From Eledone cirrhosa (taxonomy: Eukaryota), in contig OZ024740.1 in assembly GCA_964016885.1 (NCBI GenBank), positions 401,698,001 to 401,762,000 of the forward strand: 64,000 nt of DNA. The letters run 5' to 3'. A program made the translations under genes and the position numbers. Every line of letters starts with the position of its first letter. The first letter of the stretch is position 1. The notes beneath the pieces were generated by a model that did no database searches, had not been told where the DNA came from, and was given only the letters and a program-made list of their open reading frames with translations. Shown piece by piece: positions 1 through 64,000 of this stretch.

Positions 1-29032: not shown

Positions 29033-29417
29033 TGTATATATATATATGTATATATATTTTTTCTTTTTTTTTTTAGAAATAAAATTTGGAAATTATGAAA
29101 CCAAACGAAAGTAAATGAATAAAAATATTATGAAAAATGCAATAATTATTTTTCACCGTTTCAATTTATTATTTTCATATATTTATCCTTTAGCATTATT
29201 AATTAATTTTGCTCTTTTTTTCTTTATGAATCTCTTATTATCTACTCACATATGACACCTGATATTTCTCCTTCAATACATATTTCATTCTAATCTGGGA
29301 AGCAAATATATATTTAATATTAGACAGTAATTTATCTCAGTACAGCACTGTATATCACACTGTCTCACAGGCATATACATATACACTCATGCACACGCAA
29401 GAGGTATACACTCATGC

Positions 29418-29471
<54 letters not shown>

Positions 29472-29475
29472 ACAG

Positions 29476-29557
<82 letters not shown>

Positions 29558-29681
29558 GTATATGTATATATGCGTGTGCATGTGTGTATATATGTATGCA
29601 TGTATATATGTTCAAATATACACAACCACTCACATATCTATCTAGCTATCTATAACCACATGCATATATATATATGTATAA

Positions 29682-29746
<65 letters not shown>

Positions 29747-29749
<3 letters not shown>

Positions 29750-31000
29750 TGGCTGCCAACTGATTTTCGAGTACCGCCACTACTTTATGTCCATGTAGGA
29801 GAACCCCTACCGATGCGCTGACCGAGTGGGACTTTTTAGTCCAGCCAGCAACTTGAAAACTCTGGTACAAACACTACACTTGTGACAATTATTGACACAT
29901 AGTGCTGGGCCCATGGTACCATGTGACGACAAGTGCAGAGAGATCTCCAGATATAAAGCAATGCCTGTGCCGTGAAGCTTTTATAGTGAGCAAAGGCACT
30001 GTACAAACCCAGTCCCACTCTCTTAACCAAGATGATATTTACCAAAAAGAAGAACAAGTCAACATCATTGGATACCATCAGGGTTGCAGGTATTATATCA
30101 GAGTTTTCCTTCTCCTAGAATTCTGCCTTGACAAAGGCTAAGGGGTCGTCTCTCCCGGTGATTTTGGATGGCCATTGACTCTTAAGAGCTCCTTTACCCT
30201 TTGACAGGTTTTGTTTTTAGTCCTGCAGGATGTCCAAAGTCACCCTCCTCGCCAAGAAACCTTGGTGGGGTTGCCAGTTTAAAATATCTCAAGAGTGCAC
30301 ATAACCATTTTTGCAATCGATTTAAAATGGTCACGTATAAAAATATCAATATCTGTACATTGAAACAAACACAGGGATGTAATTCTTTGATGGAAGAATT
30401 GCTTTACTGTAGTCTTCATATGGAACGGCGCTGGAACTTTAATTTACAAAGGATCGTGGAAATATGGTAAACTTAACAACAAAATCAGGTAGTTTGACTG
30501 GAATTTGTACTTCGCTTTGTAGCCAAAAACATGACTTGGCTTATGTCGTGCTCAATTCTTGTCTGTTTGAGATGATTTATATTTTGCCTCAATGTTTGAG
30601 CAACACGACCGGTAACTACGAATAGGAATAACATCTGCCTGCATTCACGATAAGATACCCGAGACAGAACATTATGTGGAAAGTTAAGGTCATAAACGCA
30701 CTCATTCTAGATAGAGCCAAAGTACATAAGATTGCACAAATGCAACGATATCTCTGCTGTTTAGGATAGGTTCAAAAGTGGAGGAACATCGGTTGCGAAG
30801 GCAATAATTCTATTCAGAGTTAGCTGATGTTTCAAGAATTCAGAGCAATCCCCAACTGTAATACAAGTATGCAGCTGAATATAAGAAGAGGTTGGAGAAT
30901 GGTACCCGCAACTAGACAACAACATTTTGGTGACTATTCATGTTTCAAGCTCTGCAACCTTGTATATAAAAGGCCGCACCCTATTAAGCTCGATTAATGA
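29747..31000 (+). mobile_element. Highly degenerate LINE remnant, probably RTE
   Basis: GC-richer block after TA; traces such as NICTLK and ILFRVS/LYSELA-like tctattcagagttagctg; weak. Confidence 0.35.
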
Positions 31001-31726
31001 CCAAAATCTCAGTACAATTAAATTCCTTATACAGCTTTATCCGTACCCTGCCATAAACAACTAATATCAATATGTTTCTATGGTTTAGTCAGAGGAGGAA
31101 AAGTCTCATTCACTAACGCCATATTAGATTCCTGTTACTATGAGAAGGAAATCGGGGATTTGGTCCTAATTTTTACAATAAAATTGACTCTGTTAAGGAA
31201 AAATTAGCATCATTTATTGCCTTCAACCTTCAACAGATTCAGGTTACTGACCAAGAACTGGCTTACGTAAACTTTTAGTCAACCAAGTTTTACTTAGTGT
31301 ACATGGGTTGACTTGTAGATGTTATAGAATATATTTACCAAAGGACAAAACTACCGTCATAAGTCGCACTGCATACATACTTAGTAAAACACTAGTTTAG
31401 TTTATCATTTCTCAAACAGGACTGGTGTTTATTCTTCTGTTACTGTAGCTTTAAACAGGAAACAAATATCCTGTTTTACACAGGCTATTTTTCCCAGATG
31501 TTCACAAAACCTATTCCTGTTACCTAGGAAATATGGGGTTTATTTTACCTCCTCAGAGGCTAAAAGAAACGTCTGTAGCGGATCTTAACTCATAGACCAT
31601 AACCTATTCCACACTTTGCGATTCACTATGAGGAAAAGAGGACACTAGTATTACAATATAAATACGCAAAATAACCTTTATAAAGTCAATGAATAGGCAC
31701 ACATGTAACAATGTATTGACAATCTA

Positions 31727-31733
31727 TTACTAT

Positions 31734-31777
<44 letters not shown>

Positions 31778-31810
31778 ATACTACTACTACTTCTGCTGCT
31801 GCTGCTGCTG

Positions 31811-31871
<61 letters not shown>

Positions 31872-31885
31872 TTCTACTGCTACTA
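31727..31885. repeat. (ACT)n/(GCT)n microsatellite
   Basis: Direct reading. Confidence 0.95.
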
Positions 31886-32934
31886 ATAACAATTATTATA
31901 ATAATGATAACAATAATATAATTATAACCACAACAGCAACTGCAACACCAACAAAATACGTCTACTAAACAACAACTATAATATTAACTGCTTATATCTT
32001 TATACGAAAGCACATTATATACAATCTACTTATTACATGAAAATCTTGGCATATTTTAAAGATAGGACAACGTATGTAATTACGACTTAGTTGAAGTAAG
32101 ATTCTTTTTATAGAGAAACCAATGCAAACTCACCCAAACTCAAAATATAAATAAATGCTGTCTCTGTTAAAATGTTAGCAGTAACTAAATAAAAACATAA
32201 AGAGCAAGCACTTTGGATATATAATCTTTACTTGGAAAAAATAACATATTGCAAACTATCCGACTACTTTTGGATGTAGATGAGTATTTAAGCATGACTT
32301 CCGGTATAGTTTTATTGGAATAATACTTCCTTAAATTTAGTCAGTGTAAACAAACATGATCTCTGCTGGATTCAATCATTGATACTTCATGTGGACTTTT
32401 GAGAAAGATTAGTTCCCGAAAGAACATTTGATATTTTGTGACTTACGAAATAATTTAGACATACATAGTTACCAACTTCTTTTTCATATAAGTGAAAGTA
32501 AAATAAATAAACATTGATAATGATCTTACCTGCTTTCTCTGAGCTACTTGATAGATTGTTAAAGGTTCTACAACACATGTTGATAGAATATTCGTTACAT
32601 ATAGAAATATCAAATTCACCTCATTGATAACTAGCATTTGCAGTCCAACGAAGAGTGAGATTTCAAGCTTAATATAAAACACATAATATACCAATTAATG
32701 AACAGATTCCTTTACAGTACATGTAATATTGAGTTACATAAAGACAAGTGTAAATTTGAGAGAAAATGAGTGTAAAAACCAATATACTTAGCATATGACT
32801 GGTATCTTTTCATCGATGCTCGAAAAGATAAAATGTAACGACGGCATGTGTTGAATTAGGAATACAGTGATACAAGCTATTTCATAAAATATTAACAGAT
32901 TCTATATTTGGCACAAGGCCAGCAAACATCATAA

Positions 32935-33128
32935 AATAATAATTGTTTCTATTTTTTGGCACAAGGCCAGCAATTACCCCGGTGTATTACTGTTACTTTA
33001 TTTTATCGACCCCGTAAGTATGAAAGGCAAACTTAACCTCGGCGGGTTTTGAACTCAGATCATAAAGGGCTGTAACTCTATGCTGCAAAGCATGGCGTCC
33101 GACCCTCTACCAATACTGCCAATCCACA
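32935..33128 (-). mobile_element. SINE
   Basis: Full reverse-complement copy. Confidence 0.85.
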
Positions 33129-35813
33129 TCGTAAAATAATAATATCGTATCACACTGGACACATAATACTAATGTACACAATGCAATGTCATCAAATATA
33201 TATATTCACATTTAGATAGTCGGTTAGTTTGTGTTGGATATTTATTCCGTGTCTCTGCGTTCAAATCCCACCAATGGCCACTTTATCTTTCATATTTTCG
33301 TGGTCGACAAAGAAAATATCACACCAGTGCTTTTGCAGCCCTTTCTTTTTCCGCCTGTCACCTTTTGGTTATTTAGCTGGACCAAGCAAGGGGGAACGAG
33401 TTGTCCATACCGCTCGTGACAGTATGGGCACCTACTAAAAACTTAGCAAAAGCATGATACACATTACCAAGTCATACTCGATTGAAACTGATGGCTGTAA
33501 TAGCCTTTTTACTTTTAATTGTAACATAATATTGAATAAATAGCAGGGACTAACTAAATACATGGAGTGCACATATGATTTGAAGAGAATATAATTTGGC
33601 ATTAGATAAACCTAGAATTTAAAATGCAACTTAGTTAAAATGTAAGCATTCAGTATATTTTCAAAAACAATTCTTACGTAAACTATCGTATATTTCAGGT
33701 AAATACAGAGTTTATTTCTTATCAATTTTGTTTAAATAAATGGTGTTGTATAAACAGAATCAGTAGTATGTCGTACAAGATATCTTGCAGTATCTGGTTA
33801 AAATCATTTTGCTTCTGCTTTTAAATCCCAAAATGATCTGCATTTTAACTTTATATCGCCTTCAATCAATTACTGAAAGTGATATCATCAACTATGACCC
33901 GACCCTAAATATGTGACCCTACGCCTGAATTGATGTTTCTTATGATTGTATAGGATCATATCCTAAGTATACCTTCTACATAGAAAAATTGATATGTTAT
34001 ATCAATTGACTTCCTGTTGCAAAACTGATTTTAATTAATTGCAATTATAACCAATATATGGAAAAATACATGAGATTTAATGAAAATTTATTTTCGAAAG
34101 CATCAAGAACTCTTACTATATTAATTGACGAAAATGTAACTATTACATGCATGTCTACAGTTGCGAAGCGTATTTCGACAACCAAACTGAGTTTTTCACG
34201 GAAATTATTACATATTGGTTGTGTATCTTCGAACGATTCGTCAATTCCAGCAATCTATAGATGCTTTATATTGATATAATTCATAAAACATACTTTGACT
34301 GAAGTGAACTCGTCAGTTCAAAGAATTTTAGCTTTGAAAGACGCTAACCGTTTCTTATGGGACTGAGGTTGATAATTTGCATACATTTTGATTAATAGTT
34401 GTGAACGCCACTGTTTTCAATGACAAAATTGGTGCTTCTGTATAGCCAAAAATATCGTAAAGAACTAAAATTCAGCTAACTTTAAAGAGATGTCACCGAA
34501 TAAATCTAAAATTGGTAGCGTGGACAAATATATTACAGCTGTGAAGATCTCAGGTTTTTGTTTATCCAATACGATTTTATTCAATATGTCCTTCGTGTTT
34601 TTGAGACCATATTGTGGAAATTGAGAGTTTTAGCTGGGTATTTGACATAATATTGTAGTTAACGTGTGTTTTCTTGTATCGTCAACGTGTGTTTTCTTTT
34701 GTCTTGTAATTTATCTGTAAGCTCCAGTTCTGAAATATCTCATTTATATGCTCTCAACATTGATATATACTTGAAACATTTGATGTCATTGATCATAATA
34801 ATCGATGCTAAGCAATTAGCAATCGATGTTCTCACAAAATGCATGAAGTGGTGTGATACTTGAAACTAAATACATTAAACTATTACTTACATTTCTATCA
34901 CTAACACTTAAATATTACAAACACATCCACCATTATTTCCTCCACCCATACTACAATCATCGCTACAAGCATCACTAACATTATAGCTAATAACACCACC
35001 ACAACGAGCAGCAACTACATTTTTTCAAAGCAACCTACCCCAATACCCCAGCTACCATTTTTACTGTCATCTCTCTTAGTGTCATTACAATTATCAGCAT
35101 TACCCCCACGAAAACCACTACCATACTACAACCACTAATATATCTGTTACAAAGTCTCAGATAGCCAGCTTGAAAGTCCGCTTCAACGATAAACCCAACA
35201 ACGTTGTCACCAAAAAAAGGCCATCAATACAACAAGAGAAACAATAGCAATGTGAGTTACAATAAAGCAAATTACGTGATAGTTAAATATCTAACGTTCG
35301 ATATTTTCCTTTCTGTGAATTTTTGCGGATGAATACGTATGTATCCTTGACTACTTGAGAGGACACGTGCGTGTATATATATGTGCTTGCATGTGTGTCT
35401 GTATGTGTGTTTATTGGCGTGTGTGCAATCGTTTGTTGTACGTGGTTTGTTGGAGTGATTGTTATATCAGATGAGTTTCATAGAGAACTCTCTTCCGTCT
35501 CATTTGTTATATTGCATTATAGATTTACTCTAATTGACTGGACACGATGAAATATTTCCTAATTACTTATAATACCTCCTGAATAAGGTACTGTTGTTGT
35601 TGTTGGTGGTGGTGGTGGTGGTGGCAGTGGCGGCGGTGGTGGTGGCGGCGGCGTTGGTGGTGGTGGTGGTGGTGATGATGATGCTGTGGTGGTGTGGTGT
35701 TGGAGGTGGTGGTGGTGGGGTTTGTTTGTGTCTGTGAGTTGTGTGTGTTTTTTGAGGTTGATGAAGAAGAAGAAGAAGAAGAAGAAGAAGACCACTAATG
35801 ATACATATATATA

Positions 35814-36680
35814 TACGAGGTGTGTCAGAAAAGTTCCAGGACTGATGTCACAAAAGATTTATTTCAAACCCAAACTTCACACTAAGAGTGTTTTCCTTCA
35901 AAGTAATCCCCCTGGAGTCTAATGCACTTTTCCATCCTTTTCTGCCACGCTTGCATGCACTCCTGGAAGGATTCTTCCGGGATCCTCCGTAGTTCCGTGG
36001 TCACGGCCTTTTTGTTGTCGTCCAAGTCTTCAAAACGGGTCCCCTCCGGGTCGTACTCGAAGATCCATGACTCATCATCGATGATGACTGTCCCTAGAAA
36101 GTCTGGTTCGGTTTTAAGACGCTCGAGGATGTCCTGGCACACTTGCATGCGCCGATCCTTCTGGTCATCGTTCAGCCGCTTTGGCACCATCTTTGCCCAG
36201 ACTTTTCGCATGTCCAAATGTTCAGTGAGAATCTTCCAGACGCTGTCCCGATTCATGCCCAGCTCATTTGCCATCAGTCGAACAGTCAGCCGTCGATCGC
36301 TACGCACCATCTGCCTGATGGGCTCAACGTTGATATCAGTCCTGTTTGTTGAGGGCCTTCCGCTCCTGGGTTTATCTTGCAGCACTCAAAAACACATGAG
36401 CGTGACATCGTCTCATCTCCATACACTTGCTGCAGCAATTCCAGTGCTTCTGACGGAGTTTTCCCCAACCATACCAGAAACTTCAAGTTAGTTCGTTGCT
36501 CTGTACTCATTGCTTGAAGACCTGAAACAGAGGACATGTATATCTAATTATGAAGAAAAAAGTTTGATCGCTGCAGAGAGTTAAGCTTACAGTTACATAC
36601 TCCAGGGGGATTACTTTGAAGGAGAAAACTCTTTGTGTGAAGTTTGGGCTTGAAATAAATCGTTTGTGACATCAGTCCTG
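35814..36680 (-). mobile_element. Mariner DNA transposon, internally deleted, ~105-bp TIRs (right TIR clipped)
   Basis: EQRTNLKFLVWLGKTPSEA, DKPRSGRPST, AKMVPKRL, DESWIFEYDPE, RMEKCIRLQGDYFE; 35843-35918 is approximately the reverse complement of 36599-36680; TA then cgagg. Confidence 0.92.
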
Positions 36681-36939
36681 CATACCGAGAACAATTGTTT
36701 CACCTTAGCGGATCCTCAGCTCGTAATGAGCATGGTTATACGGAACAGGGAGGACAGCCGTACGAACGCCATGCGCAGAACCCCGTCACTTCACACAGGC
36801 AATAGTAAAATGCGTGCGAGAGGTGTAAGGGAGTTAACTGCGAAAGTCCGAAAAGTTTTTAGTTGATAAGAAAAAATATTGATGTTGTTACAATAATTCA
36901 TTCAATCTGGAGCTTTGTAGTTATGTAATAGGTGTTTCG

Positions 36940-37440
36940 AGACGTGTGGACAACGTGTGAAAAATTAATATCTCGTGTTTAGGCAATCACTATTTTATAA
37001 TCTCTTTAGAATATTTATTCGTTCGTCAATACACAGTCCGCGCGACGGATTTCCCCTTGCGTATGGCTTGGACATAGTGATGGCTTTCCATTGAATGGAG
37101 TAATCTATACTTGAGTCCTTGAGGGACCATACGTGGCTCGCGAGTTTCGCGGGTACCTAAAGGTCGACTGATGGTTCAGGAAACGTTCCTTAAATCGGCA
37201 CTCCGCCATGCCCACATAGGATTTGACCGCCTGTGGTTGGTTTGGTCGGTTCGAAGTGACCACAGCTTCATAAATTACAGCTGGTGTGTTGCATTGCTGT
37301 TGAAGAAGGTAAGCTTCGGGCTTACGGCAAGAGCACCCTGGTGGGGTGTTGCTCCTAGGGCTGCTGGTGATGTGGGCCTTCATGCTCTTAGCGCAGGATT
37401 ATCCATGTTTTACTTTGTGTCGGTTTCTAAAGTGGCATAG
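36940..37440 (-). pseudogene. PLE GIY-YIG endonuclease remnant (CxC/VIY-YVG type, a different lineage)
   Basis: CSCRK...CNTPAVIYEAVV...YVGMAECRFKERFLNHQSTF, then SHVWSLKD...IQWK...LCIDE...LNTR...RCPH. Confidence 0.8.
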
Positions 37441-37769
37441 CAGATACAAACATCACCTTTGTTTTTCCAGAGTGTAAATTAGATGACTCTATACAATGTG
37501 TCATCTCAGCGTGGTGGTATTTAAGAGAAATTTAACTGCTTTTTGTAGCAGATCGAGTGACTATAACAAGTTAGCTTCTTGACACGATACAATTAATAGC
37601 ATTAAAGCTGTGAGTCTTAAATGGAGCGGGATTGATGGTTTATATCGATATAAGAACAACAGCCTTACAACAATAAATAAAAAAAGAGCATGTATATGCT
37701 CATGATAGGCTGGCTCTCCAAATAATATACTGCGATTTCCATTTCATGCCGTAAAAACTAGCTATTGGC

Positions 37770-38032
37770 CTGTCACCTGACTTGGACGGCCTGGGAATTG
37801 TGCCCAAAGATGGCGTGTCCCGAGACCCCAAAGAGGTCAGGAGACCCGCGAGCAAGATGGTTAGATAACTTTCATGAATTCAGCTGGTCTCGCTTTGGGA
37901 TCCAGTTGGAAACGGTTGCTTCTGATAAACCCGCTCGAAGGAGTGTTTGAAGACTCTGCTCCCACGACCCTTCAAGGTATAAGTGGGTGTAGAAGAAGAA
38001 GAAGAAGAAGAAGAAGGAGAAGAAGAAGAAGA
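37770..38032 (+). mobile_element. RTE-type LINE 3' remnant with (GAA)n tail
   Basis: RARWLD; homologous to 56700-56912. Confidence 0.65.
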
Positions 38033-38095
38033 CATTAACAACAACTATAACATTATGAATTATAAATAATTCAGATACATAATCCGCCTCCATAT

Positions 38096-38865
<770 letters not shown>

Positions 38866-40485
38866 ATAATAATAATAAGAGAAGGAAGGTTAAGAAACAG
38901 CATCAACAATAAAAAATAGTCATAAGTAAAACAAAAAAATAGAAAAAATATATGACTACAAAATACAACAATAGACACTCCAGCGACAATAACAATGGCA
39001 ATAATAACAACATAAGCTGAAAACACCAACCACAAGATTAGCTATAAAGCCTCAAGCAATAATAACAAAAGACACGAGCAGTTACTAATACTACTATACT
39101 AACAAGATCACTAACAACTACAGAAACAAACCATTGCAAAAGCTGAGACAAGAGCAATACCAATACAAATATATAGATTATCAATAACTACAAAAATGAT
39201 ATAAAAATCAATTACAAAATAATGCAAGAAACAGACCAGCGAGAACAAAAGTAAGAAGAGCGATAACATCACATACTACAATATAATATAAATAAAGGAG
39301 TAACTATAATAATAACAATATTTAACAGCAAAATATCGATATTCGATTTAGCAACAGCGAAGCTATTGAAAAACAAAATAAAATGGAGAACCTGCTAAGA
39401 AGAAAGACGGAGTGGAAGGAAATACAGCTTCAAAAGAACAGAGATAATGATAAACTTTAATTGATTTGTATAAAAGCAATAGAGAAGAGTCAAGTATTGA
39501 AATATTTTTGAGTGGTGGTTTTATAACGATGAGGAGCTATTATATTTATGAGCATCATTGTCATTATCATCATCATCATCATCATAATCGTCGTCATCAT
39601 CATCATCATCATCATCATTAGCATCAGCATCATCATAATCGTCGTCATCATCATCATTATCATCATTAGTATCACTATCATAAAAAAAATCGCCGTCATC
39701 ACATCTTCTTCAATCTTCTCGTCATCATTAGCATCATTATCACCATCTTCGTCGTTGTCGTCATCACATCATCCCCATCGACGTCGACGTTGTCGTCCTC
39801 ATCACATCATCATTAGCAGCAGCAGCAGCACTAAGGCCACAATCAATTTCAAACGTTGTATGTATGTTACTTAAGCTTCAGCGACAACACTCGTCCTCCT
39901 CCTCCACAATAGAATATAAGTGGTAGCCCACAAGCATAAGCTGAGGTGTGTTGGATGAAGTAGAAGAGAATAGAAACGTTCATTCAAGTCTAGACCATCT
40001 TCTGGCAGTGAATATACTGCGCTGTCCTTTGTCATTTCTGGTACGGCATGTGAGGCCTTGTGGTGTGGGGAAATACATGATTCTCAGATATGGTCAATTG
40101 AGGGGCCTGGTGTGTAGATATGATGCTCTAGTGGGTGTCAGAGAAAGCTGAGAATAGGCACTCGGAGGTTTGCAGGGGTCAAATTCTATTTGACCTGCAT
40201 ATAAGGCACTGCAGAATTTGCATATAAAGCCGGTCTGTGATTATTTATATCGAAATTAAGATTTACCAATATTTCTCCCTTTCCTTCGCGTTTTAAACCA
40301 TTCTTTCTACTCGCTCCCCAACCCTCACACTCGCTTTTTTTGCCCTTAACGTCTTCCCTGTGTCAAATACGTTCTTATTCTCTCCAAGCATACTTTAGTC
40401 ACTCTGCAAAATTAACAAACACACTCACTCAGTCTCACACCAACACATACAGAAAACCGTAACACCTCATTATTAACACACACAA

Positions 40486-40682
40486 GGGCGGTGGATTGGC
40501 AATATCGGTGGAGGGTCGGATGCCATGCTTTGCAGCAGAGAGTTACGTCCCGTTACGGTCTGATTTCATATCCCGCCGAGCTTAACTTTGCCGTTCATCC
40601 GTACGGGGTCGATAAAATAAAGTACCAGTAATGCACTGAAATAATTGGTGGCCTTGTGTCAAGAGTAGAAACAATTATTAAT
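40486..40682 (+). mobile_element. SINE
   Basis: A/B boxes, core and tail. Confidence 0.85.
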
Positions 40683-40687
40683 ACACG

Positions 40688-40737
<50 letters not shown>

Positions 40738-41883
40738 CACACACACAAGCGCGCGCGCGTACGCATCCACGTGTTCCGCCATATAGATGACCCCATATGC
40801 CTGCGTCCAGACAAACATCCACATTCACAATAATCCAGCAACCACACACTTGCAAGTACACACAGTCACACAGACGCACGATAAAAACACACATACAGAC
40901 ACACATTCACAGATACACACACAACTCCATGCACACATACACATTCACATATCTTCACCCAACCATATGCACAAAAAGGCTTCCATTAATAAATGCAATT
41001 CGAACCAAACTCATTTCTAGAGAACATAAAGACCATCACACAGGACATTTAAAGCATATACACCGTCTACTTCTATAATATACAGTCACTTGGTAGACTG
41101 GCATATAGGGACACACGCACAGGCACACTCGGATTATGTGGTCCACTCCTTCACAATTCACTACATGCACACACAACTCACACTCCAGTACACAAACAAA
41201 CACACATCCGGACTGATGCACACAAACATACGCTAAAATAAACACACGTAAACATACACACACATGCACACAGGCACACACGCATATACACACATATACA
41301 TACATTCACACACACACACATCACACAACTGCACGTATAAAAACATACTCTCCAACATTCCGCAACATACCAAGCACAACAGAAAAAATACACAGATACA
41401 GACACTACTAAGCGCACTCAAAGAATTCAACACACATTTCACACACATTTCACAAACGCACACACATCCATACATGCAAAACATTGACACACACAAACAC
41501 TCATTGGTAATATACAAAATAACACCTAGATCCGAATAGGCACACACATACACACACACATACACACACATAGACCGAAATACACACTTGCAATTTACTC
41601 ATAAACACATACATACCATCAAAAATAAAATATGCACGATTCCATTTACATACGTACATACACCCAACTGTAATGCATCAACACTTCTTTGGTGACACTC
41701 ATCATCACTTCAATTCCTTAGACTGCACGCCACCCATCACATTCAAGCAATATCATTTCTGGAATCAACTACTGTAATTTCCTCTCTACTTTTAGTATCG
41801 AAGTAACATTTTTCGGAAATTACTTGACTTTTCACCAGCTCCATTCTAACATAACGCAATATACATAAAGAGACATACAAATA

Positions 41884-41961
<78 letters not shown>

Positions 41962-42340
41962 TACACACACATTTACACCACACACACTCCCACACCACAC
42001 ACAGACAGACAGGCACACACACATAGACAGACACACACACACAGACCCACACACATACACTCACACACAGACACACACACACAGACATACACACATACAC
42101 ACACATTTCCACCACACACACACTCCCACACCACACATACACACACATACACACACACATACACTCACACACACACAAACACTTACACATTTACACCACA
42201 AACCCTCACACACCACACACACACGTACACACAGACAGACTCTCTCATACACACACACGCTCACATACATACTCACACACACACTAAACACACACACTCA
42301 CTCACACACACACACTCACACACACACTTACACACGCATC
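40683..42340. repeat. Degenerate CA-rich microsatellite region
   Basis: Direct reading. Confidence 0.85.
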
Positions 42341-42656
42341 CATACCTAAAACACAGATAGACTCAGACGCTTTGCCACCACTTCTGAACCGACACAAGTA
42401 TTATGGTTGCATATATGTATCCCTATTTCCCCTATACACCATACCACTCCTCATTAAACCCTTTATTTTTTTCCATTCTTCCAAACTCTTCTCCTCTCTC
42501 TTCACTTCATACTTTCCTGATAAATAACTAACGTCGGCTACACGCTGACGTTCATACTTTTCCTTGTGAAAAGGAAAAGTATAAAACCATATTTATTTCA
42601 TTATACATATTTCAAGGGTATGTCAATATTTATTTATAAAACTAACCTATATTAAA

Positions 42657-42832
42657 TGGTGAATTGTTAGTATCGGTAGAGGGTCGGACGCCATGCTTTC
42701 CAGCATAGGTACGTCCCTTTACGATCTGAGTTCAAATCCCGCCGAGGTTGACTTTGCCTTTAATCCTTACGGGGTCGATAAAATAAAATACCAGTAATGC
42801 ACTGGTGAATTGCTGGCCTTGTTCCTAAATTA
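42657..42832 (+). mobile_element. SINE
   Basis: A/B boxes and core. Confidence 0.85.
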
Positions 42833-43454
42833 TATTTTATCTGATATAAGCGCATCATAGTTTGCTCTGGTGGCCCTTGAAATATGTATAATGAAATAAA
42901 TATGGTTTTATAAATATAGTTTCCATTTGTTAATATATTGTATATATATATATTTTTTTTTCCCACCACGCCACCTACATCCACAATACGTATAAACACC
43001 AGACACACGGGCGTACCACCACATACATACACATTCACCCTCCGGAATCACCCCCACCCCTCCCCCACCCCTTGTGACACATCCCCATCCACACGGGCAC
43101 ACACACACCGACCTACACCCCACCCCACCCCACACACACCTTTTCCTGAACATGGAACCTCGTTCTTCCCCCAACTCTCACATTCACATACACACACACA
43201 CACGTACACCTACACACATACACCACCTTCAGCCCTCCCCGCTCGGACACCCCGCCTCCCTCTCCCCACTCCACCCGCCACCACCCCTACACGCCCCACA
43301 ATCTTCCACCACTTGTTTATCTTCATGTTTATTTTCATTTTTATTTTTTTAATATTTATTTTTATTTGTACTCGATCCACAGTCCCCCCCCCTGTTTTTA
43401 CTAACTGTCTCTCCCCCACTCCCCTACATACCTCGGAACTCTCTTCCCACACAC

Positions 43455-43487
43455 TTTTCGCCTGAAGAAGGGCTTATGCCCGAAACG
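43455..43487 (+). ncRNA. Interrupted minimal HHR in a PLE-like 3' UTR
   Basis: CUGAAGA a gggc-uuau-gccc GAAAcg, then broken by a CA tract. Confidence 0.55.
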
Positions 43488-43576
43488 CCCCCACACACAC
43501 ACACACACTCTCAAAAGCGTGAAACTAATAAACCTTTGTTCGTACTGCCTCTCTGTTTTGTTCCTGTTCCATTTTT

Positions 43577-43616
<40 letters not shown>

Positions 43617-43647
43617 CTGTTCTATATTTTTGAGACGAGGAATTATT

Positions 43648-44079
43648 TACATTATATACATTGGACGGATAGGTATTCTCATCTTGTTTTGTTGTTAACA
43701 CATTCCCCTGTGGGGTGAAGTTAAAATAATAGACAGGGAACACCAGTGGAAAACACGAAAACTAAAAGAGGCAGCACATATGCTAGGACACAATAACCTC
43801 CTAAGCAGACCTAGTGCAGATATGAGTAGTATATCGAAACCGGTATTGAGGAAGGATAGAAAAATATCAGTTTTAAGCACTAAAAATTTCACAAGAAAAA
43901 AAAAAAAGTGGTTAAGAAGCGGGCTACTAACCTCAAGATTCCGAATACAATTCTAGGCTGTGACCTGAACAAACGTTAATAATAACTAGGACACCTGATG
44001 AAGGCTGGAGAGTACATCAGCCGAAACGTTGTGTTAACAACAAAACAAGATGAGGACACCTATCCGTCCAATGTATTTA

Positions 44080-44086
<7 letters not shown>
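43648..44086 (+). mobile_element. Short PLE 3' fragment: GIY-YIG C-terminus, HHR and inverted 3' end
   Basis: From 43711 WGEVKIIDREHQWKTRKLKEAAHM; 43655-43702 is the reverse complement of 44030-44076. Confidence 0.85.
43990..44035 (+). ncRNA. Minimal type I HHR with palindromic stem III (AACGUU)
   Basis: gacac CUGAUGA a ggcug...cagcc GAAA cg UU / guguu. Confidence 0.8.
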
Positions 44087-44165
<79 letters not shown>

Positions 44166-44168
<3 letters not shown>

Positions 44169-44729
44169 GATAAATCTACCAAGAGTTTACGGTAGTGTCC
44201 AATCCGTATGAAGAACTCAATGTAATCCGGATATCATGGAAAGAAGAGATGCATTCAAAAATCACTTTCGGTGAAAGATAAACGGAATACAGAGTCAAGA
44301 TGAAACATTAAAAAAATAATGAATAAAACAATGAAACAGTTCCTTATGTTAAACAAAAAAAGTTCATTATTTAACGATCGTTTCTAGGACATATATGTGT
44401 TAGAATTGGCATGCATATTCAACAGATCTATGTACAAAATTATACAAAATTATACAAACTATCAAATTTAATATACATACCAACACATATATATGCGCCG
44501 TCTTCAGAAATAATGAAATATATTTATTTATTTCTGAAGACGGCATATATATGTGTTGGTATGTATATTAAATTTGATAGTTTGTATAATTTTGTATAAT
44601 TTTGTACATAGATCTGTTGAATATGCATGCCAATTCTAACACATATATGTCCTAGAAACGATCGTTAAATAATGAACTTTTTTTGTTTAATATAAGGAAC
44701 TGTTTCATTGTTTTATTCATTATTTTTTT

Positions 44730-44737
<8 letters not shown>
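44166..44737 (-). mobile_element. Fold-back element (~210-bp arms) with an HHR carrying a long stem-II insert on each arm
   Basis: 44303-44513 is the reverse complement of 44528-44737; HHR 44363-44517 (-). Confidence 0.85.
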
Positions 44738-44799
<62 letters not shown>

Positions 44800-44830
44800 A
44801 AATCAAAAGATTGTTAAAAGAGTTCCATGT

Positions 44831-44897
44831 ATTTTATTATGCGCATTTCAAAAACAAATATCATCATGCAATAACATTTGTTTTCATCAGATAAAAT
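44831..44897 (-). ncRNA. Type I HHR in a TA-flanked mini-element (44793-44965); degenerate copy 62021-62089 (-)
   Basis: Minus: auuuuau CUGAUGA aaacaaau...auuuguuu uu GAAA ugcgca U A / auaaaau. Confidence 0.75.
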
Positions 44898-44960
44898 AGG
44901 AAGATATGATATGAAGGTTAAAAAACACCTGTGGATAGTGCAGTTTTAAATCAACATATC

Positions 44961-45010
<50 letters not shown>

Positions 45011-46939
45011 AATATTTTCAAAAATAGCATATATTTTCATTCGCTCTGACAGTAGGCAGATTAACAGTGAGCTGTAATGATTAAGGGTGATACCCAGAAA
45101 CGTTAGTGTCCGCAGTTCTGTTTACAAGCCAACATAAGATCAAGAACGAGGAGGTCATTCTACTGACATGGCTTTAAAAATGAGGCTTGTTTGCATAATT
45201 GCAAACGAATCGAATATTATTATTAATATTCGAAGAACACAGATTACATTTATATATATATCTAGTTTTGCGAGGTTTTCTATATGAAATCGTGTGTCGA
45301 AACAAATATTGTTATATTTGGGGAGGGTCATATTTGTGTAATATTGCCAGAATTAATAACAGAACACACTCACTGTTTGGTTGGTTTTCGCTTCTCGCTG
45401 TCTTTTATATCGGTAATCTAACTTACTCGGTCCTCAATGTTGCCATTGACTGACCGACGGTCAAAAATAATACAGATACAATATAGACACAAACACATAT
45501 ATATAGTTTATCATAAATCATTCGTTGCACATCTGCAACATCGTCAGTGGTGTTATATTTTCCTCCTGTTGTGTTGTATGTCTACGCCATTTTTATTCAG
45601 TCTGTCTATTTATTTATTTATTTATTTGCTTGTTTGTTTATTTTATTTCGTCTTCTTTGCGCATGCGTTTGCGTGTGTGTATAGTGTTATGTTTGCTGTG
45701 TGATGGGTGACTAGTGTGTGTTTATGTGCTTGTTGTTATTGTGCTTGTGTATGTATTTATTTATTTATTTATCTTATTTTATTTTATTTACTTATTTATA
45801 CTTCTCTTAGGTCAGTGTTGTTTGTTTGGGTGTTGTTGTTATTCCATTCATTCTTTCTGTTTAGCTTTGGTCTTCTAATTTCTATTTCACTGGCCTCTCT
45901 GATTTGCCTATCTGCTGGGTCATTTCTATGTTTAGATATTATTCTAATTTCTATGTTGTCTATGTTACCGTCATGTTGTTGTCTAGCATGTTCGTATAGT
46001 ACTGACCCGTTTTTTCGTCCTTTTAGTTCCCCCCAGTGTTGGTCTATCCTTTCACCTATGCTACGAGCTGTCTCACCTATGTATGTTGTTGTCATGTTTC
46101 TGCAAGTACTCTCTGTACATCTTATGCTATAGACTACGTTTCTAGTTTTACAGTTTATCTGGGGGTTCACCTTACATATGATACATTTCCTATTGGTACA
46201 GTGGGTTTTCTTAAAAGGGTAGGTTGTGATATCGTCTACATAACGAGAGTACATGATGAGGTCTATGGAGCTTTCATTAAGGAGATCTTTAAGTCTCCTT
46301 TCCCACCATACCATGAAAAGGTTGGCAACATCACCAGCTATGCTGACGCCGATGGCTGCTCCCTCATTTTGGGTGTAGATTTTCTCGTTGAACTTAAATA
46401 TGTGGCTCTTTAGGGTAGTTTTGCTACTAGCCCCTATTGCATGTGCGCCCATTTTTCTTACCTGATCATTGTTTTGCGGGGTTCGTATAGCTTTGGTCCA
46501 CCCAATCCACCTTCCCATGGGAGTCTTTTTTGCCATTGAGGTTATGGTGGGGGGTCTACCTCTTATAGGTCTACTAGGGCAGAAACATATAAGGTCTTGG
46601 CTGTCTAGGTAGTCAGTGTCGTAGGTAAGTCTAAGTAGGAGGCCCAGTTCGTCTGTGTCGACGTCGCAGAACTCCACCTTACTTTCAATGATCATCTCCA
46701 CACATCTTTTCACAGCAAAATCAATGTTAATGGATGGGTACAGTGACACCACATCCATGCTGCCTATTATGCAGTTGGATAGGCTCCTGTCTTTGTTGCA
46801 CTCACTGATTCTGCTGAGGAGGCCCTCTGTACTGTCACATACATCTGGGGACATCTTGATTATGGGGCGTATAACCATTGAGAGGAAGTAGGAGATCCTG
46901 TAGTTGCTAGCTATATTAGCTCCGCATACGAGTCTTTCA

Positions 46940-49827
46940 CAAAAATACGTTGGAATGCAAAGGTAAACAACAACAACAATAGTAACGGTAGTAGTAATAT
47001 AAACAATAACTCTGAGTATAGAAATAACAGCCATAACTATAACAATAGCAGGAAAGTGAGACATAGTGATAATGGTAATAATACTAGCGATAGACAGAAC
47101 AACAACAACCACAATAATAATAATAATAGAAACATTAACCACAGACACAGCAACAGCGACCTCAGTAGTAATAACGGTAACAATACGAACAACAACAACA
47201 ATAACCACAGTGGTAATAATGGAAATAGTACATGTAGCAACATCAATGATAGACACAACAAAAACAAGAAACATAATATAAGTAACAACCACAATGGTAG
47301 AAATAACAGTAACAACAACAACAATAACGGTGAAGTAAACAACAATACATCTAGCAATCATAACAATAATAATAATGCTAATGATAGAAACAACAACAAC
47401 CACCCTGATAACAATAATAGCAACACACACAACTATGACGATAGATATAATGACAATCCCTTAGAGAAACTATTTTTCAACCCAGCTGACAAAACATATA
47501 AGATGGGTAATATCTATCCTACGAGGTTACCCTTTAATAAAAGAATTTGCATACCACAACAAATAGATGACGAGACAGAGGCACAGTTCACCATAGCTAG
47601 AAATAAGATTAGACAAATAGTAGACAGGTATACTAAGAGACAGAGCAGACCAGAGGCCCAACAACTTGGGAGGAAACCTGTAGAAGGCTTGGTTAGCCGT
47701 AAGCAGCGCGCAAGGGATGGTGAGGTAGTGTGTCTACCCACGGATAAGTCTGGTAGGCTATGCAACCCCACATCACCAATACGAGCGAAATTGCACAGCA
47801 AACACACGATGGGAGAGAAAAAATCCTCAACGCTCACATGATGATGTGGACTGACATCCTAAAGCCAAGCAGATGCACTGCCAACAACTTCCAGGCGTCT
47901 AACAATGCCATACCGCCCTTGTATGGGCTCCGCAAAGACCACAAGACAGTCGACGACCCGACAACAGGACCACCAACAAGACCCGTATACGGAGCTAATA
48001 TAGCTAGCAACTACAGGATCTCCTACTTCCTCTCAATGGTTATACGCCCCATAATCAAGATGTCCCCAGATGTATGTGACAGTACAGAGGACCTCCTCAG
48101 CAGAATCAGTGAGTGCAACAAAAACAGGAGCCTATCCAACTGCATAATAGGCAGCATGGATGTGGTGTCACTGTACCCATCCATTAACATTGATTTTGCT
48201 GTGAAAAGATGTGTGGAGATGATCATTGAGAGTGAGGTGGAGTTCTGCGACGTCGACACAGACGAACTGGGCCTCCTACTTAGACTTACCTACGACACTG
48301 ACTACCTAGACAGCCATGACCTTAGATGTTTCTGCCCTATTAGACATATAAGAGGTAGACCCCCCACCATAACCTCAATGGCAAAAAAGACTCCCATGGG
48401 AAGGTGGATTGGGTGGACCAAAGCTATACGGACCCCGCAAAACAGCGATCAGGTAAGAAAAATGGTCGCACATGCAATAGGGGCTAGTATCAAAACTACC
48501 CTAAAGGGCCACATATTTAAGTTCAACGAGAAAATCTACACCCAAAATGAGGGAGCAGCCATCGGCGTCAGCATAGCTGGTGATGTTGCCAACCTTTTCA
48601 TGGTATGGTGGGAAAGAAGACTTAAAGATCTCCTTAATGAAAGCTCCATAGACCTCATCATGTACTCTCGTTATGTAGACTATATCAATATAGTTATAAG
48701 AACACCCCCAATAGAGAGCACTAACAAGTTTGATTTAGAACGTAGCACAATGGAAAGCATCCAGCAGATAGCTAATTCCATACACCAGAGTATAACTGTA
48801 ACTATCGACTTCCCTTCCAAACACCCTAACAATAGACTACCTGTATTAGACACAGAACTCTGGATTAACACTATAGACTAGAGAGCCCAAATTATCCACT
48901 CACATTATGCTAAACCCATGGCCTCCAAATACCTGATACTCAAAAACTCAGCAATGTCCAGTAGTGCTAAGTTTAATATTCTGATCGCAGATTTGGTACG
49001 AGTGATGAAGAATGTGTCTCGCATGTGCGACCCAACAGAAATGGAAAGACACATCCAACACTTCATCAACCGCATGCAGTTCTCTGGCTACAACCAAAGA
49101 GACAGAGTCAGAGTATACGAAGGAGCCATGGAAAAGTATAAGACCCTCATAGAACTGGACATGAAAGGAATTTGCCCATTATACAGGAGAAAATCATGGA
49201 ATAGCTTAGATAGGGCTAGACATAAGATAGGGAAAGCCACCTCATGGTACGACAACCAGAGATACCAGAGTGTCATGTTTGTGGACGCCACCCCTGGAGG
49301 GAAATTAGCTAACCAGTGTAGAAAGGCCCTGAGAAAGACCCACTTAAAAATAAAGGTGGTAGAAAAGCCAGGAACCACCATAAAAACCCTGATCAGCAAA
49401 ACCTACCCTTTTAAGAAAACCCACTGTACCAATAGGAAATGTATCATATGTAAGGTGAACCCGCGGATAAACTGTAAAACTAGAAACAGTCTATAGCATA
49501 AGATGTCCAGAGGGTACTTGCAGAAACATGACAACAACATACATAGGTGAGACAGCTCGTAGCATAGGTGAAAGGATAGACCAACACTGGGGGGAACTAA
49601 AAGGACGAAAAAACGGGTCAGTACTATACGAACATGCTAGACAACAACATGACGGTAACATAGACAACATAGAAATTAGAATAATATCTAAACATAGAAA
49701 TGACCCAGCAGATAGGCAAATCAGAGAGGCCAGTGAAATAGAAATTAGAAGACCAAAGCTAAACAGAAAGAATGAATGGAATAACAACAACACCCAAACA
49801 AACAACACTGACCTAAGAGAAGTATAA
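46940..49827 (+). pseudogene. PLE ORF (Asn-rich N-terminus, DKSG, RT, GIY-YIG) with frameshifts, one stop and YVDD changed to YVDY
   Basis: ORFs 47056, 47760, 48918, 49528: PTDKSGR, PPLYGLRKDHK, PTRPV, GSMDVVSLYPSI, GAAIG, YIGETAR. Confidence 0.92.
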
Positions 49828-50065
49828 ATAAGTAAATAAAATAAGATAAATAAATAAATAAATACATACACAAGCACAATAACAACAAGCACATAAACAC
49901 ACACTAGTCACCCATCACACAGCAAACATAACACTATACACACACGCAAACGCATGCGCAAAGAAGACGAAATAAAATAAACAAACAAGCAAATAAATAA
50001 ATAAATAGATAGACAGACTGAATAAAAATGGCGTAGACATACAACACAACAGGAGGAAAATATAA

Positions 50066-50109
50066 CACCACTGACGATGTTGCAGATGTGCAACGAATGA
50101 TTTATGATA
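50066..50109 (+). ncRNA. Degenerate or variant HHR in the PLE B 3' UTR
   Basis: CUGACGA u guugca-gaug-ugcaac GAAU; stem II covaries with element A; stem I weak. Confidence 0.55.
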
Positions 50110-50304
50110 AACTATATATATGTGTTTGTGTCTATATTGTATCTGTATTATTTTTGACCGTCGGTCAGTCAATGGCAACATTGAGGACCGAGTAAGTTAG
50201 ATTACCGATATAAAAGACAGCGAGAAGCGAAAACCAACCAAACAGTGAGTGTGTTCTGTTATTAATTCTGGCAATATTACACAAATATGACCCTCCCCAA
50301 CTAT

Positions 50305-50377
<73 letters not shown>

Positions 50378-50593
50378 CACATTCATTATATAAGTATATG
50401 TATTTTGTATATCGGATATTGTTGACTCTTGGCTGATGACCTGAGTACACAGGCAAAATGCCAGAAAAATAAGCAGCGAGACTCAAATTAGACCTTAATA
50501 CGTCGACTGATACTCTGAATTGTGGTCGGTCTTCGGCTCACATCGCAGCCGCTCCAAACACACACTCATATATATATATATATATATATATAT

Positions 50594-50625
<32 letters not shown>

Positions 50626-50680
50626 TTAGATTATACACATACACAAACACATATATCTATAGATATACAGATATACATAT

Positions 50681-50726
<46 letters not shown>

Positions 50727-50744
50727 GGGGGGGGGTTGTGCTTA

Positions 50745-52450
50745 CAGTTCAGAATTATAACTTCTTTAAAAACGGCAAACGTTTTGCGTTTTATTGTTCG
50801 TTTTGGTGAAAGTAGTGATGTAGAAAGATGAGTGTGTAAAAGTTAGTGAAAATGTCCTTGTATTCTGTTGTGCAGTTGCCGTTTCTCTGGATCGATGTAG
50901 TTGAATTTGCATGCACAGTTCGCCTCAAACACCACATGGTCTCTCAGGGTTATTGGTTTTGTATTGCTGTTTTTAATTCCTGTGGTTGTATATTGGGCAT
51001 CTCAAAATGCAGCAGGTGTCTTCTTCGATGCTTTGCATGAAATGTTGTCTCAACGTCCACCCCACACCTCATTACTCGCATTTGGAGACCTGATCTCTTG
51101 ATCCAGTTTCTCTGTTGATTTTCTGTCTGTTCTCCTTGGTATGGCAGATTAATGTAGACCCAGGTTTTTCCTTTATTCTCTCGTTACTTTCTCACTTTTT
51201 CTTTCTTCTTGTTGGTGTAATGTCTTACATCATTGTTGTTGGTCTTCGGTACTTGTGGTTGCTATTAGAACTATGGGTGGTGGTTGGTGTTGGCATGCGG
51301 TGCTGTTTCCGAAAGTTGTTTTGTAGGAATTTGCTAGGGTTGCCTCGTCGCATTTGTCCATGTGGCGTATGAGTTCATCCTTGGCCACGTGATGTTTTAG
51401 ATTTTGTGGATATGTTGAGTCTGGCTTCCTTCTCATAGGAGCTGATATTGGCCTTTCCTGAAGCTAGGGATAGGGTTGTCGGATGTTTGGTGTTGAATTT
51501 GATTGTGTTGTGTAGTTCATTAGATATTTCATATATTTCCACCGCCTCCTCCCAAGAATGGGCTAGCGCTGGTGTGTCATCTACATATCTCTGGTAGAAC
51601 GTGATGTCACGTCCGGAGTATAGAGCTCTTCTTTCCTGGCTATCCGTCATTAGTGTTGTCAGGGTACCGCTAAACCGGGAGCCTCTCGGAAGTCTACTGG
51701 CTTGATTGTACGTGGTGTTGTTGGTAGAAAGTACCAGGAACGTGTTGAGGCTTGCTCATGGAAAGCCTGCTTCAAGACCCTGTCCTTCCTCTAGGCGCTG
51801 TTTAACTGAGGGTATGGCCTCTGCTGGTGGTATGCTGGTATACATGGAGCTTCAATCAAGGCTAAATGCATATTTATTATTTTCGATTATCTTATTGGGT
51901 ATTTTTGGAAGGAGTTCGATATGCTGCCGGCTATTTTCGTGGTGTGCTGGTATGTGTACAATTAAAGGTTTTAGTAGCCTTGATAGGAGCAATTCGGAGG
52001 ATGTCATAATTGTGGTTGTGTTGTTGTTGCTGTTTGAATTGTGTGGTGTTTGTGTTACTGTATGATTGTGTATTGATATTGTGCATGGTGTTTACGGCGT
52101 TGTTTATATTGTGAAGGCTTTGTCTTTGCCGTATCTTGTGCCCTTTTTTTTCTGGTTTAGTGTGTTGTCTGTTTTGGGATCGGCAAAGGAGGCGTTCGGA
52201 TTTGGTATTCGATTTTGATTGGTAGTGCTTGACGTGTCATGTGATTCATTTCCTTTATTAAGTGTGGGGTGAACATTCGTCAATTGATGGGTGCGCGGGA
52301 GATTTTCTTGTTGGGGTGATGGAACTTTTACATTTTACTAGAATCATCTTGTTGCTGATATACTTGCGGTTGTTCGATTTTTAAGAAGACATGAGATTTT
52401 CCAGGTGTTTTAGATATTGTCGTCTTACGTGGTGCAGATTTGCCAGTATG
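50745..52450 (-). pseudogene. Decayed canonical PLE (RT plus GIY-YIG)
   Basis: Minus: FSLD*SSMYTSIP...YNQASRLPRGSRFSG...YQRYVDDT...LHNTIKF; VVFEANCACKFNYID...LHNRIQGH. Confidence 0.8.
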
Positions 52451-53270
52451 TTCTTTCAAGTTTGACGGTATAGGTCACAGAATTGGTTGAGAGAGATATG
52501 CGTTGCCTGGCAGGGGCTTGTGGATATAATGTGTTGGTATATTTCAAATAACATATTTGTATGTATAGTGAGACATGTTTCATTTTCTTTTTCTAGTGCA
52601 TGCAGTTCAGGGTAAGGTAAGAAAATTGAGCTATAGAGAGCTGAGAGGGAGAAGCTCAAATAAAATATATTACATTACTTTAAACTAAGTGAACGTAAAA
52701 TAACATGAATTAGGGATCATTTCTTGCTTGTAATGCTAAGAAAAACAACATTATTAAAATAAATATTGATTTTTTTTTGTTTAGAATATGATACAGAACG
52801 AGAGAATGTCCGCTACATTATTGCAGCAGAACGAATAGAATGGGGGCGTCTTATACTGCTAGCTTTTTCAGTTTGCTTATCTCTGTTTATCTCCTCCCAC
52901 TACATGAATTAAGCTATTCTTCTTACTGTAAAGAGGCGTGTCCTAACGGCTAGTTGTTCTATTTGGAGGTATCTTACTGTAAGTCTCTGTTTCTCATTCT
53001 GTGTGGGAGTGTGTCAATTTTAAAGGAACGCCTATTCACCTTTTATGGTGAGACTGTTTCTGTCAGTATATATTTGCGTGTGTGCTTGTCTCTGTACATA
53101 TATGTTTACATTGTTAGTTACTGTCGCACATGGACACAAACACACAATTGTATGTTCCCATACTTGAACACGCACATGCATACAGGCGCGCGCAAACTCA
53201 TACGCATGCACGCACAGCCGCACGCATTTGCACGCCCCCACACACATATACCTGTATCTGTCTGTCTATA

Positions 53271-53325
<55 letters not shown>

Positions 53326-55045
53326 ACACGTGTGCGTGTGTATGTGTGTGTACACTGAATGTGTGAGAAGGCTATACAGATATAGACACAGATAAATAGA
53401 TAGATAATAAGTAGATATCTTTCTAAGTAGATAGATAGTTTGTTTGCTTAATTTAGAGGCAGATATACTTGAAGGAATAGTTACATGTAATTATCAAATT
53501 TATGGAATTATAATATTTACTTTTCTGTAATTTGCATTCATTTCTTTTTTTCATTTAGATATAGCTAATTTAAATCATGTGATAAACAGCAAAGTTTCAC
53601 GTGCTGGTGATGTTATTTAGTTTATGTTTCTTGTTTTTAGAATGGAAAAATCGCCCAACACCGGAGGTTTATAAGATACACAGCCAGAATGTACTCAATT
53701 CGAAGAATTTGATTTTATCTCATTTCCATTAGAAACGGATGATGTGTGTGAGCTAACATTCGAGCCTTTAATTGACTTGAGCGTAGTTTGAACTCAAGTC
53801 GTAAAGTAGAGGAAGAGATATCGTAAGTAATTTCAAAGTTAAACATTATTGATACAATCAAGTGAGTCTTGTAAATTATAACGTTGTATTGTTAATGTTC
53901 TCGTGAATACTAGAACATTTAGAACATAGGTAGGTCCAAAATGGGAATCGGAGTTAAGTTCGAGTCTCCTTTTGTCGAAATGTATACTTACATAGACTCA
54001 ATGCTCGAAATAACAATAATATAAATATCAACATAAAAAAAGAGCAACATATGTGCTTCTACGCCCTTGATGGCCTTCTAGAAAGAGTAACCAAATATCC
54101 ATCTAAATCTCAGACACCTCCAAGAAAAAAAAAAAAAAAAAAACTGAAGACTATATAAAAAAGATTATATACATTTTCTCTGAATAAGATATGACTGGAT
54201 CACATTTGGTGAAGGATCCACTGGATCGAGCCTGGCCTCAGATTAATCTATTATAATAATAAAATAAAACAGAACAGCAATAAAAAATAACTACATTTTC
54301 ATCGCTTAGTTACAGAAAAAAGAATAGGACATCCGGCCCTTTTGTGAATATCCAAGACTGGAGGCAAGAAGAGATGTAGTAGCTCTCAACCCGGATTCCT
54401 GGTCCAAATATGTACAAAAGCAAGCATTCTGTAAAGATAATTTAAAATAGGGTTAGCGATGTTTTTAGGAGAAATATACCCTCATTAGTTATAATGTTCT
54501 AAAACAATTCCCGTGGGAATTTAGGAGCAGCATATTATCATGTTTATATTTGTATTTTACGAATGATTTTATGGAGAAAAAGAACAAAATGCTTAATACG
54601 GTTCCCAAAGAAATGATAATGGAGTCTCTGATGAATGCTAGTAGGGAGCACACACATACACACACACATACACATACACACATTCACACATACACGCACA
54701 CACACAATCGTTAACAAATATATCTTCCGTGATTATTTCGGTCGCCACCCTGATCATGCGTGCTACTCAGGTTAGCTTCACACTCAGATTACGGGAATCA
54801 TAATTTCGTTCTTCCTGGACTAGGACCAGGTGATGGTGTGGAGGTAAACCCGGCGATAGATTAAATAAACTGCGATAACAACAGCAATATGCCCAATAAA
54901 TAAATGAACATTGTTACTAATGATACAAATTGTTACTAATGATACAAATTGATGGTAGATATTAGATGTTGAAAAGTTCACGCCTTCACTATGAATATTA
55001 ACAGTGGTCGAGACGTCCTCTGAAGTGGTAACAATCATATTGTTA

Positions 55046-55182
55046 TTGGCAGTATCGGTAGAGGGTCGGACACCATGCCGTGGTTAACTTTGCCTTTCAT
55101 CCATACGGGGTCGATAAAATAAAGTACCAGTAATACATTGGGTAATTGCTGGCCTTGTGCCAACAGTAGAAACAATTATTGT
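55046..55182 (+). mobile_element. SINE (internally deleted)
   Basis: A box, core and tail. Confidence 0.8.
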
Positions 55183-56399
55183 TACAGTTATTTTCAATAT
55201 TGATATTAATGATTGTGACGATGATGCTGGTGGTGGTTGTGATGGTGGTAGTGGTGGTGGTGGTCGTCATGATGTTGGTGGTGGTGATGGTCGTGGTGAT
55301 GCTGGCAGTGGTGGTAGTGGTGGTCGTGAAATTGGTGGTAGTGTTGATGGTGGTGGTGGTGATGATGATAGGGAGTTATCAAAAATGTTATTTACAATTA
55401 TTGGTCTTTTCTGAATTGTTTTTCTTAAGTGATAAAGGAATTTATCAAACCAACTGATTACACGAAAAGGAAGGAAGGAAGGAAAGAGAGAATGGAAAAG
55501 AAAGAGAGATAACAATAAAGAAAGTGTGTTTGTTGGGGGGGGGGGTTAACATGAGAAAGAATGATTATAAATAAAATTGGAAAAAGAATGAAAATGAAAG
55601 AAAATCAGAATAGGCAAAAGAAAGAGAGAAAGGAAGAACAGAAAATAAAAAGAGAGAAGGAGAAGAAAGAAAGCATAAATTAATGAATGAACTATAAAAA
55701 GAAATGTGTCTAACAGCATCCAGTTTTCTTTCAGCTGAGCCGCTCTGTACTGTGAACGATACCACTCTCTGTGCCAAATTTAGGCTCGCATGAAGAGAAT
55801 ATAATGGTAAAGTTTCTTTTCGGTACATTAGAGTGCATAGAACATAATACAATGAATCCACTTGGCGAGAATACTGGCCAACGAGGAAGACTCCACTCAG
55901 TCATACAGGCTGCTAGAAATAGCAGTCAATCTATCTAAAATCAAAGTGAAACGTCATGGGAAAGGAAATGATTCATTAAATAATATACTTATACAGAATC
56001 AAGCGATTGTTATTCGCAAAGTCTACGCTTAGTATTGGGTCTACATGAAACAATGTCTTTTCCAATTCTCTATATAATTTCTTCGCTACTGAGAGAGAAA
56101 GAGAAATGTGTGGTCTTCCCAGTTTTTACATAATAGACAATTTCAATACGAATAAAGAGAGAAGATTCCTATCATACATAGCAACATTCCAAGTAATTAC
56201 TCCCTTTTAAATCACTGTATTCTGGCATAAAGATAAAGACAAACATTCCCTCTGATGTTTCAAGTTACTCCGCTAATCTATTAATTAAATATAGAAGTTT
56301 TCGAAAGTTTATATTTTAAAAATTATATCTGAAGAATTTGAAGGATCGGCAATACATGTTTGCCTTGCTGTTGATATATTTGCAGTAACGTGCCAGCTG

Positions 56400-56912
56400 C
56401 AGCAATCAGTAATCGGAAGATGGGAGGTATGTGTAAAAGTCAAACTCGCTATCTTAAATTTGGTATTCGTATCCACCTTTACCTATGGTCAGGAATCTTG
56501 TATAATTACCAAAATAATACAAACGGCCGAAATTAAGTTTCTTCTGGATGACTTTGAACGTTACTCGATAGAGTGCGTGGTTCGGAGATCAGAGAGTCGT
56601 TCCAGATAGAGTCTATATTTCTCCGGAGTGAGAGATCAAAGCTCCTATATTACGGACATTTGGTTAGAATATCTCAGGAAAGAATCGCTGGATATATTTT
56701 ACGGGCAACACCAACGGGCAGGAGACCCATTGGTAGACTCCGAGCAAGATGGCTGGTCTCACTTAGGGATCCAGTCGGAGCAATTGGAGACGGTTGCTTC
56801 TGCCATGACCCTTACATGTATAAGTGGGCGGCGAAGAAGAAGAAGAAGAAGAAGAAGAAGAAGAAGAAGAAGAAGAAGAAGAAGAAGAAGAAGAAGAAGA
56901 AGAAGAAGAAGA
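56400..56912 (+). pseudogene. RTE-clade LINE 3' end with (GAA)n tail
   Basis: TYGQES, YYGHLVRISQERI, GRRPIGRLRARWL. Confidence 0.85.
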
Positions 56913-58362
56913 ATATACCCTATGAATATGGTTGAATTTGGTGCAGATATCTCTTAGTATTTCTTTAACTTGCAAAATATAACATCGGACACATCTTGCT
57001 ACGCCATTAAACAAATATGTGTACCAGAGAGCAGTGTACAGTAAGAATGTCTACTGATTTTCAGTCATGTAAATACAGTTTATATTTATGATGGTGTTTT
57101 AGATGTTCTCCTCTATTATTCTTCGTTATGTATGCCATCGTTTTTTTAATTTGTTTATATATATATTTTTATACTGGTTTTAGTTCATGCAGTATAACCA
57201 TTTTTAACATGATCTTATAGCTACATTTTCTTTTCTAGTATATTAGTCACGTTTTTTTAGTAGTTCATTTGGTAAAGAATACGCAGTCAACGGCAAGCAG
57301 ATTGTTCCAAGCCCTTTAATGCAATAATGCTTTTAAATGGAATAAGCAGGCGATAAGTAACATATTATAACATAACATAACACAATATAAAATAACACTT
57401 TTCTGTAGTATTTTCTAAACACTCTAAAAAAAAGAATGTCTGTCTGTTCACCAACGTTCTATTGAATTACCAAACAATGAGTCGGTTCTAACATAGTTTT
57501 TTAACATATCGCACACACAGACAGATTATGTGTGAACTAAAATGCTTACAAAGAGAAATAGCACGGAAATGATAAGGAAATGGTAGGTATCGATTGAAAC
57601 AATGAAAATACACAGGATATGTACGAAATATTTTTAGGGGAAAAAAACATCGATTCGATTTTTATCTCGATTTGTTGAATATTTTCTTCATTTTTGTTTT
57701 TATGAAAACCGTATCGTGATAAAATGAGAATATATTCACAAACAGTATTAAACGGCAATAACAAAGACAACAACAACACAGCATGGATAGTGGAATATGA
57801 CTTCGAATCGGAATACAATAATAAAAACGAAGAAATTCCATAGCATATCGACGGAAAATTGTTTAATTCATTTATATTTAAACTAATTCAGTTTCGAATT
57901 CAAATTAGGATTCCAGATTTCCACTTTAGCTACCAATTTATCTATTTATCTCTCTCTCACTCAATTCTCATTAGATCCTAACTCTTACATATTTATCCAT
58001 ATATATGTATATATAAATATATATATAGATGACAAGTAAGTATGCTTTGAAACAGTGAGCAGGTTTGAAATTAGAAAATAGAACAGTATTTTTGACTAAA
58101 GAAATGTTAGCCTGATAATGGGGTTTAGAACCCTTAGATAATTGGAAAAAGATGAGTATTGACGTACATGATATGTTTACGCACACAAATACATATATAT
58201 ATACACACACTCACATACGCACACACACACAGACACATACACATTACAAATATATATACAATGACTGACTGAATGAAGATGTGTGTTTTTTCTCAATGTT
58301 GCGTCGGTTCCTTCCTTTTTTTCAATATCTAGCTTTCTATTACATCTTAAATATATTATTCT

Positions 58363-58401
58363 ATCTTCTGATGAAGGACTAGTTGTTCGAAAGGTTAAGA
58401 T
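58363..58401 (+). ncRNA. Minimal HHR (decayed relative at ~26899-26931)
   Basis: atctt CUGAUGA a ggac-uaguu-guuc GAAA ggUU / aagau. Confidence 0.6.
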
Positions 58402-58588
58402 TCTTCTATTATTTCAAGTAATCTAATATATTGCTCCATTCTACTGTGTTGTTTACTTTGTAATTTCTGTTTCACACATATATACATATATAGGAATGTA
58501 TAGTATATTGGGCAATATACCGTATGTTTAATTAAAAACATTTAGAAGACCATACGCTATCCGTTTTAAAGTAGTTACTAGGGAGAGA

Positions 58589-58630
58589 GGTTTACAGTAT
58601 GTTTCACGCTGGTTGGCGTTCATCAGAACC
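58589..58630 (-). ncRNA. Minimal type I HHR
   Basis: Minus: gguu CUGAUGA acgc-caacca-gcgu GAAA ca-uac-ug U A / aacc. Confidence 0.75.
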
Positions 58631-58723
58631 ACGCACTCCTATGCTTCCGCCGAAAATGATAGCAGCTGGATTCTTATAGAATTCCAGTAATAATCATAAT
58701 CTATAAAAATCCACCTTATATAT

Positions 58724-58898
<175 letters not shown>

Positions 58899-59456
58899 AG
58901 AATAAAATAACAAGGATTACATTTAATTGATTTGCGAACGTTTCCACAAATTTAGCAAAATGTCCCATTAATGAATCTTCTCTGTACTGATTTCTACAGA
59001 ATCATTAAACAATATCAATAACATATTTACCTTCGATATCAGAAATCTTCCATTGGAAAATGTAAACAGTTTAAATTATATTGGGAAAGATGTTAAAATA
59101 TTGTGAATAAGTAAACGTACAGAATAAAATAAATTCACTGTCAGTCAGTACATCTGATACTAGGATATGGTTCATATTGTATATGTTGGTGTCTGTATGT
59201 TTGTCTGTAACGTTTAAAATACTTGCATCATATATGAATACATCTCATATACACAGCATGTAGTGAACTTAATACAAATACTGCCGTGGAATATCTTGTA
59301 TATATTGGCTGAGAAGACAGGCAAGAGTGTATGACACTTTGGCCAGCAGATGTCTTCGCAATCATTACCGTTCAAAGAAGCAATTCTCTCTTAAAATATC
59401 CTTTCAGGCTTAGAACATGTCTTAACATCATACAAGACAATTATCAAATAGAACAC

Positions 59457-59501
<45 letters not shown>

Positions 59502-59571
59502 ACTTTCTCTCACTCTCTCTCTCACTCACTCTATCTATCTCTCTCTCTCTCTCTCTCCCTCTTTCTCCCCC

Positions 59572-59608
<37 letters not shown>

Positions 59609-59674
59609 ATATCTCTGAACACTATATAAGTATATGGGAGTGTGTGTGCTTCGGTGTCACTGTGTGGCTGCATG

Positions 59675-59713
<39 letters not shown>

Positions 59714-59820
59714 ATGTCTGCGTGTGTATATACGTGTGAGTATCTGCGTGTGTATCCATCACAATTTTGTGTTAGTTCTCACGTTTATTCAATTCTACGT
59801 GTGTAAATTATCTCTCTCTT

Positions 59821-59883
<63 letters not shown>

Positions 59884-59902
59884 CTCTCTCTATCTCTTTC
59901 TC

Positions 59903-59961
<59 letters not shown>

Positions 59962-59975
59962 ATATATATATATAT

Positions 59976-60110
59976 AGAAATAGCCGTCGAAACGGCTTAA
60001 GCTCTGCCGTCGGGGTCATACTTGTTCCCATTACCCACTCTACTACCCTAAGTATTGAGTACTTTGGTGCGTTATCGTCCAACTGGTTCCTTACCACAAT
60101 TCCTTCGTTA
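59976..60110 (+). mobile_element. F2 mini-element (single arm)
   Basis: GAAA cggc...gccg U C ggggtc, tail containing gtattgagtac. Confidence 0.7.
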
Positions 60111-60130
60111 TATATATATATATATATATA

Positions 60131-60332
60131 AATATTGAAATATTTACTTCTGTTCACAGATTGACTTTTTTAGTTTCAGAAGATCCCATTAAGGGTGAAA
60201 GCACCGATTCTTTGCTTAAACTTTAATCTGTTATTTTAATAAATATTTGTTTTACGGTTCTTATATATTTGATATATATTTATCCTTAAGAGCCCTCTTT
60301 AGATTTTAGTCTTCAAATTTATTATTATTACT
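60131..60332 (+). mobile_element. Mini-element with HHR (60172-60222, U4A change); its 3' 30 bp recur at 431, 1748, 2795
   Basis: aguuu CAGAAGA u ccc-auuaa-ggg u GAAA gca...ugc U U / aaacu. Confidence 0.65.
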
Positions 60333-60348
60333 ATATATATATATATAT

Positions 60349-61083
60349 GTTGCTCGCACCAACCGGAGGTATATGGTCTTTAAAGCGATGAAATACCAAT
60401 GATGGTTGGAAGATCACTGATGAAGGACTAACTTTATTCATATGTAAGCCATTAGCAACCACGCAGCAGGTTTATTCTCATATTTACACATATTTTTTTC
60501 CCCGCTGTCACCCGTCTATTTCGTTCTTACTGCTTCCTCTTTCTCTGTATCTTTACCCTCTCTAACAGTCACACTCTCTCTGTTAGCCTCTTCCTCACCC
60601 TTCACTCACTCACTCTCTGTTACTACCTCTCCTCCTCCTCCTCATCCTCCTCCTTCCCGTTTGACCTGTGCGTAATTCTTTTCTTTCGCACCCTTGGTCA
60701 GGCAGGTCACTTTTTTTCTCTCTCTCGTCTACGATTTCACAGAACTTATGTTCACCGAATTCACAGACTAGATTCCTTCTTCCTCCCGTTAGACTTGTAC
60801 GGAATTCCTTCCTTGCTCACATTCCAACCCGGTTTGATGGTCTTTATTCTCTCTCATTCACGATTTCACCGAACTTATATTCATGGAAATTTGGGACTTG
60901 ACTCCTTCTTCCTCACTTTTCGTTGCTTCACCATCTTTGTTTGTTTACACTCTCGTGTTCCCTTTATTTACGTGTCCCAACGACTTTTTTTAGCCGTTGC
61001 TCGCACCAACCGGAGGTATATGGTCTTTAAAGCGATGAAATACCAATGATGGTTGGAAGATCACTGATGAAGGACTAACTTTA

Positions 61084-61090
<7 letters not shown>
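60349..61090. mobile_element. 647-bp unit with identical 95-bp terminal direct repeats in (TA)n
   Basis: 60349-60443 equals 60996-61090. Confidence 0.8.
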
Positions 61091-61138
<48 letters not shown>

Positions 61139-61140
61139 CT

Positions 61141-61742
61141 TATCCCCTGTGATTGTTTCATGTGTTTATTTTAAATATATATATATGTCAATCAGTTTCT
61201 AGTTGATATAAAATGCTCGGATCTATTCATTGGAATCTTTGAGCTTATTCTACGGTGGATATGACGCATGTCTTGGACATGACTCCCTTAATTTGATTTA
61301 ATTTTGGATATATACACGGCCCCTTAATTGTAGAGCTACACAGTTGAAAGGACACGGCTGCTATTTCTAGCTGTCGATCACCCTATTCACGCCACTGGGA
61401 TGACGCTGTGTGTAGTTCTTAAAAGTGCATCATGTGCTACGGGTCACTCGCAGATATGCATTTGATGTGTAAACATAGATAATTAAATCTTCTCCCTTGC
61501 TGAAGATCCAACTTTTTGACTACTGCGAGTTTACGGATTAATGGTGAAATATATTTCTTTAATGAAATATATACAAGGAAGTTTAAACATTTTTAAAAGG
61601 TAATATTTGAAGTTCTAGTTAAACATTAATTAGTCACCTACCTAGCTGTGTTGTGCTTACACGCGTTACAAATTATCCCGTGTGATTCTTTCATGCGTTT
61701 ATTTTAAATATATATATATGTCAATAAGTTTCTAGTTGATAT
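61141..61742 (+). mobile_element. 1.13 copies of the ~532-bp HHR unit (candidate retrozyme), circularly permuted relative to 15309
   Basis: 61141 repeats at 61674 (period 533); homologous to 15309-16104. Confidence 0.8.
61495..61578 (+). ncRNA. Full type I HHR
   Basis: ccuug CUGAAGA u cca...ugg u GAAA uauauuuc-uuuaau-gaaauaua U A / caagg; predicted cleavage after 61573. Confidence 0.8.
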
Positions 61743-61743
61743 A

Positions 61744-61863
<120 letters not shown>

Positions 61864-61908
61864 TATATAATTATATAGTTAATATACTTATTATATAGTT
61901 AATATACT

Positions 61909-61975
<67 letters not shown>

Positions 61976-62374
61976 TTATATATAATATAAGATCAAAAAA
62001 TGGTTAAAAGAGTTCCATGTATTTTATTATGCGCATTGCAAAATCAAATATCATCATGGGATGATACCTGCGTTCTCATCAGATAAAATAGGGAGACATG
62101 ATATGACGTTTAAAAAACACTTGCGAGCAGCGAAGTGTTAAATCTACATATTATAAATAAAATAAGATGGATATATGAGATTGGGAGAAAAAGAAGGAAG
62201 GGGGAAGGAAAGGTAAGGAAGAGGAAGAAAGAAAATAAAGGATGACGGGGGAGGAGTATAAGAAGGAAGGATGAGAAATGAGTGAGAGAGAGATAGCCTT
62301 TAATACTGAGAAACACTGTCTCACAGAGAGAAATAAAAAAAAACCGTTGTAAGATAATACATAATATACTTAAT

Positions 62375-62660
62375 ATATAAGGAAAAAAGATGAAATAGAA
62401 AATGCAACTGGAGTCTTTTAAAAAATATATATATTTATTTGGTTCCTTTACCGGTTTCACAGTTCTTCTGCCTTTCAAAAGTAGAATTGAATTAGAGGGT
62501 TTGTGGTTTTTCTCACTGAGAAAAACCACAAACCCTCCATCTCAATTCTACTTTTGAAAAGCACAAGAACTGCGAAACCGGTAAAGGAACCAAATAAATA
62601 TTTTTTTTTTTTTAAAAGACTCCAGTTGCATTTTCGATTTCATCTTCTTTCCTTATACTT
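62375..62660. mobile_element. Fold-back element centred at 62516 with a U3-A8 HHR-like motif (62546-62589, +)
   Basis: ~140-bp arms around tctca-c-tgaga; cuu UUGAAAA gca...ugc GAAA ccgg U A / aag. Confidence 0.7.
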
Positions 62661-62861
62661 TCCCTCGTGTAGGACACCTCGTTTTTTTTTCATTTTGTAA
62701 AAAAACCTCACTTTCTAATACTTAATATATATATATATATATGTGTGTGTGGGAGTGTGTGTGTCTGCGTGTGTATGTGAATTTTTCCTTGGGCTCTGAA
62801 CTCCTGATCGAATTGTTACATATTGTATGTTTTAGGATTTGAATGAAATTGCTTTAAAAGT

Positions 62862-62970
<109 letters not shown>

Positions 62971-63223
62971 ATATTATTATCTTTTGACCTCTCTCTCTCA
63001 CTCACCTATACCTATATAGTTTGTCTACCATAGAAACTTACGTACACAGTTAATTATTTACTCATAATATTTCACATAAGATACGAATCCGTATGGATAA
63101 GAACATATGTGTGTACATTTGTATGTTCTTGAATACACACAACTATAAACTGAGCGTATGTTTAAAAATACGTCTATGTTGCTACCTAAATACGTACATA
63201 CACTTCCATCTATATGTATTTGC

Positions 63224-63254
<31 letters not shown>

Positions 63255-63350
63255 ATCCACAAATTATTTCATATACACGCTTGTACACATATACACATAT
63301 GTGTGTGTGTGTGTGAGTGTGTGCGTGTATGTGTGTGTGTGTGTGTGTAG

Positions 63351-63407
<57 letters not shown>

Positions 63408-64000
63408 CTATGTGTGTGTGTCTGTGTGCGTGTAAGAGTGTAAGTATTTATGTATGTAGGAATGTTTACTTACATACCCTTTTATACATTTACTTGTCTG
63501 CTGACAGTTCAGAAGCAGAAGTGAATCATTGAAAAGTCAAGTTTGACTTTACAAACACAAGAGTTACGTAAACAAAGCTAGAAAAATATTTTGGACGATT
63601 TCTTCCAGACACTGTATAATCTGCAACTACTTTCAGGAAAATCCTGCCAACTGCAGCAAACAATATTCTTTTCACAGATACATGTTAACGTTGTTTAACC
63701 TCAGATCACAGATATTCAAAACACAATTCATCTTTGGTAGCTTCCCAATCTTTTAGAACGATAAATTTTATTGTATGTGTTTTTAGAGAAACTAAAACTT
63801 TCTTACATACATATACATAATATGAAATGTATATATATATGTATGTATAGAGAGAGTGAAGGTGAGAGATAGTGTGAGAGAATCGGAAGCTCGACGAATT
63901 TCCAGTCGATTTTGACAATTAGTGTCCCATTTATATGCTCAAAGGAACGTCCTATATATGTCTCAAGTTCCATTTACCGGTACATTGACAAAGTGATGTT

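What the first reader, a model, noticed from the sequence alone, without database searches (positions are those of the whole stretch)
48150..48570. C-terminal-endonuclease PLEs with a long insertion-in-fingers-like segment
Seen: about 131 aa separate the motif A Asp (DVVSLY) from GAAIG in element B, with conserved ELGLLL, CPxR--RGRPPTITS and RWxGW also present in element A. The decayed PLE at 51.7-51.9 kb has about 55 aa. Established: an IFD is typical of telomerase and was reported for N-terminal-EN PLEs (Naiad/Chlamys), not canonical ones. Here it co-occurs with a C-terminal GIY-YIG, a Cys-rich linker and an HHR. Inference: a distinct or poorly described PLE lineage.
Basis: partly seen in the sequence, partly recalled or inferred. 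Interest (0 to 1): 0.7.

Follow-up and report, generated by a model that had tools for sequence, protein, structure and literature searches.

The report
Penelope-like clade with novel finger insert
This jumping gene and many relatives from marine animals carry a conserved extra piece of about 70 amino acids in their reverse transcriptase, at the spot where telomerase has its own insert; the piece is predicted to fold differently from the telomerase one, so it likely arose independently and likely marks a large branch of these elements that we did not find described.

Summary
Observation confirmed: 131 aa from motif A Asp to motif B, against 58-64 in ordinary Penelope-like elements (PLEs) and 82-87 in Naiads. 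The window copy is dead, but belongs to a young, high-copy family with intact 1,210-aa ORFs, tandem/inverted layout, pLTR, hammerhead core and (TA)n ends. [quoted passage not shown] With the insert removed, they form one long-stemmed clade (100/100) that joins Nematis-like PLEs (98/99); a link to Naiad is not rejected (AU p 0.22-0.26). The insert is predicted to be helices plus a basic loop, without the beta-sheet of the telomerase IFD, so 'IFD-like' holds for position only. Best reading: an independently gained, likely nucleic-acid-binding module marking a Nematis-related lineage absent from the papers searched; Repbase and Arkhipova 2006 could not be checked. The scan noted this before on other DNA of this genome (e1-9508900). 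New variant of a known kind; interest 0.5.

The parts
48231..48443 (+). The insert proper (about 70 aa) between the two finger helices of the RT of element B
48159..48566 (+). Motif A Asp to motif B (GAAIG), 131-aa spacing
46931..50312 (+). Element B, 5'-truncated direct copy (from about aa 238 of the intact ORF through EN and pLTR); defective
   Evidence: 94% to intact copy L013
45263..46936 (-). Element B, inverted partial copy with an internal deletion between motif C and the linker; carries a second copy of the insert (46348-46755) and ends with the longer 'tail'
48669..48683 (+). RT motif C, RYVDY in this copy (RYVDD in intact copies)
49425..49824 (+). Short Cys linker (CX4CxxC-7aa-C) and GIY-YIG endonuclease with CCHH residues; frameshift near 49487
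49701..50312 (+). pLTR region of B (approximate start), containing the first codons of the ORF, ending in (TA)n
50069..50108 (+). Hammerhead core of B (GAAT variant in this copy); mirror copy at about 45510-45549 on the minus strand
19848..21975 (+). Element A, 5'-truncated direct copy of a sister family (70% DNA identity to B); insert at 19906-20118
19006..19851 (-). Element A, inverted 3' part
21717..21761 (+). Minimal type I hammerhead of A; mirror copy at about 19168-19212 on the minus strand
51693..51857 (-). Decayed short-spacing PLE (comparison only; related to Nematis-like families of this genome)

Best explanation
This is a dead copy of a young Penelope-like retrotransposon family whose reverse transcriptase carries a conserved 70-residue insert that likely arose once, independently of the telomerase IFD, at the base of a large marine lineage likely related to Nematis, and that is predicted to form a small helical module with a basic loop that likely grips the RNA-DNA duplex. 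The element would move as other PLEs do: the C-terminal GIY-YIG nicks (TA)n DNA, the RT primes on the nick, starts at one of two sites in the pLTR and jumps templates, leaving tandem and inverted copies. Shown: spacing, conservation, domain order, layout, (TA)n ends, recent spread, monophyly. Predicted: the fold. Inferred: independent origin, Nematis kinship, nucleic-acid binding.
For: Spacing 130-134 in 59 of 61 scorable hits of 106, 129-138 in 79 of 80 scorable of 84, 120-162 in 67 scorable of 144, against 58-64 in 112 scorable of 120 other PLEs and 82-87 in 8 Naiad segments. Insert columns conserved over 124 rows: E 98%, G 91, L 96, C 94, P 89, R 97, G 95, P 98, R 98, W 96. An insert-only profile hits 84 of 84, 85 of 106 and 86 of 144 family proteins, 0 of 120 short-spacing PLEs and 0 of 19 Naiad segments. 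Loop net charge averages +5.3, helical part -4.3. AlphaFold pLDDT 91.8 and 89.4: helices and loop, no strand of 3 or more residues in the insert when folded alone. Whole RT matches TERTs best (Z 14.8, rmsd 3.5, 276 aligned). Trees without the insert: clade 100/100; with Nematis-like rows 97/96, 98/99, SH-aLRT 90 and 94 under the mixture model. The short linker (6-11 residues in 32 scorable of 84, against 23-24 in 3 Neptune rows) matches the Nematis rows of Fig. S2. 14 of 14 terminal ends run into (TA)n, 11 of them at two fixed points. 150 of 150 scored matches are 97-100% identical, many in 1,216-1,217-aa frames.
Against: AU tests do not reject insert clade + Naiad (p 0.22, 0.26; with decayed Naiad fragments p 0.64 and a higher likelihood). 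The stem is long (1.1-2.1). 'Nematis-like' is my label from motifs; no named Nematis, Athena, Coprina, Chlamys or TERT sequence was in any tree. No function of the insert was tested, and its position relative to the duplex in the model could not be inspected. The basic loop is shortened or changed in the most divergent members (e.g. P0538, spacing 120). DKS and GG[AP]IG differ from the Nematis-like rows.
Confidence: 0.62

Rival explanations
1. The insert is a true IFD, inherited from the PLE-TERT ancestor and remodelled; the lineage branches near Naiad/Chlamys or deeper, and its grouping with Nematis-like rows is an artefact or reflects endonuclease exchange.
For: Same position and similar length to TERT (118 in human, 152 in Tetrahymena, my counts from Fig. 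S1); AU tests do not reject a union with Naiad; PMC8557442 allows repeated IFD loss.
Against: Predicted all-helical plus loop against a three-strand centre in TERT; insert profile scores 0 of 19 Naiad segments; all free trees with intact Naiads keep them apart; linker and endonuclease are Nematis-type.
Confidence: 0.13
2. The lineage is already catalogued (for example as Repbase 'Penelope' or Nematis families, or in Arkhipova 2006) and the insert is a known quirk of a described subclade.
Against: [quoted passage not shown]
Confidence: 0.2
3. The insert is a protein-protein module (dimer contact or docking site for the element's own N-terminal or endonuclease domain) rather than a nucleic-acid clamp.
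For: Conserved hydrophobic ELGLYL helix and acidic helical part; a Poseidon ORF is predicted to dimerise (PMC11167929); TERT IFD-TRAP contacts TEN and TPP1.
Against: The most conserved loop residues are Arg, Gly, Pro and Trp in a net basic stretch.
Confidence: 0.25

Closest known systems
Nematis clade of C-terminal EN+ PLEs (PMC8557442 Figs 1, S1, S2)
   Same: Single ORF with RT then short CX2-5CxxC linker then CCHH GIY-YIG; RT groups with Nematis-like sequences; pLTR, hammerhead, tandem/inverted copies.
   Different: A-B spacing 120-162 instead of about 61; DKS instead of DKG; motif B GG[AP]IG instead of GL[AP]MG; long stem branch; longer ORF (1,210 aa, with an Asn-rich stretch in family B).
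Naiad/Chlamys PLEs (PMC8557442)
   Same: Extra sequence between motifs A and B; (TA)n preference; pLTR layout.
   Different: Endonuclease is C-terminal; insert is about 70 aa not about 20-25, and unrelated by profile; DKS not DKA; a recognisable hammerhead is present.
Telomerase IFD (IFDa, IFD-TRAP, IFDc; PMC9958494)
   Same: Position between the two finger helices, comparable length; whole RT fold closest to TERT.
   Different: TERT centre is three beta strands that pair with TEN; here helices plus a basic loop are predicted, and there is no sign of a TEN domain (not tested by folding the N-terminus).
Hydra clade (PMC8557442)
   Same: Marine invertebrate C-terminal EN+ clade, (TA)n targeting, hammerheads.
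   Different: Hydra has no IFD, lacks CCHH, has DKT and CxCX5C; Hydra-like elements of this genome are a separate long branch.

Membership tests
Penelope-like elements (EN+) | Telomerase-like RT | tested here: met
   Model matches TERTs best: Foldseek ranks 1-5, VIA Z 14.8 rmsd 3.5 over 276
Penelope-like elements (EN+) | GIY-YIG endonuclease in the same ORF | tested here: met
   Intact 1,217-aa frames; PF01541 over cut-off in P0065, weaker in others; invariant Y, G, R, E, N
Penelope-like elements (EN+) | pLTRs, tandem/inverted copies, 3' tail | tested here: met
   Tandem period about 4.13 kb, inverted partial copies, two end points about 44 nt apart
Penelope-like elements (EN+) | Hammerhead motif in the pLTR | tested here: met
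   Minimal type I motif in A; core with short helix I in B, like the variant described in PMC4209133. Cleavage not testable; Rfam listed no hammerhead in L013
Nematis | Reduced CX2-5CxxC linker and CCHH, C-terminal EN | tested here: met
   Four linker/EN Cys in 61-62 of 62 rows, His in 60 of 60; spacer 6-11 residues
Nematis | No insertion between motifs A and B; DKG motif | tested here: not met
   Spacing 131; DKS in 20 of 20 rows that reach it
Nematis | RT falls in the Nematis clade | tested here: inconclusive
   Joins motif-labelled Nematis-like rows (98/99; 94); nested or sister unresolved; no named reference available
Naiad/Chlamys | N-terminal endonuclease | tested here: not met
   EN motif after the RT in 219 of 272 insert-bearing proteins, only before it in 1, not seen in 52
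Naiad/Chlamys | DKA motif and IFD about 20 aa longer than canonical | tested here: not met
   DKS; spacing 131 against 82-87
Naiad/Chlamys | RT groups with Naiad | tested here: inconclusive
   Free trees separate them, AU p 0.22 and 0.26; no Chlamys in the trees
Neptune | Long Zn-finger linker; RT clade | tested here: not met
   Spacer 7 against 23-24; separate 100/100 clade
Hydra | No CCHH, DKT, CxCX5C, no IFD | tested here: not met
   CCHH present, DKS, CX4CxxC, insert present
TERT IFD | Located between motifs A and B', flanked by two helices | tested here: met
   Helices 256-269 and 341-360 flank the insert in the model
TERT IFD | Central three-stranded beta region (TRAP) | tested here: not met
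   Predicted secondary structure only: helices and loop against PMC9958494
TERT IFD | Structural overlay on IFD-TRAP | tested here: inconclusive
   Fold searches with the insert model; see Tried and rejected
TERT IFD | Supports repeat-addition processivity / duplex handling | not testable with these tools
   Needs biochemistry

The most novel reading that the evidence does not exclude
These elements are a ninth major PLE clade, as deep and diverse as Neptune or Hydra and abundant in marine animals, that has independently evolved a helical substitute for the telomerase IFD which clamps very short (TA)n primer-template duplexes and drives repeated template jumps; it would be a simple, young, single-protein model for how telomerase-like processivity is gained.
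Probability: 0.3. Interest if true: 0.72.

Novelty: new variant of a known kind. Interest (0 to 1): 0.5.

Why it matters
PLE RTs are the sister group of telomerase, and the IFD has been used as a link between them. A third, apparently unrelated insert at the same site, kept across a whole clade, would show that this site is a repeated point of innovation and that position alone is not evidence of homology. The clade is also easy to miss: Pfam RVT_1 stayed below its cut-off for all 17 proteins scanned, so many copies are probably unclassified in marine genomes. Intact young copies make the role of the insert directly testable with the published in vitro PLE assay.

Tried and rejected
Fold searches with the insert alone: Foldseek gave no match at E <= 0.001; VIA over 48,161 chains gave best Z 5.6, rmsd 5.5, 60 aligned, to unrelated helical proteins, with no TERT IFD region among the 50 rows. 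This shows neither a new fold nor a different one. Profile comparison of the family alignment with one Naiad A-B segment found nothing in the insert (weak test). Sequence search of PDB gave only weak RT matches. Rfam gave only microsatellite-driven microRNA matches. Sequencing runs: no RNA holder listed; no reads were laid. Intact Naiads were not found in the own genome (empty; 65, 71, 76 decayed copies only) or in viral contigs; they came from host-contaminated MAGs. Trees with the decayed Naiad fragments were unstable and were replaced; three rows (P0407, P0424, P0409) failed motif parsing and the Hydra row was left out. The careful mixture tree did not finish. The hammerhead scan of metagenome loci stopped on a script error after 11 of 22 loci with one candidate, so hammerheads in distant relatives are not established. 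The 1,921 clusters at E <= 1e-30 are not a clade size, since other PLEs may be included. Rejected: chance or assembly artefact (many independent copies and species); a Zn-finger role for the insert (only one conserved Cys); an octopus-specific insertion.

Full report
Observation. In element B the motif A Asp (48159) and the first Gly of GAAIG (48552) are 131 residues apart; the inverted partial copy gives the same, and element A has the same YPS-to-G distance of 126 and the same motifs. The decayed PLE gives 54 by my count; its intact relatives give 61. From the rows of Fig. S1 of PMC8557442 I count 61 for Drosophila Penelope, 118 for human TERT and 152 for Tetrahymena TERT; fetched Naiads give 82-87 in 8 segments. 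The excess is thus about 70 residues.

The locus. B is a 5'-truncated direct copy (46931-50312) preceded by an inverted, internally deleted copy (45263-46936); A has the same layout at 19006-21975. The B copy is dead: RYVDY, a stop at 48879 and frameshifts. The genome (3.0 Gb; nearest named protein is from Octopus vulgaris, 66% identical to A) holds many near-identical copies: all 150 scored of 16,309 candidates were 97-100% identical for B, all 150 scored of 10,049 were 98-100% for A; these are not copy numbers. Eleven of 12 fetched loci held a 1,216-1,219-aa frame with the same start, in tandems of about 4.13 kb. The ORF has an N-terminal region, an Asn-rich stretch, DKS, the RT, thumb, CX4CxxC linker and a CCHH GIY-YIG. 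Of 29 pLTR ends printed, 15 continue into an ORF and 14 are terminal; all 14 run into (TA)n, 5 at one point and 6 at a second point 44 nt further, the PLE 'tail' pattern (tail mechanism from passages of PMC11167929). A has a minimal type I hammerhead; B has the core with a short helix I, and the window copies carry GAAT for GAAA.

Relatives. A single-sequence search gave 106 proteins, the profile 526 of which 120 were listed, and the search of 50%-identity representatives listed its best 150. Spacing was 130-134 in 59 of 61 scorable of 106 (two outliers, 203 and 91), 129-138 in 79 of 80 scorable of 84 (one outlier, 383) and 120-162 in 67 scorable of 144; unscored rows were fragments or missed by my pattern. 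A control set of 120 PLEs found with a short-spacing element gave 58-64 in 112. Named hosts: Octopus vulgaris, Holothuria leucospilota, Stylophora pistillata and Sanderia malayensis; most hits are unnamed metagenome proteins, and 51 metagenome loci were fetched. The insert keeps near-invariant residues over 124 rows; its loop is basic, its helical part acidic, and an insert-only profile hit 0 of 120 control PLEs and 0 of 19 Naiad segments. The endonuclease motif lay after the RT in 219 of 272 insert-bearing proteins with motif C, only before it in one (P0493, which looks like read-through from a tandem neighbour), and was not seen in 52.

Structure. The RT-EN model (pLDDT 91.8, pTM 0.90) matches telomerase RTs best. 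The insert lies between helices 256-269 and 341-360 and is predicted as helices, an Arg/Pro loop and two short helices; folded alone (pLDDT 89.4) it has no strand of three or more residues. The TERT IFD centre is described as three beta strands (passages of PMC9958494). So the resemblance is one of place and size.

Phylogeny, with the insert removed. The insert-bearing rows are one side of a 100/100 branch with a long stem in every tree (30 rows; 13 rows; 10 rows). They join Nematis-like rows at 97/96 and 98/99 under LG+G4 and at SH-aLRT 90 and 94 under the mixture model, apart from Neptune, Penelope/Poseidon-like, Hydra-like and Naiad rows. Against this, AU tests did not reject a union with six Naiads (p 0.22; 0.26), and with decayed Naiad fragments the forced tree scored higher (p 0.64). 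Group labels come from motifs compared by eye with Figs S1 and S2, not from named references; Athena, Coprina, Chlamys and TERT were absent. The short linker agrees with Nematis.

How it most likely works. Shown: anatomy, recent spread, (TA)n ends. From established PLE biology (PMC8557442, PMC11167929): nicking by GIY-YIG, target-primed reverse transcription, internal initiation, tandem and inverted products. Inferred: the insert is a folded accessory module on the fingers whose basic loop holds the primer-template duplex, doing by convergence part of what the IFD does in telomerase (about 0.5 given the lineage claim); a protein-contact role is the main rival.

Literature. PMC8557442: abstract, passages, sections 11, 12, 19, and supplement parts 1, 53, 54, 55 of 59 plus term searches; its tree figure is a picture I could not see. 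10.64898/2026.07.22.740005: part 1 of 5 and passages, which repeat the eight clades; its supplements were not read. PMC11167929, PMC3846280, PMC9958494, PMC4209133: passages. Arkhipova 2006 was not held; Repbase and Dfam are not available. The searches listed no paper describing this lineage.

Verdict. Real, conserved and clade-defining; a new variant of a known kind of element, probably a large Nematis-related branch, with an insert that is probably not the telomerase IFD. Interest 0.5, held down by unresolved placement, no functional data and possible prior cataloguing in Repbase.

Noticed in passing
window 46950-47450; L013 about 2080-2570: Family B has an in-frame Asn-rich stretch of roughly 165 aa N-terminal to the RT; Asn-rich inserts were reported for rotifer Penelope ORFs (PMC3846280).
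   Followed up: partly
L035, L036, L055-L058, L078, L135-L148: The genome holds at least five PLE types: this insert clade, Nematis-like, Neptune, Hydra-like (DKT) and decayed Naiads.
   Followed up: partly
L150-L169 (genome contigs): Several bacterial and archaeal MAGs contain Naiad retroelements, which points to host-animal contigs in those bins.
   Followed up: no
window 25594-26226: A third, more diverged pLTR-like fragment related to A and B (65-85% identity).
   Followed up: no
window 43995, 58368 (+) and 58626 (-): Further hammerhead-like cores outside elements A and B.
   Followed up: no
window 44300-44739: A 440-base near-perfect palindrome just left of element B.
   Followed up: no
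window 35882-36385 (-) and 5821-6791 (+): Fragments resembling a mariner-type transposase and a LINE RT (recalled resemblance).
   Followed up: no
P0482, P0515, P0477, P0481, P0575: Divergent members of the clade carry long charged or low-complexity tails after the endonuclease, and some a second long insert before motif A.
   Followed up: no
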